From positions 1,337,070-1,401,069 of the forward strand of contig OZ253439.1 of the NCBI GenBank assembly GCA_965261035.1: a stretch of DNA of 64,000 bases, written 5' to 3'. This DNA comes from Polaribacter sp. (GTDB lineage Bacteria; Bacteroidota; Bacteroidia; Flavobacteriales; Flavobacteriaceae). Positions 1 through 64,000 of the stretch are shown here, in pieces. The notes beneath the pieces are model-generated. The model was not told the origin of the DNA and searched no databases. It saw only the letters and a program-made list of their open reading frames with translations. How positions within the stretch are numbered: position 1 is the first letter of the stretch; every line of letters starts with the position of its first letter. The translations under genes were made by a program, and so were the position numbers.

Positions 1-1131
1 TTTTCTTCTCATAAGGAACATTAAGAATCTATAATCTAATTCGTCTTTTTCTTTTTCCGCCTTCTTGTCCAATCTTTTCAAATGTAAGTCTATTTCACTT
101 AAAGAACTAATATCATGAAGTGCAATAAGACAGTTTATATATTCAGCTTGGTATTTGTACCTACCTACAGTATTGGCTGAAAACTTTAAATACTTGTATG
201 ACTTGTCAAATAGTCCAATTTCATAGTAACAATATCCAATTAAAAAAGAACACTCAATTAATGTTTGTAATTCTTCACTAGAGAGCGTCTCTTTCCACCA
301 TTTTTGTTGTAAAGATTTAAATGAGTTATCAAAAAATACAATTGCATCCCAAAATCTATTTTCTCTCATTGCTCTTTTTCCGGAGTAGAATTCTCTAGCA
401 ATATCAGGGTGGTTAATAATTGATAAAAGGTCTTCTTCCAAGCAATCTAATTCATCAATCCTATTATTATCGACCTTGTTCTTTGCAGAATTGAAAACAC
501 TAAAAAGCTCTTTTGTAATTTCATCATCTGGTCTGTAGTCGTAAGCTATAAGAATTGATAAATATTCTGGCTGTGGGTTAACCCCTTTTTTATCTCTTTC
601 GAGCATTATTACTGGTTTACAAAATGTAGTTTGAATATAGACAACTTGGTCTTTAGTCCCATTAGGCTGCATATGAATAATCAACATTGCGTCTTTTTTG
701 GATATTGATTTATCCTTGTCAGTTCTATGTTTTTCATATGTTCTGTAGGATAATGTTAAAACAATCTGATTTATTAATTTACTGCACCCCTCTCTAAAAT
801 AGGAATACTCACCTTTTTCATTTCTTTTGTAGTGATTTAAAAACTCATAATTCCAAATTTTGTCTTCGCCTTCAATTACTTTCAAATTACCATCATTTAT
901 AGTTAAAACAAATAATTCTTCTTTCCTAATGTCAAAAAGAGAATTAACTATTTTTCCAAATTTTAATGAATGATTTTCATTAGTCCTAAATTGAAATTTT
1001 TCATTTTGCTTTTGAAATTCTAATTCTCGTCGAAGCCAAAAAATATCAGGATCTAATTTTGAACCGTCTTTGAATTCTAAAACGCCTTTCTTCTCATTTC
1101 TTTCTTTTTTACTAAACATTTTTTTAAACAT
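1..1131 (-). CDS. Hypothetical protein, 3'-truncated by window edge; helical TPR-like C-terminal half
   Basis: Manual translation from ATG at 1131 (MFKKMFSKKERNEKKG...) stays open to base 1 (377 codons); TPR-like segment FLIGYCYYEIGLFDKSYKYL. Absent from ORF track because it has no stop in the window. Confidence 0.75.
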   Translation of the reverse strand, partial: MFKKMFSKKERNEKKGVLEFKDGSKLDPDIFWLRRELEFQKQNEKFQFRTNENHSLKFGKIVNSLFDIRKEELFVLTINDGNLKVIEGEDKIWNYEFLNHYKRNEKGEYSYFREGCSKLINQIVLTLSYRTYEKHRTDKDKSISKKDAMLIIHMQPNGTKDQVVYIQTTFCKPVIMLERDKKGVNPQPEYLSILIAYDYRPDDEITKELFSVFNSAKNKVDNNRIDELDCLEEDLLSIINHPDIAREFYSGKRAMRENRFWDAIVFFDNSFKSLQQKWWKETLSSEELQTLIECSFLIGYCYYEIGLFDKSYKYLKFSANTVGRYKYQAEYINCLIALHDISSLSEIDLHLKRLDKKAEKEKDELDYRFLMFLMRRK

Positions 1132-1159
1132 ACTGTTGTCCTTATATAAAGGATTAACT

Positions 1160-1759
1160 TTAAAATTGCGATGTATTACTAACATTCGTTTTAGACTCAT
1201 CCGTAAATTTAATCTTCTTTCTAATTAACATAAATCTAATAATAAAAAAAAGTATTAGACATAATATCCCAAATAAAATTTTCCCATAAAAACTTTGTGG
1301 TTGTACTGAATCTAATGTTCCTGTATAGTCATCAATGTCTTCAGAAATAGTAGGATTTTTTGTTAATCTTGTTAATTCACCTAACTGTGGGTGATAAACA
1401 ATATTATCATCTGTAACTTGTCTATCATAAATTCTTTGTAAACTTTTTTCAGATAATGTATTAATTATACTTTCACTATTCTTCCATCTTTTAATAGGGT
1501 CTAATTTTTTTTCAATTTTAAGAATACCACATGAATTATTGTACTCAAATAATTTTCCATTTTTAAAAGTTACTGTAGATAATCCTTGTTTTCCATAACT
1601 CCAAACCTCTTCTTCTAAATATTGATAATTTTTTATTGATATTGGCTCTCCCATTACTTCTTTTACATCATTTTTTGATGAACCTATATTGATGTACCTC
1701 TGTGCATTTAGTATTGTAATACTAAAAATCGCTATTAATATTAAGATTGTTTTTTTCAT
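1160..1759 (-). CDS. Secreted hypothetical protein with BamE/SmpA-like N-terminal domain and C-terminal TM helix
   Basis: Signal peptide; IGSSKNDVKEVMGEP...EEVWSY pattern; hydrophobic segment ILFGILCLILFFII. Confidence 0.6.
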   Translation of the reverse strand: MKKTILILIAIFSITILNAQRYINIGSSKNDVKEVMGEPISIKNYQYLEEEVWSYGKQGLSTVTFKNGKLFEYNNSCGILKIEKKLDPIKRWKNSESIINTLSEKSLQRIYDRQVTDDNIVYHPQLGELTRLTKNPTISEDIDDYTGTLDSVQPQSFYGKILFGILCLILFFIIRFMLIRKKIKFTDESKTNVSNTSQF

Positions 1760-1869
1760 TGTTTAACTTATTTAAAATTTATTATTATAGTCTAAATTTT
1801 CTTCTAATATTCATCATTTTCTCGTTATCCGCCTGAAATTGTTCTTGAGATATTCCACGGGAGTGTCAT

Positions 1870-2400
1870 TTAATTTACGCTTATTGAATTCAAGAATTTG
1901 TCCTTCTCTGATTTTGAGGTCTCATTATCAATTAAATACCAACACTCAAAATTTACTAATTTATCTCTGACTAATAGCATTACAAAAAATCGTTTACCTC
2001 TAACACCATTTGCAGGATTAACAGCACTGTATTCTACTTTTCTTCCACGATATTCACTTATTTTTATCTCACTACTCCTTGTATATTTATTTCCTGTGTA
2101 ATCTACTTTTCCTTTCACAGCATTATCCAAAAAAGAATCCTCGACTTCTTTAATTTCTGATTGTGTCCATTTTTTCTTAGCTATTACATATTGATGATAG
2201 TTTGGTATAACTCTTAATACTAATGTCATAAAAAAGCAATTTTTCGTCTTTCCTACATAAGAAGTGCCTTGTGTATTAGTTTTATATTCTGGATAAATTG
2301 GAAATGTTACGAATAAGCCGTTCTCTACTTCTTTTTTAGTTTGACCAAAAATCAATGATGTTGTTAATATCATTAGAAGAATTATTAATTTTAGTCTCAT
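1870..2400 (-). CDS. Secreted hypothetical protein (PsbP/DUF1795-like fold possible)
   Basis: Signal peptide; beta-rich pattern ending KDKFLNSI. Confidence 0.55.
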   Translation of the reverse strand: MRLKLIILLMILTTSLIFGQTKKEVENGLFVTFPIYPEYKTNTQGTSYVGKTKNCFFMTLVLRVIPNYHQYVIAKKKWTQSEIKEVEDSFLDNAVKGKVDYTGNKYTRSSEIKISEYRGRKVEYSAVNPANGVRGKRFFVMLLVRDKLVNFECWYLIDNETSKSEKDKFLNSISVN

Positions 2401-2407
2401 TTTTTCG

Positions 2408-2452
2408 TTTTTTGTTTGTCCTTAGCTCGAGAGAACGTTAGTTAGAGCCGTT
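2408..2452. repeat. 45-bp direct repeat, copy 1
   Basis: ttttttgtttgtccttagctcgagagaacgttagttagagccgtt; 44/45 identical to 4429..4473. Confidence 0.9.
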
Positions 2453-2472
2453 GTGATTATTTTAGATTGAAA

Positions 2473-2676
2473 TTATAATTCGTTATCCCATTTTATTTTG
2501 GGTTTCATGCAATAAATCCAGATCATTGCTATAGTTGGTATTATAAATCCAAGAAAGCTCCAAATATCAGTATTTCTATTTAGTCGTTCTGCTTTTTCCG
2601 AACACACTACCACACCAATAACCCTATAAAATAAGGATATTATAATTATTGCTAATGATTCTTCCTCATCTGTCAT
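2473..2676 (-). CDS. Small two-TM membrane protein
   Basis: 67 aa, two hydrophobic segments, AERLNRNxxxWSFLGF motif; overlaps the upstream gene by 4 nt. Confidence 0.6.
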   Translation of the reverse strand: MTDEEESLAIIIISLFYRVIGVVVCSEKAERLNRNTDIWSFLGFIIPTIAMIWIYCMKPKIKWDNEL

Positions 2677-3065
2677 TTTTTATTTGATTTAAAGATAATC
2701 TTTAGTTCCGTTATAGCTCTTTCTTCTAATTCTTTTAGCTTTTTCCAATTCCTTTTATTTTTAGAAATTTCTTTAGAAATTTCATCTGCTTTCATTTTCA
2801 GTTCTTTGTTTTGAAATCTATCTGGATGACAACTTCTAATCAATTTTTTGTATAAGTCTTTTGACTTATTTATGTCGTTCATTACATCGTCCATAATATT
2901 GATTTTAGGCTCTTTTGTGTTTAGATTTTTATTTAATTTTAGAAATAAAAATACAATGATTGCAAATTCCACTAATGCAACCCAAAACCATATTGAGAAT
3001 GATATTGAATCAGTGTTTGATGAGCCTAAGCTATCTATTTTAGTTTGTAATAAAATGTTTTTCAT
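2673..3065 (-). CDS. Membrane-anchored J-domain (DnaJ-like) protein
   Basis: TM segment WFWVALVEFAIIVFLF followed by YKKLIRSCHPDRF (HPD motif). Confidence 0.7.
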   Translation of the reverse strand: MKNILLQTKIDSLGSSNTDSISFSIWFWVALVEFAIIVFLFLKLNKNLNTKEPKINIMDDVMNDINKSKDLYKKLIRSCHPDRFQNKELKMKADEISKEISKNKRNWKKLKELEERAITELKIIFKSNKK

Positions 3066-3077
3066 ACAATTGTTATT

Positions 3078-3479
3078 TTAATGAGCCTCCAATTCGCTTC
3101 CAATATTTGCATAGTCTATTAATTTCCATTTTGCTCCATTGTATCCTTGATCAGCGTGTACTTCTAAAGTATCCCAGCCTAAAGAAATAAGTCTTCTGAC
3201 TAGTTCTTCATTGTCCAAAATCACTTGACCAATTTCTTTTAGCTCTCTTTTTTCAAGTGTACAACCAGCAAGAGCTTTTATTCGGAAACCACCACTTCTC
3301 CATTTAGAAAATACGTGTCGGTATTTACTGTCTCCCTTTGTTATTTTACTCTCAAGTAAAGTAGGAGCAACTCCAAAAATAAATGATTGTTTGGCTGCAT
3401 TATTGAAATCTCTTACAAGTTGGTATCGTTCAGACATCTTTCCGAACCATTCCTTGACTTTCATGATTTTATACCACAT
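3078..3479 (-). CDS. Hypothetical protein
   Basis: 133-aa ORF tightly packed in the array. Confidence 0.65.
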   Translation of the reverse strand: MWYKIMKVKEWFGKMSERYQLVRDFNNAAKQSFIFGVAPTLLESKITKGDSKYRHVFSKWRSGGFRIKALAGCTLEKRELKEIGQVILDNEELVRRLISLGWDTLEVHADQGYNGAKWKLIDYANIGSELEAH

Positions 3480-3501
3480 ATTTTTGATTATATAACAAGA
3501 T

Positions 3502-3987
3502 TTAATTTATCAAAGCTTTTTTACGTTCTATTTCAGCTCTAAGATTGTTAAACCACTGATTATAGATTTCAGGTTTATGTACCATAGATTCTTTATTTTT
3601 TGTGTTTTTTACTCCAAAAGAGATAGAACCCTCATATATTGTAATTTTGATTTCTGTTAATTTATTATTAAATTCCTCAATATAAAACATGGCTTTAGAC
3701 GTGTTAGAATCTTTAGAATATATCGAAAAAGCCTTTTTAAACTTGGAATTTTTATACTCAATTCTTTTGTAAGCGTTAATCAGTCCTATTTCTTTATCGG
3801 CTGTGTTTATTATGTAACTTTCTGACTGTAATAGAGATATAACAGATTTAAACACTAAATCTTTATTAGTTTCAAATTGTCTTGTTGTCATCATTTTTAC
3901 TTCTGCGGGTGATTTTGTAACCATTTTTACAGCACACGAAGTAAATAAAGATACTGAAATGATTAGAAATGTGAATGTTTTTTTCAT
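3502..3987 (-). CDS. Hypothetical lipoprotein
   Basis: Lipobox LFTSC at residue 18. Confidence 0.7.
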   Translation of the reverse strand: MKKTFTFLIISVSLFTSCAVKMVTKSPAEVKMMTTRQFETNKDLVFKSVISLLQSESYIINTADKEIGLINAYKRIEYKNSKFKKAFSIYSKDSNTSKAMFYIEEFNNKLTEIKITIYEGSISFGVKNTKNKESMVHKPEIYNQWFNNLRAEIERKKALIN

Positions 3988-3997
3988 TGTGATTTTA

Positions 3998-4390
3998 TTA
4001 AAAATTTGTTGATATAACAGAATAATTTATAACAACATCGTTATTATCGAAAATTATTATTAAATCAAAAGACTGACTACTAGAACTTTGACTTGCTTTT
4101 ACACCAGTCCAAAAATTTGTGGCACCTACTGTGGCACCTTCTTTATTTTGGACACTCATTTTGTTGTAACTCCAAACCTCATTATTTGATTTGTTTTTTG
4201 TTATTAAATTGGGAGAGCCAAAAAGTTTAAGAATTTCCGCTTGTGTTGTTTGTCCTCTTTTAACTTTACTTTTAACAACACCAAAGGTCAAATTACTTTT
4301 TTGAGTTGGCTCTGCATTAGCACCGTATTTGTAACTGTTACAGTTAATTAAACATAAAATTATTGAAATAATAATTAATTTACTTTTCAT
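3998..4390 (-). CDS. BamE/SmpA-like lipoprotein
   Basis: Probable start MKSKLIII (ORF track starts at 4420); lipobox LINC; GQTTQAEILKLFGSP...EVWSY pattern. Confidence 0.65.
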   Translation of the reverse strand: MKSKLIIISIILCLINCNSYKYGANAEPTQKSNLTFGVVKSKVKRGQTTQAEILKLFGSPNLITKNKSNNEVWSYNKMSVQNKEGATVGATNFWTGVKASQSSSSQSFDLIIIFDNNDVVINYSVISTNF

Positions 4391-4428
4391 CTTTTTGACA
4401 GTGTTTACTTTCTTTAACATAAATATTT

Positions 4429-4473
4429 TTTTTTGTTTGTCCTTAGCTCGAGAGGACGTTAGTTAGAGCCGTT
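4429..4473. repeat. 45-bp direct repeat, copy 2
   Basis: Matches 2408..2452 with one mismatch; offset 2021 bp. Confidence 0.9.
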
Positions 4474-4665
4474 ATGTTCATTATTTAAAATCCTGTTAAT
4501 CAGAATTATTTAAAAAATAAATAGAAAATCATTAATTCCATCTATTTATCCTACACTTTATAATTAAATTGATACTCCTTTTTTTTACCTAAACAATCCT
4601 TTTATATTTTATAGTCAAACCTTGTTGTAATTCGAAAAATCGTAATCCGTATAATTATATTTCTG

Positions 4666-4673
4666 CAAATATA
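4666..4673 (-). promoter_or_regulatory. Bacteroidota -7 promoter element (TATATTTG) pointing into the accessory array
   Basis: Matches TAnnTTTG consensus. Confidence 0.55.
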
Positions 4674-4747
4674 TAAAAATTATCATTAATAATAACCAAT
4701 AAAATTATCAATTATAACATTTTTGTAAAATAATGACTTTACAATGA

Positions 4748-4963
4748 TTGATGAAGAAACAATTACAGATAGCTATTGGCAAGAGAATTAAACAGTTAAG
4801 AAAAGAAAAGAAAATTTCACAAGTTAAATTAGCACATCTATGTGGTTTTGAAAAACCTAATATGAATAGATTGGAAGCAGGAAATACAAACCCTACTCTA
4901 TATACTTTACATAAAGTTGCTACTAATCTAAATGTCTCATTAGCTGATTTAGTGAATTTTTGA
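4748..4963 (+). CDS. XRE-family helix-turn-helix regulator
   Basis: IKQLRKEKKISQVKLA...MNRLEAGNTNPTL. Confidence 0.9.
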   Translation: MMKKQLQIAIGKRIKQLRKEKKISQVKLAHLCGFEKPNMNRLEAGNTNPTLYTLHKVATNLNVSLADLVNF

Positions 4964-5045
4964 TAATAATACATAAGTTTTTGTTTTTACTACTGCAATA
5001 GTAAAACTAACTGTGGTTAGTTAGATAGGCTTGCAACCTTGCAAA

Positions 5046-6113
5046 TCAAAAAAAGTCATCCAACCAAGTACGGGGCATCCATTTTATTTTACTTTCTTTA
5101 AGTGATATTGCTTTAGGACGACTTTTAGCACCAGTTATTATATAATCATCAGCTATCTTTTTGTCATACTTCTTATAAAAAAAAGATTTTATCCTTGAAA
5201 GATGCACGTATATTTCATTTGATTTTAAGTCAATTATCTTATCTATACGTTTCCTCATCAAATCATAATCTTCACTATTTGAGACCTCTAAGTAATATTC
5301 AATTAGCTCACCTTTATGGAGAATTAATTCTGAAAGTAAAATGCCTTTTGGATGGTTTAAAAATAATAGGTAGATACATTTTGTTAAAGAATTTAATTTC
5401 ACTTCCAAATTATCAAAATCAACTAAAAATATTTTATACTCAGCATCAATCAAGACTGAGCTAGTTTTAATTAATTTAGTATCATCTATTTTACGTAAAT
5501 AAGCCTCAATTATCGGCAAAACCATTAAATAATCTCCAGATTCTTTCAGAGCATCTATTTGTTTAATTAACTCTAACATTATTTTTTTAGTAGATTCGTT
5601 TATTTTGATGTTTTCATCTTGGTCTTCTACATAGTCAACAGAGAAATGAGAGTCTTCAAATTCTGGAAAGAGTTTATAAAAATATTCTTCCTCAATACGT
5701 ATATGTGAGTCTAACCTTTCAATTAAATTACTTGATTCAAAATAAGTGAATAGCATTCTTTTCCCAAAAGCAATTGATAAAATAAAGTTATCTGGAACAT
5801 CTTTTAGACCAGCAAAAAATAAAATAGATTTAGTTATATTGTTATCTCTCTTTGATAAAATATCGGATTTTATTTGATTTAACACAAATTCTTTTGGAAT
5901 GGCAGGGTACAGATAATTAATGTATTTTACCAAGTTTACGTTATTATCGGGTTCTCTTATTAAAATAAGTTTCTTACCTTTTGTTTTTGCCTTTTGCTTA
6001 ATTTCTTCCAGTAAACGAGGCTTAATATTATCACATTTTAGGACAATATAATCATAAGGAACTATGTACATATTTAATTTGTAAGCCACTGTATTTGAAA
6101 AATTATTTGACAT
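5046..6113 (-). CDS. Hypothetical protein with putative C-terminal winged-helix DNA-binding region
   Basis: 355-aa ORF; C-terminus KLNSLTKCIYLLFLNHPKGI...IYVHLSRIK resembles effector wHTH domains. Confidence 0.6.
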   Translation of the reverse strand: MSNNFSNTVAYKLNMYIVPYDYIVLKCDNIKPRLLEEIKQKAKTKGKKLILIREPDNNVNLVKYINYLYPAIPKEFVLNQIKSDILSKRDNNITKSILFFAGLKDVPDNFILSIAFGKRMLFTYFESSNLIERLDSHIRIEEEYFYKLFPEFEDSHFSVDYVEDQDENIKINESTKKIMLELIKQIDALKESGDYLMVLPIIEAYLRKIDDTKLIKTSSVLIDAEYKIFLVDFDNLEVKLNSLTKCIYLLFLNHPKGILLSELILHKGELIEYYLEVSNSEDYDLMRKRIDKIIDLKSNEIYVHLSRIKSFFYKKYDKKIADDYIITGAKSRPKAISLKESKIKWMPRTWLDDFF

Positions 6114-6264
6114 ATTTTTTGTGTTTAGGTTATAATCGTTTCTAATATAATTATTGTAATAATCCTCAAATGATTTGGTGTTTTTTTATAAAAAAACAGA
6201 TATTTTGTTCAATGATTTACAAATTCCAGATTAACTCGTAATTCATAATTCCAACTTCTCTCCC

Positions 6265-6939
6265 CTATTCCAACAAATCAGGTCTTATCTGCTGTGTTCT
6301 TTCTTGGGATTTTTGGTGTCTCCACTCATAAATTTCAGGAAAATTTCCTGATAATAATATCTCTGGAACTTTCATTCCTTTATATTCTGCGGGTCTTGTA
6401 TATACGGGAGGCGATAATAAATTATCCTGAAAAGAATCGGTTAAGGCAGAAGTTTCGTCTCCCAAAACTCCGGGGATTAAACGAATTATACTATCGCATA
6501 AAACGGCTGCTGCTAATTCCCCGCCGCTCAACACATAATCTCCAATAGAAATTTCTTTGGTTATAAATTTATCTCTTACACGTTGGTCAACTCCTTTGTA
6601 ATGACCCGTTAGAACAATCATATTTTCTTTTAAAGAAAGCCCGTTTGCTGTTGTTTGGTCTAATGTTTTTGCATCTGGTGTCATATAAATAATTTCATCA
6701 TACACACGTTCCGATTTCAATTTAGAGATACATTTATCAATCGGCTCAATCATCAACACCATACCGGCACCACCACCAAACTGATAGTCGTCAATTTTGT
6801 TGTAGCTTCCCGTAGCATATTCCCTAATATTATGAAAATAAACTTCTAACAACCCTTTGTCTATGGCTCTTTTTATGATAGAATACTCAAATGGACTTCG
6901 AATTAATTCTGGAGAAACCGTAATAATATCTATTCGCAT
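6265..6939 (-). CDS. trmD: tRNA (guanine-N1)-methyltransferase
   Basis: MRIDIIT start, [32 protein letters not shown]. Confidence 0.98.
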
Positions 6940-6943
6940 TCTG

Positions 6944-6983
6944 CAAATGTATTACTTTAAACACTTTTCTTTGTGTAACTTTG
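6944..6983. promoter_or_regulatory. Back-to-back -7 elements for trmD (TACATTTG, minus, 6944..6951) and uvrA (TAACTTTG, plus, 6976..6983)
   Basis: Two exact TAnnTTTG matches in a 67-bp intergenic gap. Confidence 0.7.
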
Positions 6984-7006
6984 CATTTTTCTACAAAATA
7001 CTGAAT

Positions 7007-9856
7007 TTGAAACAGCAAGAATACATAGAAGTTTTTGGAGCGAGAGTACATAATTTAAAAAATATTGATGTAAAAATCCCTCGAGAGAAACTCGTTGTTA
7101 TAACTGGTTTAAGCGGTAGCGGAAAATCTTCTTTAGCTTTTGATACAATTTATGCCGAAGGACAACGAAGATATATAGAAACATTTTCTGCTTATGCCAG
7201 ACAATTTTTAGGCGGATTAGAAAGACCCGATGTCGATAAAATAGACGGATTATCGCCCGTTATTTCTATCGAACAAAAAACCACGAACAAAAGCCCGAGA
7301 TCTACCGTTGGAACTATCACAGAAATTTATGATTTCTTACGATTATTGTACGCCCGTGCTTCGGATGCTTATTCGTACAACACTGACGAGAAAATGGTAA
7401 GTTATAGCGATAAAGAAATTAAAGAACTGATTATATCTGAATTTCAAAACAGAAAAATAGCTGTTCTTGCTCCGCTGATAAAATCCAGAAAAGGACATTA
7501 CAGAGAATTATTTGAGCAAACTGCCAAACAAGGATTTGTAAGAGTTCGGGTGGACGGCAAGATAAAAGAAATTGAAAAAGGAATGCGTTTAGACCGATAC
7601 AAAACGCACGATATTGAAGTTGTAATTGATAGACTGCTGATAAATAATTCCGTAGAAAAACGGCTGGGAGAAACTGTAAAAACTGCCTTATATACTGGAA
7701 ATAATATTTTAATGGTAATTGATATTGAGACAAGCAAACCTCGTTATTTTAGCAGGGATTTAATGTGTCCGACCTCTGGTATTGCGTACCCAAATCCAGA
7801 GCCAAATTCATTTTCGTTCAACTCTCCAAAAGGAGCTTGCCCCAATTGTATCGGATTGGGAATTACAAATGAAGTCAATAAAAAAAAGGTTATTCCTGAT
7901 AATAAAATTTCAATAAAAAAAGGCGGAATAATTCCTTTGGGAGAACAAAAAAATAGCTGGATTTTCAAACAACTCGAACTTATTGCAGAACGATACAACT
8001 TTAAATTAAGCGATTCAATAAGTAAAATCCCAAAAAAAGCGATGAATATAATCCTCGACGGAGGTAATGACAGCTTTAATGTTAAGTCCAAATCTATGGG
8101 AATAACCCGCAATTACAGAATTGATTTTGAAGGAATTATTGCATTTATATACAGTCAATACAAAAATAGCGAATCTACGTCTATAAAAAGATGGGCAAAA
8201 GGATTTATGGACGAGGTAAATTGTTCTGATTGCAATGGAAATAGATTAAAGAAAGAAGCTCTTCATTTTAAAATTCGCAATAAAAATATCAGCGATTTAG
8301 CTAAGATGGACATCACAGAATTGTCCGAGTGGTTTCAAAAAATTGATAATAAATTATCCAAAAGACAATTAGCTATTGCCTTAGAAATATTAAAAGAAAT
8401 ACGTACCCGAATTCAGTTTTTGTTGGATGTTGGCTTGGAGTATTTAACACTTGACAGGACCTCCAAATCGTTATCTGGCGGAGAGGCACAGCGAATTCGT
8501 TTAGCAACACAGATAGGCTCTCAATTGGTGGGTGTTTTATATATTTTGGACGAGCCAAGTATTGGATTGCATCAACGAGATAATCAAAAGTTGATAAATT
8601 CTTTGATAAAATTAAGAGATATTGGAAATTCGGTCATAGTTGTTGAACACGACAGAGATATGATAGAAAGTGCCGATTTTGTTTTTGATATTGGTCCCGG
8701 AGCAGGAAGACACGGTGGAGAAATTGTCAGTAACGGCACTTTTAATAAGCTGAAAGAACACAACACATTAACGGCAGATTATATCACCGGAAAAAAAGAA
8801 ATTATAACCCCAGAAAAGAGAAGAGAAGGAAACGGAAAATTCATAAAACTGAAAGGAGCAAAAGGAAATAATTTAAAAAATATTTCTGTCGATTTTCCTC
8901 TCGGAAAAATGATTTGCGTAACGGGAGTCTCTGGTAGCGGGAAATCGACGTTAGTCAACGAGACTTTATACCCGATTTTAAATCAACATATATATAGGAG
9001 TGTTAAAAAACCGATGCCTTATAAAAGCATTGAAGGAATTGAAAATATCGACAAGGTAATTGACATAGACCAATCGCCAATCGGTAGAACTCCACGCTCC
9101 AATCCGGCTACTTATACGGGTGTTTTTGGCGAAATAAGAAGCCTGTTTTCAAAAACTATGGAGGCTACAATCAGAGGATATAAACCCGGTCGTTTTTCTT
9201 TTAATGTAAAAAGAGGACGCTGTGAAACTTGCCGAGGCGGAGGCGTTCGTATAATAGAAATGAATTTTCTGCCAGACGTTTATGTAGAATGTGAAACTTG
9301 CTTAGGAAAACGTTTTAACAGAGAAACTTTAGAGATAAGATATAAAGGAAAATCAATTGCAGATATTTTAAAGATGACGATAAATGAAGCGGTTATTTTC
9401 TTTGAAAAAATTCCTAAAATTTATCGTAAAATAAAAACAATTCAGGACGTAGGATTAGGTTATATAACTTTAGGTCAGCAATCTACAACTTTATCTGGCG
9501 GAGAGGCACAGCGAATTAAGTTAGCGTCAGAACTCTCAAAAAGAGACACCGGAAACACCTTTTATATTTTAGATGAACCAACAACTGGCTTACATTTTGA
9601 AGACATCAGAGTTTTGATGCAGGTGCTAAATAAACTAGCCGACAAAGGTAATACGGTTTTAATAATAGAGCACAATTTAGACGTTGTAAAATTAGCAGAT
9701 TATATTATAGATATTGGTATGGAAGGCGGAAAAAAAGGCGGAGAAATAGTGTGTGCAGGTATTCCAGAAGAAATTTGTAATAATAAAAAAAGCTATACAG
9801 CTAAATTTTTGAAAAGAGAACTTTGGAAGTTAAAAGCGACTACTGAAAGCTTTTAG
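7007..9856 (+). CDS. uvrA: Excinuclease ABC subunit A
   Basis: Two ABC ATPase modules ([24 protein letters not shown] twice), Zn fingers. In-frame TTG at 7007 preferred, since the ORF-track start at 6857 overlaps trmD. Confidence 0.97.
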
Positions 9857-9866
9857 TTTTTAACTT

Positions 9867-10493
9867 CTAATAAGCATATACACAGATAAATTCTTCAAAT
9901 TCTATAAAATAAATATTATGTGTAGATTCTTTGCCGCCATAATTAATTTTTCCAGTAGTTTTTCTATCATCAAGAAAAAATTCATCAATGTGAATATGGT
10001 CCAAAAACAAGAGATTTTTTTTTCCATAAACTTTATATAAAGACTCTTTTGCTCCCCAAATAACAGTTAGTTTGGTTACCAGAGCGTTATGATTGGCTAT
10101 TGTTCTATATTCTTGAATTAGCGTGAATTTATATGCTATTTTTACGATTTTGTCACGTTGCTTTTCAATATCAATTCCAACAGGAACATTATCAGAAATG
10201 ATAATTCCAGAAAAAGTAAACGAGTGCGTAATAGAAATATGTTTTCCATCTTTTAGATGAGGTTTTCCAAATTCATCGTATATCAAATCAGAATCTTTAT
10301 AGCCAGCAATTTTCAGCAAATGTCTTATGCTTAAAAATCCTCTTTGGTGGAGTTCGGATTTCATTCCATCTAAACGTTTTTGGTGTTTTTCGGTTAATTT
10401 AATTCCTACAGACAAATCATTTAAAGACTCTTCAATCTTCCAAATCAGTACTTTAGTAGTTTTATTAACAGTTATGGTCTTGTAAATAGGCAT
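9867..10493 (-). CDS. 4'-phosphopantetheinyl transferase family protein
   Basis: GKPHL, SITHS, VGIDIE, WGAKESLYK. Confidence 0.92.
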   Translation of the reverse strand: MPIYKTITVNKTTKVLIWKIEESLNDLSVGIKLTEKHQKRLDGMKSELHQRGFLSIRHLLKIAGYKDSDLIYDEFGKPHLKDGKHISITHSFTFSGIIISDNVPVGIDIEKQRDKIVKIAYKFTLIQEYRTIANHNALVTKLTVIWGAKESLYKVYGKKNLLFLDHIHIDEFFLDDRKTTGKINYGGKESTHNIYFIEFEEFICVYAY

Positions 10494-10577
10494 AATTTTA
10501 AAAAGATATTACGTAGCTTTGCAACCGAAATTATTGATACAATAATAGAGGAATAACAAACAAAGATACAAAAAATT

Positions 10578-11894
10578 ATGAGTATAAAAGTTGATAAATA
10601 CATTCCGTTTAAAGTTAAAGATATTTCTTTGGCTGATTGGGGAAGAAAAGAGATAGAATTGGCAGAAGCAGAAATGCCGGGGTTAATGTCTTTAAGAGAA
10701 GAATACAAAAACGAGCAGCCGCTTAAAGGAGCAAGAATTGCAGGATGTTTGCATATGACCATTCAAACGGCAGTGCTGATTGAAACATTAAAAGATTTAG
10801 GGGCAGAAGTTACTTGGAGTTCGTGTAATATTTTTTCTACACAAGACCAAGCCGCTGCTGCAATTGCTGCTACCGGAACTCCTGTATATGCTTGGAAAGG
10901 ATTGAGTGATGAAGAATTTGACTGGTGTATAGAACAAACTTTATTCTTTGGCGAAGACAAAAAACCGCTAAATATGATTTTAGATGACGGTGGAGATTTG
11001 ACCAATATAGTATTAGACCGTTATCCTGAATTAGCTGATGGAATTAATGGACTAAGTGAAGAAACTACAACTGGAGTTCATCGTCTATACGACAGGGTAA
11101 AAGCAGGAACGTTGCCAATTCCAGCAATTAATATAAATGATTCTGTTACAAAATCTAAATTTGATAATAAATACGGATGTAGAGAAAGTGCTGTAGATGC
11201 TATCCGTAGAGCAACAGATGTTATGTTGGCTGGAAAACGTGTAATTGTTTGCGGTTATGGAGATGTTGGAAAAGGAACTGCGGCTTCTTTTAAAGGAACA
11301 GGCTCCATAGTTACTGTAACAGAAATAGACCCAATATGTGCGTTGCAAGCTGCAATGGACGGATTTGAAGTAAAAAAATTAGAAACTGTCGTTGGAAATG
11401 CTGATATAATTATCACAACTACTGGAAATAAAGATATTGTCCAAGCTCGTCATTTTGAAGCGATGAAAGACAAAGCAATAGTTTGTAATATTGGACATTT
11501 TGACAATGAAATAGACGTAGCTTGGCTGAATGATAATCACGGAAGTACAAAAATAGAAATAAAACCTCAAGTTGATAAATATACCGTTAATGGAAACGAT
11601 ATTATCCTGTTAGCAGAAGGTCGTTTGGTGAATTTGGGTTGTGCAACCGGTCATCCGAGTTTTGTGATGAGTAACTCTTTTACAAATCAAACTTTGGCAC
11701 AAATAGAATTGTGGACAAATCGTGATGCTTATAAAAATGAAGTTTATATGTTGCCAAAACATTTAGACGAAAAAGTAGCAAAATTACATTTAGCCAAAAT
11801 TGGCGTTGAGCTGACAGAATTACGTAAAGACCAAGCAGAATATATTGGCGTTACCATAAAAGGTCCATTTAAACCGGAATATTATAGGTACTAA
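10578..11894 (+). CDS. ahcY: Adenosylhomocysteinase
   Basis: [36 protein letters not shown]. Confidence 0.98.
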
Positions 11895-11964
11895 AATTAG
11901 AAATTAAAAAGTTAAAAAACTAATAATCAGCAAAACCTGATAATTTCAGTCAATAACAAAAAAA

Positions 11965-12633
11965 ATGACACAAAACATAAAAACAAATTATCAGGTAAAA
12001 TCTAAAGAGCGAGTTACTGACCACGGAGAAGTATTTACCTCTGAACGTGAAGTAAACGCTATGTTAGATTTGGTAAAACAGGAAACAGAGCGTATAGACT
12101 CTCGTTTTTTAGAACCAGCCTGTGGAACTGGAAATTTTTTAGTTGAAATACTCAGGCGAAAACTTATAATTGTTGAAAGTAGGTATAAAAAAAGCCAACC
12201 AGAATATGAACGAAATGCTGTAATTGCCATTTCCAGTATTTACGGAATTGACCTGTTAGAAGATAATATAAAAGAGTGCAGACAAAGATTATTTGAGATT
12301 TTTGATAAACAATACACCTCTCTTTATAAAGAGAACTGTAAAGAAGAATGCAGAATTAGTGTAAAATTTATTCTTAAAAAAAATATATTAAGAGGTGATG
12401 CCTTAACTCTTAAAACAGTTAGCAATAACGATGAACCAATCGTGTTTTCCGAATGGTCTGCTGTTAATGGCAATATGATAAAACGAAGAGATTATACTAT
12501 GGCAAACTTATTAGAAAGCCAGCCAGTAGAAGGTTTAAACCTTTTCTCTGATTTGGGCGACAAAGCATTTATTCCAACGCCTGTACGTGAATTTAAGCTG
12601 ATGCACTTTTTGAAATTAACAGATGATGCTTAA
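11965..12633 (+). CDS. Short amino-methyltransferase-like protein (motifs X, I, II, III; no NPPY)
   Basis: GEVFT, FLEPACGTGNFL, IYGIDL, GDAL; no motif IV in 222 aa. Confidence 0.85.
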   Translation: MTQNIKTNYQVKSKERVTDHGEVFTSEREVNAMLDLVKQETERIDSRFLEPACGTGNFLVEILRRKLIIVESRYKKSQPEYERNAVIAISSIYGIDLLEDNIKECRQRLFEIFDKQYTSLYKENCKEECRISVKFILKKNILRGDALTLKTVSNNDEPIVFSEWSAVNGNMIKRRDYTMANLLESQPVEGLNLFSDLGDKAFIPTPVREFKLMHFLKLTDDA

Positions 12634-13194
12634 AACAAATTACAACCCAGATATATTAACTTGTCTTGCTAATTTAAGTAACGATGAGGTTTTTACTCCT
12701 CCAAAATTGGTAAATGATATATTAGATATACTGCCTCAAAAACTCTTCACAAATAAAAATACAACCTTTTTAGACCCTGTTAGTAAATCTGGAGTGTTTC
12801 TAAGAGAAATTGCCAAACGATTAATGGAGGGTTTGGAAAGCGAAATACCCGACAAACAAGAACGAGTTAACCATATATTTAAAAACCAGATATTTGGTAT
12901 TGCAATAACAGAATTAACCTCTTTACTCTCTCGTAGAAGTGTATATTGCTCCAAAACTGCAAACGGAAAATACTCCGTTTGCGAAACCTTTGACAACAAA
13001 CAAGGAAACATAATTTTTAACCGAACAAAACATACTTGGAAAAACAATAAATGTACTTATTGCAGTGCAAGCAAAGAGGTATATAACAGAGATAAAAAAT
13101 TAGAAACCTATGCCTATCAGTTTATACATACTGATAAACCTAAAAATATTTTTAATATGAAATTTGACGTAATTATTGGTAACCCGCCTTATCA
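12610..13194 (+). repeat. Near-identical repeat of 14265..14729 (5' part of methylase paralogs)
   Basis: Offset 1655 bp before and 1535 bp after a 120-bp indel. Confidence 0.92.
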
Positions 13195-14125
13195 GTTAAG
13201 TACAGGGGGGTCTGGAAGACAAGCAAAACCAATCTATCAAAAATTTATTAAACAAGCCCAAAAGTTAAACCCAAGATATTTAACGATGATTATACCTGCA
13301 AGATGGTATTCAGGAGGTTTTGGGTTAAATACATTTAGATATGAAATGCTTAATGACAAACGGATTAAATATTTAGTTGATTTCGATAATGCATCAGCGG
13401 TATTTCCTGGTGTCGATATTGCAGGAGGTGTTTGTTATTTTCTTTGGGACAAAAATTATAATGGCGATTGTATTGTTAACAATATTGACGAAGGAGATAT
13501 AAAATCTTCAAAAAGACCACTAAATGAGTTTTCAGTCTTCATCCGTAGGTCAGAATCAATTTCTATTCTACGCAAGATTTTTAAAAAGCATAAGGCTTCA
13601 GACGGATTCCTATACAATAGGGTGAACTCTATTGGTTCATTTGGTTTACCCACAAATTATAAGCCTACAAATAAAGGTGTACCTTGTCAATTTATACAAC
13701 GCATAGGTCTAAAATATGCAAAGCCAGCTGACGTTTTAGACAAGAATAGTATTATTAAAAAATGGAAATTATTAATACCTAAAGCACCTATCGCTGGTCA
13801 GACAGATTTCTCAAAGCCAATAACAATATATCATGCAAACAATACAATAATTATTAAACCAGGAGTTGCGTGTACCGATTCTTGGATTACTGCTGGGTCT
13901 TTTGATACAGAAGATGAAGTTGTCTCTTATAGAACCTATTTTTTTACTAAAATAATTCGATTTTTAATTCTTCAAACAGTTATATCTCAAGATATTAATA
14001 AAAGAAATTTTTTATTTGTACCTGATATTGGATTATATAAAGGAATTTTTACAGATGAAATTCTTAGAAAAAAATGGAATATTACGGAAGAAGAGTGGAA
14101 ATTTATTGACTCTAAAATCAAGTAA
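12623..14125 (+). CDS. Eco57I-like gamma-class adenine methyltransferase with specificity region, variant A
   Basis: DEVFTP, FLDPVSKSGVFL, IIGNPPYQ, IIPARWY; 11-nt overlap with the upstream gene. Confidence 0.88.
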   Translation: MMLKTNYNPDILTCLANLSNDEVFTPPKLVNDILDILPQKLFTNKNTTFLDPVSKSGVFLREIAKRLMEGLESEIPDKQERVNHIFKNQIFGIAITELTSLLSRRSVYCSKTANGKYSVCETFDNKQGNIIFNRTKHTWKNNKCTYCSASKEVYNRDKKLETYAYQFIHTDKPKNIFNMKFDVIIGNPPYQLSTGGSGRQAKPIYQKFIKQAQKLNPRYLTMIIPARWYSGGFGLNTFRYEMLNDKRIKYLVDFDNASAVFPGVDIAGGVCYFLWDKNYNGDCIVNNIDEGDIKSSKRPLNEFSVFIRRSESISILRKIFKKHKASDGFLYNRVNSIGSFGLPTNYKPTNKGVPCQFIQRIGLKYAKPADVLDKNSIIKKWKLLIPKAPIAGQTDFSKPITIYHANNTIIIKPGVACTDSWITAGSFDTEDEVVSYRTYFFTKIIRFLILQTVISQDINKRNFLFVPDIGLYKGIFTDEILRKKWNITEEEWKFIDSKIK

Positions 14126-14127
14126 TT

Positions 14128-14264
14128 ATGAGTAAGCAAAAATTAAATTCTACCTTAAATAAAGATTTGTTTGATGAGATTAAGTTTATAGAATCCATGA
14201 TTCGCCCAATGAAATTATAATATAAGTAATAAGTTTTTTCCACAACGCCCAAAAGCAAAGCTAA
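14128..14264 (+). pseudogene. Junction relic: 30-aa chimeric ORF ending IRPMKL plus a decayed copy of the nuclease-helicase 5' end
   Basis: MSKQKLNSTLNKDLFDEIKFIESMIRPMKL* (14128..14220); about 14199..14259 matches about 15649..15709 with ATG changed to ATA. Confidence 0.75.
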
Positions 14265-14277
14265 TTGAAATTAACAG

Positions 14278-15669
14278 ATGATGCTTAAAACAAATTACAA
14301 CCCAGATATATTAACTTGTCTTGCTAATTTAAGTAACGATGAGGTTTTTACTCCTCCAAAATTGGTAAATGATATATTAGATATACTGCCTCAAAAACTC
14401 TTCACAAATAAAAATACAACCTTTTTAGACCCTGTTAGTAAATATGGAGTGTTTCTAAGAGAAATTGCCAAACGATTAATGGAGGGTTTGGAAAGCAAAA
14501 TACCCGACAAACAAGAACGAGTTAACCATATATTTAAAAACCAGATATTTGGTATTGCAATAACAGAATTAACCTCTTTACTCTCTCGTAGAAGTGTATA
14601 TTGCTCCAAAACTGCAAACGGAAAATACTCCGTTTGCGAAACCTATGCCTATCAGTTTATACATACAGATAAACCTAAAAATATTTTTAATATGAAATTT
14701 GATGTAATTATTGGTAACCCGCCTTATCAAATGAGTGATGGGGGTGGTAGAGACTCAGGTGCAATCTCTCTTTACCATAAGTTTGTTCAACAAGCAAAAA
14801 AATTAAACCCAAGATATTTATCTATGATTATTCCTGCCCGCTGGTATTCTGGAGGTAAAGGTTTGAGTGATTTTAGAAAGGAAATGCTTAATGACAAAAG
14901 AATGGCTGAGATTCATGACTTCCCTGAAACATCTGATTGTTTTCCTAGACTAAACATTAGAGGCGGTGTCTGTTATTTTCTTTGGGACAAAAAACATAAT
15001 TCAGATTGTAAGGTTACAAACTATAAATCAGGGTTAAATATATCTAGGATAACTCGCCCTTTATTAGAGGTAAATGTTGATATTTTTATACGATACAATA
15101 GAGCTATAAGTATTTTGAGAAAAGTGAAAAAACTTAGCGAACCAACGTACTCAAAAATCGTTAGTTCTAGAAAACCTTTTGGAATACAATCAAATTTCAC
15201 AGATTTTAGTAACAAACAAACATCTGATAATAAAATTAAGATATTTAAAGTTGGTGGCATTGGATTTACAAATGAAGCTAATATAATTAATGGGAAAGAG
15301 CTAACAGATAAGATTAAAGTATTAGTATCAAAAGCAAGTCCAGGCGGGGATGATTTTCCTCACAAGATTATAAGCTCTCCGATTATAGCTAAACCTAAAT
15401 CTTGTTGTACAGAAACCTATTTAGTTGTTGATGTTGTTTTGAATTTTACGCAGGCAAAGAACTTATGTAATTATATGTCTACAAGTTTTTTTAGATTTAT
15501 GATGTCTCTTGTAAAAAACACGCAGAATATTTCCAAAAGTGTTTTTGAATTTGTCCCTATACAAAACCTTGACGAAGAGTGGTCTGACAAAAAGTTATAT
15601 ACCAAATACAATATAACTAAAGATGAACAAAACTTTATTGACACTCTAATTCGCCCAATGAAATTATAA
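14278..15669 (+). CDS. Eco57I-like adenine methyltransferase paralog, variant B (40-aa in-frame deletion, different specificity region)
   Basis: N-terminus nearly identical to variant A; NPPY present; C-terminal half divergent. Confidence 0.85.
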   Translation: MMLKTNYNPDILTCLANLSNDEVFTPPKLVNDILDILPQKLFTNKNTTFLDPVSKYGVFLREIAKRLMEGLESKIPDKQERVNHIFKNQIFGIAITELTSLLSRRSVYCSKTANGKYSVCETYAYQFIHTDKPKNIFNMKFDVIIGNPPYQMSDGGGRDSGAISLYHKFVQQAKKLNPRYLSMIIPARWYSGGKGLSDFRKEMLNDKRMAEIHDFPETSDCFPRLNIRGGVCYFLWDKKHNSDCKVTNYKSGLNISRITRPLLEVNVDIFIRYNRAISILRKVKKLSEPTYSKIVSSRKPFGIQSNFTDFSNKQTSDNKIKIFKVGGIGFTNEANIINGKELTDKIKVLVSKASPGGDDFPHKIISSPIIAKPKSCCTETYLVVDVVLNFTQAKNLCNYMSTSFFRFMMSLVKNTQNISKSVFEFVPIQNLDEEWSDKKLYTKYNITKDEQNFIDTLIRPMKL

Positions 15670-15670
15670 T

Positions 15671-18178
15671 ATGAGTAACAAATTTTTTCCACAACGCCCA
15701 GAGGCAAATCCAACAATTTATGCTTATAAAATTCTTAACACTTCAAGTCATAAGGATTTGCTAAAAGTGGGTTTTACAACTCGTACAGCCAAAGAACGTG
15801 TAGCAGAACAACTGCAAACAAGCGGTTTATCCTATAAAATAGTTTTTGAAGAACCTGCTATAAGAAACGATGGCAGTACCTTTACAGACCGTGATGTTCA
15901 CAAAATTTTACGTAAAAAAGGCATAAAAAACCCAGATGGTGAGTGGTTTAAATGTTCGGTTAAAGACGTTAAATCTGCAATTCTTTCAGTAAAAAACGGA
16001 GAACTTAACGAGGAAAACAGAACACTCAATTTTAAAATGCGACCAGAGCAAGAAGAAGCAGTAGATAGGGTTATTGCTTATTTTAACAGTTATAAAAAAG
16101 AAAACCCCAACAAAACACCTCACTTTTTATGGAATGCTAAAATGCGTTTTGGTAAAACCTTTGCTGCCTATCAATTAGCAAAAAAGATGGGCTGGACTAA
16201 AGTTTTGGTACTTACCTTTAAGCCTGCTGTTCAAAGTGCTTGGCAAGAAGATTTATCATCGCATATAGATTTTGAAGGCTGGCAATTTATCTCTAAAGGA
16301 GGTTTAACTTATGAAGAAGCAAATAAAAAAAAGCCTTTTGTTTGTTTTGGTTCATTTCAAAATTATTTAGGCAGAAATAAATCAACAAAAGGAATTAAAA
16401 CCAAAAATGAATGGGTTCATGCCACTCATTGGGATTGTGTAGTGTTTGACGAATATCATTATGGATCTTGGCGAGAAAAAGCAAAAGAACTTTTTGAGGC
16501 GGAAGACAAAAAAGAGATAAAATTCGCAACAGGAGAAGGAGAGGGAATAGATTATTTTGACGAAGAAGAAATACCAATTACAACTGACGGATTTTTATAT
16601 TTATCAGGAACACCTTTTAGAGCAATTAATTCGGGAGAGTTTATAGAAGAGCAGATTTTTAACTGGACATACTCTGACGAACAAAAAGCCAAAGAGAATT
16701 GGGAAGGTGAAAATAATCCTTATCTAACCCTGCCAAGAATGGTAATGCTAACCTATCAATTACCAGATTCAATTATAGAAATTGCATCGGAAGGAGAATA
16801 CAATGAGTTTGATTTGAATCAGTTCTTTAAAGCAAATGGAGAAGGGCAAGGTGCAAAATTTGAACTTGAAAGCGAAGTGCAAAAATGGTTAAATCTAATA
16901 AGAGGTGGTTTTAGAGAAACAACTTTAGATAACCTAAGATTAGGGGCAAAAAAACCGCCAATGCCATTTTCACATATTGAGTTATTAAACGTACTCACTC
17001 ATACTTTTTGGTTTTTACCAAGTGTAGCATCTTGCTATGCTATGAAAAACCTAATGAAACAACGACAAAATATCTTTTACCACGATTATAAGATAATTGT
17101 TGCCGCAGGTACTGCCGCGGGTAATGGGGTTGAAGCATTACCACCAGTTTTAAATGCAATGGATAACCCTTTAAAATCTAAAACTATTACATTATCGTGC
17201 GGTAAACTCACAACAGGTGTTTCTGTTAAACCTTGGACAGGAATCTTTATGTTACGAAACTCATCAAGTCCAGAAACATATTTTCAAGCAGCATTTCGAG
17301 TACAAACACCTTGGACAATTAAAAATCCGGATAGTAAATCTCCAAACAAAGAAGAAATCATAAAAAACGAATGCTATGTTTTTGATTTTGCTCCAAATAG
17401 AGCCTTAGGTCAAGTTGCAGAATACAGTTGTCGTTTAAATGTAAACGAATTAAACCCAGAGAAAAAAGTTGCTGAATTTATTCATTTTTTACCAATACTT
17501 GCATACGATGGCAGCTCAATGAAACAAATATATGCGGGTGATGTTTTAGATATTGCAATGAGCGGAACTTCTGCTACATTATTAGCAAGACGCTGGGAAA
17601 GTGCCTTGCTTGTAAATGTTGATAATGCTACCCTTGCCCGTTTAATGAGCAATCAACAAGCATTAGACGCTTTAATGAGTATAGAAGGATTCAGAATGCT
17701 AAATCAAGACATAGAAACCATAATTAATAAATCAGAATCAGTTAAAAAGGCAAAGAAAGAAGCCAATGATGAAGAATTTACGAAAAAGGAGAAGAAAGAA
17801 CTATCTAATGAAGAAAAGGAATACAAAAGTTTAAGAAAACAAATTCAAGATAAATTAATAAAGTTTGCTACAAGAATTCCCGTTTTTATGTATCTAACAG
17901 ACCACAGAGAAAGAAGCCTAAATGATATTATTACTCAGTTAGAACCCGGACTTTTTAAAAAGGTAACTGCTTTAAACGTAAAAGATTTTGAGTTACTTGT
18001 AAGTTTGGGAGTGTTTAATAGTGGTTTAATGAATGACGCAGTGTATAAATTCAAACGCTATGAGGACACTAGTCTTGAATATATTGGAATAAACAAACAC
18101 GAAGGGGAAGGCGTAGGGCTTTACGATACCGTATTAAGTCCTTATGATTATTCGGAGAGCTTTGAAAATAAGAAATAG
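15671..18178 (+). CDS. GIY-YIG/T5orf172 nuclease fused to SF2 (restriction-type) helicase
   Basis: IYAY...LLKVGFT..R...EWF; Walker A AKMRFGKT; Walker B FDEYH; LSGTP; QAAFRVQ. Confidence 0.85.
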   Translation: MSNKFFPQRPEANPTIYAYKILNTSSHKDLLKVGFTTRTAKERVAEQLQTSGLSYKIVFEEPAIRNDGSTFTDRDVHKILRKKGIKNPDGEWFKCSVKDVKSAILSVKNGELNEENRTLNFKMRPEQEEAVDRVIAYFNSYKKENPNKTPHFLWNAKMRFGKTFAAYQLAKKMGWTKVLVLTFKPAVQSAWQEDLSSHIDFEGWQFISKGGLTYEEANKKKPFVCFGSFQNYLGRNKSTKGIKTKNEWVHATHWDCVVFDEYHYGSWREKAKELFEAEDKKEIKFATGEGEGIDYFDEEEIPITTDGFLYLSGTPFRAINSGEFIEEQIFNWTYSDEQKAKENWEGENNPYLTLPRMVMLTYQLPDSIIEIASEGEYNEFDLNQFFKANGEGQGAKFELESEVQKWLNLIRGGFRETTLDNLRLGAKKPPMPFSHIELLNVLTHTFWFLPSVASCYAMKNLMKQRQNIFYHDYKIIVAAGTAAGNGVEALPPVLNAMDNPLKSKTITLSCGKLTTGVSVKPWTGIFMLRNSSSPETYFQAAFRVQTPWTIKNPDSKSPNKEEIIKNECYVFDFAPNRALGQVAEYSCRLNVNELNPEKKVAEFIHFLPILAYDGSSMKQIYAGDVLDIAMSGTSATLLARRWESALLVNVDNATLARLMSNQQALDALMSIEGFRMLNQDIETIINKSESVKKAKKEANDEEFTKKEKKELSNEEKEYKSLRKQIQDKLIKFATRIPVFMYLTDHRERSLNDIITQLEPGLFKKVTALNVKDFELLVSLGVFNSGLMNDAVYKFKRYEDTSLEYIGINKHEGEGVGLYDTVLSPYDYSESFENKK

Positions 18179-18222
18179 TTAAATTAGTATTAAAACGAAC
18201 AAAAAAATTAAATTAAGATTAA

Positions 18223-19533
18223 ATGAATAGCATAGTTGCCATTGTAGGAAGACCAAATGTAGGAAAATCAACTTTGTTTAATCGCTTAGTACAGCGTAGA
18301 GAAGCTATTGTGGATTCTGTAAGCGGCGTTACTCGTGATAGACATTACGGAAAATCTGACTGGAACGGAAAGGAGTTTTCTGTTATTGATACCGGCGGAT
18401 ATGTTGTAGGTTCTGATGATATTTTTGAACACGAAATCCGTAAACAAGTAGAATTAGCTTTAGACGAGGCAGATATTATCATTTTTGTCGTTGATGTTGA
18501 ACAAGGAATTACGCCAATGGATTCTGAGGTTGCAAAGATTTTACGAAAAGTAAAAAAACCGATATTTACTGCCGTAAATAAAGTTGATAACTCTATGCGA
18601 GATGCAGATGCCGTAGAATTTTACAATTTAGGATTAGGAGATTATCACACTATTTCATCTATAAACGGAAGTGGAACGGGTGATTTGTTAGACGCTATTA
18701 CAAAAATAATTCCAGCACCAGAAGAAGTAGATTTAGAATCAGAAGAATTGCCGAGATTTGCTGTAGTCGGTCGCCCAAATGCAGGAAAATCATCATTTAT
18801 TAACGCACTAATCGGCGAAGACAGAAATATTGTAACAGATATTGCAGGCACAACCAGAGATTCTATCGATACTAAATACAATCGCTTCGGGTTTGATTTT
18901 AATCTAGTTGACACAGCTGGAATCAGAAAAAAATCAAAAGTAAAAGAAGATTTAGAGTTTTATTCTGTGATGCGTGCGGTAAGAACCATAGAATATTCCG
19001 ACGTAGTTATATTGATGGTTGATGCCACTCGCGGTTTTGAAAGTCAAGATCAAAATATATTTTGGCTGGCAGAAAAAAATAAAAAAGGAGTAGTTATACT
19101 AATCAATAAATGGGATTTGGTTGAAAAAGAAACCAATACTATGCGAGATTTTGAAGCCAAAGTAAGAACGCAAATGTCCCCATTTACAGATGTACCTATT
19201 ATTTTTACCTCTGTTCTAACAAAGCAACGTATTTTTAAAGCGATAGAAACTGCGGTTACCGTTTTTGAAAACCGCAAAAATCGCATTCCTACAAGTAAAC
19301 TGAACGAGACGATGCTGGAAATTATCAAGCAGAATTCACCACCCGCAATCAAAGGAAAGTTTGTTAAAATCAAATATTGTATGCAATTGCCGACCAAAAC
19401 TCCGCAATTTGCTTTTTTTGCTAATTTGCCACAGTATGTTAAAGATCCTTACAAACGTTATATAGAAAATCAATTGCGCGAGCAATATAATTTTAATGGT
19501 GTTCCTATAATTATTTATTTTAGACAGAAGTAG
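18223..19533 (+). CDS. der: Ribosome biogenesis GTPase Der
   Basis: Two G-domains ([16 protein letters not shown]), DTGG/DTAG, NKVD/NKWD. Confidence 0.98.
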
Positions 19534-19545
19534 GTCAAAAATCTT

Positions 19546-20523
19546 TTAAACCTTTCTATTCACCACATAATAAATCATTTGAGTTAATGAGTTTTTATAT
19601 TCTGAATCTGGATAGCTTTGTAAAATAAATAGAGCTTTGTTCTTATAATCGTGCATTTTTTCTGTGGCATATTCAATTCCGCCATTTTCTTTCACAAAAG
19701 AAATTATCTCTTTAACTCGCTTTTTGTCTTTGTTATACTTTTTAACTGAATTGATTAGCCATCTTTTGTCATTTTTAGAACAATTATTTAATGTGTAAAT
19801 TAATGGAAGTGTCATTTTCTGCTCTTTGATGTCAATTCCTGTAGGTTTTCCGATTTTATAATCGCTGTAATCAAACAAATCGTCTTTTATCTGAAAGGCA
19901 ATTCCTATATACTCTCCAAACTTTCTCATCTGCTGAACGGTATCTTTATTTACACCGACAGATGCTGCTCCAATTCCGCAACAAGTAGCGATTAATGTAG
20001 CTGTTTTCTTACGAATAATTTCAAAGTAAATTTCTTCTGTAATATTGAGTTTGCGTGCCTTTTCTATCTGTAATAATTCGCCTTCGCTCATCTCTCTCAC
20101 AGCGATAGAGATAAGTTTCAGCAAATCAAAATCCTCGTTATCTATGGAAAGCAACAGCCCTTTAGAAAGCAGAAAATCACCAACTAAAACAGCGATTTTG
20201 TTTTTCCAAATAGCATTTATTGAAAAGAAATTTCTACGACGATCGCTGTCATCTACCACGTCGTCGTGTATCAAAGTTGCGGTGTGGATTAATTCTACTA
20301 CGGCAGCTCCTCTGTACGTTCTTTCGTCAAAACCGCCATCAGAAACCATTTTTGCAACTAAAAAAACAAACATAGGACGCATCTGCTTTCCTTTTCTTCT
20401 TACAATATAATAGGTAATTCTGTTTAATAATGGGATTTTAGAAAGCATAGATTCTTTGAATTTGTCTTCAAAGAGTTCCATCTCGTTTTGTATGGGAAGC
20501 TTTATTTGCTGTACAGGTTTCAT
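19546..20523 (-). CDS. ispB: Polyprenyl diphosphate synthase (IspB-like)
   Basis: GKQMRP, LIHDDVVD, FQIKDD; start MKPVQ preferred over 20535. Confidence 0.85.
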   Translation of the reverse strand: MKPVQQIKLPIQNEMELFEDKFKESMLSKIPLLNRITYYIVRRKGKQMRPMFVFLVAKMVSDGGFDERTYRGAAVVELIHTATLIHDDVVDDSDRRRNFFSINAIWKNKIAVLVGDFLLSKGLLLSIDNEDFDLLKLISIAVREMSEGELLQIEKARKLNITEEIYFEIIRKKTATLIATCCGIGAASVGVNKDTVQQMRKFGEYIGIAFQIKDDLFDYSDYKIGKPTGIDIKEQKMTLPLIYTLNNCSKNDKRWLINSVKKYNKDKKRVKEIISFVKENGGIEYATEKMHDYKNKALFILQSYPDSEYKNSLTQMIYYVVNRKV

Positions 20524-20617
20524 TTCAGCTACCAAAAATAAGAAATAAATTATGATTTACGAATTGAGATAGAGGCTGGAAGCTGGAAGTTAGAAACCAA
20601 AAACTAACAACCAATTC

Positions 20618-20908
20618 TTAATTTTCTTCAGAGCTATCTCTAAAGGCACTCGGTAAAATACTCGGAATTAACTTTATTAAAATCGGCAACAACAATGCTC
20701 CGCCCGGAAGCATAAAAATCGCAAAAGCCGGAATACTTTTACAAATATCTAACAGCTGCTCTTTTACTTTCTCCTTTTCCTCTTCCGTAAGCGAAGAATG
20801 AGTAGATTTTTTAAGCAATATTACTAATTCTTTGCTTTCTTTAAGCTCTTGGTACAGCCGTTTTTTGTTTTTTTGTATTGACTTTTTTATATCTTCTGCC
20901 GTAATCAT
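20618..20908 (-). CDS. Small LETM1-like domain protein
   Basis: KEQLLDICKSIP...LPGGALLLPILIKLIPSILPSAF; coupled to upstream gene by TAATG overlap. Confidence 0.75.
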   Translation of the reverse strand: MITAEDIKKSIQKNKKRLYQELKESKELVILLKKSTHSSLTEEEKEKVKEQLLDICKSIPAFAIFMLPGGALLLPILIKLIPSILPSAFRDSSEEN

Positions 20909-22068
20909 TATAATTTCCTGCGTTTCCTCTCTGCTTTAATCAAGTCTAATTCCCTACTCGTTTGACCCGCCACAGAAGTGTTTTCTTCCGCTCGTCTTAT
21001 CAAATAAGGCATTACATCTCTAACAGGACCAAAAGGAATATATTTAGCCACATTATAACCTCTGCTTGCCAAATTAAAACTGATATGATCGCTCATTCCA
21101 TATAATTGACCAAACCACAAACGCATATCATTTGGCTCAATAGAGTATTTTTTTGCCAAATCCATCAACAGATAAGAGCTTTCTTCATTATGAGTTCCTG
21201 CAAAAATTGCCATCTTCGGATGCTCCATCATATAAGATATAACAGCGTTATAATTATCATCCGTAGCCTGTTTATCCTTACAAATAGGAGAAATATATCC
21301 TTTTTCTTCGGCACGTGTCCGCTCCTTTTCCATATACGCTCCACGAACCACTTTCATTCCTATATAAAACCCCTTTTCAGCAGCTCTTTTATGCAAGTCC
21401 TTTAGATATTTTAATCTGTCGTGGCGATACATTTGTAGCGTATTAAACACGATAGCTTTTTTTGTATTATAGGTTTCCATCAATTCTTCTATCAGAATAT
21501 CGGCAGCATCTTGCATCCAGCTTTCTTCTGCGTCTATCAATAATGGAACATCTTTTTCTTGGGCAGATTTACAAACCTCATTGTAGCGCTCCACCACTCT
21601 GTTCCACTCCTTTTTTTCATCAGCAGATAATTTCTTGCCTTCTGTTATTTTTTGATACAAGGCAAAACGCCCAAAACCAGTGGGTTTAAAAACTGCGTAT
21701 GGAATATGTTTTTTTTCCTGTGCAAAACTGATAGTTTTTAACGTTTTCTCCATAGCATAATCAAACTGCTCTTCTATTTCCTTTCCTTCTATCGAATAAT
21801 CTAAAATAGAATACACTCTTTTTGTGTACATTTTATCTATGTTTGGCAAACAATCTTCTTCGGTAACTCCGCCACAAAAATGATCAAAAACGGTAGCTCT
21901 AATCAACCCTTCTACGGGCAAATGTGCTTTTAATGCAAAATTGGCAACCGCCGTGCCAATTCTTACCATTGGTTGATTTTGAATCATTTTAAATAAAAAA
22001 TATGCACGCTCTAATTGTAAATCGGATTTTAATGAAAAAGCTATTTCAGTATTATCAAAAAGTTTCAT
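20908..22068 (-). CDS. Proline dehydrogenase (monofunctional)
   Basis: LIDAEESW, NTLQMYR, KVVRGAYMEKE, GTHNEES, GQLYGM, YLIRRAEEN. Confidence 0.93.
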   Translation of the reverse strand: MKLFDNTEIAFSLKSDLQLERAYFLFKMIQNQPMVRIGTAVANFALKAHLPVEGLIRATVFDHFCGGVTEEDCLPNIDKMYTKRVYSILDYSIEGKEIEEQFDYAMEKTLKTISFAQEKKHIPYAVFKPTGFGRFALYQKITEGKKLSADEKKEWNRVVERYNEVCKSAQEKDVPLLIDAEESWMQDAADILIEELMETYNTKKAIVFNTLQMYRHDRLKYLKDLHKRAAEKGFYIGMKVVRGAYMEKERTRAEEKGYISPICKDKQATDDNYNAVISYMMEHPKMAIFAGTHNEESSYLLMDLAKKYSIEPNDMRLWFGQLYGMSDHISFNLASRGYNVAKYIPFGPVRDVMPYLIRRAEENTSVAGQTSRELDLIKAERKRRKL

Positions 22069-22092
22069 AAAAAATAGTTGATATTTAATTAA

Positions 22093-22556
22093 CTCATGTT
22101 ACGCAAAAATAACATAAATTTGAGGATATATTCTGAAATATATTGTTAATAAGTTTAAATTTAGAATAACTATAGAAAATTTTGTTTATTTATATACAGA
22201 TTATTTGATTAGTTCAAGTACCTATACTACAGCAACAGGAATGGCGTCATTACTTTCAATAAAGCACGATAAAATTACAAGAGCATTATCTACAGGTGTT
22301 TATGACAGTAAATTTTTATGAAAAAAAGCAAGTTTTCAAAAACGAGAATGGTACAGTCGGCGAGTTGTACTTGGCTTGTAGTGATTTAAGTTTATCGTAT
22401 GACAAGGTAACTACAATCTACAAAAAACGGTGGGCAGCAGAAGAATATCATAAATCTATTTAGTAGCTCAACAAGTTGCTTATCTCGAACTTCAAAAGTT
22501 ATCAACAATTAAAGCTGCATAAGTCCTTTTTTTGAAGTTTCTTTGCGTAACATGAG
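22093..22556 (+). mobile_element. Internally deleted IS701-family element (464 bp, MITE-like)
   Basis: Perfect 15-bp terminal inverted repeats CTCATGTTACGCAAA (22093..22107 / 22542..22556); transposase fragments LYTDYLISS..TTATG..HDKIT, KQVFKNENG..LYL..KKRW..EEYHKS and YLELQKL. Confidence 0.85.
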
Positions 22557-22559
22557 TTA

Positions 22560-23849
22560 TTAACTAAGAACAAACTTCATAGCTTTAGCTTTTAGTAAGC
22601 ACTCTTCGTATTCTTTTTCTGATGTAGATTTTGCAGTTATTGCCCCGCCAACAGAGTAGGAAATATACTTTTTTTCTTCGTTGTAAAGAATACTTCTGAT
22701 AATCACATTAAAATCAAAATCTTCATTAGGAGTAAAGTAACCGACAGTGCCAGAATACAGTCCCCGTTTGGTTTCTTCAAGCTTTTCTATGATTTTTAGT
22801 GCCGATATTTTTGGCACTCCCGTCATACTTCCCATAGGAAAGGTGTTTCTGATAATATCTACCGGATGTGTTTTTTTATCAACTTCAGACACTACCGTAG
22901 AAACCAATTGATGCACTTGCTTAAATGAGTGTATTTTACATAATTCTTCTACCTGTACAGTTCCTTTTTTGGCAGTTTTGGATAAGTCATTGCGAATTAA
23001 ATCTACAATCATAATATTTTCGGAGTACTCTTTTTCGTCACGTGATAAATTGAAAGCAATTTTGTCATCGTCAACTTTGCTCAACAGACGTTTTGCAGTT
23101 CCTTTAATTGGCTGAGAAATAACCTTTTCTTCTTCCTTTTTTATATATCTTTCAGGCGTAGCCGATAATAGATATTTATCTTCTATCTTTAGAAAAGTAG
23201 CAAAAGGAGACTCGGAAATTTCATTTAGGTGATTATAAACATTTAAAGGATTTATAGTCGTGTTTTCTGCATAAAATTCCTGACAAAAATTAGTTTCGTA
23301 AATGTCGCCTCTATGTATGTGTTCCAAAATATCATTTATTTTTTTATGATACTCATCTTTGTGAATTCGCAACTTTATATTAATGTTGTTCTGTATCTCT
23401 ATATTTATTTTTGATTGTTTTTTAATTATTTCAAAGTCTGTATAAATCTGATTATCAATCATTTTTAAATAATTAAATTCAATTGTATTATCTTTGATAA
23501 ATATCAATTTTTTAGGTTGAAAGAAATACAAATCATCAAATCCTAATCCGTCAAAATTATTGGAGGTTAGCTTTTCTACATCGTTTTTTGCATCATAACT
23601 TATATAACCAAAGATATAATCTTTTGTATTGGATTGATATTCTTTTAGCTTGTAAAACGCATTGTGGTAATCGGTTTTGATAGACGTAAATTCATCTATC
23701 GCCAAGACGCAATCAAAAGAAGAATATTTTTGATTGTATTTATTAGAATCTAACCAAATAATGGTTTCTGACTGTTGAGCCCACATCAATAATTTAGTCT
23801 TAAAATTATCTGTAGAACTAACTGTAAAACGTATCTGTGTTCTTTGCAT
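22560..23849 (-). CDS. pabB: Aminodeoxychorismate synthase component I
   Basis: GDIYETNFC, SQPIKGT, ENIMIVDLIRND, GSMTGVPK, RGLYSG; start MQRTQ preferred. Confidence 0.85.
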   Translation of the reverse strand: MQRTQIRFTVSSTDNFKTKLLMWAQQSETIIWLDSNKYNQKYSSFDCVLAIDEFTSIKTDYHNAFYKLKEYQSNTKDYIFGYISYDAKNDVEKLTSNNFDGLGFDDLYFFQPKKLIFIKDNTIEFNYLKMIDNQIYTDFEIIKKQSKINIEIQNNINIKLRIHKDEYHKKINDILEHIHRGDIYETNFCQEFYAENTTINPLNVYNHLNEISESPFATFLKIEDKYLLSATPERYIKKEEEKVISQPIKGTAKRLLSKVDDDKIAFNLSRDEKEYSENIMIVDLIRNDLSKTAKKGTVQVEELCKIHSFKQVHQLVSTVVSEVDKKTHPVDIIRNTFPMGSMTGVPKISALKIIEKLEETKRGLYSGTVGYFTPNEDFDFNVIIRSILYNEEKKYISYSVGGAITAKSTSEKEYEECLLKAKAMKFVLS

Positions 23850-23989
23850 TGCTGCAAAAATACAAATCTTGCTATCTTGTACCAAATTGAAAATTACACA
23901 ATTTGATGATTTGATAATTCAGTAATTCAACAACTTTTCATTTTTAGTTTTATTTCCCTACCTTTGAAATTTTAAGATTAAATTACAGA

Positions 23990-26449
23990 ATGAACCTACA
24001 AAAATTTATTCTTCTTCTATGTTTAGTTATTGCTACAATATTGTCAGCACAGACAAAAGATACATCAATAATTTACAGGAAAGAAAAAGACAAGGTAAAC
24101 GCCATTGTACACACAAAATTAAAGGTCTCTTTTGATTTTAGTAAAAAACAATTAATAGGCGAGGAGTGGATTACTTTAAGTCCATATTTCTATTCAACAG
24201 ATAAAGTTACGTTAGATGCAAAAGCAATGATTATTCATAGTATATTGCTTAATAACAGAGAGTTACCGTATAATTACGACGGATATAAAATAATTGTAGA
24301 ATTGCCAAAAAAGTATAAAAAAGAAGAAGAATACACACTTCATATCAAATATACGGCAAGACCTGAAAAAGTGAAACAGAAAGGAAGTTTGGCAATTACA
24401 AGTGCAAAAGGATTGTATTTTATAAACGCCGATGGTTTTGATAAAAATAAACCGACACAAATCTGGACTCAAGGAGAAACCGAATCGAGTAGTTGTTGGT
24501 TTCCGACGATTGATAGCCCAAATCAAAAGACATCACAGGAAATTTATATAACCGTTCCGGATAGATTTAAAACCTTATCGAACGGAAAATTAATCAGTCA
24601 AACAAAGAATGATAATCTGAGAACAGATTATTGGAAATTTGATAAAAAGCACGCTCCGTACTTATTTTTTATGGGAATTGGCGAATACGAAATTATAGAA
24701 GATTCCTATAAAGATATTCCTATCAATTATTATGTAGAAAAAAAATACGCTCCGTACGCATCTCAAATTTTTGGTTTAACGCCAGAAATGATGAGCTTTT
24801 TCTCTAAGATAACAGGAATAGAATATCCTTGGAATAAATACAGTCAGATTGTTGGGAGAGATTACGTGAGTGGAGCTATGGAAAATACAACGGCTGTAAT
24901 TCACGGAGAAAAAGCATATCAAATGCCAGGGCAATTAATAGACGAAAACATTCAGGAAAATACTATCGCACACGAGCTTTTTCATCATTGGTTTGGGAAT
25001 TTGGTAACCGCAGAAAGTTGGAGTAATCTAACAGTAAATGAATCTTTTGCAAATTATAGTGAGTATTTATGGAGAGAATATAAATATGGAAAAGATGACG
25101 CAGATGCTCATTTATTAGAAGACGTGGAGGGATATAAACAGGGTGAAAATTATGATAAAGATTTGGTTCGTTTTTATTATGACGACAAGGAAGATATGTT
25201 TGATGCCGTCAGTTATAACAAGGGCGGAGCTATCCTGCATATGTTGCGTAAATACTTGGGAGACGATGCTTTTTATACGAGTTTAAATAAATATTTAACA
25301 GATAATAAATACAAAACGGGCGAAGTTCATCAGTTGAGATTGGCTTTTGAAAAGGTTACAGGAAAAGATTTGAATTGGTTTTTTAATCAGTGGTATTTTG
25401 GTAGCGGACATCCTAAAATTCAAGTAACTTACGATTATAATACTTTGGAAAAAACGGTTGCGGTAAATATTTATCAAACCGGAAAAACTTTTCAATTTCC
25501 ACTATCTATTGATATTGTTGAAAAAGGAAAGAAAATGAGACACAATGTTTTTGTAGATAAAAAAGACGTTTCATTTTTGCTCTCTTACAGAAAAACTCCG
25601 GAAATTATTTTGGTAAATGCCGACGGTGTTTTGCTGGCTGATTTTATAGAAACAAAGACTTTGAAACAGTATATAAGTCAGTTGAAATACGCATCTTATT
25701 ACGGTCATAAAAAGGAGGCTCTGCTGGAAATTGCTAAGCATCAGGATAATAAAAAGGCTTTTAATTCCATTGCAAATGCGATGAGCAATTCTTTTTATAA
25801 AATCAGAAAATTGGCGGTAGAAAACATCGACCTTTTTAATAAATATTCTAAAAAAAATGTTATAAACAAGATAAAAGAAATTGCCAATTCGGACGGGAAA
25901 ACATTGGTTAGAGCAGCTGCAATAGAAACTTTAGGAAAATTGACAGACGCGGAAAACTTGCCAATTTTTAACGAGGCACTGAAGAGCAAATCTTTTAGCG
26001 TAAAAGGCAAAGCATTGGTGGCAATTTATTATATTGACAAAGATGCTGCAATTTTGCTGTCAAAAAAATTACCAAATGAAGTGAGAAAAATAATAGCAAC
26101 TCCGCTAACCCGTATATTTATTGAAGAAAACGATTATACTGAATTAGTTTTTATAGCCAAAAATGTATTATCTGGAATGCTTTTAACGAATGATAATAAA
26201 ACTAAGACTCTCTATAAAAAGGCTTATGAAAAAATAGCCAAGAGCAATAATACGGAAGCAATTACAAATTTGGTAAACGATATGGTTGCAAAAGGTTTTC
26301 AGTATAAAAAATTCAATTTTGACAAAGTAGCGATTAATTTAATGCGTCAGATGGTGCAATTTCAAAAAGATGAAAACGTGCCAAATAAAACAAAACATAT
26401 AGAAATTATAAGAATCGGTATGGCTAAGTTGTTGGAAGTTGGAAACTAA
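23990..26449 (+). CDS. M1-family aminopeptidase with C-terminal HEAT repeats
   Basis: GAMEN, HELFHHW(18)E, signal peptide. Confidence 0.93.
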   Translation: MNLQKFILLLCLVIATILSAQTKDTSIIYRKEKDKVNAIVHTKLKVSFDFSKKQLIGEEWITLSPYFYSTDKVTLDAKAMIIHSILLNNRELPYNYDGYKIIVELPKKYKKEEEYTLHIKYTARPEKVKQKGSLAITSAKGLYFINADGFDKNKPTQIWTQGETESSSCWFPTIDSPNQKTSQEIYITVPDRFKTLSNGKLISQTKNDNLRTDYWKFDKKHAPYLFFMGIGEYEIIEDSYKDIPINYYVEKKYAPYASQIFGLTPEMMSFFSKITGIEYPWNKYSQIVGRDYVSGAMENTTAVIHGEKAYQMPGQLIDENIQENTIAHELFHHWFGNLVTAESWSNLTVNESFANYSEYLWREYKYGKDDADAHLLEDVEGYKQGENYDKDLVRFYYDDKEDMFDAVSYNKGGAILHMLRKYLGDDAFYTSLNKYLTDNKYKTGEVHQLRLAFEKVTGKDLNWFFNQWYFGSGHPKIQVTYDYNTLEKTVAVNIYQTGKTFQFPLSIDIVEKGKKMRHNVFVDKKDVSFLLSYRKTPEIILVNADGVLLADFIETKTLKQYISQLKYASYYGHKKEALLEIAKHQDNKKAFNSIANAMSNSFYKIRKLAVENIDLFNKYSKKNVINKIKEIANSDGKTLVRAAAIETLGKLTDAENLPIFNEALKSKSFSVKGKALVAIYYIDKDAAILLSKKLPNEVRKIIATPLTRIFIEENDYTELVFIAKNVLSGMLLTNDNKTKTLYKKAYEKIAKSNNTEAITNLVNDMVAKGFQYKKFNFDKVAINLMRQMVQFQKDENVPNKTKHIEIIRIGMAKLLEVGN

Positions 26450-26855
26450 AAGTTGGTAGTTTTCAGTTTAACTTACTTTCCTGCTCCCAGCATTTTGTTT
26501 TGCTATTAAAATCACTGTTGTCGAGACTGTAAACTTAACTCTGTCTGAATAGGAAAAAAGTATTAATTTTATTCAAACAGAAAATATGACAAATCAAGAA
26601 CAAAAGTATAATTGAAATTACAAAAAACTAAAATCATTTCTAAAAGTTTAATATTTTTGAAATAAAAAAGGATTGGCTTAAAAATCAATTAATAGAGGTT
26701 GCCTAATATCTTTCGTAAAAATCGGCAAAATTTGTTATAGTAAAAAATTAATAGCCAAAAGTAGGTATATTCTAAATTCAACAATTAAACCATTAAAGTG
26801 ATAAAGATAAAATTTTACTTTGTAGATTTGCCAAACTAAAATTTAGTTATTAAAA

Positions 26856-28748
26856 ATGAGCAGAGTAAAAAGAAATTATGTTTTCGACTTTGATAGCACC
26901 TTAACTCGTGTGGAAGCATTAGATGTTTTAGCAGAAATTACATTAGCTAATAATCCTGACAAAACAAAAATAATTCAAGAAATTCAGGATATTACTAATC
27001 TAGGGATTGACGGCGAAATTTCATTTACCACGTCATTAGAAAGACGCATAAAATTATTGAACGCAAAAAAATCAGATTTGCCCTTGCTGATAGAAAAATT
27101 AAAACAGAAAATATCTTTATCAATCGAAAGAAATAAAGATTTTTTTGAAAATTTTTCAGACGATATTTATATAATATCCTGCGGATTTAAAGAATTTATA
27201 GACGATATCGTAAAAGAATATAATATATCACCAGAAAGAGTGTACGCCAATACGTTTGAGTTTGACAAAGAAGACCTTATTGTTGGCTTTGACAAAAATA
27301 ATATATTGTCTGTTAACAACGGAAAAATTCAGTGCCTGAAAGACATGAATTTAAAAGGAGAAATTCAAATGATTGGCGACGGATATAGTGATTATGTAAC
27401 TAGAGAGGCAGGAATTTCAGACTCATTTTTTGCATATACAGAGAATGTTTCTCGAAAAAAAACCATAAAAGATGCCGACTATATAACACCAAATTTTGAT
27501 GAGTTTTTATTTGTAAACAGATTGCCGAGAAACATCTCATATCCAAAGAACAGAATTAAGATTTTGCTGTTAGAAAACGTGCATTCAGATGCTTTTGATA
27601 AACTCTCAGAAGACGGTTTTACAGTAGAAACAGTTTCAAAAAGTCTTCCAGAAGATAAATTGATTGAAAAATTACGAGATGTACACGTTTTAGGAATCCG
27701 CTCCAAAACACAGGTTACCAAAAAAGTAATTGAAGCCGCCGAAAAACTAATGGTTGTCGGAGCTTTTTGTATCGGTACAGAACAAATAGATTTAGATGCT
27801 TGTAAGAACAAAGGAATTGCGATTTTTAACGCTCCGTATAGCAATACACGCTCGGTTGTTGAATTGGCAATTGGTCAAATTATTATGCTAATGCGTAATA
27901 TTTTTCAACGAAGTACAGAATTGCATAACGGTCAGTGGAACAAAACGGCTCAAGGTTCTCTTGAAGTACGTGGAAAAAAATTAGGAATTATCGGGTATGG
28001 CAATATCGGAAAGCAACTATCCGTTCTTGCAGAGGCTCTGGGAATGGACGTGTCTTATTATGATGTTGAAGACAAATTGGCTCTGGGAAATGCCACAAAA
28101 ATTGACAAACTTTCAGATTTATTGTACATTTCTGATATAGTAACTTTGCATATTGATGACAATCCTATAAACAAGAATTTTATAGGCGAAAAAGAAATTT
28201 CTCAAATGAAAGATGGTGCTTTTTTGATAAACCTTTCTCGTGGATTTGTAGTAGATATTAAAGCGTTAAAAACAGCGTTAGAAAGCGGTAAATTGGCAGG
28301 AGCAGCCGTTGATGTTTATCCAAAGGAGCCAATGGCAAATGGTCATTTTTATACGGAGCTGAAAGGACTAAAAAATGTGATTTTAACGCCACACGTAGGA
28401 GGTAGCACTGAGGAAGCCCAAAAAGATATTGCCGATTTTGTTCCCAATAAAATTATGGCATATATTAACTTTGGAAATACAGTAGATGCTGTAAATTTTC
28501 CTAATATAAGGTTGCCAAAACACAAAAATGCACACCGCTTTTTACATATTCATAAAAACGTGCCGGGCGTTATGGCAAAAATAAATAAAGTATTGGCACA
28601 ATACGAAATGAATATCATTGGTCAATATTTATCTACCGACGAAAAAGTAGGCTATGTAATAACTGATTTAGACAAAGATTATAACAAAGCGGTTGTTAAA
28701 AAACTGAAGAAAGTTGACGGTACAATTAAGTTTAGAGTGCTGTATTAG
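26856..28748 (+). CDS. serA: Phosphoserine phosphatase (HAD)-D-3-phosphoglycerate dehydrogenase-ACT fusion
   Basis: N-terminal DFDST and GDGYSD; GYGNIG; TPHVGGST; C-terminal ACT HKNVPGVM. Confidence 0.92.
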   Translation: MSRVKRNYVFDFDSTLTRVEALDVLAEITLANNPDKTKIIQEIQDITNLGIDGEISFTTSLERRIKLLNAKKSDLPLLIEKLKQKISLSIERNKDFFENFSDDIYIISCGFKEFIDDIVKEYNISPERVYANTFEFDKEDLIVGFDKNNILSVNNGKIQCLKDMNLKGEIQMIGDGYSDYVTREAGISDSFFAYTENVSRKKTIKDADYITPNFDEFLFVNRLPRNISYPKNRIKILLLENVHSDAFDKLSEDGFTVETVSKSLPEDKLIEKLRDVHVLGIRSKTQVTKKVIEAAEKLMVVGAFCIGTEQIDLDACKNKGIAIFNAPYSNTRSVVELAIGQIIMLMRNIFQRSTELHNGQWNKTAQGSLEVRGKKLGIIGYGNIGKQLSVLAEALGMDVSYYDVEDKLALGNATKIDKLSDLLYISDIVTLHIDDNPINKNFIGEKEISQMKDGAFLINLSRGFVVDIKALKTALESGKLAGAAVDVYPKEPMANGHFYTELKGLKNVILTPHVGGSTEEAQKDIADFVPNKIMAYINFGNTVDAVNFPNIRLPKHKNAHRFLHIHKNVPGVMAKINKVLAQYEMNIIGQYLSTDEKVGYVITDLDKDYNKAVVKKLKKVDGTIKFRVLY

Positions 28749-28797
28749 AAGGGGTTAATTGTTGAATTGTCAAATTATCAAATCGTATAATTGTTAA

Positions 28798-29385
28798 ATG
28801 TTTCAGTTAGGAAAAACAATAGTTTCAGAAGATATTATAGAAAAAGATTTTGTCTGCAATCTTTCGGCTTGCAAGGGAGCGTGCTGTATAGACGGTGATG
28901 CGGGTGCTCCATTAGAAAAAGAAGAAACTAAAATTTTAGACGATATTTATCCCAAAATAAAACCTTTTTTACGTAAAGAAGGAATTGACGTAATTGAAAA
29001 AGAAGGAACTTGGACAACAAGTGATTTTGGCGAGTTAGAAGCCCCTTTAATTAATGGTTCAGATTGCGTATATGTAATTTTTGACGAAAAAAATACCGCA
29101 CTTTGTGCGATAGAAGAATCGTATAATCAAGGAGTTATAGATTGGAAAAAACCTGTTTCGTGTCATTTGTACCCAATTCGTGTGCAAGGTTATAGCGAGT
29201 TTTATGCTGTAAATTACAATAAATGGGATATTTGCGATGACGCTTGTTCTTTAGGAAAAGAGTTGCAAGTACCAGTTTATAAGTTTGTAAAACAGGCACT
29301 TATACGAAAATTTGGAGAAGATTGGTATGCCGAACTCGAAAAAGTTGCTAAAAAACATTTAGACTCAACTAAGGTTTTAGGCTAG
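28798..29385 (+). CDS. DUF3109 family protein
   Basis: FVCNLSACKGACC, KPVSCHLYPIR. Confidence 0.88.
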   Translation: MFQLGKTIVSEDIIEKDFVCNLSACKGACCIDGDAGAPLEKEETKILDDIYPKIKPFLRKEGIDVIEKEGTWTTSDFGELEAPLINGSDCVYVIFDEKNTALCAIEESYNQGVIDWKKPVSCHLYPIRVQGYSEFYAVNYNKWDICDDACSLGKELQVPVYKFVKQALIRKFGEDWYAELEKVAKKHLDSTKVLG

Positions 29386-29439
29386 CAACCAACCGAGATT
29401 TACGATTCAACAATTAAACAACTTAAGACATAATTATTT

Positions 29440-30261
29440 TTGGATAATAAAACAAAAAATATCTATTGGAAAAACCGCCTTCACGAAATAATTTATGAAG
29501 CAGATACCAAAGGAGGTAAAATTTTTGATGCTGTGCTGCTTATTGCAATTTTAGCAAGCATTTTATTAGTAATGCTAGAAAGTGTAGAAAGCATCAACAA
29601 TAAATACCACACATTTTTAAATATTTCTGAATGGATTATAACTATTTTATTTTCAATAGAATACATCCTTAGATTAATCTCTATAAAGAGAGTCAGTAGC
29701 TACATTTTTAGCTTTTACGGAATTATAGATTTACTATCTACGCTTCCAAAATATTTGTCAATTATATTTGTAGGAACACACAGTTTAGTAGCTTTAAGAG
29801 CCTTGCGTTTGCTACGTGTTTTTAGAATTTTAAAACTCGCTCGTTTTATTGGAGCTTCGAATAATTTATTAAAAGCCTTAAAAGCTAGTAGAGCAAAAAT
29901 TGCTGTATTCTTATTCTTCGTTTTGATTTTATGTACCATTCTCGGAACTGTAATGTATCTGATTGAAGGTTCAAAAAACGGATTTACAAGCATACCGAGA
30001 AGCGTGTATTGGGCGATTGTAACTCTGACAACAGTGGGTTATGGAGATATTTCTCCGCAGACTCCGCAGGGTCAATTTATTGCTAGTATTATAATGATTT
30101 TAGGATATGGAATTATCGCTATTCCCACTGGAATTGTAAGCTCTGAGATAGTCAAAACAAATTCTGTTCAAACAAATACGCAATCTTGCCCTAATTGTGT
30201 TGCAGAAAATCATAACGATAAAGCGGAATTCTGTTATAATTGCGGAAGTAAACTCAATTAG
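29440..30261 (+). CDS. Ion transporter / potassium channel with C-terminal Zn ribbon
   Basis: S4 RALRLLRVFRILKL; filter TTVGYGD; CPNC...CYNCG. Confidence 0.92.
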   Translation: MDNKTKNIYWKNRLHEIIYEADTKGGKIFDAVLLIAILASILLVMLESVESINNKYHTFLNISEWIITILFSIEYILRLISIKRVSSYIFSFYGIIDLLSTLPKYLSIIFVGTHSLVALRALRLLRVFRILKLARFIGASNNLLKALKASRAKIAVFLFFVLILCTILGTVMYLIEGSKNGFTSIPRSVYWAIVTLTTVGYGDISPQTPQGQFIASIIMILGYGIIAIPTGIVSSEIVKTNSVQTNTQSCPNCVAENHNDKAEFCYNCGSKLN

Positions 30262-31197
30262 ATGCCAGAAATTCCTCAAAACATTCTAATCACCATTGTT
30301 GGACCAACTGCAATTGGAAAAACTGCTTTGAGTATTAAATTAGCTCAACACTTTAATTCAGAAATTATTTCTTGTGATTCCCGTCAATTTTATAAAGAAA
30401 TGAGTGTTGGAACTGCTGTTCCTAAGGCTGACGAATTGGCAATGGCAAAACATCATTTTATTCAAAATAGAAGCATTTTTGAAAATTATAGTGTCGGACA
30501 ATTTGAGCGTGATGCACTTATCAAATTAGAAGAACTTTTTCAACAAAATAATGTTGTGATTATGGTTGGCGGTAGCGGATTATACGTAGATGCCGTGTTG
30601 AAAGGATTAGATTATTTTCCAGATGTATCAGCAGAAATTAGAGAGAAAATAAACAAACAATTACAAGAAAAAGGTGTTGTTTTTTTGCAGGAACAACTAA
30701 AAGAATTGGATATAAAAACGTATAATTCTATTGATTTGGAAAATCCTTATAGATTAATTAGAGCCTTAGAAATATGTATAGAAACTGATTTTCCATACTC
30801 CAGTTTTAAAAATAAATCAAAAACTCCAAGAAATTTTAAGCCCATAAAAATTGGCTTAAATGCTGATAGACAACTAATTTATGATAGAATTAATGAGCGT
30901 GTAGATGATATGATTAATGACGGTTTGATAGAAGAGGCTAAAAATTTGTATCCTAATAAAAATCTTAATGCCTTACAAACAGTTGGTTACAGAGAATTAT
31001 TTTCTTATTTTGACGGAACAATATCAAAAGAATTTGCTATTGAGGAAATAAAAAAAAATACTAGGCGTTTTGCCAAAAGACAACTTACGTGGTTTCGTAA
31101 AGATAAAGAAATTAATTGGTTTGATTTTAAAACTGATATAAAACAAATTATTTCCGCCATAGATAATCGCAATTTGACCACAAAATATCGTATATAA
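30262..31197 (+). CDS. miaA: tRNA dimethylallyltransferase
   Basis: GPTAIGKT, DSRQFY, TRRFAKRQLTWFR. Confidence 0.97.
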   Translation: MPEIPQNILITIVGPTAIGKTALSIKLAQHFNSEIISCDSRQFYKEMSVGTAVPKADELAMAKHHFIQNRSIFENYSVGQFERDALIKLEELFQQNNVVIMVGGSGLYVDAVLKGLDYFPDVSAEIREKINKQLQEKGVVFLQEQLKELDIKTYNSIDLENPYRLIRALEICIETDFPYSSFKNKSKTPRNFKPIKIGLNADRQLIYDRINERVDDMINDGLIEEAKNLYPNKNLNALQTVGYRELFSYFDGTISKEFAIEEIKKNTRRFAKRQLTWFRKDKEINWFDFKTDIKQIISAIDNRNLTTKYRI

Positions 31198-31382
31198 ATT
31201 GGTAACTATTCAGCCATAAATTCAGAAATATCATTTCATTCTAAAAAATAACTATTTCATCAATATTGTTGATAACTATTTTATATTTAGCATGTTTATC
31301 ACTTTGTAGTTATCCATTAAATTATTTATTTTTGTTTAAACAAAAATAAATTTACCTAGATTCAAGATAGTGCAAGTTTTTG

Positions 31383-31535
31383 AACAGTGATCTAGTTTCT
31401 GGATATACAATCAGACAGATAGAAGATGCGTTAATAAACCAGAGAACGTGGAGTAGCTGGAAAAACAACATAAAAAATAAATATAACAATGCAACAGAAA
31501 GCAATTTGGACGCACTTTTTTCAGCGTATGAATAA
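31383..31535 (+). pseudogene. C-terminal relic of a Bacteroidota surface-protein (metallopeptidase-like) family
   Basis: Startless frame NSDLVSGYTIRQIEDAL...WKNNIKNKYNNATESNLDALFSAYE*; family recalled from memory. Confidence 0.55.
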
Positions 31536-31562
31536 GCTTTTTATGCCCTTAAATTAGATATA

Positions 31563-32162
31563 ATGAAGAGTAAAATCAATTTTTTTTTAATAAGCTATTT
31601 TCTGTTTTTATTTATAGGAATATTATCCTGTGATACTTGTGGTCCATCTCCCGATAAGTTTAAAATCACAGGTTTAGAATGGACTATAGATAAGTCAGAA
31701 TATATATCAGTTGACCCAAAAGTAGTTGTTTATGACAAATATTCAATACAAATTTATTTTCAAACAGAAGAGTATTATTCAATGACTAATAAGATTCAAG
31801 GATTTAATTTTATTAATACTGCATACGCTTGTAGTCCTAAACCTCCAACTACAGATGATAAAATCACAAATATTGAAATCTTTTCAGATAATGATTTTAA
31901 CGCAGATAATTTGTCAGGAGCAAATTTAGCAGCGCTTTTTGACGTTACTGTGTTTGAAGAATTTTCTAGTAACTCTGTAAAATATGATTTGAATGAGTAT
32001 ATAGCTACAGAGCCTACCGTTCCCAGAGATTTACATTTAACTTTAAAAAAACCACCAACGAGTACGAGCAGTCATGCTTTTCAAGTTAAGTATTATCAGA
32101 ACGGAAAGGATTTGAATGATTTTAAGTTTACAACAGATTCTGTAGAAATAAGGGCTGAATGA
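31563..32162 (+). CDS. Hypothetical lipoprotein (DUF5034-like)
   Basis: Lipobox ILSC; FINTAYACSP; NDFNAD..SGANL pattern. Confidence 0.65.
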   Translation: MKSKINFFLISYFLFLFIGILSCDTCGPSPDKFKITGLEWTIDKSEYISVDPKVVVYDKYSIQIYFQTEEYYSMTNKIQGFNFINTAYACSPKPPTTDDKITNIEIFSDNDFNADNLSGANLAALFDVTVFEEFSSNSVKYDLNEYIATEPTVPRDLHLTLKKPPTSTSSHAFQVKYYQNGKDLNDFKFTTDSVEIRAE

Positions 32163-32251
32163 GCTTGAACCTGTCTATTAGAAAAAACAAATATAACAAT
32201 GCAACAAAAAGAAACTTGGATGAAACATTTAATTATTGGAATAGTCTGTAG
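32159..32251 (+). pseudogene. Second, shorter relic of the same C-terminus
   Basis: MSLNLSIRKNKYNNATKRNLDETFNYWNSL*; shares KNKYNNATxxNLD with 31383..31535. Confidence 0.55.
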
Positions 32252-32324
32252 TTTTTTTATATACTCTTGCGAAGAGCCAGAATGCGACTGTAGTCCTCCT
32301 ACTGATATAATAAATAAAAAATAG
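32220..32324 (+). CDS. 34-aa mini or truncated lipoprotein
   Basis: MKHLIIGIVCSFFIYSCEEPECDCSPPTDIINKK*; lipobox IYSC followed by acidic residues. Confidence 0.45.
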   Translation: MKHLIIGIVCSFFIYSCEEPECDCSPPTDIINKK

Positions 32325-32414
32325 CAGTTAGGTATAAGATAAAATACTTGTACCTTTCTGCTATAATTGTAAGTTGTTAGAGCCAACAACGAGTAACCGA
32401 CAACCATTAAGCAG

Positions 32415-33221
32415 TTAGTTTCTTCTTTCAGGAATTGTATTTCTTTCTATTTTACCTTTTTTGAGTGCTTTATAATTTTCATAACAATTTATAACAGCTT
32501 CAATCATTTGTAAATCACTTGCTTTTTTAATAAAGTATTCCGAATAATTGCAATCTGTAAGTAGTTCATTTAATTCTTGCTTGTCCATTTGTAGATATTC
32601 CATAATTACTTCTCTGTCAAATTTTCCATTCAGCATTTTACGAAGGTCATCTTCTTTTTTTAATTTTTGCAACTTTCTAAGCTGTTTTGGCTTTTCTCCA
32701 AAAAGGTTGTACAAAAAATCCACAGGATTAAACAATGCGGCGATTGGCGAATTAATATTTTGCGAAACAGGTTTACCAATTTCATAAGTCTGTGGCAATC
32801 CGCTAATGTGAATTCTAGTAAATCTATCTTTTGGCACCTGATTTACATCAATTTCCAAAACCCCAATTAATTTGGTAGATCTAATGACCACTTCTTTAAT
32901 TTCGTCAGCTTTCTCGTGTAAAGAAATTACCAATTCATTTCCTTTTAATAAATCATTTGTTATTTTTAATTTTATAGATTGAAACCCTAGATAAGATACA
33001 AGAATAGTGTCGTTGGCTTTTGCTACAATTTTAAAAAGACCCTTATCATTTGTTATCGTACCTATAACCAAATTTAAGTTTAAAATATGTGCAGCACTCA
33101 AAACTTTTTTGTCTAAAGCATTTACAACCTGCCCTTTAAGTATAATCGCTTTTGTGCTTTTTTGCGAAAAGCAGATAACAGGAATTATAATAAATAATAA
33201 AAGTAAAATTTGTTTTTGCAT
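32415..33221 (-). CDS. Carboxypeptidase-regulatory-like domain protein
   Basis: LKGQVVNA..GTITNDKGLF..DTILVSYLGFQ. Confidence 0.82.
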   Translation of the reverse strand: MQKQILLLLFIIIPVICFSQKSTKAIILKGQVVNALDKKVLSAAHILNLNLVIGTITNDKGLFKIVAKANDTILVSYLGFQSIKLKITNDLLKGNELVISLHEKADEIKEVVIRSTKLIGVLEIDVNQVPKDRFTRIHISGLPQTYEIGKPVSQNINSPIAALFNPVDFLYNLFGEKPKQLRKLQKLKKEDDLRKMLNGKFDREVIMEYLQMDKQELNELLTDCNYSEYFIKKASDLQMIEAVINCYENYKALKKGKIERNTIPERRN

Positions 33222-33245
33222 AGTGCAATGTACTAATAATTATGT

Positions 33246-33896
33246 TTAAATAATTTGATAATTTGACGTTCCAATAATTCCACGATTCAACAATCCTGCA
33301 TATTTTTTAATTACATTTTTATCAAAATAAGGCTCTTTTTCTACACGCCCGATTACAGGAATGTTTGTCATTTTTCGAATTATATTTTCGGAAGATTTAT
33401 TCTCCTCTCCAAAAAAAATAATTAACACGTCAAATCCTTTATCTTTCAATAAACTTAGCGTTAGCAGAGTGTGATTAATACTTCCCAGATAATTACGGGA
33501 AACCACAATAACTTTATATTCTGGTTTAATAATATCTAAAATTGTGTGCTTGTCATTCAGCGGAACTAACAAGCCTCCTGCCCCTTCAATCACTAGATTG
33601 TTATTAGTTTTTGGTGTTTTTATTTTATTTATATCAATCGTGATTCCATCTATTTCTGCTGCATAATGCGGACTCACAGGTGTTTGTAACGCATAACTGC
33701 TTGGATAGAATTTAGATTTGGTATTAGAAATAAGTTTTTTAACCTTTTGTGTATCAGAGTTTTCCAATTCTCCAGCTTGTATAGGTTTCCAATAATCAGC
33801 CCGTAAGGCTTCAGTTATAATCGCAGAAATAACAGTTTTGCCTACTTCAGTTGAAATTCCTGTGATAAATATTTTTTTTGTTTTACGCTCTTTCAT
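33246..33896 (-). CDS. bioD: Dethiobiotin synthase
   Basis: TGISTEVGKT, YWKPIQAG, IEGAGGLLVP, LGSINHT. Confidence 0.96.
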   Translation of the reverse strand: MKERKTKKIFITGISTEVGKTVISAIITEALRADYWKPIQAGELENSDTQKVKKLISNTKSKFYPSSYALQTPVSPHYAAEIDGITIDINKIKTPKTNNNLVIEGAGGLLVPLNDKHTILDIIKPEYKVIVVSRNYLGSINHTLLTLSLLKDKGFDVLIIFFGEENKSSENIIRKMTNIPVIGRVEKEPYFDKNVIKKYAGLLNRGIIGTSNYQII

Positions 33897-33898
33897 AC

Positions 33899-34507
33899 TT
33901 AAAACAATCCGTTTATTTGAGCATCTATTCGGTCAATTACATATCCTAAGTCCTCTTGATTATCAACAAAATTTAGATTATCAATAACTAATAATTTTCC
34001 TTTTGTATAGGTAGAAACCCACGCTTCGTAACGCTCATTTAATCTACTTAAATAATCAATGCTTATAGTTTTTTCGTATTCTCTTCCTCTTCTGTAAATT
34101 TGTCCAACCAATGTTTGTATGCTGGAACGTAAATAAATCAACAAATCTGGGGGAGTTATAAGTTTTTCCATCAGCTCAAACAAGGAGATGTAGTTTTTAA
34201 AATCTCTATTTGTCATCAGTCCCATTGCGTGAAGGTTTGGTGCAAAAATACAGGCATCTTCGTAAATAGTTCTGTCTTGAATTACTTTGTTGCTGGACTC
34301 TCTCAATTCAAGTATCTGCCTAAATCTGCTGTTTAAAAAAAAAACTTGCAAATTGAAAGACCAACGCTCCATTTCCGCATAAAAATCATCTAAGTAAGGA
34401 TTTTTATTTACGGATTCAAAATGCGGTTTCCACTTGTAATGTTTGGCTAATAATTTTGTGAGAGTCGTTTTTCCTGCTCCAATGTTTCCTGCAATGGCTA
34501 CATGCAT
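33899..34507 (-). CDS. Deoxynucleoside kinase
   Basis: AGNIGAGKTT, DRTIYED, RGREYE. Confidence 0.93.
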   Translation of the reverse strand: MHVAIAGNIGAGKTTLTKLLAKHYKWKPHFESVNKNPYLDDFYAEMERWSFNLQVFFLNSRFRQILELRESSNKVIQDRTIYEDACIFAPNLHAMGLMTNRDFKNYISLFELMEKLITPPDLLIYLRSSIQTLVGQIYRRGREYEKTISIDYLSRLNERYEAWVSTYTKGKLLVIDNLNFVDNQEDLGYVIDRIDAQINGLF

Positions 34508-34652
34508 AATTTATATTTTATAAAACAAAGTTAATCAAATTTTGTAACTAATCGGCATCGGTAATAATATCTTGAATTGTGGAATTGTCAAATTATCAAA
34601 TCGTAATTCAAAAATCATAAATATCCACTACATTTGTAGTCAATTATAATAT

Positions 34653-35429
34653 ATGATATTCGAAAACTTACTTGTCGCATCTAAAAAAGGATTAACTACA
34701 ATAACAATCAACAGACCTAAAAAATTAAACGCCTTAAACAAAGCTACGATAGAGGAGCTGCACAATGCTTTTAAAACGTTAGGGGCAGACCCTTCCGTAA
34801 AAGCAATTATACTTACAGGAAGCGGAGAAAAGGCATTTGTAGCAGGTGCAGATATTTTAGAATTTGCACATTTTTCGGTTGATGAAGGAAATGATTTAGC
34901 TGCTAAAGGACAAAAAATATTATTTGATTTTATAGAAAACTTAAACAAGCCTGTTATTGCCGCTATTAATGGTTTTGCACTGGGGGGCGGATTAGAATTA
35001 TCAATGGCATGTCATTTTAGAATAGCTTCTACCAATGCAAAAATGGGATTGCCAGAAGTTTCATTAGGAGTGATTCCCGGATATGGAGGAACGCAGCGTT
35101 TGCCGCAATTAATCGGTAAAGGGCGAGCTATGGAGATGATAATGACCGCTGGAATGATTTGTGCCGAAGATGCTAAAAATTACGGATTGGTTAATCATAT
35201 AACGTCTCCCGAAAATTTGATGCCGTTAGCAATTGAAATAGCAAATAAAATCATGAAAAACTCCTCTACCGCAATTAACTCGGCAATTAAATCTATAAAT
35301 GCGAATTTTAAAGATGCTGTTAATGGATATGATATAGAAATTAAAGAGTTTGGAAACTGCTTTGGGACTGAAGATTTTAAAGAAGGAACATCTGCTTTTT
35401 TAGAAAAGAGAAAGGCTGATTTTTCTTGA
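34653..35429 (+). CDS. Enoyl-CoA hydratase/isomerase
   Basis: AFVAGADI, NGFALGGGLEL, PEVSLGVIPGYGGTQRL. Confidence 0.93.
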   Translation: MIFENLLVASKKGLTTITINRPKKLNALNKATIEELHNAFKTLGADPSVKAIILTGSGEKAFVAGADILEFAHFSVDEGNDLAAKGQKILFDFIENLNKPVIAAINGFALGGGLELSMACHFRIASTNAKMGLPEVSLGVIPGYGGTQRLPQLIGKGRAMEMIMTAGMICAEDAKNYGLVNHITSPENLMPLAIEIANKIMKNSSTAINSAIKSINANFKDAVNGYDIEIKEFGNCFGTEDFKEGTSAFLEKRKADFS

Positions 35430-35570
35430 AAATATACAAGTTGTATTCGGCATAAAATGACATAATTATAACACAAATATAACTTTTAACAAAATATTAG
35501 TAAAATTATTCTATAAAGAGACGTACTTTTGAGGACACACTTTATTCTTTAATTTAAAATTATAATACAA

Positions 35571-36095
35571 ATGAAAAAAAATGTTTTAGTAATTGCTATT
35601 TTTATGGTAGCAATATTGTTTTCAAATGGTGTATCGGCACAAAAATTTCCAAAATTGGATATAAGCCCTGCAGATATTTCCTTATTTCCAAGGAGAGGAG
35701 AAGTAAAAATAACGAAAATTGTTTACAGCAGACCACAATTAAAAGGAAGAACAGTAGAATCTTTAACTCCAGAAGGAGAAATTTGGAGATTAGGAGCCAA
35801 TGAAGCTAGTGAAATTACTTTTTATAAAGATGTAGTTTTTGGCGGTAAAAAGGTAAAAGCAGGTACATATACCTTATTTGCAATTCCATCAAAATCTGAA
35901 TGGACAATGATTTTAAACAAAAATTTGAACCTTTGGGGAACTTATTCTTACAAAAAAGAAAATGATGTAGTAAGAATCACAGCTAAAGTCTCTGAAGGAG
36001 AAGAATTTGTAGAAGCTTTTTCAATCACATATTCTAAAGAAGGAGATATAATCTTAGGATGGGGCAAAAAAATTGTTACAATTCCCGTTAAATAA
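35571..36095 (+). CDS. DUF2911 secreted protein
   Basis: YSRPQLKGR, WRLGANEA, AGTYTLFAIP. Confidence 0.88.
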   Translation: MKKNVLVIAIFMVAILFSNGVSAQKFPKLDISPADISLFPRRGEVKITKIVYSRPQLKGRTVESLTPEGEIWRLGANEASEITFYKDVVFGGKKVKAGTYTLFAIPSKSEWTMILNKNLNLWGTYSYKKENDVVRITAKVSEGEEFVEAFSITYSKEGDIILGWGKKIVTIPVK

Positions 36096-36123
36096 TATCA
36101 ATTTGATTACTGTTTAATAAATT

Positions 36124-36157
36124 AAAAAAGGCAAAACGAATTGTTTTGCCTTTTTTT
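36124..36157. terminator. Bidirectional intrinsic terminator
   Basis: aaaaaaggcaaaac-gaatt-gttttgccttttttt between convergent genes. Confidence 0.85.
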
Positions 36158-36168
36158 AGTGAAATTTG

Positions 36169-36243
36169 GGTGGAAGATGGGGCTCGAACCCACGACCCTC
36201 GGTACCACAAACCGATGCTCTAACCAGCTGAGCTACAACCACC
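36169..36243 (-). tRNA. tRNA-His (GTG), G-1 encoded, CCA not encoded
   Basis: GGTGGTTGTAGCTCAGCTGGTTAGAGC..TTGTGGT..GGTTCGAGCC; TAAATTTG promoter upstream. Confidence 0.95.
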
Positions 36244-36297
36244 ATATAATTGCGGGTGCAAATTTAATTTATTTTTTACTTCTCTGCAAAGTAATAA

Positions 36298-37014
36298 TTA
36301 AATTAATTTATCTAAACTATTTACAGCAACATAACGCTCCGAAGTAAAGCCCTCCGCATATTCAACGCCAATCAATCTTCCTAAATCATTTGCCCTGTAT
36401 TTTATGCTGTCTATAAAATTCTTACTCGTAATAGGTGTTTCTGGCTCGTTACTTTTAGGGTCAAAAAACTGTGAATTATACGCATTTACCGCAGCTATTT
36501 TAGTTGATATAAATCCTGTAACATCAACTACAAAATCGGGTTCTGAATTTTTCCACTGTATATAATGATAAACTTGTTTTGGTCGCCATTTTTCTTGATT
36601 GCTCCCTCCTACTGTGGTTTCAATTTTCATAAGTCCACTTAAAAAACAAGCAGCAGAAACTAATTCACTTCCCTTTGGATGATCTATATGTCTATCGTCA
36701 ACAGCGTTACACAACACAATTTCCGGTTGATATTTACGAATTATTTTTATAATTTCTAATTGATGGTTTTTGTCATTTATAAAAAATCCATCAGCAAAAC
36801 CTAAATTTTCTCTTACAGAAAGACCTAATATTTTAGCGGATATCGCAGCTTCTTTATCACGTAAATCAGCAGACCCACGAGTGCCTAATTCTCCGCGAGT
36901 TAAATCTATAATTCCCACTTTTTTCCCAAGTGATATTTCTTTGGCAATGGTTGCCCCACAGCCTAATTCAACATCATCTGGATGCGCACCAAACGCTAAT
37001 ATATCTAATTTCAT
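36298..37014 (-). CDS. bshB1: Bacillithiol biosynthesis deacetylase (PIG-L family)
   Basis: GAHPDDVELG, TRGELGTRG, RHIDH. Confidence 0.9.
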   Translation of the reverse strand: MKLDILAFGAHPDDVELGCGATIAKEISLGKKVGIIDLTRGELGTRGSADLRDKEAAISAKILGLSVRENLGFADGFFINDKNHQLEIIKIIRKYQPEIVLCNAVDDRHIDHPKGSELVSAACFLSGLMKIETTVGGSNQEKWRPKQVYHYIQWKNSEPDFVVDVTGFISTKIAAVNAYNSQFFDPKSNEPETPITSKNFIDSIKYRANDLGRLIGVEYAEGFTSERYVAVNSLDKLI

Positions 37015-37091
37015 TTGCTTGTGATTTTTTGCAATGATTGCTCAATATCTTCAATCAAATCTTCTGTTTCTTCTATTCCTTTTTTTGACAT
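37011..37091 (-). pseudogene. Collapsed Cys/Met-metabolism PLP enzyme gene (trans-sulfuration family)
   Basis: MSKK joined in frame to GIEETEDLIEDIEQSLQKITSK*, the typical family C-terminus; stop overlaps the bshB1 ATG. Confidence 0.65.
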
Positions 37092-37244
37092 AATTTATGA
37101 TTTTTAGTTGTTAGTTGTTCCCAAATCTTATCAAACACATAATCTAAATATTGGCTATATGTTGATTTAGGCAGGTAAATATAAAAACTAAAAGTGAGAA
37201 GTTTGTTTAATCGTTAAACTGTATACATGAATATTTCAATTCTC

Positions 37245-37312
37245 ATTTTAATTCTAAACGCAAAAAAACTTCATAAGAATTTATGAAGTTTTTTTGCGTT
37301 TAGAATTAAAAT
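37245..37312. terminator. Perfect 32-bp-arm inverted repeat downstream of the OmpA-fusion gene
   Basis: Arms 37245..37276 and 37281..37312, loop gaat. Confidence 0.75.
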
Positions 37313-37324
37313 ATCTGTTACTAC

Positions 37325-38944
37325 TTATTTATCGTCAGAAACTTTTATTTCAACTCTTCTATTTTTAGTTCTACCAGCATTAGTTGTGTTAGGGGCAACT
37401 GGCTTAGCTGAACCATAACCTTTAGAGGTTAATCTACTAGTTTTAATTCCTTTAGACACCAAATATCCTTTTACAGAACTAGCTCTTTCATTAGATAGCC
37501 TTAAATTTATAGCATCTCCACCCGTATTGTCTGTATGACCTTCTATGTCAAAGTTGAATTTAGAAAATTTCTTTATAACATTAGAAATGTCATCTAACTT
37601 CTCGGTAACTCCTAATTTAAAAGAGCTTTTACCTATATTAAATAAAATAGATTTAGAATAAGAGTCTATCTTTATAGTAGCTGCTTTAATATCTGGACAT
37701 CCACCATTAGAAGCAGGTCCTTTTTCGTCTATACATTTGTCATCTTTGTCTAACACTCCGTCTCCGTCAGAATCTGGCCAAGGGCAACCTCCGTTTTCAG
37801 CTGGACCGGCTACATTAGGACATTTATCATCTTTATTTAAAGCTAAAACACCATCTTTGTCATAATCTGGGCAACCTCTGGTAGCTTTGCTTCCTTTGTC
37901 GTAAGGGCAAGCATCGTCTTTATCTGCTACTCCATCTGCGTCTGCGTCTGGACAACCATTTAAAGATGCCACACCTACTACATTAGGACAATCATCTTCA
38001 GAATCTTGAACACCATCTCCATCAGTATCTGGGCAACCTTTAAAAGCGGCTAAACCTGCAACTTCTGGACAAGCATCATCTTTATTATAAACACCGTCTC
38101 CGTCAGAATCTTTTTTACCCAAATTAAATCCAACACTAAATGAAGGTTGAACAAAAAATGAAGTTGTATAAGTATCTGAATCTAAACTAGGTAAACCCGG
38201 TCCTGGTATTTTATCACTAAAAGCATAATTAAATGATGCAGGTTTTATTCTAAAGCCTATAAAAACATCTTCAGAAAGATAATAATCTACACCTGCAACT
38301 GCCTGAATTCCAAAGGATGTTATTTCTACATGTCTTGCTCCTAAATCTGTAATTACATTATTACTATCAACTGTCGGGTCGTATAAAGACCTTCTTGCAT
38401 AGTTAAAAGGTAAAGCAATCCCTAAATATGGGAACATTCTTTTGCTTCCTGTGTTAAAAGTCCATTGACCACCCAATGTAAGGTTTATATCAATTCTTTC
38501 GTCAGCAACTACGGACTTGTATCCCGGTATTATTGTTTTTCCACCAGTAGTTACTGCTGGTATAGATAAATGTTCTGGAGTATTTCTTAAAATTGTTCCA
38601 CCAGATAGTGTTAAAGCAATTTTATCAGAAACATAATATCTACCTTCAGCACCAACCATATTTATAATACTGTTGTCGTTTGAGTTAATATCATTCGCAA
38701 AAGGAGCAGAACCATTAACTGGAGTACCGGTAGCACCGAACGAAGCGGGTGCAGCCAAACCAGTATTACTATAAGCTCCTCTTCCAAAAATTATTGCAGC
38801 CGTATAATCTCCCTTTTTTGGAGCATACGTTTTCTTTGAAGAACTACTGCTTTTTGCTTTTTGTTTGGAATCTTTATCTTGTCCGTACATTCCTGTTCCC
38901 AGTGAAATGGATAAAATAAAAATAAAAATTATATATTTTTTCAT
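37325..38944 (-). CDS. BT1926-like outer-membrane beta-barrel fused to five thrombospondin type-3 repeats and an OmpA C-terminal domain
   Basis: APKKGDYT, MVGAEG, IPGYKSVVAD, AGVDY, PGLPSLDSD, QPSFSVGF; five DxDxDG..D.CP repeats; IEGHTD, NLRLSNERA, NRRVE. Confidence 0.8.
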   Translation of the reverse strand: MKKYIIFIFILSISLGTGMYGQDKDSKQKAKSSSSSKKTYAPKKGDYTAAIIFGRGAYSNTGLAAPASFGATGTPVNGSAPFANDINSNDNSIINMVGAEGRYYVSDKIALTLSGGTILRNTPEHLSIPAVTTGGKTIIPGYKSVVADERIDINLTLGGQWTFNTGSKRMFPYLGIALPFNYARRSLYDPTVDSNNVITDLGARHVEITSFGIQAVAGVDYYLSEDVFIGFRIKPASFNYAFSDKIPGPGLPSLDSDTYTTSFFVQPSFSVGFNLGKKDSDGDGVYNKDDACPEVAGLAAFKGCPDTDGDGVQDSEDDCPNVVGVASLNGCPDADADGVADKDDACPYDKGSKATRGCPDYDKDGVLALNKDDKCPNVAGPAENGGCPWPDSDGDGVLDKDDKCIDEKGPASNGGCPDIKAATIKIDSYSKSILFNIGKSSFKLGVTEKLDDISNVIKKFSKFNFDIEGHTDNTGGDAINLRLSNERASSVKGYLVSKGIKTSRLTSKGYGSAKPVAPNTTNAGRTKNRRVEIKVSDDK

Positions 38945-38978
38945 ATTGTTTAGTTCTTTAAGAGTTAAATTTTGTTTT

Positions 38979-39016
38979 AAAAGGGACTGAAGAGAACTTT
39001 ATTTATCTTCAGCCCC
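38979..39016 (-). terminator. Stem-loop with U tail between the large lipoprotein gene and the barrel gene
   Basis: ggggctgaaga...tcttcagtccc-tttt on the minus strand. Confidence 0.65.
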
Positions 39017-39049
39017 ATTAATAATCTTTAATATTTCCTAAAGAAAGTA

Positions 39050-41917
39050 TTATGCTTTTGTTGCTGCATCTAAAGCAGCAACAGCTAAGGCTTTATACTT
39101 ATCTGCAAGACCAATAAGCTTTATTATTTCAGCATCCATAACTTTTAACTCTTGTTTAAGTACCCATATAAGCTCTGTCATTGCAACTATATTAATCTTA
39201 CCGTTAAGAACAGCTTTTTTTCCATTTACTAGATTGCTAGTTGCTGTTACAAGATTTTGCTCAGCAGCATCTACATCTGCTTGTAAATTTCTGGCAGGAA
39301 TAGTTATTAACCTAGATGCGTTAAGATATTCAGTCTTAATAATTCTCAAAGATATTCTTTTCGCTATTAAGAGGCTCTTCTTATACTCAAGGGCTTCAAT
39401 CTCAGCCTCAATTACGTTAATACTAGATACTAACTCACTAACCCCTTCTACATTTGAAGCCGATTCTATCTCTTTCTCTAAAGCTGTAAGTTTAGCAGTA
39501 TTACCAGCTATTTTAGCAGCAAGTGTAGCGATGTCAATACCTGATAATTTAATATCAAGTTCTATCTTTTCTTTTGTTCGGAAATTAGCTTTAGCAGCTT
39601 TAGCAGCATTTACAGCAGAATTACTTACAGCATTTTTTTTAGTTGTTATCATTGCTTTAGATGTCTTTAAAATACTATCTTTATCAACTGTATCTGATGT
39701 TTTAATCCCAATTACTTTCAGTGCATTGATAAAAGCAGTTTCTTTAGCTTTTAGAGTAACTCCTTTATTGTCAACAAGTAATCCGTCAAATTTATTAACT
39801 TTAGCTCTAAGTTTTTCCTCAGTAGCACTACGATCAGCTAATGACGCTTTTGCTTTGTTTAATTCAGTAATAGCTGCATCTAATTCTACAACAGCTACAT
39901 TAAATCTAGTAACATTCAACTCATCAGGAGTAGGGTCTCTATCATCAGCTTCAACATTATAGAGTTTACCTATACTACCAAGATTCGTTAAAGAAGTAGC
40001 AGCCTCAATGGATCCAAAATCAGCTACTATATCACCAAGTGTAAACTTGACAGCAAGAACTGTTGGGTTTATCGTTGCAGGAGTCTTAATAGGGAAGTCA
40101 GGACTTGCTGCGGTTTTGTCAAAAAAGAATTGCTCTGTTTCAAATGTTACTTTCTTCTTTCTTACACCATCAACAAGAGGGAAAGTTACATCTTTAATTT
40201 TTCTATATGTAACTTTTACAGCGTCAGCGCCAGTGCCTTCCATAGTGGCGTCAGTAATATTACCCGTCACACCATCAGGACCTGCAAAAACAGAAGGACC
40301 TGCAGGCTCAGCATCATAGATCTTTTTTAACGTGTCATGCTTTTTTCGGGCATCTGCTTCAGTCTTTCTTATACCTTCTATATTAATTCTAGCTGCTATA
40401 TGAGTTTTTAGTGCGTTAGTAGCATCCTCTAAACTATCTAACAATCCGCCAACATCCTCTTTTAAAGCATTATACGCCTTTCTTTTAGCTTCAGCAGTAT
40501 CATGATTTCCTTTTTTGGTGGCAACAGCAGCTTTTTCTTTGGTAATTTTAGCATCTAATTTACCTAACTCTGCATCATAGTCTGCTAAAGTTGTACTATC
40601 AGTCTTTACAGACTTTTTTTTGCTATTGTATAAAGCTGAGTCTGTCTTAATAAGACCAGCCAATCTATCATACTTTGTACGTAAAGCATCAGTTTCAGTT
40701 AATTTATTTAACTTTTCTACTTCAATAGATTTCGTGTTTTCCTTTGACCCTATATTTATTTCCTCTAAATGCACCTTTATTCCAACTTGTACTATACTGT
40801 CGTCGTATTCTTTAACACGTGCATCAAATTCTGCTTTTTGAGTAACAACTTCGTCAGTTTCATGAGCAACTTTAGCAGCTTTAGCAACTTGTACTCCAAC
40901 TTCTGCAGCTGCTTTTAAACCTTTTAGCAGAACTAAGGAAGCTTCAGCTACAGCTGAATCTATTTTACCCTCAGCTAACATTCTTGATTGCTCAGCTAAC
41001 ATTTCTGCTCTTACTTTTCTCGTAACCAATTTGGAAGCAGCCACTTTTCTAACAGCTATGTACTGATCAACTAGACCCTCTGCTACTGCAAAACCAGCTG
41101 CTCTAAGATCATCTGCGTGTAGCTGTTGAGCTTCTAGCAATTCAAATTCTGCTCTTGCTACATTAATAGCCGTTTGAGCGAGTACATCTGCAGCATTTGC
41201 CGCCCGATTTGCAGCATTTGCTTTCTCAAGTTCAGCCTTTGCCTTCTCAAGGTCAGCCTCCGCTCTTACTTTTGCTGCTGCAGCTTCTGCGGCTGTCATA
41301 TTACTGGCAGTTTCAGAAACTATCCTTGCAATCTCCGCTTCTGCTTTATTTACTGCAACTTCTGCGGCTGCTATATTACTGGCAGTTTCAGCAAGTATCC
41401 TTGCAACTTCCGCTCTTATTTTTTCTGCTGCAGCTATTGCGGCTGCTGCATCACTGCTAGTTTTAGAAATTATCCCTGCAACCTCTGCTCTTACTTTTTC
41501 TGCTGCAGCTATTGCGGCTGCTGCATTACTGGCAGTTTCAGCAAGTATCCTTGCAACCTCCGCTCTTACTTTTGCTGCTGCAACCTCTGCGGCTGTAGCA
41601 TTACTAGAAGTTTCAGAAGCTATCCTTGCAGCATGTGCTTTCTGAACTTCGGCATCTGCCGCTCTAAGATCGGCTTCCGCCTTTTTAAGAATGGCTTCTG
41701 CCCCTTTAAGAGCGGCTTCCGCCGCTTTAAGAGTAGCCTCTGCTTGATTTACCGTAACTTGACTAGCAAGAAGGTCAGCTTGACCTTGGTAAATCTTTTT
41801 AATTTCTGGTGAAACTTCGCTATCTATACAAGATACAAAGCTACCACCAAAAATGATAGCTACTAATAGTGCTACCAAAAATCTGTTCATTTTGTTCATT
41901 TTGTTCATTTTGTTCAT
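39050..41917 (-). CDS. 955-aa Ala-rich coiled-coil surface lipoprotein (BT1927 S-layer-like)
   Basis: Lipobox FVSC then IDSEVSP; long heptad helices around a central non-helical domain; directly upstream of a BT1926-like barrel gene. Confidence 0.75.
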   Translation of the reverse strand: MNKMNKMNKMNRFLVALLVAIIFGGSFVSCIDSEVSPEIKKIYQGQADLLASQVTVNQAEATLKAAEAALKGAEAILKKAEADLRAADAEVQKAHAARIASETSSNATAAEVAAAKVRAEVARILAETASNAAAAIAAAEKVRAEVAGIISKTSSDAAAAIAAAEKIRAEVARILAETASNIAAAEVAVNKAEAEIARIVSETASNMTAAEAAAAKVRAEADLEKAKAELEKANAANRAANAADVLAQTAINVARAEFELLEAQQLHADDLRAAGFAVAEGLVDQYIAVRKVAASKLVTRKVRAEMLAEQSRMLAEGKIDSAVAEASLVLLKGLKAAAEVGVQVAKAAKVAHETDEVVTQKAEFDARVKEYDDSIVQVGIKVHLEEINIGSKENTKSIEVEKLNKLTETDALRTKYDRLAGLIKTDSALYNSKKKSVKTDSTTLADYDAELGKLDAKITKEKAAVATKKGNHDTAEAKRKAYNALKEDVGGLLDSLEDATNALKTHIAARINIEGIRKTEADARKKHDTLKKIYDAEPAGPSVFAGPDGVTGNITDATMEGTGADAVKVTYRKIKDVTFPLVDGVRKKKVTFETEQFFFDKTAASPDFPIKTPATINPTVLAVKFTLGDIVADFGSIEAATSLTNLGSIGKLYNVEADDRDPTPDELNVTRFNVAVVELDAAITELNKAKASLADRSATEEKLRAKVNKFDGLLVDNKGVTLKAKETAFINALKVIGIKTSDTVDKDSILKTSKAMITTKKNAVSNSAVNAAKAAKANFRTKEKIELDIKLSGIDIATLAAKIAGNTAKLTALEKEIESASNVEGVSELVSSINVIEAEIEALEYKKSLLIAKRISLRIIKTEYLNASRLITIPARNLQADVDAAEQNLVTATSNLVNGKKAVLNGKINIVAMTELIWVLKQELKVMDAEIIKLIGLADKYKALAVAALDAATKA
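41255..41629 (-). repeat. Five tandem 75-bp (25-aa) repeats
   Basis: Units start at 41629, 41554, 41479, 41404, 41329; consensus ARILAETASNAAAAxAAAEKVRAEV. Confidence 0.9.
41882..41917 (-). repeat. 9-bp tandem repeat at the start codon, (ATGAACAAA)3 ATGAACAGA
   Basis: Encodes MNKMNKMNKMNR. Confidence 0.92.
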
Positions 41918-41978
41918 TTTGTTACTATTTAATTAATGTTTAATATTCTTTTAGTTATAATCCTATAAACTATCGGGA

Positions 41979-41986
41979 CAAAACTA
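41979..41986 (-). promoter_or_regulatory. -7 element TAGTTTTG for the lipoprotein/barrel locus
   Basis: Consensus match about 60 nt upstream of the ATG. Confidence 0.6.
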
Positions 41987-42281
41987 CATATATAATTTCT
42001 TTCTGACAATGAAAAAACTAAAAAAAAAACGTTTTTTTAAAAAAAATATTTACAAATTCGTATAATAGCCTTATAATCAGCTATTTGTAAGCAACTATTT
42101 TTTGTAATTATTTTAGTTTTTATGTGTTTAAAAGGCATTTTGTCTCTATTAATTAGGTATATAGTTAGGTATTTATACAAAAAACAGAGCGTTTTTAGTC
42201 TGTATTTTGGCATAAATAAGTAAAAATTGGAAGTTGGAAGTTAAAAATTGAAAGTTTCTAACTCTTTCCAACCTCCAATTT

Positions 42282-43952
42282 TCAATTTCTCATCCCAACA
42301 GTTTTATTAAAGATTAGTTTTTCTGATGTAGAATCGTTATCTACATTAAAATATCCCAAACGCTGAAACTGAAATCGGTAGCCAACTTTTGCTGTTTTCA
42401 AACTTGGCTCTACAAAGGCGTTAATCACCTGCAAAGAGTTTGGGTTTATAAACTCCATATAATCCTTATCTTTATGTCCGTCGGGAGCTTCATCAGAAAA
42501 CAGACGGTCATATATTCTAACTTCAGCAGAAATACTATGTTTTATGGAAACCCAATGTAAAGTTCCTTTTACTTTGCGTTTGCTTTCTTCTGTGCCACTT
42601 CCCGACTTTGTTTTAGGGTCATAAGTACAATGAATTACAGTAATATTACCGTTCTTATCTTTTTCTACGCTGTTTGCCGTGATAAAATAGGCGTTTTTTA
42701 AACGAATCTCCTTGCCTAATTTTAATCGGAAGAATTTTTTATTGGCTTCTTCTCTAAAATCTTCACGTTCTATATAGATTTCACCAGAAAAAGGAACTTC
42801 TCTAAACCCCGAATTTTTATCTTCAGGGTTGTTCTCGGCGATTAAAATTTCTTCTTTATCTTTTGGATAATTATCTATCACAACTTTTACAGGGTCTAAA
42901 ACCGCCATAACTCTGTTGGCTGTTTTGTTTAAATCTTCACGGATTTTAAATTCCAATAATGCTACGTCAATTACGTTTTCACGTTTAGAAACTCCGACGG
43001 TTTCAATAAAATTTCTGATAGATGCAGGCGTATAACCTCTTCTACGCAATCCGGAGATAGTTGGCATACGTGGGTCATCCCAGCCGTTTACGATTCCTTG
43101 CTCAACTAATTTTAACAACTTTCGTTTACTCATTATAGTATAGCTCAAATTTAATCGAGAAAATTCGCGTTGTTTTGGAGCCAAAGGATATTCAGATTTA
43201 CTATACCTATATATATTGTTACGAAACCAGTTATATAATTCCCTGTGAGGCTTAAACTCTAAGGAACACAAAGAGTGCGAAATTTGCTCTAAATAATCAC
43301 TCTCCCCGTGTGTCCAATCATACATTGGATATATACACCAATCCGTTCCCGTCCTGTGATGTTTTTTGTGCATAACGCGATACATTAAAGGGTCGCGGAG
43401 CAACATATTTGGCGAAGACATATCTATTTTTGCTCTCAAAACGTGTTTACCTTCTTTAAAATCTCCATCTTTCATACTTTTGAACAGCTCTAAGTTTTCG
43501 GCAACTGCTCTATCTCTAAAAGGGCTGTTAGTCCCTTTTGTTATCGGAGTTCCTTTCTGTATCCTCATCTCTTCGGATGTTTGGCTGTCCACATAAGCCT
43601 TTCCGTCCTTTATTAATTGTATAGCCCAATCAAATAATTGCTGAAAATAATCAGAAGAATAAAGTTCATTTTCCCATTTATATCCTAACCAAGTAATATC
43701 ACGTTTAATTGCATCTACATATTCCTGCTCTTCCTTTGCTGGATTTGTATCATCAAAACGCAAATTGACAGGAGCATTGTATTTTTGCCCTAAACCAAAA
43801 CTAATTCCGATAGCTTTTGTATGACCAATATGTAAATATCCGTTTGGCTCTGGTGGAAAACGAAAGCGTAGATTTTCTTTCAGCATTCCGTTTGATAAAT
43901 CTTCCTCAATAATCTGTTCTAAAAAGTTGAGCGATTTTTTTTCTTCCAGCAT
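42282..43952 (-). CDS. glnS: Glutamine--tRNA ligase
   Basis: RFPPEPNGYLHIGH, MSKRKL, FQFQRLGYF. Confidence 0.96.
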   Translation of the reverse strand: MLEEKKSLNFLEQIIEEDLSNGMLKENLRFRFPPEPNGYLHIGHTKAIGISFGLGQKYNAPVNLRFDDTNPAKEEQEYVDAIKRDITWLGYKWENELYSSDYFQQLFDWAIQLIKDGKAYVDSQTSEEMRIQKGTPITKGTNSPFRDRAVAENLELFKSMKDGDFKEGKHVLRAKIDMSSPNMLLRDPLMYRVMHKKHHRTGTDWCIYPMYDWTHGESDYLEQISHSLCSLEFKPHRELYNWFRNNIYRYSKSEYPLAPKQREFSRLNLSYTIMSKRKLLKLVEQGIVNGWDDPRMPTISGLRRRGYTPASIRNFIETVGVSKRENVIDVALLEFKIREDLNKTANRVMAVLDPVKVVIDNYPKDKEEILIAENNPEDKNSGFREVPFSGEIYIEREDFREEANKKFFRLKLGKEIRLKNAYFITANSVEKDKNGNITVIHCTYDPKTKSGSGTEESKRKVKGTLHWVSIKHSISAEVRIYDRLFSDEAPDGHKDKDYMEFINPNSLQVINAFVEPSLKTAKVGYRFQFQRLGYFNVDNDSTSEKLIFNKTVGMRN

Positions 43953-43985
43953 TCTCCTTTTTTAATATAAGCAAGAATTATTAAT

Positions 43986-44330
43986 TTATTTTACTTTCTC
44001 TACAATTGTTTTAAAAACTTTTGGGTCGTTCATAGCTAAATCTGCTAAAACCTTACGGTTCAGCTCTATGTTATTAGCTTTAATTTTTCCCATAAATTGA
44101 GAGTAAGACATTCCGTACTGACGAGCCCCAGCGTTAATACGCAGAATCCATAATGAACGGAAATTTCTTTTATTGTTTTTACGGTCACGATAAGCATAAG
44201 TCATCGCTTTTTCTACCGCATTTTTTGCTACTGTATAAACGTTTTTTCTACGTCCGAAGTAACCTTTTGCTTGCTTCAATATCTTTTTTCTTCTTTTTCT
44301 TGAAGCCACTGAATTTACTGATCTTGGCAT
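43986..44330 (-). CDS. rplT: 50S ribosomal protein L20
   Basis: MPRSVN, AKGYFG, RINAGAR. Confidence 0.98.
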
Positions 44331-44444
44331 AATTCAAAATTGTTTTTTTGTAGTAGGCGATTAACTAATTCTTAAATTGTAATTCAAAAACAGTAATTCT
44401 TGTTAGCCCACTACACGGTTAATAATTAAACTCTATTTAATTAA

Positions 44445-44642
44445 CTATTTTAAAGCTAATTGCTGTTTGATGTTTTTAGCATCAGACTCGTGTACTAATG
44501 TAGCGTGTGTCAATCTAAGCTTTCGCTTTTTAGACTTTTTTGTCAAAATATGACTTTTAAACGCATGCTTCCTCTTAATCTTTCCTGAACCAGTAAGTTT
44601 AAAACGCTTTTTGGCACCAGATTTGGTTTTCATTTTGGGCAT
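44445..44642 (-). CDS. rpmI: 50S ribosomal protein L35
   Basis: True start [14 protein letters not shown] at 44642; SD-like AGAAGGAG upstream. Confidence 0.97.
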
Positions 44643-44671
44643 CTCTCCTTCTTTTTTATCTTGCTTATTAT

Positions 44672-44813
44672 TTTCTTTTTCTGCAAGGTTTTTGAAACCT
44701 TGCAAATATTTATTTTACTTTCTTAGGAGCAATATACATAATCATACGTTTACCTTCTAACTTTGGTAATTGCTCAACTTTTCCGTATTCTTCTAATTCT
44801 TGGGCTAATCTCA
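44672..44813. repeat. 142-bp direct repeat (second copy of the infC 3' end and downstream hairpin)
   Basis: Identical to 45228..45369 except for the 3-nt hairpin loop. Confidence 0.95.
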
Positions 44814-44814
44814 T
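44710..44814 (-). pseudogene. Duplicated infC 3' fragment (34-aa ORF)
   Basis: [34 protein letters not shown]. Confidence 0.85.
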
Positions 44815-44853
44815 AAAAAGATTAGATTTTTTTTTGACACATAATTTTTGTTA

Positions 44854-45084
44854 CTAATTTTTCTTAAAAACTCTAAATCTATACTTTACCCCATAAAATG
44901 GAATGAATGATTTAAAAATTTCTTTCCAACTATATTTTAAATACTTCATCCTTAAAATAGTTACTGTTGGGATATAAAAAATAACTAAGTAAGGTAAAAT
45001 ATGAGTAGGAAATTTATGAGGGTAAAAACTACCTAGAACAATAAAAGGGACAAAAAGTACGATTAAATATACTATTCTATTCAT
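44854..45084 (-). CDS. Small membrane protein (immunity-like)
   Basis: 76 aa, two hydrophobic segments, basic aromatic tail. Confidence 0.65.
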   Translation of the reverse strand: MNRIVYLIVLFVPFIVLGSFYPHKFPTHILPYLVIFYIPTVTILRMKYLKYSWKEIFKSFIPFYGVKYRFRVFKKN

Positions 45085-45094
45085 ATATCAATAT

Positions 45095-45211
45095 TTAGTA
45101 AAAAGTTGCAGAAGCAGCACAACCAAGTGCAATACCAGCGGCACATTCTGGTCCAAATGCAATGCATGCTAATCCCGCTTTTGTTAAAATTATTTTGTTT
45201 TTGATGCTCAT
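45095..45211 (-). CDS. 38-aa Cys/Gly/Ala-rich peptide
   Basis: MSIKNKIILTKAGLACIAFGPECAAGIALGCAASATFY*; below ORF-track cutoff. Confidence 0.5.
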   Translation of the reverse strand: MSIKNKIILTKAGLACIAFGPECAAGIALGCAASATFY

Positions 45212-45227
45212 AACATAACTTGTTTAC

Positions 45228-45369
45228 TTTCTTTTTCTGCAAGGTTTCAAAAACCTTGCAAATATTTATTTTACTTTCTTAGGAGCAATATACATAATCA
45301 TACGTTTACCTTCTAACTTTGGTAATTGCTCAACTTTTCCGTATTCTTCTAATTCTTGGGCTAATCTCA
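45228..45369. repeat. 142-bp direct repeat (copy overlapping the intact infC 3' end)
   Basis: Offset 556 bp from the other copy. Confidence 0.95.
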
Positions 45370-45826
45370 ATAATAGAATTTGCCCCTGTTCTTTAAAAAT
45401 TATAGACCTTCCTTTAAAAAACACAAATGCTTTTAGCTTAGCACCGTCTTTCAAAAACTTAACAGCATGTTTCTTCTTAAATTCATAATCGTGTTCATCT
45501 GTTTGAGGTCCAAAACGAATCTCCTTAACAGTAACTTTTGTAGCTTTAGATTTTAAAACCTTATCACGTTTCTTCTGTTCGTATAAAAATTTCTTATAAT
45601 CAATAATTTTGCAAACAGGAGGAACCGCCTTTGGAGATATTTCTACCAAATCTAATTCTTGCTCGTTAGCTATTTGTCGAGCTTTTTCTATTGGATAAAC
45701 TCCAACTTCAACATTATCGCCTACCAAACGCACTTTATCAACAAATTTAATCCTATGATTAATTCTGTGTAAATCTTCCTTGATTACTCTTAAAGGTCTT
45801 CTCGACCTGCTTCTTCTAATTGCTAT
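45266..45826 (-). CDS. infC: Translation initiation factor IF-3 (non-AUG start)
   Basis: Frame open upstream of the track start ([23 protein letters not shown]); ATA at 45826 or ATT at 45820; no in-frame ATG. Confidence 0.93.
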
Positions 45827-45861
45827 GACTCATAAAATTTAAATTAAACAAATTTATTACA

Positions 45862-47787
45862 TTAAAGTTTTACTGACTTTTGTATCAAGGAAATAAATTC
45901 TTCAGTAGTAAATACTCCTAAATCTCCTTTACTATGCTCTCTTACAGATACCGTTCCTTTACTTTCTTCCTTTTCTCCGATAATAATCATAAACGGTATT
46001 TTACTAACTTCTGCATCTCTGATTTTTCTACCAGTCTTTTCATTTCTATCATCTATCAAGCCGCGAATTTCGGAATTTTCTAGCAATTCTAAAACTTTTT
46101 CTGAATATTTTTGATATTTTTTACTGATTGGAAGTAAAATAACCTGCTTAGGAGTTAGCCAAAGAGGAAAATTGCCTCCCGTATGCTCCAGCAATACAGC
46201 GATAAAACGCTCCATAGAACCAAATGGAGCTCTGTGAATCATAACAGGTCTGTGTAATTGATTATCTGCTCCTTTATAATGCAAATTAAAACGTTCTGGA
46301 AGATTATAATCTACCTGTATTGTTCCTAATTGCCATTTTCTGCCTAAAGCATCTTTCACTATAAAGTCTAATTTAGGTCCGTAGAAAGCTGCTTCTCCTT
46401 CTTTAATTGTATAATTTAAACCTTTATCTTTTGCTGCATTTATAATAGCAGCTTCGGCTTTATTCCAAGTTTCAACATCACCTATATATTTATCTAGGTC
46501 GCTCATATCTCTGACAGAAACCTGTGTTGTAAAATCTTTAAAACCTAAAGAACCAAATACGTACAGAACTAAATCTATAACGCTCTTAAACTCCTCGTCT
46601 AATTGTTCTGGTGTACAAAAAATATGTGCATCGTCTTGCGTAAATCCTCTTACACGAGTTAGTCCGTGCAATTCACCACTTTGTTCATACCTATACACGG
46701 TTCCGAATTCTGCAAAACGTTTAGGCAAATCTTTATACGAATAAGGTTTAAAATTATATATTTCACAATGATGCGGGCAATTCATAGGTTTTAACAAAAA
46801 CTCTTCGTCCATTTTTGGAGTTTTTATCGGCTGAAAACTATCTTCACCATATTTGGCATAATGCCCAGAGGTAACATACAATTCTTTCTGTCCGATATGT
46901 GGTGTTATCACCATTTCGTAGCCAGCTTTCTTTTGAGCTTTTTTCAAAAAATCTTCCAATCTATTGCGTAAGGCAGCACCTTTTGGCAGCCATAAAGGCA
47001 GACCAGAACCTACTTTCTGTGAAAAAGTAAATAATTCTAACTCCTTGCCTAACTTTCTGTGGTCGCGTTTTTTTGCTTCTTCTAATAATTCTAAATATTC
47101 GGTAAGCATCTTTTGTTTCGGAAAAGAAATGCCGTATATACGTGTTAATTGATTATTTTTTTCATCGCCACGCCAATAAGCTCCAGCTACATTTGTGATT
47201 TTTACTGCCTTTATAATTCCCGTATTAGGAATATGTCCGCCACGGCATAGGTCTGTAAAATTGCTGTGGTCACAAAAAGTAATATCTCCGTCATCTAAAT
47301 TTTCAATCAATTCAACTTTGTATCCGTTATTTTCCTTTTGATAAAAAGACAGCGCATCAGATTTAGAAACTGAACGCAATTTGAACTCATATTTCCCTCT
47401 AGCTAATTCTAAAAATTTCTTTTCTATTTGTAAAAAATCTTTTTCAGAAATCACTTTATCACCTAAATCAATATCGTAATAGAAGCCGTTTTCAATGGCA
47501 GGACCGATAGTCAATTTCGCATCCGGATAAAACTCTAAAATTGCCTGTGCCAAAACATGTGCAGAAGAATGCCAGAATGCTTTTTTCCCATCTGCATCGT
47601 TAAAAGTGTATAAAATTAGCTTGCCGTCTGTCGTCAAAGGAGTAGAAGTTTCTACCGTTGTACCATTAAAATTGGCAGAAATAACGTTTCTTGCAAATCC
47701 TTCACTGATATTTTTAGCAACGTCCATAGGCGTGCTGTTTTGATTAAACTCTTTAATGCTTCCGTCGGGCAGTGTAATATTAATCAT
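45862..47787 (-). CDS. thrS: Threonine--tRNA ligase
   Basis: [26 protein letters not shown]-type [21 protein letters not shown]. Confidence 0.98.
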
Positions 47788-47874
47788 TAGTTAATTTTTA
47801 ATAAGCGGCAAAGGTAAGGTAAAAGTTGAGAATTACGATTTGATAATTCAACAATTACACAATTTATCAATTAA

Positions 47875-48510
47875 TCAATTAATCATCTGAAATATAGCCA
47901 ACGCATATACGATAAAACGCAAAAAACGAAATAAACCAAATAACAAAACTCCTTTCAGAGGGTATTTAATCAAGCCTGCCGCCATACAAGTAATTGAAAA
48001 TGGAATTGGGAGCAAAGCTCCAACGATAATTAAGAATCCTCCCCATTTACTCGTATTTTTTAGGTGTTTCGTCATTTTTGTTTCCAAATAATTTTTAACT
48101 GCGTAAATTTTTAGTGAAACTTTACCAATAAAAAAGGAGATAATTCCGCCAATATAAGATAGTGTTGCTAATATTGATAGAGTGATAACAGGTTCGGAAG
48201 TTTTTTTAGACCAAGCGATAAAAATTTCTGGAGGTATCAATCCTAAAATAGATTCTGAAACAAAGAAAATAATCAAAATAGCTACTTTAGAAAACGTTTG
48301 AGTAATGTTTTGTAATCCGTCATTAATGTCATAAACGAATTTGTTAAACAAAAATAATCCAACCACAAGAAGTATTACCGGTATAATAGCTTTCTTTATA
48401 CTCTTTGTAATAAATTTGTAAAAGCCTGTGTACAAGTAGTATTGGTATAATAATTTTGTTCTAGATTTCTTTTTAGACTTTTTTTTCGGTTCTATTTTTT
48501 TTTGCTTCAC
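47875..48510 (-). CDS. DedA/YqaA (VTT domain) membrane protein
   Basis: SESILGLIPPEIF, ALLPIPFS, RFLRF. Confidence 0.8.
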   Translation of the reverse strand: MKQKKIEPKKKSKKKSRTKLLYQYYLYTGFYKFITKSIKKAIIPVILLVVGLFLFNKFVYDINDGLQNITQTFSKVAILIIFFVSESILGLIPPEIFIAWSKKTSEPVITLSILATLSYIGGIISFFIGKVSLKIYAVKNYLETKMTKHLKNTSKWGGFLIIVGALLPIPFSITCMAAGLIKYPLKGVLLFGLFRFLRFIVYALAIFQMIN

Positions 48511-48692
48511 CTTGTTTTTTTCTTAACAATTGCAAAGGTAATTAATAGATTTAGGTTTTTGGATATTTTACGAAGTTATTATGCTTGGTTGTATAAGTCT
48601 ATATCTAATTGACATCTGTGGCTTGTTGTGAATTGGTTTCAGATTGTATATTTGTGTGATTATTCACGAGTCATAATAAATAGTTTTATTCG

Positions 48693-48903
48693 CATGTCAA
48701 ACGCATTAAAAATCATCTTAAATAATAATAATAATAGGTTAAATTAGATTTTTAGCCTATATATTTATTTGATAATCAAATAAATAATATGAATACACAA
48801 AAGAAACTACTTACCTTTACTCGGACAATTCCAGACTTTAGAATAGATAGAAAAAATTACATCTATCGGAAAACATTATTCTTATAACTTTATATTTTTA
48901 GTT
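48693..48903 (+). mobile_element. ISAs1-family relic (degenerate left end plus frameshifted transposase 5' end)
   Basis: ATG at 48789, MNTQKKLLTFTRTIPDFRIDRK then -1 frameshift to LHLSENIILIT; CATGTCAAACGCAT resembles an ISAs1 end. Confidence 0.6.
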
Positions 48904-48979
48904 ATGTAGAGCTACTTGAAAATTTGGCGGAGTATTGATTTAGTTTGTTTATAATCTAAAAAAAATCTATTTTCGTTGG

Positions 48980-50773
48980 ATGCCAATACTTTTAGAAATC
49001 CAAATAAAAACATTACCAAATTTACCGGGAGTATATCAATACTACGATAAAAACGGTGCTATTTTGTATGTTGGCAAGGCAAAAAATTTGAGGAAAAGAG
49101 TTTCATCATATTTTATTAAAAAGCATAAATATGGTAAAACAGCCGTTTTGGTAAAAAAAATATCCGAGATAAAACATATTGTTGTAGATACCGAAACGGA
49201 TGCGTTATTATTAGAAAATAATCTGATAAAAAAATATCAGCCGAAGTACAATATAATGCTAAAAGATGATAAAACATACCCTTGGATTTGTATAAAAAAA
49301 GAGCGTTTTTCACGAGTTTTTTTAACTCGAAAAGTTGTCAAAGATGGGTCGGAATATTTTGGACCTTACACATCAGTTAGAGTAGCAAAAGCGTTGTTAG
49401 ATTTAGTGAAAGAACTCTATACACTAAGAACCTGCACGTTTGATTTGAGCGACGAAAAAATTAACGCAAAGAAATATAAAGTTTGTTTAGAATATCATTT
49501 AGGAAACTGTAAAGCTCCTTGCGAGGCGTTTCAAACAGTAGAAAATTATCAATCAGATATTGATAAAATTAAAAATATTATAAAGGGGAATTTTAAAGAA
49601 TCACTGGATAAATTTAAGAAATTAATGTCTAATCTTTCGGCTAAAATGGAGTTTGAAGAGGCACAAAAAATTAAAGAAAAAATAGATTTGCTTTCTAAAT
49701 ATCAAGCGAAATCTACGGTCGTAAATCCTTCAATTAATAATGTAGATGTGTTTTCTATCATCTCTGACGAGGAATTTGGATATGTGAATTTTTTTAAAAT
49801 TGGAAATGGTGCAATTATTCAGTCTCAAACCATAGAAATCAGAAAAAAATTAGAAGAAACAGACAAAGAATTGTTAGAATTATCTATTGTAGAAATAAGG
49901 CAGAGGGTTAATTCTCAGTCTAAAGAAATTTACACGCCTTTTGATGTTAATTTAGGTGATGAAATTAAAGTAACCGTGCCAAAACTTGGCGATAAAAAAC
50001 GTATCATAGAATTGTCGATAAGAAATGCCAAATACTTTAGGCAAGAGCGTTTTAAGCAGCTAAAAATTGTAGATCCAGACAGGCATATAAAACGAATTAT
50101 GCTTCAGATGAAAAAAGATTTACGGTTAAATAAAGAGCCGAGACATATTGAGTGTTTTGATAATTCAAACATTCAGGGAACGCACCCAGTTGCGGCTTGC
50201 GTTGTCTTTAGAAACGGAAAGCCGAGCAAAAAAGAATACAGAAATTACAACATAAAAACGGTAGTTGGTGCAGATGATTTTGCATCGATGGAAGAAGTGG
50301 TTTTTAGAAGATACAAAAGATTACTATCCGAAGAAAAATCGTTGCCACAATTAATAATTATAGATGGAGGAAAAGGGCAATTGTCATCTGCTTTAAAGAG
50401 TTTAGACGCCTTGGACTTGCGAGGAAAAATAGCCATTATAGGAATCGCCAAACGATTGGAAGAAATATATTATCCCGAAGATTCTGTTCCTATGTATTTG
50501 GATAAAAAATCGGAAAGTTTGAAGGTTATCCAATTTTTAAGAAACGAAGCACACAGATTTGGAATTACGTTTCACAGAAACAAACGAAGTAAAAGTGCTA
50601 TTCAATCAGAATTAGAGCAAATTCCGGGTGTTGGCGAACAAACAATTACAATATTATTGCAAAAATTCAAATCAGCAAAAAGAGTGAAAAACGCTACATT
50701 TGAAGAATTGAAATCTGAAATAGGAAACTCGAGAGCCAAAAAAATAGTTGAATATTTTGGTGTATCAAAATAG
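48980..50773 (+). CDS. uvrC: Excinuclease ABC subunit C
   Basis: PGVYQY..YVGKAKNL, IECFDNSNIQG, IIDGGKGQL, EAHRF. Confidence 0.97.
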   Translation: MPILLEIQIKTLPNLPGVYQYYDKNGAILYVGKAKNLRKRVSSYFIKKHKYGKTAVLVKKISEIKHIVVDTETDALLLENNLIKKYQPKYNIMLKDDKTYPWICIKKERFSRVFLTRKVVKDGSEYFGPYTSVRVAKALLDLVKELYTLRTCTFDLSDEKINAKKYKVCLEYHLGNCKAPCEAFQTVENYQSDIDKIKNIIKGNFKESLDKFKKLMSNLSAKMEFEEAQKIKEKIDLLSKYQAKSTVVNPSINNVDVFSIISDEEFGYVNFFKIGNGAIIQSQTIEIRKKLEETDKELLELSIVEIRQRVNSQSKEIYTPFDVNLGDEIKVTVPKLGDKKRIIELSIRNAKYFRQERFKQLKIVDPDRHIKRIMLQMKKDLRLNKEPRHIECFDNSNIQGTHPVAACVVFRNGKPSKKEYRNYNIKTVVGADDFASMEEVVFRRYKRLLSEEKSLPQLIIIDGGKGQLSSALKSLDALDLRGKIAIIGIAKRLEEIYYPEDSVPMYLDKKSESLKVIQFLRNEAHRFGITFHRNKRSKSAIQSELEQIPGVGEQTITILLQKFKSAKRVKNATFEELKSEIGNSRAKKIVEYFGVSK

Positions 50774-50831
50774 TCAAAGTGAAAAGCTAAAAGTGAAAAT
50801 CAATTTGAAAATTTAACAACCAGCAACCAAC

Positions 50832-52034
50832 TCATAATTCATCTATATAATCCTGTAAATATTTATAACGTTCGGTTAATTTTCCGTTTTCGGTCATTTT
50901 AGCACGTTCTAGTATGCTGTCTTTATCTCCGTTATAAAATGCTGGAATTACGTTTTCTAAAAATAATTCTCCAAAACCTTCGCTGGCGTCTTTTGGTAAT
51001 TCGCAGGGCAGATTATCTACCGCCATTACCACGATTGCTTTTTCATCTTTAAAATCAATTTCGGATTCTGTTTCTGGATTGTAACCATAAATTGGGTCTG
51101 CAATAGTTGATGGACGAATTGTAGATGCAACGGGTCCGTCAATATCACAAGAAATATCTGCTACTAATTTAATTTTAAAATCTGATGACTTTGCGTCTTC
51201 GCGTGTAAATAGGTACGGAGAGTCGTCAGCAAAGAAATGACTGGCAATAAAATAATCAGTTACTTTTGCAAAACGCATAAAATTTGAAGTGTATTCTTTG
51301 GGATTATTATAGAAATCGGATTTGCTAAAAGTTCTTTTGTCTTTGTGCTTGGTGTAGTTCAAAACATTAATGATGCAATATACAGGTTTGCTAAAATTGT
51401 TGTTCAGATATTCATTTACAGAAACCTCTTTGATGTTCATTCCATCTAACATTTCTTTAGCTCCATAGGCAACTTTCCCCATTCCTGTTAAAAGAATTTT
51501 TATGTTTGGTATATCAACTTTATTTAGTTCTTCAATCAACGCTTTTTGGTCTGACAGATTTTCTGCTTTTGGCAAATTGAACGTTTTATTTTTTAAGCCA
51601 AAAGCTCTAAAACCGTTGTAAGCTCCGACAATTCCTGCATAACGCCCAAAGCCAATTAGACGTACTCCGCTTTGTTTTACAATATTTTCGTGGTCGTATA
51701 GCTCAATATTTTTATCTAAAACAGCTTTTAATAAATCTCTGTTATACACCTGCTTTTTTGCAGTATGGCTAAAAAAGAAATATTTTTTATTTGGGATTAA
51801 AGCATCAATCGGGACTTCCTTCACGCCCAACAGCACGTCACAATCGGAAACATCGGTTGTAACTTCAAATCCTGCGTCTTTATATTCTACATCTGAGAAA
51901 ACTCTAATGTCTGAGCTTTCTACTTTTATAGACGAGTTTAAAAATTTATTTTTGAGCTCTTGTAGCTTCTTTGGTGAGAAAACGACTCTTCTATCGGGTG
52001 GGTTTTTGCGTTCTTTTATAATGCCAAATTTCAT
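50832..52034 (-). CDS. Saccharopine dehydrogenase-like / AlaDH-PNT family NAD(P) oxidoreductase
   Basis: LGVKEVP, FFSHT, ADISCDI, AVDNLPCELP. Confidence 0.82.
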   Translation of the reverse strand: MKFGIIKERKNPPDRRVVFSPKKLQELKNKFLNSSIKVESSDIRVFSDVEYKDAGFEVTTDVSDCDVLLGVKEVPIDALIPNKKYFFFSHTAKKQVYNRDLLKAVLDKNIELYDHENIVKQSGVRLIGFGRYAGIVGAYNGFRAFGLKNKTFNLPKAENLSDQKALIEELNKVDIPNIKILLTGMGKVAYGAKEMLDGMNIKEVSVNEYLNNNFSKPVYCIINVLNYTKHKDKRTFSKSDFYNNPKEYTSNFMRFAKVTDYFIASHFFADDSPYLFTREDAKSSDFKIKLVADISCDIDGPVASTIRPSTIADPIYGYNPETESEIDFKDEKAIVVMAVDNLPCELPKDASEGFGELFLENVIPAFYNGDKDSILERAKMTENGKLTERYKYLQDYIDEL

Positions 52035-52154
52035 AGTCTTAATCGGTATAAATATTTTGCACTAAGGTATTATATATTATAATTATAAGCAAACCATAAT
52101 TATATCATTTTTATTTTTTACTTTTGCAGACAATTATTTGAGTTATAATTTAAT

Positions 52155-52553
52155 GGGGACGACTGGTTTTGACAGCAAGATTAGTAAAAATGTAAGCATA
52201 CCGAGGAATGAAGTTACCACTCGTAAAACTTATTTCACATTTTTTAAACGGCGAAGAAAACTACGTTTTAGCAGCTTAACATAATCTGAATTACAGTAAG
52301 ATTTTAGCCTCGGCACACAAGGTGTGCATGCTTTATGTCCACGAAAAGCCTTGGTTTATGGCGTTTCTTTTTGGGCATCGTAAAAATAAACATAGAAAAC
52401 TTGGTGCTTCAACAAGGTTTTGAAATTTTAGAAGATAAGCTAAAAGTAGAGTGTTTTTGATCATTTTTTAGTCTAAAATCAAACAAAAACTAAGTATGTA
52501 GAAAGCCTTTTGGCTACTTGTTTGGACCCGAGTTCGATTCTCGGCGTCTCCAC
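52155..52553 (+). ncRNA. ssrA: tmRNA
   Basis: 5' GGGGACGACTGGTTTTGACAG; tag GEENYVLAA* at 52250..52279; 3' GACCCGAGTTCGATTCTCGGCGTCTCCA. Confidence 0.95.
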
Positions 52554-52559
52554 AAAGCA

Positions 52560-52599
52560 AAACCACAACTTGTTAATTAACAATAAGTTGTGGTTTTTT
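52560..52599 (+). terminator. ssrA terminator
   Basis: aaaccacaactt...aagttgtggttt-ttt. Confidence 0.85.
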
Positions 52600-52719
52600 A
52601 TTTCTTAATATACACAATATTTAAAAAGAAGATAATTATTAGCTATTTTTTACTTCGTCAATAAATAGCCGTTTTTCGTATTTTCTGCTGTTTTTTAGCA
52701 AAGTTCTCTTTATTTTAAT

Positions 52720-52950
52720 AAAATTCCTACCAATATAGTCCAAACGAAAGTATCAATAATCTGATGACGCATTCAATCTTTTTTGTGAGGAGCATTGAAG
52801 ACTTGCTATATATCACCAAAGAAAAACAGATTTCTTTAGTCTCTCCTTCTTACGGGTAATTATTTTTACTCCCTAATTACTTTTTTCTCCTGAGAAAGGT
52901 TCACTCTCAAGTATGGTTAAACACTAATTTAATCACCAATAAATATAGTT
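52720..52950 (-). pseudogene. Possible heavily decayed GH3-type Fn3-like C-terminal fragment
   Basis: Fragments IFIGD, KVIRE*K, EGETKEICF across frames; weak; boundaries approximate. Confidence 0.25.
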
Positions 52951-53050
52951 ACGGAAGAAGTGCAGTTTTGTGTACGAGGAGCTTTTTCCAATAGAAAAAT
53001 AAGAGGTAACAAAATGCACAAACTTTCTAAATAGTTTACAAATGTAAGGA

Positions 53051-54472
53051 TTATTTTTTAAAATAGCTGATTTTTTTTGATTTCAATTTATTTTTATTTA
53101 GCAAACTATCTAAAAACTGTTTGGTATTTTTAGCCGAAGGTCTGGGAGCTTTGGCTGTTATAATATTTCCGTTTTGGTCTATTAATATTGACCTAGGAAT
53201 TAAGCCAACACTAAAAAACTTCATAAAATCAGATTTCAGACCTTTGTCTGCTAATAGTTGTACGCCTCCAACATTCTTTTCAGGAACCATAGCTCTCCAC
53301 TTTTTATAATCATTCTTTGAATCGATAGAGATGCTTATAAATTCAATTGGTTTTCCTTTGTATGTTTTGATTAAATCTGTTAGAGAGGGCATTTCTTTAA
53401 TGCAAGGTCCACACCAAGTCGCCCAAATTTCAACGTATAATATCTTGCCTTTTAACTCATTTAAAGATGTTTTGCCACCCTTATGATTCTCGTAAACAAA
53501 GTCCATTACTTTCATTTCTGGTTGCGTTGATTGTGCAGAGAGATATCTCTTTTTAAGTTTTTCCTTTTTGATTTCACTTGTTAGCAACGGTAATATTTCA
53601 TTATAACTCTGTTCAAAATTTTTATTTTTTGGACTCACTTGTCTAAAGAGCATACTTACAATTTGGTCTTTTATTTTGGTGCTTTTTATATCTTTTATCA
53701 TATTCTTAACAAAACTTATCGAAGAGTAATTTGGATTATTTCTCTCTGCCTCTTTTGATGTCAATCTCCAATTTTCAATAACTAAATATCGGTAACTTTT
53801 ATCATAGTGAAATGACTCCTCGTCGTCGAGATTTAAGTTTATAATAGGGTCGTAATAACCTAACGGCAATTTTGGATGTTCTTTAGTGTGATAATGATTA
53901 AATTTGTCATAGTTATATCTTGTAAGCAGATAATCGTGTTCTATCATCTTTTTTTGAATTTTATAATCCTTATCATTTAATTTTGCATCTTCTAATTGTG
54001 CTAAAAATAGTTTTTTGTTCTTTTTAATTTTGGCTAAAAAATCTTCTATAGGTACAACAAAAAAATCTTTTGCATTTCCTACCAATTTTGCTTTTAACTT
54101 AATCCTTTCAACATAATAATTGTTTAAAACAGCTCCTTTGCCAGTTGCATACAATGACTTGTAGAAATCATTGGCATCTGTAACAAAATTTAGATTATCG
54201 CCTTTCTTTAAAAAGATTGAGGTATATGATTTTCCTACTTGAAAAAAATAAAATCCTGATTTATCTATATCCACAGTGTCTTTAAATTTCCCTGATTTGT
54301 CAATGGCTATCTCCTTTTTAAAGGAATAGTCATAATTTCCCATTTTAATTACTGTTTCATTGGTGTTTTTTATGGTACCAGACAATAAAACATAACTAAT
54401 TTCTTCCTCTGGTCCTTTGCAAGAAAAAATTAAAGCAACAAAGCTTAATAAAATAAAACATACAGTTCTCAT
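53051..54472 (-). CDS. TlpA-like thiol-disulfide oxidoreductase lipoprotein
   Basis: Lipobox IFSC; WATWCGPC; IPRSILID. Confidence 0.9.
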   Translation of the reverse strand: MRTVCFILLSFVALIFSCKGPEEEISYVLLSGTIKNTNETVIKMGNYDYSFKKEIAIDKSGKFKDTVDIDKSGFYFFQVGKSYTSIFLKKGDNLNFVTDANDFYKSLYATGKGAVLNNYYVERIKLKAKLVGNAKDFFVVPIEDFLAKIKKNKKLFLAQLEDAKLNDKDYKIQKKMIEHDYLLTRYNYDKFNHYHTKEHPKLPLGYYDPIINLNLDDEESFHYDKSYRYLVIENWRLTSKEAERNNPNYSSISFVKNMIKDIKSTKIKDQIVSMLFRQVSPKNKNFEQSYNEILPLLTSEIKKEKLKKRYLSAQSTQPEMKVMDFVYENHKGGKTSLNELKGKILYVEIWATWCGPCIKEMPSLTDLIKTYKGKPIEFISISIDSKNDYKKWRAMVPEKNVGGVQLLADKGLKSDFMKFFSVGLIPRSILIDQNGNIITAKAPRPSAKNTKQFLDSLLNKNKLKSKKISYFKK

Positions 54473-54506
54473 AAAATAAAAATTAAAAATTATCAATATA
54501 AAATTA

Positions 54507-55907
54507 TTAGTATCCTGAGTTTTGTTGATTCTCAGAAATATTATCGTTACTGTCTATTTCTACTTGAGGTATAGGCAGAATTGTCATATTATTAGGATAG
54601 TTTACTTCAATTGGTAAATCACTGGGTGCAAATCTATATTTAGTAAAACTTTTCTTTCTTCTTGTTAAATCAAACAAACGGTGTCCTTCAAACATAAGTT
54701 CTTTTCTTCTTTCTTCCTGTATAATATTTTTAAGTGCATCTCCAGACTCCGTATAAGGCGTAGCAGACGGATTGGCTCTTAAAAGTATGGTATTTACTGC
54801 TAACCTAGCAGCATCTTCATTTGTATTTCCTCCCATTTCGGCTAATGCCTCTGCTTGTATAAAATACATTTCTGAAAGGCGAATTACCGGGATATTGTCA
54901 TCTCTAGAAGAAGCTGTGTATTTAAGCACTTTATTATACCCTGATTTAATGGTGATTAAATTTTTTCTCACATCGGCATCGTCGAGTGAATTATATAAAT
55001 CATCTGTGGCTACAAAGCGAATAAAGTTGTTGTAATAATATGTTATAGATGAACTGCTCGAGTCATCATTATCTAAATTTACGATAGAAAAAATAGTTTC
55101 GTTCGTGTTATCTTGTGTCCAACTCAAAATGTAATCTTCATTGGGAATTAACGAATATCCGCTACCTATAACTTCAGTTGATAATATATTAGCATCTTCC
55201 CAATTTTCCATATATAAATAAATTCTAGCTAATAATGCTTTGGCAGAATTTTTATTAAAAAAGTAAACAGAAGATGTATCGTTTCCGATAATTTCAATTC
55301 CTTTTTTAATGTCTGAAACTATTTTAGTATATACTTGAGCAGTTGTACTTCTTGCAGGATTTATAATTTCTATTCCCACTAAATTTTCATCGATTAAAGG
55401 CACTCCTAAATGAGAAGCATCTGTTGTAAAATTATACGGCTGTGCAAATAATCGTTGCATATCAAAATACGCCAATGAACGAGCCACATACAACTGACCA
55501 ATTAATTTAGTAGCTTCTTCTTTATCAGCACCGAAATCAAAAGTTTCTGCTTGTCTAATAACTATTGTAGATTGTGCAATAAGATTCGTGATTTTATCCC
55601 ATATTCTTTTTGCATATCTATCTTCTGAAATAGTTTTATAATTATCTATATCAACAAAAACAGAGCCGTTTCTTCTTTGAGTATTATCTGACATTACATC
55701 AGGAAGCATTACAAAGTAGTTGTTGTAATAATACGTATCTTGATATATGTCGTAAACGCCTTTAGCCACTGCTTTAAATGTCGCAAAATCTGTAATTACA
55801 TTTTCTGTGATAATTTTATCATAAGGTTTTTTGTCTAAAAATTCATCTTGATTACAAGAGATAAAAGTAAGTAAAGATAATATAATTGATAAATATTTAT
55901 TTTTCAT
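54507..55907 (-). CDS. RagB/SusD family lipoprotein
   Basis: Lipobox FISC; KALLARIYLY, RLSEMYFIQAEA, ERRKELMFEGHRLFDL. Confidence 0.94.
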   Translation of the reverse strand: MKNKYLSIILSLLTFISCNQDEFLDKKPYDKIITENVITDFATFKAVAKGVYDIYQDTYYYNNYFVMLPDVMSDNTQRRNGSVFVDIDNYKTISEDRYAKRIWDKITNLIAQSTIVIRQAETFDFGADKEEATKLIGQLYVARSLAYFDMQRLFAQPYNFTTDASHLGVPLIDENLVGIEIINPARSTTAQVYTKIVSDIKKGIEIIGNDTSSVYFFNKNSAKALLARIYLYMENWEDANILSTEVIGSGYSLIPNEDYILSWTQDNTNETIFSIVNLDNDDSSSSSITYYYNNFIRFVATDDLYNSLDDADVRKNLITIKSGYNKVLKYTASSRDDNIPVIRLSEMYFIQAEALAEMGGNTNEDAARLAVNTILLRANPSATPYTESGDALKNIIQEERRKELMFEGHRLFDLTRRKKSFTKYRFAPSDLPIEVNYPNNMTILPIPQVEIDSNDNISENQQNSGY

Positions 55908-55937
55908 AATTATATGTTTTTATATGATTAAATTGTA

Positions 55938-58900
55938 TTAGAACGAAACATTAAGCCCAAAATAAACTATTTTAGTTAATGGAGTATCAAAACTGGCAGC
56001 ACCTGTTATTCCTCCTATCTCTGGGTCATTATCTAATGTATCGTCTTTTATGTAGGTCCATATATTGTCTGCACTTACATACAAACGCAACCTGTCAATA
56101 AGTATTTTTTCTAACACTTTTTTAGGGAAATTATATGCCAGCTCCAATTTTTTTAATCTGATATAGCTCGCACCGTGAAGCCACCTTGAAGATTTATTTA
56201 ATGACCGAGTATTACCGTACACATACTTTGGTACATCTGTAATATCACCAGATTTTTGCCATCTTCTGTCATAAACGGCTCTTGATGTATTGCTGTAATC
56301 TCTTAATTTTAAACTCCCATTATCATTTTGAGTATTTCCAGAAGTCTCAAAAACCTGACCGCCCCAACTCGTGTAGAAAAGTGCAGTAAGAGATAGATTT
56401 TTAAAACTAACCGTATTTGTTAAAGAGCTATAAAAGTCTGGAGTAGTTTTACCGTGATTGTATTTAACGGCTTCTCTATAATTGGTGGTTGTTTCAGTTT
56501 CTGTTTCATCAGTATAAAACAATTCGCTTCCTGTTTCTGAATCTACTCCTGCGTATCCGTAGATATTAAGCGTATTGAAATCTTCTCCTATTTTCCTTAT
56601 ATAATTTCCTGAAATAATCTCATCTTTAGCTAACTTCGTTATTTCATTTTTATTGGTAGTAAAAGTTATGCCAGTAGTCCATCTAAAGCCATTATTTTCA
56701 GAAGTAATATTTTTAGTATTTAAAGAAATCTCAAAACCACTGTTTTTCATTCCGCCAAAATTTCTAAAAATAAAATTATCTGCATTAAAAGATGAGACGG
56801 GTAAATTATATAAAAGTTTGTCTGTATTTCTACTGTAATAATCTATAAACCCAGAAATTCTATTGTTGTACAAAGAAAAATCAACACCTATATCAAAAGT
56901 TGAATTTTCCTCCCAACCTAAAGATGAGTTTCCTGCTGATGCTATAGTAACGACGTTTTCACCATTATAGAAACTTGTCCCGTTAAATGTTCCTACATAG
57001 TTAAAAAGTCCTATTTGGTCATTACCGTTAACCCCATAACTGACACGCAGTTTTAAGATATTAATGGCATCTACATTCTCCATAAAGTCTTCTTTATGTA
57101 TATTCCACCCTGAGCCAATGGCGTAAAAATTTCCATATTTATTATTTGAACCAAATCTTGAAGAGCCATCTCTTCTAAAAGATGCGTTTACTAAATATTT
57201 GCCCTGATAATTATAGTCAGCATTTAAAAACAAAGAACTGATTGCAGATTCATTTCTACCCGTATATGTGTGTACTGTATTTCCATTGTCAAGTGTTTCT
57301 GCACCGCTACGTAATTGGTCCACGCTAACGTTTGTTATTTTCGTATCTGTCGCACTACTTTCCACACCAACAAATGTGCTAAAGTTATGATTGTCTCCAA
57401 ATTGCATATCATACCTCAATAAAGCCCGAGTATTCCATGTAAATATGTCAATATTTTTTTGAATTCCAAAACTGGAGCGATTATTAAATCCTTTTCCGAT
57501 ATGCTCTGGAAAGCTGTTGTAATTTTCTGTTAATTTATAGTTCCCGCTAAAACTGGTTTCAATAGTTAAATCTGAAACTAACTCATAATTCATATTTAAT
57601 GAACCTCTAAAATCATTAGTTTCAAGTTTTCTGGCTTCGTCCGTTAATATGCCTAATGGATTGACAGCAAAATTATAACTTGTATCGTATGAACCATCGT
57701 TATTATATATTTTAAGATCTGGTCTTAACGCATATATATTTCTGTATGGATTGTAAAAAGAAGTTCCTGTTTCATGATTATTTGATTGTGTTTTACCATA
57801 ACCTATATTTACAGTTATATCAAATTTTTTAGAAACCTCTGTGTTGTATTTAAGTCTTGCAGTTACTCTATCAAAGTCAATATCTTTTAGAGGCGTTTCA
57901 TTTTTTAAATATCCTAAAGAGAGATAATAATTATTAGTACCTTTCCCTCCAGAAACAGATAAATTATGTTGTTTCATTACAGATGTTCTAGTTAACTCAT
58001 CTTCCCAATTTGTATTTTGATTGGGATTAAATGGTGTAATAGAGCCACCTGGGTTCAACAAAAAACTTAAGGCATCAGCTTCTGTATTTATTTTATTTGT
58101 CGAATTATTTATTAAGCCTTCAATATAAAGTTCTTGTAATTCTACTGTGTTTAGCCTTTTATTTAGATTAGTAAATTTAGAAAAACCGATTTGGGTTGAA
58201 TACGTAGCTCTATATCTACCGGTTTTACCAGATTTTGTTTCTATAACAATAACACCATTTGCTGCTCTTGCTCCATATATACTGGTGGCAGAAGCATCTT
58301 TAAGAACCGAGATGGACTTTATATCATTGCCATTAATACTTGATAAATCTGAACCGTCAAACGTAGGAACGCCGTCAATAACATACAATGGACTTCCGGG
58401 AGTGAGAATTATAGGATTTCCTAATACAGCTTTTGGTGTGCCGAAACCTACAAAACCAACACCTTCTTGAAATGCAGAGCCTACGCCTCTAATAATTACC
58501 TGCGGTATAGCCTGCGGATGATTATTGTTTGAAAGTATCTGCAAACCTGCTACGCTTCCTTGTAATCCCTCTTGTAACGTTGGTCTATAAGAATTTTCGT
58601 AATACGATTGCTCAATATTCTGTGCTGCTCCGGTTATTTTATCTCGAGATATTTTTTGATAACCTGTAAAGATTAAACTTACTTCATCTAATTTTACAAC
58701 AGACTTCAAAAGAGATAAATTAATTTCTGTCTGCTCGTTTACTACAACTTTTTTGGTTATAAATCCTACAAAAGAAAAGACTAAAACAGCATCATTGTTA
58801 GTAACAGAAATTGTATAATTACCTAAAATATCAGTGGTAGTTCCGTTAGTTGTCCCTTCTTCAAGAATATTTACTCCCGGAAATGGTTGGTCATTTTCGT

Positions 58901-59324
58901 CAGTTACAATACCTGCTATTGGAATCCCCTGTTGTTCTTGAATAGTTAGTTGTTCATTGTTGTTTTCGTTTATAACGATAACATTGTCTTCTGATAATTT
59001 AAAATTGAGATTATTCCCTGAAAGACTCAACACTAACAGCTTTTGCAAAGCTATAGTTCCTTTTTTTAATTCAACTTTTGGTGCTTCTTTAAATAAATAT
59101 TCCGGATATAAGAATCTATATTTTGTTTGTTCTTTAATAATTCTGAAAACCTCATGAACGGAGACCACTTTATCTGAATTAATTATAATTTTTTCTTGAG
59201 AAAAACTGTTTATTGCAGTAAATCCAAAAACTGTTGTACATAATAAAAAGATAAACATTCTCATAATAAGAATTAGAAACCGTTTTCGAACGAGAGAACG
59301 GACATTAATAAATTTAATTTCCAT
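55938..59324 (-). CDS. SusC/RagA TonB-dependent receptor with N-terminal STN signalling domain
   Basis: PLYVIDG, ISVLKDASATSIYGARAANGVIVI, RRDGSSRFG, C-terminal FGLNVSF. Confidence 0.95.
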   Translation of the reverse strand: MEIKFINVRSLVRKRFLILIMRMFIFLLCTTVFGFTAINSFSQEKIIINSDKVVSVHEVFRIIKEQTKYRFLYPEYLFKEAPKVELKKGTIALQKLLVLSLSGNNLNFKLSEDNVIVINENNNEQLTIQEQQGIPIAGIVTDENDQPFPGVNILEEGTTNGTTTDILGNYTISVTNNDAVLVFSFVGFITKKVVVNEQTEINLSLLKSVVKLDEVSLIFTGYQKISRDKITGAAQNIEQSYYENSYRPTLQEGLQGSVAGLQILSNNNHPQAIPQVIIRGVGSAFQEGVGFVGFGTPKAVLGNPIILTPGSPLYVIDGVPTFDGSDLSSINGNDIKSISVLKDASATSIYGARAANGVIVIETKSGKTGRYRATYSTQIGFSKFTNLNKRLNTVELQELYIEGLINNSTNKINTEADALSFLLNPGGSITPFNPNQNTNWEDELTRTSVMKQHNLSVSGGKGTNNYYLSLGYLKNETPLKDIDFDRVTARLKYNTEVSKKFDITVNIGYGKTQSNNHETGTSFYNPYRNIYALRPDLKIYNNDGSYDTSYNFAVNPLGILTDEARKLETNDFRGSLNMNYELVSDLTIETSFSGNYKLTENYNSFPEHIGKGFNNRSSFGIQKNIDIFTWNTRALLRYDMQFGDNHNFSTFVGVESSATDTKITNVSVDQLRSGAETLDNGNTVHTYTGRNESAISSLFLNADYNYQGKYLVNASFRRDGSSRFGSNNKYGNFYAIGSGWNIHKEDFMENVDAINILKLRVSYGVNGNDQIGLFNYVGTFNGTSFYNGENVVTIASAGNSSLGWEENSTFDIGVDFSLYNNRISGFIDYYSRNTDKLLYNLPVSSFNADNFIFRNFGGMKNSGFEISLNTKNITSENNGFRWTTGITFTTNKNEITKLAKDEIISGNYIRKIGEDFNTLNIYGYAGVDSETGSELFYTDETETETTTNYREAVKYNHGKTTPDFYSSLTNTVSFKNLSLTALFYTSWGGQVFETSGNTQNDNGSLKLRDYSNTSRAVYDRRWQKSGDITDVPKYVYGNTRSLNKSSRWLHGASYIRLKKLELAYNFPKKVLEKILIDRLRLYVSADNIWTYIKDDTLDNDPEIGGITGAASFDTPLTKIVYFGLNVSF

Positions 59325-59371
59325 AAATTTGCCTTGTGTTAGTTATACATTAATTAATTAATACTCAATTG

Positions 59372-59420
59372 AAAGGGCGAAGTTTGTTACACCTCTAAAT
59401 GTTTATACTTCGCTCTCTTT
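59372..59420 (-). promoter_or_regulatory. Stem-loop between fecR and susC (leader or attenuator-like)
   Basis: aaagggcgaagt...acttcgctctcttt. Confidence 0.5.
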
Positions 59421-60623
59421 TTATTTTAATATTATCGTTTTATTTTTTATCTCATATTCTTCAATTATTTTAAATTTCTTAATAGTTTCTAATATTTCTT
59501 TAATATTTTGGTCCTTGCCAAGTACTCCAAAAAACCTAACACCTTCTAATGATTTATCATTAAATATCACTTCCATATCATACCATCTAGATAAAACCTT
59601 CATAATCTCTTTTAATGGTTTTCTTTCGAAACTAAAGACTCCGTCTTTCCATGAAATTTCATTGTAAACATCAATTTCGGCAATTATGAAATCATTAGTA
59701 TTAAGATTAAGATTAGATTGCTGGTTAGGTAGTAAGTTTTGATTTTTATTCTCGTAGGTAACTGCTACTTTACCTTCTACCAGAGTAGTGTAAATATTAG
59801 CTTCGTCTTTATAGGCTTTAATATTAAATTCTGTTCCAATAACCTCAACCTCTTGAGCATTATTAAACACTTTAAATTTTGAGCCTTGATGAACGGTGCT
59901 TGGTGATACATCAAAATAAGCTTCGCCGTAAACGAGTTCTACTCGCCGAGTATTACCATCCTTAAATGCTACAGGATATTTTATTTGAGATTCGGAATTT
60001 AGCCATACTTCCGTGCCGTCAGATAAGGTTACTTGGAATTGTCCTCCTCTTGGGATAGTTAGGGTGTTATAAGTTATGTCTTTGCTTGCGGTTTTATTAT
60101 AGATTATAGCTTCTCCGTTGCTCGCTGCGTTTTGAGTTTGGAAGGAAGTGCCTTTTATTAATGTTACTTCTTCACCAGACTCTAAAGTTAGGATTGCTTT
60201 GTCGGTGCCTGTTTCTATTCTGTTGTTAACTATTATTGATTCTATGAATTGTGATAAGTTGTTTTCGTTATTTAGAAATACCGTAAGGGCTACTATTAAA
60301 AGTATAGAAGATGCAACTGCGTATTTCCAATATAAGGCTCTGACTTTTCTTTTTGGCTGTATTGATAAGGTGGTTTGCTTGGTGTTTCGTTTTTCAATAA
60401 TGTGCTGCCACATGGTATCAAAATCAACATCAGAGAGTTTGTCATTATCAAAACCCAACAAAAAGATTAGTTTTTTAGCTTCTTCAACAATAGCTTTTTT
60501 TTTAGGATGTTTTGCTGTCCAATTATTCCAAAAGTTAGAAGTCATACTATCTGTATCCAAAATCCATTTTTGGAAATATTCATCTTTAGCAAAGTCTTCT
60601 ACGGTATAATGAATGTACTTCAT
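59421..60623 (-). CDS. FecR-family anti-sigma factor
   Basis: LSDGTEVWLNSES, GEAYFDV, VIGTEFN, WKDGVFSF. Confidence 0.94.
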   Translation of the reverse strand: MKYIHYTVEDFAKDEYFQKWILDTDSMTSNFWNNWTAKHPKKKAIVEEAKKLIFLLGFDNDKLSDVDFDTMWQHIIEKRNTKQTTLSIQPKRKVRALYWKYAVASSILLIVALTVFLNNENNLSQFIESIIVNNRIETGTDKAILTLESGEEVTLIKGTSFQTQNAASNGEAIIYNKTASKDITYNTLTIPRGGQFQVTLSDGTEVWLNSESQIKYPVAFKDGNTRRVELVYGEAYFDVSPSTVHQGSKFKVFNNAQEVEVIGTEFNIKAYKDEANIYTTLVEGKVAVTYENKNQNLLPNQQSNLNLNTNDFIIAEIDVYNEISWKDGVFSFERKPLKEIMKVLSRWYDMEVIFNDKSLEGVRFFGVLGKDQNIKEILETIKKFKIIEEYEIKNKTIILK

Positions 60624-60904
60624 TTATTAAGTCTTTTTATCTATTAGAATCTGGAAATATTCAGGCTCTTTATTAGTAAGAGGAGAAAATTGCATTTTTA
60701 CTTTAAAAAAAATGATGTTTTTTTAAAGTAATTTTAAGACCATAGGTTTTATGCCGTTTTAGCGGTAAAATTTATTTTCTAAAAACGTAACTACAGTAAC
60801 TTTTTTACTCCTAAAATTTATTTAGGACAGGATTATTCTGAAAACTGAAAATAGCAGAGTAAAAACAGAATAGTCAAACTAAAAGAGCTTCACAAAATGG
60901 GATA

Positions 60905-61477
60905 TTACAATATAAAAAACAGGACAATTATCAAGACAAGTGACACCAAATGCTTTTTGAGTAGTTTAATAGTGCGTGCCATTAAGTTATACACCCCTTT
61001 TTTATTTAGGAACATAATTTCGGCAATTTCATTATAGTTCAATCGCCCATAAAACTTTAAATGAATAACTTCTCTTTGTTTATCTGTTAAAATGCTAAGT
61101 GCTTTGTTTAACAACTCACGTTGTTCATCAAAACGCTGTTTTTTGATAAGACTGATTTCAGCTGAAGCGATTCTATTATCTAGATTATCTATATCTATAC
61201 TTTTATCAAATGTCTTTCTTTCTTTGGAAGCTTTGGCAATTAATTTTCGCCGCAGAGATTTATACAAATAGGCTTTAATAGATTGCACTTTAGCTAACCT
61301 ATCCTTGGCCTCCCAAAGTTCTATAAAAAGATCTTGTATGGTGTCTTTTACCAATTCTGTATCATAAACCAACTTTAGCCCATAACTGTATAGTAATGCA
61401 GCATGTTGTTCGTAAATGTTAGCAAATGCTGATTCACTCCCTGCTTGAAACTCTTGCCATAATTGTAAATCGACCAC
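60905..61477 (-). CDS. ECF RNA polymerase sigma-70 factor
   Basis: IQDLFIELW, KAYLY, QREVIHL, YNEIAEIM. GTG at 61477 preferred because the track start lies inside a TACCTTTG promoter (61601..61608). Confidence 0.88.
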   Translation of the reverse strand: MVDLQLWQEFQAGSESAFANIYEQHAALLYSYGLKLVYDTELVKDTIQDLFIELWEAKDRLAKVQSIKAYLYKSLRRKLIAKASKERKTFDKSIDIDNLDNRIASAEISLIKKQRFDEQRELLNKALSILTDKQREVIHLKFYGRLNYNEIAEIMFLNKKGVYNLMARTIKLLKKHLVSLVLIIVLFFIL

Positions 61478-61727
61478 AGCAATTCCTTTTTCGATAGAGC
61501 CGGACACAGGTTTTTTTTGCTCGTTTCCTTGAAAATCAATGTGTTTATATACTAGTTTTTTTGCCACAATAAAGTTCGTAAAATAGGGATAAATGTGGCT
61601 CAAAGGTATAACAAAAAAATTGTAACTACCAAAAGCAACTATTGAAAACTAAACGGTAAGACAAGCCAACGAATTGATAATAAACAATATTCAATTTTAC
61701 ATGTCATAAAAAGAAAATCAAGATTCT

Positions 61728-62043
61728 TTATTTTCCAAATAAAGTTGACAACATTTCGCTACCAATACCGTAACAATCATTCTGTCCTATAAGTACTATT
61801 TTCTCTTGCATATAGGGGCTGATTTTATATCCATTAACCAAATTGCTGAACTCGTAAGAATTAGATACTTATATCTTTCCGTAACGACACAAGTTTTTTT
61901 TACGCCTGTCTTTATGCGTTTCACTGATACTTTTTTCTAAAATCTCCCTACTATATTCAGTCCAAATCTCATCAAATATCTTTTCATAATCATAGAAACT
62001 TTTAATCTCTTATAACTTTTTTGCGACAAAATGTTATGCACCC
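61728..62043 (-). mobile_element. Decayed IS (ISLre2/UPF0236-like) 5' fragment
   Basis: SFYDYEKIFDEIWTEYSREILEKSIS..RKKN..RYGKI*VSNS..NGYKISPYMQE; putative left end GGGTGCATAACATTTTG overlaps the aspS stop. Confidence 0.6.
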
Positions 62044-63788
62044 TTTTTAACTTTAATCCCTAGTTCTTTTAATTGCTCATCATCAATTAGTGCGGGAGAA
62101 TCAATCATAACATCGCGTCCCGAGTTATTTTTAGGAAATGCTATAAAATCTCTAATCGTTTCCTGTCCGCCCAAAATAGCTACCAATCTATCAAGTCCGA
62201 AAGCTAATCCGCCGTGAGGCGGAGCTCCATATTCAAAAGCGTCCATTAAGAAACCGAATTGTGCTTTCGCTTCTTCAGGTGTAAATCCTATATGTTTAAG
62301 CATAGTAGCTTGGATTTCTTTATCGTGAATTCTGATAGAACCTCCTCCAATTTCATTTCCGTTTAATACCAAATCGTAGGCGTTCGCTTTTACTTTTCCC
62401 GGATTAGTGTCCAACAGTTTTAATTGCTCCTGTTTTGGTGACGTAAACGGGTGGTGAATTGCGTGATAATGTCCAGTTTCCTCGTCCAGTTCCAATAATG
62501 GAAAATCTACAACCCATAATGGAGCAAATACTTTAGGGTCTCTCAAGCCTAAACGCTCTGCCAATTCCATACGCAAGGCACTTAATTGCGTACGCACTTT
62601 ATCAGTATCTCCCGAAAGAACACATATTAAGTCGCCTGTTTTTGCTTCTGTCTTTTCTGCCCATTTTGCCAAATCTTCTTGGCTGTAAAACTTATCTACC
62701 GATGATTTAAAACTCCCATCTTCATTACATTTTACATACACCATTCCCAAAGCACCGACTTGCGGACGACGAATCCAGTCAATTAACTTATCAATCTCTT
62801 TTCTGGTGTATGACGCAGCTTTGGGGACTGCAATTCCTACCACCAATTCAGCATCGTTAAATACCTTAAATTCTCTGTGTTTTGTTACTTCGTTTAGCTC
62901 GCCAAATTTCATTCCGAAACGAATATCAGGCTTGTCATTTCCATACAAACGCATCGCATCATCATAAGAAATACGCAGGAATTTACCTACCTCAACTCCG
63001 TTTATTTCTTTTAATAGATGACGTGTCAATCCTTCAAAAACGCTTAAAATATCTTCCTGCTCTACAAAAGCCATTTCGCAGTCTATTTGCGTAAATTCTG
63101 GTTGACGATCGGCACGTAAATCCTCATCTCTAAAGCATTTTACGATTTGAAAATATTTGTCTATTCCGCCGACCATCAACAGCTGTTTAAAGGTTTGGGG
63201 CGATTGTGGCAAGGCATAAAACTGACCTTTATTCATACGAGAAGGGACTATAAAATCTCTTGCTCCTTCTGGCGTGGATTTGATTAAATATGGTGTTTCA
63301 ACTTCAATAAATTCTTGGTCAGACAGATATTTACGAACCTCCATAGTTACTTTATGGCGGAAAATTAAATTGTCTCTCATAGGTTTTCTGCGAATGTCTA
63401 AATAGCGATATTTCATTCTAATATCTTCTCCGCCGTCAGTTTTATCTTCAATAGTAAACGGAGGAAGTAGTGATTGGTTTAAAATTTCTAATTTGCTTAC
63501 TAAAATTTCAACATCACCAGTTTTTATTTTAGGATTTTTAGACGTTCTTTCAATCACCGTTCCAGTAATTTTAATAACATACTCACGTCCTAAATTTTTT
63601 GCTTTTTCTATAATTTCCTTTGACGTGCGTTCTTCATCAAAAATTAACTGTGTAATTCCGTATCTATCACGCAAATCTACCCAAATCATAAATCCTTTGT
63701 CACGTGATTTTTGTACCCAGCCCGACAAGGTTACTTCTGTGTTTATATGCGATACTCTTAGCTCTCCGCAATTATGACTTCTATACAT
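62034..63788 (-). CDS. aspS: Aspartate--tRNA ligase
   Basis: [38 protein letters not shown]. Confidence 0.98.
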
Positions 63789-64000
63789 ATTTTATTAATT
63801 TATAACTAAATTTATGTTGTTATATCAAGTGAGGTCTAAAAATATAACACAAATAATTATACAAATTTTAAGTCAGCAAAATTAAGAATTTTAAAGTAGA
63901 ATATTTGCACTTTTACTTTTGATTTCATTTTTCATTTTTTAAAAAAATATTGTATATTTGTAAGATGGGTGTAATTAATATAAAACAAAAATTGAGTCTA

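Follow-up and report, generated by a model that had tools for sequence, protein, structure and literature searches.

A DrdVI-type restriction-modification locus in Polaribacter

The window analyzed here (64,000 nt of a Polaribacter sp. chromosome, contig OZ253439.1) contains a locus at 11965-18178 that is probably an intact, horizontally acquired restriction-modification (R-M) system of the DrdVI family, in which an M1-M2 methylase and a motor-nuclease (R) resemble a Type ISP enzyme in separate parts and the M2 gene is duplicated. Four ORFs of 222, 500, 463, and 835 aa, all on the + strand, code for M1 (11965..12633), M2-A (12623..14125), M2-B (14278..15669), and R (15671..18178). The M1 and M2-A genes overlap by 11 nt (12623-12633), and a single nucleotide separates the M2-B stop codon from the R start. 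Each of the three proteins encoded by pDrdVI of Deinococcus wulumuqiensis NEB 479 has a full-length homolog here: M1 (44% identity, residues 11-209, E 1e-54), M2-A (44%, residues 8-500, E 3e-146), and R (55%, residues 9-823, E 0, with no truncation). Gene order and orientation are shared, with genes overlapping or abutting, and the co-oriented M1-M2-R order of the family is interrupted only by the extra M2 copy. The locus differs from DrdVI in being flavobacterial and chromosomal rather than plasmid-borne, and in carrying M2 twice in tandem, with two target recognition domains (TRDs) and a relic between the copies.

Judged by this homology, the locus is a member of the DrdVI-type R-M family and not a new kind of system. 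An earlier note on this DNA had concluded that it fits no named system; the match of all three proteins and of the gene order to DrdVI, a family that REBASE files under Type IIG, contradicts that claim. Every sequence feature listed in the note was found, and its reading as an R-M-type system, in which two genes make up the methylase and the nuclease is a T5orf172(GIY-YIG) domain on an SF2 motor, agrees with the Pfam matches, motifs, and DrdVI homology. Its idea of a heteromeric methylase is the label that NEB and REBASE already use for the family (M1-2.DrdVI, M1-M2.MaeIV), whose members NEB papers call "split methylase/RM genes." M1-2.DrdVI, listed as IIG and cloned in E. coli, produces m6A at GCAGCC (PMC6430315 Table 1), and M1-M2.MaeIV, from Methanococcus aeolicus and filed as Type IIG in the same REBASE family, produces m6A at GCACY (PMC10113651). 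In both cases only one strand is methylated (PMC6430315, PMC10113651). DrdVI has been described as a translocase fused to a GIY-YIG restriction enzyme (PMC4996451). M1 and M2 were cloned jointly without R, and the pair was named as a single methylase, "M1-2" (PMC6430315, PMC10113651); the literature search returned M1 and M2 cloned in combination only, never singly. The locus thus maps onto a characterized R-M type insofar as the family is catalogued in REBASE and methylation specificity has been measured for members, but the literature search found no published role for the half-methylase M1 and no DrdVI cleavage mode or site.

General-purpose searches were less specific. No NCBIfam family scored above cut-off in a profile search of the locus, PADLOC returned generic models only (MTase_II and REase_MTase_IIG), and a PDB sequence search with M1, M2, and R gave no useful match.

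M1 is a conserved half-methyltransferase

The identification of M1 draws on its ORF, its Pfam match, and homology to M1.DrdVI. It carries HGEVFT, FLEPACGTGNF, IYGIDL, and RGDAL, which correspond to motifs X, I, II, and III of a gamma-class N6-adenine methyltransferase (MTase), and its sequence has no NPPY (motif IV) and no TRD. The Pfam match (MmeI_Mtase, E 7e-8) covers residues 43-149 only. Homologs of 210-230 aa form >8000 clusters and are 60-80% identical across phyla (mean pairwise identity 69%). Residues F48-F58 (FLEPACGxGNF), G144, D145, and A146 are invariant, and D96 occurs in at least 90% of sequences. M1 lies upstream of M2 in all eight split loci that were found through M2 or R rather than through M1. 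A truncated or pseudogene origin of M1 was rejected, given a length of 210-230 aa everywhere, conservation across phyla, and a position always upstream of M2.

An AlphaFold2 model of M1 (pLDDT 80) consists of strands b1-b3 plus a hairpin and nothing more. Its best structure match is not significant (E 0.4), with the MTase parts of LlaGI and LlaBIII as the weak top matches; a half Rossmann fold is not diagnostic in such a search. The M1 sequence IVFSEWS was considered as an NPPY substitute on strand b4 and rejected, because single-chain relatives carry IFSEW in addition to FDVIIGNPPY, which places IFSEW in a hairpin inserted before b4.

M2 and the source of the cofactor

Both M2 proteins match Pfam Eco57I (E 5e-36 for M2-A and 3e-28 for M2-B) and contain DEVFTP, FLDPVSK(S/Y)GVF, FGIAITE, and GNPPYQ in the gamma order X-I-II-IV, followed by a C-terminal specificity region. 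M2-A (500 aa) is the complete copy of this Eco57I-type gamma N6-adenine MTase with a C-terminal TRD; it shares with M2.DrdVI a DPxxKSGVF motif I and a Zn-ribbon-like H..W..KCxxC segment and has all family-invariant residues (D51, P52, K55, G57, H137, W139, C144, C147, and N187-Q191). Among 70 aligned M2 sequences, Lys (K55) stands at the expected first Gly of GxG in all 70, the ribose-binding position 94 is Ala or Ser and never acidic, and an acidic residue (E/D97) follows three positions later in all 70. These deviations at K55 and Ala94 are family-wide and, on the evidence of the alignment, under strong selection rather than signs of decay. The N-lobe is the best-conserved region of M2 (75% mean pairwise identity vs 63% for the catalytic lobe). 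In a search with the AlphaFold2 model of M2-A (pLDDT 80), the top PDB match was CamA (E 2e-15), followed by PglX, BpuSI, and M.TaqI, and the model aligns with whole single-chain gamma-MTases, over the full length in the case of monomeric CamA and M.TaqI. M2 is thus predicted to fold as a complete CamA/TaqI-like enzyme.

The earlier note had called the SAM motifs of M2 "degenerate" and had M1 supply the cofactor, two points that are conjectural. Because K55 and A94 are near-invariant, the N-lobe is the most conserved part, and the model matches whole gamma-MTases, M2 may itself bind SAM in a non-canonical manner. A literal split, with M1 as the only SAM-binding lobe completing the NPPY/TRD lobe of M2 and the M2 N-lobe kept as a conserved pseudo-lobe that is without cofactor and re-used to dock M1, R, or DNA, is possible but on balance unlikely. 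Motifs I, II, and III of M1 are canonical and invariant or near-invariant, as this reading would have it, and the Lys at position 55 and the non-acidic position 94 of M2 fit it as well. It also draws on single-chain MTases that join an M1-type N-half to an M2-type NPPY+TRD half (P0288, P0301, P0315, P0359, and P0379). Since these chains have no second N-lobe, an M1-type lobe and an M2-type catalytic lobe can form one enzyme. A distant fused family is complementary too: the fused protein reads DIASKQGEF with no acid at either motif II position, and its partner keeps the motif II Glu and the motif III Asp. However, a pseudo-lobe is not readily reconciled with an N-lobe that is the best-conserved part of M2, that keeps DEVFTP, D51-P52, G57, F59, and the acidic E/D97 (70/70), and that belongs to a predicted complete MTase fold like those of monomeric CamA and M.TaqI. 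In M.TaqI, too, the residue corresponding to K55 is not Gly but Ala. The single-chain relatives that could be placed, moreover, form a sister family rather than a DrdVI-type system. In these Eco57I-type proteins (P0288 and P0392-P0394), the N-half shares 50-60% identity with M1 and the NPPY+TRD half has its homolog in the C-half of M2, but each is one polypeptide with no helicase-nuclease, encoded beside a conserved 197-aa gene or alone.

R is a motor-nuclease

R (835 aa) has an N-terminal T5orf172 domain of the GIY-YIG clan (residues 17-105, E 1.3e-9; MUG113, 3e-7), an SF2 ATPase/translocase (aa ~120-600; ResIII at 121-279, E 9e-9), and a highly conserved C-terminal region. This T5orf172-plus-SF2 build is that of DrdVI R. 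Neither PD-(D/E)xK nor PLD nuclease families were matched in Pfam, in line with what the earlier note had said of the effector. Homologs form >8000 clusters at 77-80% identity. The motifs IYAY, KVG.T, GEWF, RPEQ, MRFGKTF, DEYH, LSGTPF, and QAAFRVQ are invariant, including SF2 motor motifs I, II, III, and VI. Averaged over sequence pairs, identity rises from 56% in T5orf172 to 75% in the motor and 82% in the C-terminus.

The conservation of the R C-terminus (82%) and of M1 (69%) bears on a second alternative, in which M2 is a self-sufficient MTase and M1 stands outside the catalytic methylase as a SAM-binding regulator of R, for example a SAM sensor or an adaptor by which the motor-nuclease is either licensed or held back, comparable to SAM as an allosteric cofactor in Type I and Type III restriction. 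Such conservation would suit a conserved interface of R with M1 or M2 that does not depend on the variable TRD, and the predicted M2 fold is complete. An M1-like partner also persists where M2 and R are fused; all four genomes (of 401) that encode an M1-like partner have a long fused helicase-MTase frame. We nevertheless consider a purely regulatory M1 doubtful: NEB cloned M1 and M2 without R as one methylase, which suggests that M1 is tied to methylation, and the M1 stop overlaps the start of M2, not that of R.

Proposed mechanism and comparison with known systems

Most likely, the system operates as a Type ISP enzyme would if it were divided into subunits. As we picture it, the C-terminal TRD of M2 would read a short asymmetric site and the NPPY lobe would methylate one adenine on one strand, M2 being active only with M1, an obligatory and catalytically dead partner that has kept its SAM-binding motifs. 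R would join the M1-M2 complex at unmethylated sites, pull DNA, and cut, so that the whole would amount to a Type ISP enzyme spread over three polypeptides and fitted with another nuclease. As the mark would be on one strand only, self-protection would probably depend, as it does in Type ISP and Type III systems, on a requirement that two complexes converge. We infer the subunit contacts, the cutting by translocation and collision, and the identity of the SAM-holding protein.

Type ISP enzymes (LlaGI, LlaBIII) likewise combine a nuclease, an SF2 motor, a gamma-class N6A MTase, and a TRD, and DrdVI-family members share with them the methylation of one strand of an asymmetric site. A natural T5orf172-helicase-MTase-TRD fusion of 1320 aa (L094) has the parts in ISP order, and R and M2 align to positions 151-801 and 863-1356, respectively, of the PADLOC model PDLC03626 (single-chain REase_MTase_IIG, 1359 positions). 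In contrast to the single nuclease-helicase-MTase-TRD chain of Type ISP, the parts here are on separate polypeptides and the MTase genes come first, a T5orf172/GIY-YIG nuclease takes the place of the Mrr-like PD-(D/E)xK domain, and the half-methylase M1 has no ISP counterpart. The PDB search gave no sequence-level match of M1, M2, or R to ISP chains. Type IIG enzymes have restriction and methylation on one polypeptide, whereas R and M2 are separate genes here, although REBASE labels DrdVI "IIG." Type III systems have a beta-class Mod with an internal TRD and a Res with a C-terminal PD-(D/E)xK nuclease, unlike the gamma-class M2 with its C-terminal TRD and the N-terminal T5orf172 of R. Type I systems have separate HsdS and HsdR, whereas there is no S gene here and the TRD lies within M2.

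Tandem duplication of M2

A tandem duplication of 1,655 bp has produced two M2 genes with different TRDs. It contains a direct repeat: copy 1 (12610..12989, +) comprises the 13 nt before the M2 start and the first 122 M2 codons, and copy 2 (14265-14644) matches it at all but two of 380 nt. In public runs, the 380-nt repeat appears as a single unitig at ~2x depth. Duplicated unit A ends in an M2-3'/R-5' relic (14173..14264, +), 80-88% identical to 15622-15713, that consists of an older M2 3' end (DEIKFIESMIRPMKL followed by a stop codon) and 42 nt from the start of the R gene, whose ATG is now ATA. The relic abuts a copy of the M1 tail at 14264/14265, and a contig across this junction (14173-14294) occurs at 1x depth in public runs.

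M2-B (463 aa) is 54% identical to M2-A overall, with a nearly identical N-terminus and a diverged TRD. A 120-nt deletion has removed the 40-aa Zn-ribbon-like H..W..CxxC segment corresponding to residues 122-161 of M2-A, which is present in the other 69 of 70 aligned M2 proteins and missing from M2-B alone. The deletion junction (14615-14697) was seen at 1x depth in five runs. M2-B also reads DPVSKYG (S56Y, 14444 A) and has E74K (14497 A); neither substitution was seen in the four public runs with the locus, in which all contigs have C and G, as in copy A. Depth data from the public samples suggest TRD heterogeneity, with an alternative TRD allele. No silent M2/TRD cassettes were found elsewhere in the genome, and no comparable M2 duplication was found among 80 other loci. 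M2-B may supply a second specificity or may be a silent cassette, and the locus shows a case from nature in which an M2 cassette has been duplicated and its TRD exchanged.

The duplication, the relic between the copies, and the M2-B deletion show that the locus is undergoing rearrangement, and decay could be under way. On a third alternative reading, restriction would be lost and one M2 copy retained as an orphan or epigenetic methylase, as was proposed for DnmA-YeeB-YeeC of B. subtilis. In Bacillus subtilis and Vibrio crassostreae, this cluster in defense islands pairs a non-palindromic m6A MTase with an SF2 helicase and T5orf172 (PMC9973331), much as the locus does here, but DnmA is a single MmeI-type MTase with no M1 partner, and helicase and T5orf172 are on separate proteins (YeeB and YeeC) rather than fused as in R. 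The B. subtilis system did not protect against phage and was considered a relic (PMC9973331), so clusters of this type can be restriction-inactive. The rearrangements, the TRD heterogeneity, and this precedent would suit such a relic, as would frameshifted R genes in several related loci, which may be MAG assembly errors. However, the catalytic motifs of M1, M2-A, and R are intact, each of the three is an open frame of full length that retains all the family-invariant catalytic residues, and R is not shortened relative to DrdVI. A relic is therefore improbable.

The two TRDs also enter a further reading, an obligate heteromer of reciprocally specialized paralogous lobes in which M1 is the sole SAM holder, the M2 N-lobe couples to R, and tandem M2 cassettes shift specificity. 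We put this forward tentatively, as an idea with a good deal less than even standing. If it is true, recombination through the shared 380-nt M2 head would give a single M1/R pair the means to switch or widen its specificity. The M2 N-lobe, which is even better conserved than M1 and combines a Zn-ribbon insert with an invariant glycine-loop Lys and the lack of a ribose-binding acid, would in that case be a pseudo-cofactor lobe.

Distribution and genomic context

Among R-M-type cassettes in environmental genomes, that of the DrdVI family ranks with the most abundant. Clustering at 90% identity gives >8000 protein clusters for each subunit, and ~5% of sampled Bacteroidota species carry the cassette. 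Hosts include Bacteroidota, Ignavibacteriota, Patescibacteria, Proteobacteria, Chloroflexota, Planctomycetota, Spirochaetota, and one Bathyarchaeota MAG. The M1-M2-R order recurs in essentially all of 80 loci with enough flanking sequence, from many phyla, and so is not due to chance. Loci of this kind are best annotated as DrdVI-type R-M and not as novel defense systems. Although nothing about the present locus is categorically new, it forms, together with its fused and single-chain relatives, a set of constructs for studying a SAM-binding lobe supplied in trans.

Within the genus, M1 is present in only two of 101 species, and none of 11 congeners has the locus upstream of der. Comparative evidence of this kind indicates that the locus, apparently intact, was acquired horizontally. 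A clean empty site for the island between ahcY and der was not found among the congeners compared, because their ahcY does not adjoin der. A scan for sigma-70 promoters gave 31 matches vs 28.5 expected.

A split restriction-modification locus of the DrdVI family

Four co-oriented genes on the + strand are flanked by ahcY (10578–11894) and der (18223–19533). The first, M1 (11965–12633), encodes a 222-aa half-methyltransferase that matches only the N-terminal part of the Pfam MmeI-type methyltransferase (MTase) domain, and its end shares 11 nt with M2-A (12623–14125, 500 aa). Both M2-A and the tandem M2-B (14278–15669, 463 aa) have a Pfam Eco57I-type MTase domain. The last gene, R (15671–18178, 835 aa), combines a T5orf172/MUG113 nuclease (GIY-YIG clan) with a ResIII domain. 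With M1 as the query, tblastn against plasmids identified pDrdVI (NZ_CP031164) from Deinococcus wulumuqiensis NEB 479, which encodes, in the same order, a 212-aa "DNA methyltransferase," a 539-aa Eco57I-domain methylase, and an 851-aa DEAD/DEAH helicase. Matches extend over essentially the full length of M1 (44% identity, E 1e-54), M2-A (44%, E 3e-146), and R (55%, E 0). Because all three proteins and the gene order match, the locus is a member of a known, catalogued family, and the M2 duplication is what is locally unusual. The sequence motifs quoted in an earlier note were all found in the locus, and its reading of a heteromeric methylase with a translocating GIY-YIG nuclease agrees with the REBASE view of this family; its claim that the locus fits no named system was not supported, and the degeneracy that it ascribes to the SAM motifs of M2 is only putative. 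The role of M1 is a question for the whole DrdVI family and is not peculiar to this locus.

Possibly complementary methyltransferase subunits

A family-wide alignment shows that M1 keeps, without exception or nearly so, FLEPACGxGNF, Asp at motif II (D96), and GDA at motif III. In M2, D51, P52, K55, G57, and F59 occur in 70 of 70 sequences, and position 94, the canonical ribose-binding position, is Ala or Ser with an acidic residue three positions on in all 70. As judged from this alignment, the deviations in motif I and at position 94 of M2 are fixed family features, not decay. Mean pairwise identity is 75% for the M2 N-lobe (the most conserved part of M2), 63% for its catalytic lobe, 37% for its target-recognition domain (TRD), and 69% for the M1 core. 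An AlphaFold model of M2-A (pLDDT 80, pTM 0.79) aligns over its full length with the monomeric gamma-MTases CamA, PglX, BpuSI, M.TaqI, and MmeI, with residues ~109–160 poorly defined. In the M1 model (pLDDT 80), the fold is limited to strands b1–b3, a hairpin, and a short C-terminal segment predicted with confidence; a structure search with this model returned no significant neighbors. We conclude that M1 is probably an obligatory partner. That it is the sole SAM site is less likely than not; it may instead, or as well, be a SAM-binding subunit with an accessory or regulatory role.

Two groups of relatives in which the lobes are distributed otherwise bear on this question. Single-chain MTases carry an M1-type N-half (47%–60% identity with M1) fused straight onto an M2-type "FDVIIGNPPYQ...TRD" half, without a second N-lobe. 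In a distant fused family, represented by locus L094, a T5orf172-helicase-MTase-TRD arrangement occurs in one 1320-aa protein. The MTase part again has D-x-x-S-K-x-G-x-F and no motif II acid, and the M1-like partner (300–336 aa) keeps EVFTP, a motif II Glu, and a motif III Asp. Of 401 genomes, four carry such a partner, and each of the four has a long fused frame. The single-chain enzymes and the complementary motifs of the fused family favor a genuine functional partnership between M1 and the catalytic lobe of M2.

Several features of these relatives were also observed. Where context is visible, the single-chain MTases have no helicase and either stand alone or adjoin a conserved 197-aa gene (L091 7795–8388, L092 7573–8166, and L093 7521–8114), whose product follows the MTase, has no Pfam match, and may be the restriction partner in a two-gene Type II-like sister system. 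The M1-like partner of the fused family lies just upstream of the fused protein in L094 (5467–6444, - strand), L118, L119, and L120, all from other Bacteroidota. The full-length partners (three of four; the L119 frame stops earlier) end in CxGC...HNGxY...DW. DrdVI-type systems have a Zn-ribbon-like H..W..KCxxC inside M2, so the two families carry this kind of element each on another subunit. In a long open frame of L096 (G077:C18), a helicase part continues into an M2-type region whose alignment starts no earlier than residue 172 (NPPY lobe and TRD). This frame, cut by the locus end, is at least 953 aa long, and 1338 aa by genome search. The fused protein appears to lack the M2 N-lobe, which would be another way of sharing lobes among polypeptides.

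The R protein and a proposed mode of action

Among 50 homologs of R, every residue that activity should require is invariant, both in the T5orf172 signature (IYAY, KVG.T, an Arg, and GEWF) and in the SF2 motifs RPEQ, MRFGKTF, DEYH, LSGTPF, and QAAFRVQ. Its most conserved part is the C-terminal 220 residues (82% mean pairwise identity), likely a docking surface. The single-chain REase_MTase_IIG model in PADLOC places R at positions 151–801 and M2 at 863–1356, and natural fusions are ordered nuclease-motor-MTase-TRD. Family members methylate an asymmetric site on one of its strands (PMC6430315; PMC10113651), and GCACY (M1-M2.MaeIV) is among the listed m6A motifs modified on a single strand (PMC10113651). 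With only one strand marked, replication leaves each site unmarked in one of the two daughter duplexes. From the analogy to Type ISP and Type III systems, we infer that cleavage would need ATP-driven translocation and the convergence of two complexes.

Duplication and exchange in M2

Positions 12610–12989 and 14265–14644 differ at only two positions. Further along the repeat, identity is 77%–88%, falls to ~40%–50% over the TRD, and returns to 88% in 14207–14264. A relic at 14173–14264 consists of an M2 3′ end and the first 42 nt of R, with the R start changed from ATG to ATA, and adjoins a repeat of M1's final 13 nt. The relic and the M1-tail copy indicate a tandem duplication of 1,655 bp, from 13 nt before M2 to 43 nt into R. 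One copy afterward received another TRD, and three M2 3′ ends are the result. Two M2 genes occur in none of 80 related loci, and no further M2 cassette was found in the genome. A 30-codon frame at 14128–14222 (MSKQKLNSTLNKDLFDEIKFIESMIRPMKL*) begins 3 nt past the M2-A stop and reads on into the M2 3′ end of the relic. It probably is no gene but arose with the TRD exchange.

Copy B is the only one of 70 M2 sequences without a 40-aa segment that contains the invariant H137, W139, C144, and C147. An M2 with a TRD that recruits R yet cannot methylate would be self-destructive, so copy B would be either fully active without this Zn-ribbon-like segment or inert for both methylation and R recruitment. 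The duplication and deletion junctions are both at ~1x depth in public runs, where the 380-nt 5′ repeat forms one unitig at ~2x depth. The sole letters that separate the first 380 nt of M2-B from M2-A, at 14444 and 14497 (codons 56 and 74), give S56Y ("KYG") and E74K. Every contig of the four public runs compared reads C and G there, so these substitutions are strain-private or assembly consensus errors. The copy-A TRD (13169–14202) is at 0.3–0.5x flank depth in runs X4 and X5 (7.6 versus 24 and 20.7 versus 43) and ~0.4x in X3, with both borders of this segment, and the duplication junction, at 1x. This suggests that a second TRD allele, its sequence unseen, coexists at copy A in these three samples.

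Distribution of the cassette

Homologs of M1 form >8000 clusters, nearly all 210–230 aa, and are 60%–80% identical across Bacteroidota, Ignavibacteriota, Patescibacteria, Proteobacteria, Chloroflexota, Planctomycetota, Spirochaetota, and one Bathyarchaeota MAG. Those of R form >8000 clusters at 77%–80% identity. The order M1, M2 (~500 aa), R (~835 aa) is kept wherever the flank suffices among 80 loci fetched via M1, occasionally with a ~1-kb gene between M2 and R, such as the YhcG/DUF1016 gene in L006. In loci found independently with an M2 and R profile, M1 is directly upstream in all eight split systems. The pair is present in ~20 of 401 sampled Bacteroidota species, and M1 occurs in only 2 of 101 Polaribacter species. 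The cassette is absent upstream of der in the 11 congeners examined, and this sporadic distribution points to horizontal spread.

None of these congeners showed a clean, unoccupied ahcY-der site for the cassette. All 11 lack ahcY within 1.5 kb upstream of der, and another der-like GTPase gene lies in this interval in six of them. Since ahcY is not upstream of der in the congeners, the ahcY-der neighborhood of this genome is itself rearranged. In an Ignavibacteria locus (L003), an 85-aa ORF at 2690–2947, ~5 kb upstream of the cassette, is 91% identical to M1 residues 7–49, and the same ORF occurs in L004, L005, and L012. It looks to be a displaced piece of the M1 5′ end, a hint that rearrangement has taken place in that region as well.

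Follow-up and report, generated by a model that had tools for sequence, protein, structure and literature searches.

The locus examined here lies within a 64,000-nucleotide stretch of a Polaribacter genome (the window, to which all coordinates refer) and raises the question of why two DNA methylase genes should stand in tandem with nearly identical beginnings and strongly divergent ends. An initial annotation offered two answers, either that the second copy is a store of specificity that a crossover between the copies can bring into use in one direction and with no recombinase, or that the tandem captures strains in the act of exchanging specificity. We favor a reading of the second kind, and give it a probability of about two in three: what the locus records is how the C-terminal half of the methylase was replaced, more than once, in a restriction-modification-like system of three genes, here termed S, M and H, and it is not a programmed switch. 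The genes concerned are as follows.

11965 to 12633, + strand: S, a short methylase-like gene of 222 aa (Pfam MmeI_Mtase, 32.4 bits, N-terminal part only)
12623 to 14125, + strand: methylase A, 500 aa, Eco57I family (Pfam PF07669, 124.8 bits)
14278 to 15669, + strand: methylase B, 463 aa, with a third recognition half, a 40-aa deletion and Tyr56 in motif I
15671 to 18178, + strand: H, 835 aa, T5orf172 (GIY-YIG-like) plus ResIII helicase (Pfam)

The S product covers only the first 120 positions of the MmeI_Mtase model, with motifs X and I (EPACGTGNF) present and NPPY absent; S and the first methylase gene overlap at the stop of the one and the start of the other, and S is found upstream of M in most other loci with sufficient upstream flank. 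Methylase A is full length, contains both the conserved Cys/His segment and the family-typical motif I, and shares 63% identity with the sole M of a related locus, G041; its score against MmeI_Mtase, 20.3 bits, is under the cut-off of 27. Methylase B scores 99.3 bits on PF07669 (curated cut-off, 25.3 bits) in a match that skips part of the model, and its Tyr56 is encoded by TAT at 14443–14445. The catalytic NPPY (motif IV) occurs as GNPPYQ in A, in B and in a further allele, C, described below. [quoted passage not shown] A PDB sequence search gave no match for M and noise only for H, and NCBIfam holds no family for either. Around the island lie uvrA, acpS, ahcY, der and a polyprenyl synthase gene, and no recombinase gene is found among them. 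A sigma-70 promoter scan, with a model ill-suited to Bacteroidota, performed no better than on shuffled sequence, and one tiny run is possibly RNA.

The repeated parts of the locus are these.

12610 to 14264, + strand: duplicated unit 1, containing the S tail, methylase A and relic tails
14265 to 15713: duplicated unit 2, the tandem partner of unit 1
14265 to 14277, + strand: second copy of the final 13 nt of S, which places the duplication junction at 14264/14265 (spanned by contigs of X1–X5, the five public runs discussed below)
12610 to 12982, + strand: copy 1 of the 5′ repeat block, 373 nt, partner at 14265 to 14637
12983 to 13102, + strand: 120-nt segment (40 aa), missing from copy B and flanked by GAAACCT direct repeats
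13103 to 13194, + strand: 92-nt shared block ending at NPPYQ, partner at 14638 to 14729

The extent of the duplicated unit is as originally described, from the tail of the short methylase through the methylase to the head of the helicase. Each unit starts with the 13 nt that end S (TTGAAATTAACAG at 12610–12622 and 14265–14277), has a methylase gene inside it, and ends in the tail of a methylase followed by 43 nt from the head of the helicase; the unit ends, 14173–14264 and 15622–15713, are 80% identical, the latter including the start of H. The near-identity that the initial annotation claimed for about 580 bp of 5′ sequence is real, but it consists of 373 and 92 nt broken by the 120 nt absent from B, the two blocks having two mismatches each between copies (at 12789 and 12842, and at 13132 and 13168 respectively). 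The 120 nt, bounded by the GAAACCT repeats at 12983 and 13103, encode the H..W..C..C part of a C..C..H.W..CxxC motif. Divergence of A from B had been placed after GVCYFLWDK, and it is indeed strong only there (39–55% nucleotide identity), but it begins at 13195, just past NPPYQ, identity between these two points being 65–79%. The A and B proteins are 54% identical overall, a figure that combines 149/152 identical residues in the N part with 120/297 (40%) in the C part. All of the repeats are direct rather than inverted, with exact runs of 179, 147, 52, 35 and 26 nt between the copies; copy 1 of the 5′ block is unchanged across three strains, and copy 2 carries 2, 1 and 6 strain-private changes.

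Mixed strains do occur in the samples, and the tandem might have been produced by the stitching together of two of their alleles during assembly, a danger that the initial annotation had itself raised, but independent contigs and depth ratios leave this explanation practically no chance. Four haplotypes assembled independently of one another have the tandem, as do contigs from five public runs; the 14264/14265 junction and both copy-specific segments are found in single contigs in the five runs (X1–X5, as Logan contigs) and in three other assemblies (ENA contigs L088/L089, L090/L091 and L093), as is the deletion junction of B. In the Logan contigs, where depth is flattened and bubbles are popped, depth over the shared 5′ block is about twofold that of the flanks in X1, X2 and X4 and about 1.6-fold in X5, X1 showing a clean 1:2:1:2:1:1:1 pattern. 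X3 does not fit (38.8 / 29.3 / 17.6 / 14.9 / 48.8, not fully explained); a deletion form was considered for these odd depths and for a contig break at 14879, and rejected, strain SNPs at 14859 and 14878 accounting for them in part. The ‘SNPs’ seen at full depth in X4 are a product of contig bubble popping and are unusable as an argument for a single background.

Two methylases, for instance one for each strand of an asymmetric site, are not the normal architecture of the family. Related loci have one S, one Eco57I-family M of about 500 aa and one T5orf172-helicase H each; a second M-like gene is present in none of the 65 other loci, and the further contexts checked all have a single M. Two candidate partial tandem copies, P0162 and P0195, proved to be one gene cut by a contig end and one frameshifted single M. 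Proteins that share an identical N part but differ in the recognition half do occur, on separate contigs with a single M each. In a set of homologues selected for their similarity to the query, identity in the N part and identity in the recognition domain have a correlation of r = 0.03, many pairs being 97–100% identical in the N part and 25–50% identical in the recognition domain, and the two parts of the protein are thus uncoupled family-wide. The same is seen among A, B and C, which share 149–192 identical residues in the N part and are 40–47% identical in the C part.

Evidence for replacement is provided by co-occurring strains of the same species, in which the first methylase position is occupied by the third allele, C (501 aa; P0121), found by a search with the N part only. 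In one of these, L093, the gene order is S-C-B-H, and its alignment with the window defines the following features.

13199 to 14172, + strand: strain-variable segment, made up of the allele A body, its stop and junction debris
14126 to 14144, + strand: donor helicase start, TT plus ATGAGTAAGCAAAAATT, carried in with allele A
14173 to 14220, + strand: unused allele C tail (DEIKFIESMIRPMKL and stop), matching the coding 3′ end of C in L093 (P0121)
14222 to 14264, + strand: decayed helicase head (ATA AGT AAT AAG TTTTTTCCACAACGCCC...), within the 80%-identical stretch 14173 to 14264

L093 differs from the window by three SNPs over 11957–13198 and is 99.6% identical to it from 14173 on, and it has an 882-nt allele C body in place of 13199–14172, with sharp boundaries at 13198/13199 and 14172/14173. 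What follows the stop of A has the spacing and type of sequence of the M-stop/H-start junction in A-type loci (for example TAA TT ATGAGT in L007), and the right junction is messy, with indels in 14146–14172 relative to C. The 48 nt from 14173 to 14220, non-coding in the window, match the coding tail of allele C with one SNP, at 14196; they are the end of allele C, and A therefore replaced C. Strains carrying A and strains carrying C coexist in the same samples: contigs of A (1034 nt) and C (942 nt) fork from one 61-nt contig in X2, X4 and X5, and their depths together equal that of the flanks (2743 + 500 against 3290 in X2, 20.7 + 23.7 against 42 in X4, and 7.58 + 16.6 against 24.7 in X5). In X2 the share is similar for a linked strain SNP at 15489 (590/3317). 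Because the dimorphism tracks strain SNPs, we reject switching between A and C within a clone; the window's own genome is also without other M-like sequence.

The condition of copy B bears on whether the tandem has a use. The 40-aa Cys/His segment is conserved in 216/216 homologues and missing only from B among the 217 sequences, and the tyrosine in the DPVSK[S/T]G motif I, a Ser-to-Tyr change, is confined in the same set to the window's B; A and C have both the segment and the family-typical motif I (DPVSK[S/T]GVFL), the window's B has neither, and motif I of B is intact in two strains. Non-synonymous to synonymous differences among strains number 9:5 in B, 9:5 in H (including one nonsense change, Q679*, which truncates H in strain L090) and 5:16 in ahcY and der together (B and H against these housekeeping genes, Fisher test p = 0.009), and the substitutions in B suggest relaxed constraint. 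Most likely, then, B is a catalytically impaired relic under relaxed constraint, damaged rather than a switchable spare. It seems unlikely that A and B are both active and both kept, as a functional expansion in which each methylase gives the helicase-nuclease different targets or B acts as an extra or orphan methylase. The 463-aa frame of B is open in all four haplotypes (the strains, 0.3–0.4% apart, are too close for weight to be placed on this), NPPY and motifs V–VIII are kept, the junction of B with H is a canonical stop-T-ATG, the interval between A and B has no terminator-like site, and a small contig of the possible RNA run crosses the B-H junction; but these points have to be set against the missing segment, the unique tyrosine, the non-synonymous excess and the absence of paired methylases from the 65 other loci.

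Still less probable is the reservoir that the initial annotation proposed, with B maintained as a silent specificity donor and rebuilt as a full-length enzyme of B specificity, either by a RecA-mediated crossover in the shared 5′ blocks that deletes A or by gene conversion into copy 1. Were it true, the locus would be an orphan-module array of the Rhs/CDI kind in which old specificities are stored and reactivated without a recombinase. The means for it are at hand, in direct repeats with exact runs of up to 179 nt, and the predicted product of a crossover in 13103–13194 (12623–13194 joined to 14730–15669) does read through as an intact frame of 503 aa, with the Cys/His segment restored; the strain-private differences in the copy-2 5′ block also suggest exchange between the copies. 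Nevertheless, the collapsed allele that such a crossover would leave is absent from the four haplotypes and the five runs, contigs specific for copy 1 are at flank-level depth, and in X2, at about 3000x, no contig joins the copy-1 SNP 13168C with the B-type 13195A. The contigs of X2–X5 show no rearranged joints at a share of at least 1% and no recombinant SNP combinations, in a search whose sensitivity is limited to that of contigs rather than reads and in which crossovers within the 373-nt block make no new words. In addition, the sites of B would be unmethylated if B is inactive, and a change to its specificity would leave them exposed; the genome has no silent cassettes elsewhere, and the variation actually seen in the population, A against C, came from outside DNA and not from B. 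A one-way switch is thus formally possible, the chimera being in frame, and is unsupported, with no collapsed allele and with lesions in B, and on present evidence the locus is not a new kind of switch; exchange of specificity between strains, the other suggestion made at the outset, is well supported by allele C in L093 and by the unused C tail in the window.

Under the reading of successive replacement, the N-terminal ~190 codons of M, near constant family-wide, would act as a homologous anchor for exchange of the C-terminal half, which comprises motifs V–VIII and the DNA-recognition domain. Crossovers would resolve at the end of the anchor block, at the NPPY codons, and the other end of the incoming DNA would join illegitimately. 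As a first step, a fragment in which allele C lay between 13 nt of S tail and 43 nt from the head of a helicase gene may have integrated upstream of a resident B, as a circularised piece through one crossover in the 5′ block or by unequal sister-chromosome exchange, giving S-C-(helicase head/S tail)-B-H. The 120 nt would then have been lost from B between the GAAACCT repeats; this deletion is common to all sampled strains. We infer the order of these two steps and the mechanism of the first. In the third step, shown by the strain comparison, allele A took the place of the C body in one lineage; A appears to have come with its own stop and 17 nt of donor helicase start, leaving the C tail unused. 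Gene conversion may occasionally have homogenised the 5′ block of B against copy 1.

Parts of this history have parallels. Exchange of target-recognition-domain alleles, or ‘domain movement’, is described for restriction-modification methyltransferases of Helicobacter pylori and other species (PMC3983042, PMC3077401, PMC3467074). There, too, a constant catalytic or scaffold part is combined with an exchangeable recognition part by homologous recombination in conserved sequence, and strains of one species differ in specificity. In the window, by contrast, homology is 5′ only and the illegitimate 3′ join leaves unused tails, the module begins at NPPY and takes in motifs V–VIII, a displaced full gene stays in tandem, and the host system is an uncharacterised S-M-H family. 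Orphan Rhs and CdiA-CT modules form sequential displacement arrays, and the activation of such orphans resembles a deletion switch. Arrays of this kind are also known for T6SS effector-immunity genes in Vibrio cholerae (PMC5361080). The likeness lies in the arrival of a new allele at a conserved 5′ anchor with old alleles or 3′ remnants left downstream, and here a conserved 5′ homology block precedes a variable 3′ module and is followed by such remnants (the C tail at 14173–14220, the helicase head at 14222–14264 and the donor helicase start at 14128–14144). The known arrays, however, hold toxin tips and immunity genes, and the old genes retained in them are clearly beneficial, whereas the copy retained in the window is an entire methylase gene, with its full 5′ end and start codon and an internal deletion, and no activation event is seen. 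The A-for-C event itself, with a sharp left boundary in a conserved block and a messy right one carrying donor flank, fits homology-facilitated illegitimate recombination, in which one end is homologous and the other illegitimate (PMC3240628). That process is read here from the anatomy of the junctions alone.

Phase-variable systems also change methylation specificity at the population level. Type I hsdS shufflons and type III mod phasevarions do so reversibly, by means of inverted repeats and a recombinase or of simple-sequence repeats. The present locus differs in having direct repeats, neither inverted nor simple-sequence, no recombinase in the island, and variation between strains rather than rearranged junctions within a population. 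Assignment to type III (Mod/Res) can be rejected, since M belongs to the gamma class (Eco57I type), with its recognition domain at the C terminus, and not to the beta class with a central one, and H has an N-terminal T5orf172 in place of a C-terminal PD-(D/E)xK nuclease.

The locus would provide a base-pair-resolved natural example of specificity turnover in a defence system of restriction-modification type, with an anchor of ~190 codons, a breakpoint at NPPY and an illegitimate far join, in which the ‘before’ (C) and ‘after’ (A) alleles both still circulate in the same communities. In this widespread and uncharacterised S-M-H family the half of M beyond NPPY behaves as a freely exchangeable module, which should be useful for predicting or engineering specificity and for reading phage-host dynamics at the strain level. 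A described system of similar gene content is DnmA-YeeB-YeeC of Bacillus subtilis and Vibrio crassostreae, an N6-adenine methylase, SF2 helicase and T5orf172 protein found in defence-island contexts, where DnmA is described as an MmeI homologue (PMC9973331). In both systems a single operon encodes the methylase, the SF2 helicase and the T5orf172 domain, but in the window T5orf172 is fused to the helicase instead of being a separate protein, and in place of one large MmeI-family methylase there is a ~500-aa Eco57I-type M accompanied by a separate 222-aa MmeI_Mtase-like N-fragment.

The interval between ahcY and der in the window comprises four co-oriented genes.

Genes of the ahcY-der interval (window positions)
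11965-12633, S, 222 aa: N-terminal part of an MmeI-type methylase, without NPPY
12623-14125, methylase A (first M copy), 500 aa: Eco57I family
14278-15669, methylase B (second M copy), 463 aa: Eco57I family
15671-18178, H, 835 aa: T5orf172 domain and ResIII helicase

A repeat search and global alignment confirm the tandem duplication of a methylase unit claimed in the initial annotation, with units at 12610-14264 and 14265-15713 and the last 13 nt of S forming the start of both. The near-identical 5′ stretch described there is of high identity but not continuous: a 373-nt block with two mismatches is followed by 120 nt missing from B, in a gap bounded by GAAACCT repeats, and then by a 92-nt shared block, also with two mismatches, that ends in the NPPYQ codons. 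Divergence is indeed strong only past GVCYFLWDK (39–55% identity per 100 nt), but its onset is already at NPPY (65–79% from 13195); the ends of the two units, methylase tail and helicase head, are 80% identical. In the proteins, 149 of 152 residues are identical between A and B in the N parts, and 120 of 297 in the C parts.

The genome is one 2.76-Mb contig, with no further M-like sequence elsewhere in it. The S-A-B-H order recurs in two ENA metagenome contigs of the same species (L088/L089 and L090/L091), and a third, L093, has a variant of it. Logan contigs of five public sequencing runs (X1–X5) from three studies contain the 120 nt found only in A, the junction of the deletion in B and that of the duplication, and the shared 5′ block stands at about twice flank depth in X1, X2 and X4 (the X1 series along the locus being 2.64, 5.55, 3, 6, 2.9, 3 and 3.1) and about 1.6 times in X5; X3 misfits. 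The independent contigs, the junctions and the shared-block depth rule out an assembly artefact, a possibility that had been raised at the outset.

The locus genuinely records, in well-preserved form, turnover of the recognition half through homologous recombination on one side, after which what appears from its sequence to be a damaged older M copy, B, was left in tandem. A third recognition-half allele, C, was found in a search scored on residues 1-192 of A only: P0121, of 501 aa and 100% identical to A over those residues, comes from L093, where the gene order is S-C-B-H; this strain is 99.6% identical and shares its sample of origin with L090. L093 equals the window over 11957-13198 except for three SNPs, all in S, and is 99.6% identical from 14173 onward; the variable middle between these points is 974 nt in the A form and 882 nt in the C form. 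C's C-terminal end (...DEIKFIESMIRPMKL*) corresponds to the window's non-coding 14173-14220 with one SNP (14196), and the 19 nt past A's stop (TT ATGAGTAAGCAAAAATT) match the sequence at which methylase stop and helicase start meet in A-type loci such as L007. Because C's tail is non-coding in the window and a donor-type helicase start follows A's stop, a C-like allele must have preceded A, which arrived later and brought along its own stop as well as the opening codons of its donor's helicase. The left boundary of this replacement is a clean crossover where the conserved block stops and the right boundary an illegitimate join with small indels; such a pair of ends, one homologous and one illegitimate, characterises homology-facilitated illegitimate recombination (PMC3240628). 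A helicase-head relic at 14222-14264, followed by the S tail, presumably marks how C came to sit upstream of B, which could have been by integration of a circularised fragment that crossed over once within the 5′ block, or by unequal exchange. A 30-aa chimeric frame at 14128-14220 (MSKQKLNSTLNKDLFDEIKFIESMIRPMKL), the donor helicase start fused to C's relic tail, is probably meaningless.

A and C co-occur in public data. In X2, X4 and X5 a 61-nt contig (13138-13198) of single-copy depth forks, one branch being the A body (1034 nt) and the other a contig of 942 nt with C's substitutions, and the depths of A and C sum to that of the flank (2743 + 500 vs 3290, 20.7 + 23.7 vs 42, and 7.58 + 16.6 vs 24.7, respectively); both bodies are also present in X3. 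The additive depths, the linked L093-type SNP at 15489, whose share in X2 is similar to that of the C body, and contig loose ends at 11890 that match L093's additional upstream segment identify these runs as strain mixtures rather than cases of switching between A and C within a clone. The initial annotation had offered specificity exchange between strains as one reading, and this is borne out by A in the window and L090, C in L093, and the C tail left at 14173-14220. The window and the L090 strain show zero differences over 10021-14195 (4,175 nt), whereas the sequence to either side diverges by 0.37% (P ~2e-7), which suggests that the A-bearing tract (ahcY, S, allele A) itself moved between lineages, recently. 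The extra segment of L093 (4762-7330; 2.57 kb, GC 26%) lies between ahcY and S (window 11893 / 11954) and codes for a protein of 760 aa with membrane helices at its N-terminus, for which Pfam and PADLOC gave no match and the other loci compared no relative.

The other reading, a recombinase-free switch or reservoir in which crossover between the copies rebuilds a full-length enzyme with B specificity, is unsupported and improbable. The proposed product would be a valid 503-aa frame, and exact runs of 179, 147, 52, 35 and 26 nt are open to recombination; however, no haplotype or run (X1–X5) shows a collapsed locus, no X2 contig (~3000x) joins 13168C with B-type 13195A, no joint reaches a 1% share across 14100-15800, and copy-1-specific contigs have flank depth. 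The sensitivity of this search for recombinants, deletion subpopulations included, is limited, as crossovers in the 373-nt block give no new 31-mers and contigs lose rare variants. An apparent joint that 'skips 883' in X2, X3 and X5 is spurious, made by low-depth contigs that align to conserved blocks (13277-13307 / 14191-14211) but belong to another organism, which has a homologous system richer in GC.

Copy B is most likely impaired, judging from several features. It alone lacks a 40-aa segment (motif YCSK..NGKYS.C...H.W..GKC.YC) kept in 216/216 full-length homologues, and the window's B is the only one with Tyr in motif I at DPVSK[S/T]G, where the B of L090 and of L093 still has Ser. Across the three strains non-synonymous to synonymous changes are 9:5 in B and 9:5 in H (including Q679* in the L090 strain) vs 5:16 in ahcY and der (Fisher test, B+H vs these housekeeping genes, p = 0.009). 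In the 5′ block copy 1 is invariant and copy 2 has 2, 1 and 6 private changes, a pattern that fits relaxed constraint, with copy 1 serving now and then as donor in gene conversion. Q679* is a C-to-T change at window 17705 (L090 locus 11741) that removes the last 157 aa of H in an abundant co-occurring strain (contig labelled 493x), and H of L093 has six non-synonymous and no synonymous changes; in this species the restriction arm is possibly in decay.

Modularity is family-wide. In a set of 214 full-length homologues, picked for their similarity to the query, recognition-domain identity does not correlate with identity up to NPPYQ (r = 0.03), and many pairs are 97–100% identical in the N part, ~60–70% in the motif V-VIII stretch and 25–50% in the recognition domain. 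Where the N parts are identical and the recognition halves share 25% identity, recombination is the only possible origin; the checked pairs are single-M loci on separate contigs. Downstream relic arrays are known for Rhs-type loci. Such relics are shared with T6SS arrays (PMC5361080), and recognition-domain exchange with R-M methylases (PMC3983042, PMC3077401, PMC3467074); what is new here is that an S-M-H system combines the two while the ancestral and the derived allele both still circulate.

The distribution of the S-M-H trio is very wide. One-genome-per-species data hold at least 598 pattern-matched stretches, of which 586 code for H relatives, from many bacterial phyla and some archaea, and in the best 80 of these 586 confirmed loci H is unusually conserved across phyla (71–78% identity); more than 8000 M homologues were found. 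Where there is enough flank the canonical order is S, one M (~495–520 aa) and H, and a second M-like gene occurs in 0 of the 65 loci that have an M. Elsewhere the trio lies in defence islands beside type I R-M, ThsB-TIR, caspase-like and GmrSD genes. A sequence search returned no solved structure for M or H, and neither has an NCBIfam name; DnmA-YeeB-YeeC (PMC9973331) is the nearest named cluster in domain content, but its proteins differ in build. The AlphaFold model of A, confident in the C-terminal half, best matches CamA, BrxX/PglX, M.TaqI and BpuSI, which makes it an N6-adenine methylase fold followed by a DNA-recognition domain at the C-terminal end. The N-terminal half of M (residues 90-131, motif I loop) gives a poor model by itself and S has a canonical motif I, which fits a joint action of S and M. 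Several related loci (L096, L033, L043, L062, L079) have 1–3 kb inserted between M and H, an NYN-domain gene in L096 (2916-3527); accessory genes or insertions are both possible. In some metagenome contigs (L095 1237-2756; L018, L029) a frameshift divides the single M, for example into 294 + 212 aa, so that M decay is not rare.

Follow-up and report, generated by a model that had tools for sequence, protein, structure and literature searches.

The window, by which we mean the whole 64,000-nucleotide stretch of DNA analysed here, carries on its minus strand a gene for a 955-aa lipoprotein, located 105 nt upstream of a gene on the same strand for a 539-aa secreted protein with a signal peptide (37325..38944). 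Both open reading frames are present where a first-pass annotation of this DNA had placed them. The pair is bordered on one side by glnS, rplT, rpmI and infC, and on the other by genes for a PIG-L deacetylase, a DUF2911 protein and an enoyl-CoA hydratase. When we searched for an empty insertion site, synteny of the glnS/PIG-L interval was found not to be conserved across other Tenacibaculum species. There is one such locus in this genome, as indicated by a single PF16961 match and a single-copy lipoprotein gene. The features of the locus are as follows.

41979..41986, minus strand: predicted promoter, a perfect -7 box TAGTTTTG of the TAnnTTTG type (Bacteroidota), 62-69 nt 5' of the ATG
41884..41923, minus strand: 9-nt tandem repeat ATGAACAAA, 4.4 copies, giving four in-frame starts (MNKMNKMNKMN), from repeat analysis
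39050..41917, minus strand: gene for the 955-aa lipoprotein, predicted to form a coiled-coil hairpin whose stalk bears a tip domain at its far end (open reading frame, AlphaFold2, fold matches)
41633..41830, minus strand: conserved N-terminal module (CIDSEVSPEIKKIYQGQADLLASQ...), starting at the lipidated Cys30 and ending near aa 95; no other part of the family is so well conserved, and a docking/export role is proposed for it
41257..41630, minus strand: five tandem 75-nt (25-aa) Ala-rich repeats, aa 97-221, from repeat analysis
39929..40309, minus strand: central non-helical tip domain, aa 537-663, with conserved G540, G552 and YNVEADD (D658, D659), from structure models and the family alignment
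39100..41650, minus strand: hypervariable, mosaic part of the lipoprotein gene (bin identity, dN/dS, depth of Logan contigs)
38945..39049, minus strand: intercistronic RNA, a GC-rich, terminator-like hairpin (38983..39016), with a T-run behind it, nested in an outer stem (39036..39045/38954..38963) (fold and covariation)
38117..38944, minus strand: signal peptide and PF16961 (BT1926-type) outer-membrane barrel, aa 1-276 (Pfam, BLASTP)
37685..38116, minus strand: thrombospondin type-3 (TSP3) repeats, Ca-binding, Cys-containing and periplasmic, aa 277-420 (PF02412, 36.3 bits; PDB 5wtl)
37358..37645, minus strand: OmpA C-terminal (OmpA_C) peptidoglycan-binding domain, aa 434-529 (PF00691, 70.3 bits)
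37252..37305, minus strand: long hairpin with a T-run behind it, likely to terminate the operon (from sequence)

To judge from its sequence, the promoter is fixed, as the first-pass annotation had supposed. Of 21 Lutibacter-type loci, 20 have a TAnnTTTG box 79-95 nt 5' of the lipoprotein start, in a conserved sequence context (ATTATATATGTAGTTTTG) that the present locus shares. No invertible repeats accompany the box: GTTACn7GTAAC sites are absent upstream of the locus, and the inverted repeats found there are only weak and AT-rich. The same annotation had remarked that no invertase stands beside the genes, and a recombinase gene is indeed absent within about 5 kb. We also considered phase variation through the 9-nt repeat at the lipoprotein start and rejected it, because the repeat is in frame and produces no frameshift. 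Repeats of the MKKMKK type open the lipoproteins of relatives.

The lipoprotein, its family and its alleles

The lipoprotein starts with MNKMNKMNKMN and continues with a hydrophobic region, the lipobox FVSC and then IDSEVSPE. The mature protein has 926 aa and a mass of 98 kDa, and its Ala content is 19.5% overall and 34.5% over aa 31-250, in agreement with the earlier description of an Ala-rich 955-aa lipoprotein with FVSC and an acidic stretch after the Cys. The minimal signal for lipoprotein export has been defined as two adjacent acidic residues preceded by a polar or basic one, at about +3 to +5 counted from the lipidated Cys (PMC5080379); relative to this signal, the acidic residues of C-I-D-S-E-V are located at +3 and +5 and are not adjacent. 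A related motif, C-I-D-N-D-E, is found in Bacteroidaceae relatives of the surface-exposed BT1927.

Two AlphaFold2 runs place helix at aa 37-536 and 664-954, with a strand-containing, non-helical region between them at about aa 537-663, matching the central domain that had been recognized in the coiled coil at about aa 535-665. The first run, with 7 sequences, was poor (mean pLDDT 48.5), and the better model is of moderate confidence (mean pLDDT 64.5). The best fold matches of the latter, with TM-scores of about 0.1, are SMC-type proteins and enterococcal PrgA (PDB 6z9l, 8i4x, 7nyx). Both kinds consist of an antiparallel coiled-coil stalk that bears a domain at its far end, and on the evidence of the models they support the hairpin with a tip domain proposed previously: as in PrgA and the SMC hairpins, a long antiparallel stalk is predicted to carry a globular domain at its distal turn. 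The likeness is in architecture only, however: the sequences are unrelated, and both the mode of anchoring and the type of envelope are different. Searches of Pfam, NCBIfam and PDB with the lipoprotein sequence returned no match.

A full HMM scan of 1.84 billion proteins recovered 112 representatives of the flavobacterial lipoprotein family, with conserved N and C termini. Word-indexed protein searching, hampered by the low complexity of the query, gave only 3-6 relatives, and a scan of genome contigs with N-terminal peptide patterns gave none. The closest relatives belong to Lutibacter, which is free-living in sediment and seawater. The modules of Lutibacter, Tenacibaculum finnmarkense and T. 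piscium, on which we found no publication, contain lipoproteins of the same family (N-terminal SFTSCIDNEVSP..AIY.AQADL, VEADD and C-terminal KYKALM.AAL) next to standalone barrels of the same clade. Among the other Tenacibaculum species sampled, the N-terminal module occurs in 3 of 36. A family lipoprotein lies 78-95 nt 5' of the barrel in every related locus for which upstream sequence was recovered (28/28).

Profile-profile alignment with hhalign connects this family (A6) with a Bacteroidaceae family of BT1927-like lipoproteins (A7) over 268 N-terminal columns, at a probability of 99.6% and an E-value of 6.5e-25, although composition could inflate such scores because the N-terminal third is Ala-rich and helical. 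The core of the match is the N-terminal module, which is 99-100% identical among conspecific alleles, and the motifs around the Cys are TSCIDNEVSP in the flavobacterial and TSCIDNDEPAG in the Bacteroidaceae family. Homology to the Bacteroidaceae proteins is detectable in the N-terminal third only. The equivalog HMM NF053619 ("BT1927 family outer membrane S-layer protein", cut-off 1300 bits) matches 28 of 29 Bacteroidaceae relatives, below its cut-off, but it matches neither our lipoprotein at E <= 1 nor any of 32 flavobacterial relatives. The earlier assignment of the lipoprotein as BT1927-like therefore holds for the N-terminal third; it does not extend to NF053619 membership, or to the centre and C terminus, where there is no detectable similarity. 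The named link to BT1927/BT1926 is drawn through NF053619 and PF16961, rather than through the BT1927 and BT1926 sequences themselves.

Beyond the N-terminal module the gene is hypervariable among strains. Nucleotide identity to three conspecific contigs ranges from 0 to 90% in 150-nt bins of 39100..41650, compared with 98-100% in the flanks; the drop, to 30-70% overall, takes the form of mosaic blocks, and the boundaries of divergence fall within the lipoprotein ORF. At the amino acid level, identity across conspecific contigs is 99% for the barrel and 100% for GlnRS, as against 74%, 56% and 56% for the lipoprotein. The variability spans the stalk as well as the tip, and alleles P0003 and P0004 retain only some one unit of the block of 25-aa Ala-rich repeats. 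Values of dN/dS for the lipoprotein are 0.9-2.0 (1.96 for the closest allele pair) versus 0.04-0.29 for the neighbouring genes, the L003/L004 value being the only robust one because codon alignments are unreliable in the most divergent blocks; dS is 10-40 times as high within the lipoprotein gene as in the flanks. Logan contigs of run X1 have a depth of about 2650 in the flanks, while those of the lipoprotein gene fall at about 300, 800-1000 and 1600, and at least three allele-depth classes co-exist in this one sample. Intragenomic antigenic variation from silent cassettes was rejected as a source of the variation, as the genome contains no extra copies of either the resident allele or a foreign one (P0004). 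A single locus with a fixed promoter, whose mosaic alleles co-exist in near-identical strains, offers a tractable case for studying selection on marine surface coats.

The barrel, its OmpA half and the intergenic RNA

PF16961 (OmpA_like) matches aa 88-274 of the downstream protein at 59.3 bits against a cut-off of 26.6. Among 401 genomes of the phylum, this is the only one in which the cut-off is exceeded; the model also matches B. thetaiotaomicron. BLASTP aligns aa 33-272 with Bacteroidaceae PF16961 barrels at 24-25% identity (E 5e-21 and 2e-19), and the barrels so matched sit directly 3' of lipoproteins matching NF053619. The similarity to the BT1926 family that the first-pass annotation had recognized is thus present, with PF16961 above its cut-off. 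It covers only part of the protein: the barrel spans aa 1-276, and the remainder consists of TSP3 repeats and an OmpA domain that had escaped the earlier description.

PDB 5wtl, the periplasmic TSP3-OmpA part of a Capnocytophaga gingivalis protein, matches aa 276-534 of the 539-aa protein (E 5e-88). The C-terminal 263 residues consist of the same TSP3 repeats and OmpA_C as the TSP3-OmpA major outer-membrane proteins of Flavobacteriia, which include the P60 type of F. psychrophilum. The protein differs from these in having a PF16961 barrel, and in being encoded behind a giant lipoprotein gene rather than at kbl-atpD. Its length also departs from that of standalone PF16961 barrels (257-305 aa), including those of the Lutibacter, T. 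finnmarkense and T. piscium modules (257-280 aa). The N-terminal part is about 60% identical to Lutibacter barrels (55-62%) and 39% identical to the T. piscium barrel, while for the C-terminal part identity is 62-66% with OmpA proteins of the genus and 50-54% with a Urechidicola fusion. Only two further barrel-OmpA fusions came to light (L057 and L058).

In every other species sampled from the genus, OmpA is 453-481 aa long and has a different barrel; in the two congeneric species inspected it is encoded at kbl-atpD. That usual barrel is absent from the present genome, in which kbl and atpD are 122 kb apart. There are three OmpA_C genes in the genome, and the 539-aa protein is its sole TSP3-OmpA protein; T. 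piscium, on the other hand, has the module and has kept a separate canonical OmpA gene. From these comparisons, the protein is best described as a BT1926-type barrel fused to the TSP3 repeats and peptidoglycan-binding half of the genus's housekeeping OmpA. An OmpA peptidoglycan-binding function is also part of the module in Bacteroidaceae, where it is supplied separately: in the Bacteroides operons examined, an OmpA_C gene lies two genes 3' of the barrel. The covalent union of barrel and peptidoglycan-binding domain in one system and the separate OmpA gene in the other suggest that the coat such loci may encode is tied to the cell wall. The fusion bears on how a coat lipoprotein is held, and on the role of the small barrel.

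The two genes are separated by 105 nt of structured intergenic RNA, where Bacteroidaceae have only some 25 nt. The folding energy of the region is -25.8 kcal/mol (z = -5.3), and the hairpin at 38983..39016 has an 11-bp stem followed by TTTT, which agrees with an internal stem-loop previously placed at 38979..39016. The nested structure is present in all 30 loci compared, those of Lutibacter, T. finnmarkense and T. piscium included, with 97.1% of cells paired, and compensatory double changes are found in 7 of 8 aligned inner-stem pairs across these loci. In 500 shuffles, neither the percentage of paired cells nor the covariation score ever rose to the observed value. An Rfam scan found no family for the element, which makes it a candidate regulatory element with no Rfam counterpart. 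It probably lowers expression of the barrel relative to the lipoprotein.

A model of the locus and competing explanations

The S-layer loci of Bacteroides are best known for shielding gut bacteria from phages in a phase-variable way, and the same kind of module is now seen in marine Flavobacteriia. In B. thetaiotaomicron, BT1927-BT1926(-BT1925) is a phase-variable S-layer locus with seven paralogous loci (PMC4611039; bioRxiv 10.1101/521070; PMC12578637). BT1927 is surface-exposed (PMC4611039), a lipoprotein of 100 kDa with BT1926 as its putative anchor (PMC12578637), and BT1926 has been described as an 8-stranded closed barrel and modelled as a radial oligomer (PMC12228718). As in that system, a gene for a largely helical lipoprotein of about 100 kDa lies here immediately 5' of a PF16961 barrel gene, a pairing also found in Bacteroidaceae loci; the N-terminal segment of the lipoprotein is highly conserved while the rest diverges fast, and the N-terminal thirds and the barrels are homologous. 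Unlike that system, the present locus lacks the tyrosine recombinase and the invertible promoter, its lipoprotein has no NF053619 match and no detectable similarity in the central and C-terminal parts, and its barrel is fused to TSP3 and OmpA_C. There is one locus as opposed to eight, and the diversity lies between strains rather than within the repertoire of a cell.

We favour a model, to which we assign a probability of roughly 0.6, in which the two genes form an operon with a fixed promoter and give the outer membrane a variable coat of protein. Transcription would proceed from a promoter that does not invert. An N-terminal segment of about 65 residues would carry the lipid anchor and an acidic motif resembling an export signal (C-I-D-S-E), and would dock on the partner barrel; the rest of the lipoprotein would fold back into an antiparallel coiled-coil stalk, tipped at the far end by a small beta-rich domain. 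The exposed part, with dN/dS >= 1, would be replaced blockwise by recombination between strains, and diversity would therefore be kept at the population level and not by an on/off switch. The BT1926-type barrel, fused to TSP3 and a peptidoglycan-binding domain, would take the place of the housekeeping OmpA, and would thus link the coat, across the outer membrane, to the cell wall. The terminator-like hairpin, lying inside a stem that would sequester the leader of the barrel gene, would probably leave less barrel than lipoprotein. We infer that the product would be exposed on the surface, may form a lattice, and could protect the cell against phages, predators or host immunity.

A competing explanation, which we regard as unlikely, is that the lipoprotein is a fibrillar adhesin or antigen comparable to M protein, with single stalks standing on the barrel and no lattice, a tip that binds ligands on hosts or particles, and variation driven by fish immunity or choice of ligand instead of by phages. 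Fish pathogens do belong to the genus Tenacibaculum, but the closest relatives of the module are free-living Lutibacter, in which host immunity is an implausible driver. The predicted hairpin stalk with its tip domain resembles PrgA, and weak NCBIfam matches to the PgrA surface-exclusion domain were obtained for 5 of 32 family members; however, Pfam and NCBIfam searches found no known adhesin domain in the lipoprotein. Similarly, a conserved anchor with a variable exposed part and a variable number of repeats is typical of variable coiled-coil surface antigens, yet here the stalk varies too, and not the tip alone. The anchoring would be the same as in the coat model, from which this explanation departs in two respects only, the supramolecular form and the selective agent.

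Rather less probable is a role as a periplasmic tether or spacer, in which the lipoprotein, lodged in the outer membrane's inner leaflet and facing the periplasm, would work with the TSP3-OmpA part to set or brace the spacing of the membrane from the peptidoglycan, in the manner of a giant Braun lipoprotein. A long coiled coil paired with a peptidoglycan-binding OmpA domain, on the only TSP3-OmpA protein of the genome, would suit such a role, as would a motif after the Cys that is non-canonical as an export signal. However, an amino acid difference of 26-44% and dN/dS >= 1, next to neighbours that are 99-100% identical, would not be expected of a housekeeping strut. In addition, the module was seen in only 3 of 36 further Tenacibaculum species, the barrel partners of most family members have no OmpA domain, and the N-terminal module is homologous to that of Bacteroidaceae relatives of BT1927, which is a surface protein (PMC4611039). 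Finally, two-partner secretion, with the barrel as an export pore and the lipoprotein mainly released to the medium or to vesicles, as first proposed for BT1927-BT1926 by Taketani et al., who found BT1927 in culture fluid (PMC4611039), is compatible with the strict gene pairing but very improbable, given that PF16961 barrels are small (257-305 aa when standalone), that BT1926 is 8-stranded and closed with no pore (PMC12228718, PMC12578637), too narrow for a 98-kDa protein, and that a wall-binding fusion suits an anchor better than a pore.

Returning to the coat model, a broader version can be offered tentatively, although we think it more apt to fail than to hold in full. BT1926-type barrels might be peptidoglycan-tethered sockets for interchangeable coat lipoproteins, with the segment of about 65 residues after the Cys as a portable plug and the distal part as a swappable cassette. 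In this marine Tenacibaculum the socket would have replaced the housekeeping OmpA, making the coat an obligatory part of the envelope; several alleles would be kept together within one population by negative frequency-dependent selection exerted by phages or host antibodies, and the intergenic RNA would set the dosage of plug to socket. If this were true, the fusion would serve as a natural "Rosetta stone" for the function of BT1926-type barrels, and the co-existing coat alleles would represent a population-level alternative to the phase variation of Bacteroides.

In two sparse RNA-like runs (X5 and X6), the depth of Logan contigs is 2-6 for the lipoprotein gene versus 17.8 for rplT-rpmI, and in these runs the lipoprotein does not look like an extremely abundant transcript. 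At the other end of the operon, a below-threshold Rfam match to a miRNA at 37249..37308 corresponds to the same hairpin as the likely terminator.

Locus layout and relation to BT1927/BT1926

Sequence comparisons place the locus as a flavobacterial, always-on system that is distantly related to the S-layer lipoprotein and barrel pairs of Bacteroides. It is set apart by an OmpA-fused anchor in place of the housekeeping OmpA, by strong allelic hypervariability of the lipoprotein among co-existing strains, and by a conserved intercistronic RNA that is common to the family. We infer that the lipoprotein may be exposed at the surface, form a lattice and act as a protective layer. The lipoprotein gene and downstream barrel gene recognised in the first-pass annotation are confirmed as two open reading frames separated by 105 nt in a complete genome of 2.76 Mb:

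41979..41986, minus (coding) strand: perfect Bacteroidota -7 box, TAGTTTTG
39050..41917, minus strand: lipoprotein gene, 955 aa
38983..39016, minus strand: stem-loop between the lipoprotein and barrel genes
37325..38944, minus strand: barrel (anchor) gene, 539 aa
3' of the 539-aa gene: long hairpin with a T-run
One flank of the pair: glnS, rplT, rpmI, infC and thrS, housekeeping genes
Other flank: genes for a PIG-L deacetylase, a DUF2911 protein and an enoyl-CoA hydratase, housekeeping genes

The neighbours are all housekeeping genes with no recombinase gene among them, as had been noted at first sight, and invertase-type repeats were not found at the host locus. In contrast, at the eight such loci of B. 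thetaiotaomicron the promoters can be inverted and recombinases are present, and several phages are resisted through the BT1927 layer (bioRxiv 10.1101/521070). In 20 of 21 Lutibacter-type loci a TAnnTTTG box, mostly TAGTTTTG, is positioned 79–95 nt upstream of the start, with its context conserved; in the host locus it lies 69 nt upstream. Expression from a fixed promoter, proposed earlier for this box, is the best reading of these patterns.

Several minor observations concern the surroundings. Downstream of infC, two 154-bp direct repeats (44668–44821 and 45224–45377, 95–96% identical) enclose an insert, an arrangement common to all three conspecific contigs. At the deacetylase gene, Logan contigs from four runs carry a joint that skips 905 nt (36277–37183) with sides of just 20 nt, and three runs (X2–X4) have no contig across 36352–36919, yet the gene is present on contigs L002 and L004; a filtering or assembly effect may be responsible. 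In X5 and X6, two RNA-like runs, one contig of very high depth (2051 and 73) meets the window solely at two 21-nt sites 474 nt apart (28994–29014 and 29489–29510), probably a short motif shared with an abundant RNA.

BT1927 is a 100-kDa surface lipoprotein, with BT1926 as its putative 8-stranded anchor (PMC12578637), the latter modelled as a radial oligomer (PMC12228718). Residues 88–274 of the host 539-aa protein match PF16961 (OmpA_like) at 59.3 bits (cut-off 26.6), a narrow family that is above cut-off solely in the host genome among 401 genomes of the phylum, and that also matches in the B. thetaiotaomicron control. The weakest matches of our lipoprotein profile begin TFTSCIDNDEPAGIEELRGAKAELL; for one of these proteins, P0099, the relatives number 450, several of them assigned by name to Bacteroides, Phocaeicola and Bacteroidaceae, and 28 of 29 P0099 relatives hit the NCBIfam model NF053619 (“BT1927 family outer membrane S-layer protein”), the best with E 1.1e-50. 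The Bacteroidaceae relatives are followed, in order, by a PF16961 barrel (283–305 aa), a ~200-aa protein (DUF4369 in one case) and a 353–355-aa OmpA_C protein. The host barrel aligns end to end with two of these barrels, which stand beside NF053619-type lipoproteins (24–25% identity, E 5e-21 and 2e-19), and hhalign matches the flavobacterial to the Bacteroidaceae lipoprotein alignment with 99.6% probability (E 6.5e-25) over 268 N-terminal columns. Past this N-terminal third nothing aligns, and none of the 32 flavobacterial lipoproteins matches NF053619 directly. On these homology grounds we assign the barrel to the BT1926-type family, in keeping with its initial assignment, and regard the lipoprotein as a distant BT1927-family relative that is not an NF053619 member. 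In BT1927, which is surface-exposed, the N-terminus is likewise much more conserved than the rest (PMC4611039).

Architecture and variation of the lipoprotein

The lipoprotein gene opens with four in-frame ATG AAC AAA units (41884–41923), a 9-nt repeat present 4.4 times that encodes MNKMNKMNKMN, and relatives begin with MKKMKK-type repeats; repeated A-rich starts may be a general trait of the family, serving initiation where no Shine-Dalgarno sequence is present. A hydrophobic stretch, the lipobox FVSC and IDSEVSPE come next. The mature protein (926 aa, 98 kDa) is 19.5% Ala, rising to 34.5% at aa 31–250, and has five 25-aa tandem repeats at aa 97–221. Sequence searches against Pfam, NCBIfam and PDB returned no match. 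A profile built from the lipoprotein and the relatives found first, run against 1.84 billion proteins, defines a family of 112 representatives (690–1090 aa) with an almost invariant N-terminus (SFTSCIDNEVSP.VEAIY.AQADLIAAQ), a central signature G...G...(Y/F)NVE(A/E)DD and a C-terminus A.KYKALM.AALAS. Elsewhere on the host contig (G000:C1), beyond the window, an open frame of 4381 aa, a would-be giant protein, contains a weak match to the coiled coil at about 677238–677492.

An AlphaFold2 model (32 sequences; mean pLDDT 64.5) has helix at aa 37–536 and 664–954, with short strands within aa 569–654. Its top Foldseek matches in PDB are Smc5/6, MukB, JetC, condensin and enterococcal PrgA (E 1e-6 to 1e-4, TM-scores ~0.1), in each of which an antiparallel coiled-coil stalk carries a domain at its distal turn. 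This model of moderate confidence supports the earlier suggestion of a hairpin fibre bearing a tip domain at the level of architecture, and no further.

The lipoprotein is hypervariable within the species. Across three metagenome contigs carrying the entire neighbourhood, amino-acid identity is 99% for the barrel and 100% for GlnRS, but 74%, 56% and 56% for the lipoprotein. In 150-nt bins, nucleotide identity is 98–100% outside the lipoprotein gene and drops to 0–70% from about 41650 to 39100, while the first ~90 codons are identical among alleles. Islands of 90–100% identity within the variable region are placed differently between alleles, and the alleles are therefore mosaic. Values of dN/dS are 0.9–2.0 for the lipoprotein (1.96 for the well-aligned pair L003/L004, the closest conspecific alleles) and 0.04–0.29 for the barrel and glnS; synonymous divergence within the gene is 10–40 times that of the flanks, as expected of imported or old alleles. 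Two alleles come from a single sample (ERZ26693861). In sequencing run X1 the flanks are single contigs of depth ~2650, and the lipoprotein gene is in pieces of depth ~300, 800–1000 and 1600, so at least three alleles co-exist. In the host genome the gene is single-copy, with no silent cassettes for the resident or a foreign allele. A periplasmic structural role is hard to reconcile with such hypervariability against near-identical neighbours and with dN/dS of 0.9–2.0; this is the pattern that diversifying selection on a molecule exposed at the surface would be expected to produce.

The intercistronic RNA

The internal stem-loop suspected earlier is real, and the same nested fold is kept in 30 of 30 aligned intergenic regions. 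A near-invariant outer stem of 8–10 bp (TTCTTTAAG... / ...CTTAAAGAA) surrounds a GC-rich hairpin that leads into a T-run, and the 3' arm of this outer stem stops ~10 nt ahead of the barrel start codon. Compensatory double changes occur in seven of eight inner pairs, and 97.1% of cells are paired, versus 88.4% in shuffles (0 of 500 as high as the real alignment) and no more than 66.5% with partners slid. An Rfam scan found no matching family. Whereas the Bacteroidaceae gap is merely ~25 nt, that of the host is 105 nt and structured. We infer that the hairpin would act as a partial terminator or transcript-end stabiliser and that the outer stem would occlude the barrel leader, together raising lipoprotein over barrel.

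A chimeric anchor

In the 539-aa protein, the barrel is followed by thrombospondin type-3 (TSP3) repeats (aa 277–420) and an OmpA peptidoglycan-binding domain (aa 434–529), with PDB 5wtl matching aa 276–534 (E 5e-88). The joint lies exactly where the last barrel strand ends (...SVGFNLG|KKDSDGDGV). The barrel part (aa 1–276) is 60% identical to a Lutibacter barrel versus 39% to that of T. piscium; the TSP3-OmpA part is 62–66% identical to OmpA of other Tenacibaculum species, and 50–54% to the two other fused proteins found (in a Urechidicola and a sea-ice MAG). The best match in every other Tenacibaculum sampled spans aa 264–538 only, in proteins of 453–481 aa whose N-terminal barrel is unrelated. 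The canonical OmpA gene lies between kbl and atpD in the two other Tenacibaculum species inspected. Its barrel is absent from the host genome, which has three OmpA_C genes in all; here kbl and atpD (G000:C1:2370910-2372115 and 2494002-2495513, outside the window) are separated by 122 kb in which no OmpA lies, so that a rearrangement accompanied loss of the canonical OmpA.

Scanning with the barrel gave full-length matches to 34 relatives; most are from Lutibacter and a few from Tenacibaculum, Urechidicola and other Flavobacteriaceae, and a family lipoprotein ends 78–95 nt ahead of the barrel start in all 28 loci with upstream sequence recovered. Within Tenacibaculum the module is sporadic (three of 36 other species sampled), and there consists of a ~700-aa lipoprotein and a standalone barrel of 260–278 aa. 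In its promoter context and at the end of its 5' leader, the host locus resembles Lutibacter loci. The simplest reading is that the host lineage would have acquired a Lutibacter-type module, joined its barrel to the resident OmpA's periplasmic half and then replaced that OmpA with the fusion, the order of events being our reconstruction. OmpA is a separate protein of the same module in Bacteroides operons, whereas here it is fused to the barrel; the fusion thus speaks for attachment to the wall as one element of the mechanism of these systems.

In T. piscium and T. finnmarkense (L016:8830-14001 and L017:83-5455) the pair adjoins a gene for an alpha-2-macroglobulin-like giant lipoprotein, a gene context different from that of the host. 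In the Urechidicola croceus MAG (L057:4878-7903), a barrel-TSP3-OmpA fusion gene is preceded by a family lipoprotein whose sequence is broken across three frames, reflecting either a pseudogene or frameshift errors in the MAG.

Follow-up and report, generated by a model that had tools for sequence, protein, structure and literature searches.

A BT1926-family outer-membrane barrel fused to the periplasmic module of OmpA and paired with a large lipoprotein in a marine Polaribacter

A locus in a marine Polaribacter species encodes a large lipoprotein and, directly downstream, an outer-membrane beta-barrel of the BT1926 family that is fused to a tail of the kind found in the general flavobacterial OmpA. 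We infer an anchoring role for this barrel, and consider it probable that the fused protein anchors an S-layer-type lipoprotein and has in addition taken on the role of a tether between the outer membrane and the peptidoglycan. The locus lies in the window, a stretch of 64,000 nucleotides (GenBank contig OZ253439.1, positions 1,337,070 to 1,401,069); coordinates are those of the window, and all features described below are on its minus strand. The upstream gene encodes a 955-aa lipoprotein of the BT1927 type (P0002; 39050..41917), which was assigned as the barrel's partner from its translation, its homologues and hhalign comparison. The downstream gene encodes the 539-aa fused protein (P0001; 37325..38944), which comprises a signal peptide, a PF16961 barrel, five TSP3 repeats and an OmpA_C domain.

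Results and discussion

The sequence-only reading of this DNA had proposed a three-part fusion of a barrel, TSP3 repeats and an OmpA C-domain. The proposal held on the minus strand, where 37325..38944 is an open frame (the plus-strand frame contains many stops) and where all three parts have Pfam matches: PF16961 (OmpA_like) at aa 88-274, with 59.3 bits against a cut-off of 26.6; TSP_3, with 36.3 bits against a cut-off of 25; and PF00691 (OmpA) at aa 434-529, with 70.3 bits. These domain matches are not attributable to chance. The barrel, supported by Pfam, AlphaFold and the barrel tree, spans aa 45-275 (38120..38812). The AlphaFold model of P0001 (pLDDT 78.7) places eight long strands within aa 47-274 (47-54, 96-104, 109-122, 147-162, 170-188, 203-222, 227-246 and 254-274), and the barrel is accordingly modelled as a small, closed, eight-stranded one. 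Its first extracellular loop is long (40 residues, aa 55-95; 38660..38782) and is of low confidence in the monomer model. The tail starts exactly after the last barrel strand, with the junction reading ...SVGFNL-GKK-DSDGDG.

A regular-expression scan for D-x-D-x-D-G...D-x-C found exactly five TSP3 repeats, starting at aa 279, 306, 333, 360 and 391. They occupy aa 279-417 (37694..38110), which agrees with the five repeats previously placed at 37694..38111. The region contains ten cysteines that form five pairs, one in each of these predicted Ca-binding repeats. The OmpA_C domain (aa 434-529; 37358..37645) is canonical, as had been claimed, in that it retains the GHTD...LSNERA motif, and it yields Foldseek matches to the C-domains of OmpA, Pal and OprF. 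In OmpA-like domains, peptidoglycan is bound by the Asp and Arg of this motif. From these motifs, the tail of P0001 would be expected to bind both Ca and peptidoglycan.

The tail (aa 276-534) matches PDB 5wtl_A, the periplasmic portion of Capnocytophaga gingivalis OmpA, with E = 5e-88 and 56% identity. In the general flavobacterial OmpA (PDB 5WTL/5WTP), OmpA_C is likewise preceded by five TSP3 repeats, each with its own Cys pair, and the five repeats of P0001 are collinear with these; however, the N-terminal barrel of the general OmpA is unrelated to that of P0001 and it has no large lipoprotein partner. Of 301 Flavobacteriaceae genomes, 287 carry such a tail, and the frame that encodes it nearly always measures 450-490 aa, which is in keeping with the earlier statement that a TSP3 and OmpA tail is typical of the general flavobacterial OmpA. 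Compared repeat by repeat, the tail of P0001 shares 65-67% identity with that of the general OmpA in a same-genus genome (G179).

The complete genome contains only three PF00691 genes, which encode P0001, a 281-aa lipoprotein and ZorB, and P0001 alone carries an OmpA-type TSP3 tail. A search of the complete genome with residues 1-183 of the same-genus OmpA found no trace of the ordinary OmpA barrel. The ordinary OmpA has thus been lost from this genome, and P0001 is therefore the only barrel-type link between outer membrane and wall in the cell. A metagenome-assembled genome of Urechidicola croceus that carries the fusion also showed no second copy of the tail, and all of the barrel-only genomes searched (n=3) keep the general OmpA. 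The fusion does not always replace OmpA, since one genome (G302) carries both the fusion and a general OmpA fragment. The absence of the ordinary OmpA from the Polaribacter genome had been missed in the first reading of the sequence.

The barrel of P0001 groups with barrel-only proteins of Lutibacter, Tenacibaculum and a further genome (G123) with clade support of 98/94. Its nearest relatives share 43-62% identity, consist of the barrel only and measure 230-320 aa; those of Lutibacter and Tenacibaculum bear the NCBI name 'BT1926 family outer membrane beta-barrel protein'. In a search with a profile built from relatives of the P0001 barrel, BT1926-family proteins of Phocaeicola and Bacteroides score like P0001 itself (277-281 bits). 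No NCBIfam model matches the P0001 barrel, such that the NCBI family name is taken from these close relatives. With its 264-aa tail, P0001 departs from the barrel-only family norm of about 200-320 aa. Among 120 representative relatives, nearly all are barrel-only apart from short fragments, 88 measure 230-320 aa, and the same fusion occurs in only one 50%-identity cluster.

We found no detectable similarity between the P0001 barrel and the ordinary flavobacterial OmpA barrel (barrel-versus-barrel BLASTP E of at least 0.38), and the latter has no PF16961 match. The possibility, raised in the sequence-only reading, that the barrel would group with ordinary OmpA barrels was thus checked and not borne out, as it sits with proteins named as BT1926 family by NCBI. 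PF16961 itself was found in only three of 301 Flavobacteriaceae genera. A second possibility raised there, that the architecture is common and has no link to large lipoproteins, also fell away: the fusion was seen in just three species genomes and about 10 protein clusters, which makes it rare, and a large lipoprotein adjoins every relative examined.

The further statement that BT1926-family proteins are barrel-only stands for the clade of the P0001 barrel and for the published members (195-288 aa), but not for PF16961 as a whole. A Bacteroidales-type group (P0204, P0213, P0216 and P0264; 395-416 aa) resembles P0001 in joining a PF16961 barrel to a C-terminal OmpA_C domain, and differs in having no TSP3 repeats and in forming a separate barrel clade (support 100/99). 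The tails of this group derive from a different OmpA_C lineage, and their gain of OmpA_C was therefore independent of that in P0001. P0264, which belongs to the same 90% cluster as P0204, is the member whose gene neighbourhood was inspected. Its gene follows, at a distance of 56 nt, that of a coiled-coil lipoprotein of 710 aa whose acidic start resembles an export signal.

The number of fusion events among the proteins with the P0001 architecture was addressed with trees of both parts. In the tail tree, the tail of P0001 falls with general OmpAs (support 94/87) and the ten other fused tails occupy a separate long branch, a pattern that speaks for two fusions; an AU test does not reject a single clade of fused tails (p = 0.53), and the barrel tree favours neither one fusion nor two. 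In favour of one, both fused groups have a junction of GFN[LF]GK plus a basic residue, as well as an unusual 'DYD' repeat of 16 residues. We lean tentatively towards a single fusion followed by the loss of a repeat. Gene order is scrambled relative to a same-genus genome, which obscures the recombination event behind the fusion.

The P0002 gene ends 105 nt upstream of P0001. In every locus examined (the window, L002, L001, Tenacibaculum, Lutibacter citreus, G123, G043, Phocaeicola and one Bacteroidales-type contig), the barrel is preceded, across a gap of about 25-105 nt, by a lipoprotein of 613-1042 aa with no Pfam match. In seven loci other than the window, the protein upstream of the barrel is a homologue of P0002 that has its N-terminal, central and C-terminal motifs. 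Physical contact between P0001 and P0002 would be predicted from this gene pairing. The pairing also bears on a competing account, in which P0001 is a housekeeping OmpA with a swapped barrel whose tail serves general envelope stability and carries no coat-anchoring meaning. Such an account fits a tail that is the near-universal OmpA tail, and selection for a wall tether alone would explain its retention in a genome with no other general OmpA. The strong conservation of P0001 between co-occurring strains (99.3% identity, with 3-4 residue differences) is likewise what would be seen for a housekeeping protein. We nonetheless consider it unlikely, given that the barrel adjoins a large lipoprotein in every locus examined across two Bacteroidota orders and that the pairing is kept in all genomes carrying the fusion. 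The second, independent gain of OmpA_C on a lipoprotein-partnered PF16961 barrel also speaks against it, and suggests that the combination of barrel and tail is itself favoured.

The start of P0002 (41828..41917) comprises a signal peptide, a lipobox cysteine at position 30 (FVSC/IDSEV) and the first part of an acidic segment that resembles an export signal (C-I-D-S-E). All homologues conserve acidic residues at positions +3 to +5 relative to the cysteine; the published export signals of Bacteroidota lipoproteins read C-X-K-(D/E)2, SDDFE or SDDDD (PMC5080379). P0002 has no match in Pfam, NCBIfam or the PDB. Its AlphaFold model is of low confidence (pLDDT 59) and, read for secondary structure only, predicts a protein with a helix content of about 85%, the longest helix measuring 127 residues, in which long alpha-helices at aa 37-536 and 664-954 flank a small beta domain (about aa 568-654). 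Alignment with the partner lipoprotein of Phocaeicola by hhalign gave 95.5% probability (E = 1.4e-8) over the first 76 aa only, a segment that includes the signal peptide and coiled coil, both of which are prone to spurious similarity. A profile search with the lipoprotein family returned 14 proteins, none of them from Bacteroides, and was swamped by low-complexity words. Inside the P0002 gene, a tandem repeat of five 75-nt copies (41257..41630; Tandem Repeats Finder score 445, 80% matches) encodes 25-aa Ala-rich helical units. A foreign origin of the gene, considered on account of its raised GC content, was rejected as the rise reflects Ala codons.

Comparison of the window by blastn with two strains of a single metagenome (L086 and L087) located a hypervariable centre in the P0002 gene (39957..41535). 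Between strains this centre either cannot be aligned or aligns in patches of about 70-80% identity, while its flanks are 98-99.9% identical. At the protein level, P0002 and P0272 share 98% identity over aa 7-128 and 48% over the last 300 aa, with the middle unaligned; the lipoprotein alleles measure 955, 890 and 964 aa. In metagenome X2, the read depth over the centre of the P0002 allele is 780-1020, compared with about 2650 on the flanks. Evidence of transcription is negligible, amounting to four short contigs from one run whose type is uncertain. Both the acidic start and the hypervariable centre indirectly suggest that P0002 is exposed on the cell surface. An opposite orientation, in which P0002 faces the periplasm and builds with P0001 a long coiled-coil strut within the envelope, a spacer or tether resembling a giant Lpp, would suit its long predicted helices and the periplasmic wall-binding tail of its partner. 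We regard this as improbable, given that the conserved acidic residues resemble an experimentally defined surface export signal and that the characterised homologous Bt1927 is on the surface. Replacement of alleles at the centre among near-identical, co-occurring strains would moreover be expected from phage or grazer pressure and is hard to explain for a strut.

A candidate Bacteroidota-type -7 promoter box (TAgtTTTG; 41979..41986), identified by consensus match only, sits about 62 nt upstream of the P0002 ATG, in the 364-nt spacer that follows the glnS terminator hairpin. Scans for sigma-70 promoters and terminators gave matches that were not above those in shuffled sequences. Upstream of P0002, where the neighbouring gene is glnS, there is no recombinase gene and no convincing invertible repeat; phase variation was rejected for lack of evidence, the region having just weak AT-rich inverted repeats. 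In the 105-nt spacer between P0002 and P0001, a stem-loop read from the sequence (GGGGCTGAAGA...TCTTCAGTCCC, followed by TTTT; 38983..39016), which is absent from the list of the simple terminator scan, may act as a partial terminator that sets a high lipoprotein:barrel ratio. Just past the P0001 stop, a long inverted repeat with near-perfect arms and a T run behind it (37245..37312), found as a self-complementary blastn match, is likely to be a bidirectional terminator that ends the two-gene unit.

The closest known system is BT1927-BT1926 of Bacteroides thetaiotaomicron (PMC4611039; bioRxiv 10.1101/521070; PMC12578637), in which Bt1927 is a 100-kDa surface-lipoprotein S-layer protein and Bt1926 its putative eight-stranded anchor (PMC12578637; PMC4611039). 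As in the window, a lipoprotein of about 100 kDa is followed by a small eight-stranded PF16961 barrel, the N-terminus of the lipoprotein is conserved with the remainder divergent, and there is mosaicism from strain to strain; this likeness was drawn through the Phocaeicola 'BT1926 family' locus as a proxy for the BT1927 and BT1926 sequences. In contrast to BT1926, which is barrel-only at 288 aa, P0001 adds the 264-aa periplasmic tail of TSP3 and OmpA_C. The window also differs from the Bacteroides loci in having neither an invertible promoter nor a tyrosine recombinase, from the Phocaeicola locus in having no DUF4369 third gene, and from the BT1927-BT1926 host in belonging to a marine flavobacterium.

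A role in two-partner secretion was suggested for BT1926 from gene pairing (Taketani 2015; PMC4611039), and by extension the P0001 barrel could be a dedicated secretion partner of P0002, with the OmpA tail merely fixing the exporter in place. This is very improbable, as the P0001 barrel is modelled as small and closed, the models published for BT1926 show closed barrels that lack a channel (PMC12228718), and the current view is that BAM-associated machinery assists in flipping the surface lipoproteins of Bacteroidota, Bt1926 now being described as a putative anchor (PMC12578637).

Beyond Bacteroidota, SlpA of Deinococcus radiodurans and OmpM of diderm Firmicutes are linked to how the surface layer is organised and share with P0001 the principle of an outer-membrane barrel, a periplasmic spacer and a wall-binding domain in one protein (PMC9388160, PMC10628300). 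They are unrelated to P0001 in sequence, their barrels are large and porin-like, and they use coiled-coil spacers and SLH domains, such that the resemblance is one of analogy only.

We return to the reading of P0001 as a lipoprotein anchor and wall tether, under which the two genes in 37325..41917 would make up a surface-coat cassette like BT1927-BT1926. P0002 would be a mostly helical lipoprotein, probably flipped to the surface, whose exposed middle evolves very fast; by analogy with Bt1927, it may form a lattice. The barrel of P0001 would act as its outer-membrane partner, joined to the periplasmic module of the housekeeping OmpA, in which the TSP3 repeats would provide a Ca-binding, disulfide-stapled spacer ahead of OmpA_C. 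The barrel would then hold the lipoprotein coat outside and the tail would grip the wall inside, mechanically coupling coat, outer membrane and wall through one polypeptide, much as the sequence-only reading had proposed for a surface lattice or fibre.

Models of the BT1926 superfamily are radial tetramers to hexamers with loop 1 at their centre and a central hydrophobic chamber (PMC12228718). The P0001 barrel could similarly form a radial oligomer around its long first loop, a likeness drawn by analogy from a single-chain model of P0001. An extended version of the proposal is more tentative, and we offer it as a possibility that we consider less likely than not: an S-layer-type anchor that took over the job of OmpA as the cell's only barrel-type tether to the wall, with an oligomeric barrel, a hypervariable coat outside and several Ca-dependent TSP3-OmpA_C arms on the wall.

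Conclusion

These findings bear on how Bacteroidota retain their lipoprotein S-layers, a question on which Bt1926 has so far been described just as a 'putative anchor or secretion partner', and the P0001 locus provides a natural experiment. Here the barrel is welded to a wall-binding tail and OmpA has been replaced, which points to a load-bearing anchor and would not readily fit a protein that serves only for export. The locus is a tractable, single-copy and non-phase-variable system in a small marine flavobacterial genome, and is suited to the study of barrel-lipoprotein contact, of Ca dependence and of the trade-off between a conserved anchor and a coat that is swapped between co-existing strains. 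If the extended version of the proposal is true, P0001 would be an envelope-spanning connector between coat and wall of a kind not yet described in Bacteroidota, and the independent gain of a tail in the Bacteroidales-type proteins would point to a general need for coat-wall coupling.

Results

The 539-aa protein P0001 (window 37325..38944) is encoded on the minus strand, the only strand on which this frame is open. It combines a PF16961 OmpA_like barrel at residues 88-274 (Pfam 59.3 bits, cut-off 26.6), TSP_3 (36.3 bits) and PF00691 OmpA at residues 434-529 (70.3 bits) in a single ORF, which confirms the domain fusion proposed in the sequence-only reading; that description was right in all details, leaving only the strand unstated. 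Five D-x-D-x-D-G...D-x-C repeats with ten cysteines span residues 279-417 (nt 37694-38110), and the GHTD...LSNERA motif is retained in the OmpA C-terminal domain (OmpA_C). The AlphaFold model (pLDDT 78.7) places eight strands within residues 47-274, with a 40-residue first barrel loop of low confidence. Residues 276-534 match PDB 5wtl_A (E = 5e-88, 56% identity), which is the periplasmic part of OmpA from Capnocytophaga gingivalis; the tail is therefore periplasmic. Gln22 comes directly after the site where the signal peptide is predicted to be cleaved (MYG|QD), and at least 90% of 88 aligned family members keep it. The residue is consistent with the N-terminal pyroglutamate that is habitual in secreted Bacteroidota proteins.

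When the P0001 barrel alone was run with HMMER against all 1.84 billion representative proteins, only 120 matched. Of these, 88 are 230-320 aa long and, short fragments aside, nearly all are barrel-only; a 513-aa representative of the P0001-type fusion departs from this, as do three distant proteins (395-416 aa). The near relatives from Lutibacter and Tenacibaculum carry the NCBI name 'BT1926 family outer membrane beta-barrel protein'. A profile of the barrel relatives retrieved many barrel-only Lutibacter proteins (55-62% identity) as well as Phocaeicola and Bacteroides 'BT1926 family' proteins, with scores equal to that of the window protein itself. The literature describes Bt1927 as an S-layer protein, a surface lipoprotein of 100 kDa, and gives 8-strand Bt1926 the putative role of its anchor or secretion partner (PMC12578637; PMC4611039; bioRxiv 10.1101/521070). 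Members listed for the BT1926 superfamily are all 195-288 aa, and have been modelled as radial tetramers to hexamers around loop 1 (PMC12228718). The sequence-only reading's view of this family as barrel-only holds for the clade of this barrel and for the published members, and fails for a Bacteroidales-type clade carrying PF16961 with OmpA_C. The ordinary flavobacterial OmpA barrel has no PF16961 match and no BLAST similarity to that of P0001; judged by sequence, the two barrels are unrelated and do not group together.

The tail is typical of the general flavobacterial OmpA, as the sequence-only reading held. Searching for the 264-aa P0001 tail (E <= 1e-40) gave a match in 287 of 301 Flavobacteriaceae genomes (254 of the 261 rated high-quality), nearly always in single copy and within a 450-490-aa frame. 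The tail shares 65-67% identity with the general OmpA of a same-genus genome and its close relatives, and its five repeats pair one-to-one with those of the same-genus protein.

The domain-architecture search showed the complete fusion to be uncommon (about ten of 5.8 billion clusters at 90% identity; three species genomes). In each locus examined, the gene lies beside that of a large lipoprotein. PF16961 of any kind occurs in 3 of 301 Flavobacteriaceae genera, and the one other genome from the window's genus lacks it. Among the papers listed in searches on flavobacterial S-layers, OmpA and lipoproteins and on BT1926/BT1927, none describes a PF16961+TSP3+OmpA_C fusion. In the ten further fused proteins the repeats number four and the tail evolves fast. 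One fusion event and two are not told apart by the tail tree or by the barrel tree (AU test p = 0.53). Both fused groups have in common the junction (GFN[LF]-GK-basic-D.DGDG) and an unusual 16-residue 'DYD' repeat, which favour a single event.

The Bacteroidales-type clade, whose OmpA_C tail lacks TSP3, is well separated in the barrel tree (support 100/99); therefore, a wall-binding tail on a lipoprotein-partner barrel arose at least twice. Its cluster-mate on contig L088 (2812-6251) is a 416-aa PF16961+OmpA_C protein without TSP3, 56 nt behind a 710-aa coiled-coil, export-signal-type lipoprotein with an acidic C-terminal tail. This arrangement is an independent case of an S-layer-partner barrel with a wall-binding tail, and may be common in Bacteroidales.

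The gene of the partner lipoprotein P0002 (39050..41917) lies on the same strand as P0001, its 3' end 105 nt upstream. P0002 has 955 aa, a signal peptide and a lipobox cysteine (FVSC|IDSEV), and had no match in Pfam, NCBIfam or the PDB. Housekeeping genes flank the pair (thrS, rplT and glnS upstream, bshB1 downstream), with hairpins 3' of glnS and 3' of the fused gene and a weaker one in the spacer between the pair. The order of a large Pfam-less lipoprotein gene followed about 25-105 nt on by a barrel gene is conserved. Fused barrels follow a 916-aa lipoprotein in a sea-ice Flavobacteriaceae MAG and one lying in three frames in a Urechidicola croceus MAG (L001 2887-5906). Separate barrels follow in Tenacibaculum (700 aa + 269 aa), Lutibacter citreus (1042 aa + 290 aa), two more Flavobacteriaceae genomes (859 aa + 260 aa; 613 aa + 256 aa) and Phocaeicola coprophilus (850 aa + 314 aa + a DUF4369 gene). 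A DUF4369 gene lies 3' of the barrel in both Bacteroidales loci examined (L082 8055-8630, L084 8028-8558) and in none of the flavobacterial cassettes seen; it is probably the BT1925 equivalent. The Tenacibaculum lipoprotein is a single 700-aa gene in one assembly (L042 3852-5916, CP013671) and is split in another with an identical barrel (L041 3814-5916; called genes of 255 + 446 aa overlapping by 44 nt). The split genes there and in Urechidicola could reflect on/off switching by frameshift, pseudogene formation or faulty assembly.

The partner lipoproteins share an N-terminal motif (SC[IV][DK].E..P.V..IY..QA.LL), a central block (F[DN]A[DN]P.G ... Y.NVE.DD) and a C-terminal end (Y.ALM.AAL). 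The flavobacterial profile aligned with the first 76 residues of the Phocaeicola lipoprotein (95.5% probability, E = 1.4e-8) and no further, which fits the published conservation of BT1927 homologues, limited to the first ~48 aa (PMC4611039).

Two contigs from one metagenome share the gene order of the window. Their identity to it is 98.3-99.9% over the stretch that runs from thrS to ~380 nt inside the lipoprotein gene, and 95-97% over the final ~900 nt of that gene and beyond. The middle part of the lipoprotein gene (about 39957-41535) cannot be aligned across the strains. The three lipoprotein alleles have 955, 890 and 964 aa. Of the 539 residues of the fused protein, just 3-4 differ. Read depth in a deep metagenome was 780-1020 for the central allele of the window and ~2650 on its flanks, so several alleles co-exist in one population. 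Acidic residues follow the lipid-modified cysteine of the partner lipoproteins; C-V-K-E-E in Tenacibaculum matches the optimal published export signal, C-X-K-(D/E)2 (PMC5080379). The variation and the acidic start jointly point to a lipoprotein exposed at the surface and under outside selection. Its low-confidence AlphaFold model (pLDDT 59) has helices of 64-127 residues and a small beta domain mid-protein.

At the start of the lipoprotein gene, a 9-nt unit is repeated perfectly in tandem (ATGAACAAA x 4.4; 41884-41923, minus strand). It encodes MNKMNKMNKMN as the N-terminus, giving four in-frame ATGs; in homologues the start is MKKMKKMK or MKKMK. One low-depth metagenome contig has a 'goes back 37' joint at this repeat, which hints that its copy number varies. 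Since the repeat is in frame, a change would affect start choice or signal-peptide N-region length rather than turn the gene off. A 75-nt x 5 tandem repeat (41257-41630, 80% matches), encoding 25-aa Ala-rich helical units, sits at the edge of the strain-variable region and may promote allelic rearrangements.

The genome that holds the window is a single contig of 2.76 Mb (98.7% complete) and has three PF00691 genes: P0001, a 281-aa lipoprotein with a coiled coil, and a 239-aa MotB-like protein that PADLOC assigns, as ZorB, to a type II Zorya system. This anti-phage system is complete and lies outside the window (G000:C1:136149-138975, locus L070): ZorA, 419 aa, E = 1e-107; ZorB, 239 aa, E = 5e-80; ZorE HNH nuclease, 281 aa, E = 2e-64. 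Searching the genome with five different general OmpA barrels found nothing, not even a remnant (best E = 0.44). The chimera P0001 has replaced the ordinary OmpA in this genome. The Urechidicola MAG with the fusion has the tail in one copy only, the sea-ice MAG has the fusion and a general OmpA cut off by the contig end, and all three searched genomes with barrel-only versions retain the general OmpA.

Discussion

As far as sequence reaches, the earlier interpretation is supported, with two corrections: PF16961 is joined to OmpA_C elsewhere, and the ordinary OmpA has been replaced. The locus is a variant of the BT1927/BT1926-type cassette and of OmpA, not a new kind of system.

We propose that P0002 would be lipid-anchored and flipped to the surface. 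Helices at its conserved N-terminus, and perhaps also at its C-terminus, would rest on the barrel, leaving the variable middle to face outward. The barrel may form oligomers by way of loop 1. A three-residue linker would lead from it to a Ca-binding, disulfide-stapled TSP3 spacer of ~140 residues and on to OmpA_C, which would bind peptidoglycan.

Three other readings were weighed. A purely housekeeping role for the tail, a near-universal one in the family, is unlikely beside the recurrent lipoprotein-barrel pairing. The long predicted helices could be accommodated in a periplasmic strut, which we consider improbable for a lipoprotein with an acidic start and a strain-variable centre. An exporter barrel, for which the published alternative of a secretion partner might speak, is the least credible for a barrel joined to an OmpA_C tail.

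We therefore return to P0001 as a tether. There is no other barrel-type OmpA in the genome, so P0001 must also bear the general outer-membrane-to-wall load. On balance we lean towards a dual role, in which P0001 would serve this Polaribacter as both the anchor of a coat lipoprotein and the general tether between outer membrane and cell wall.
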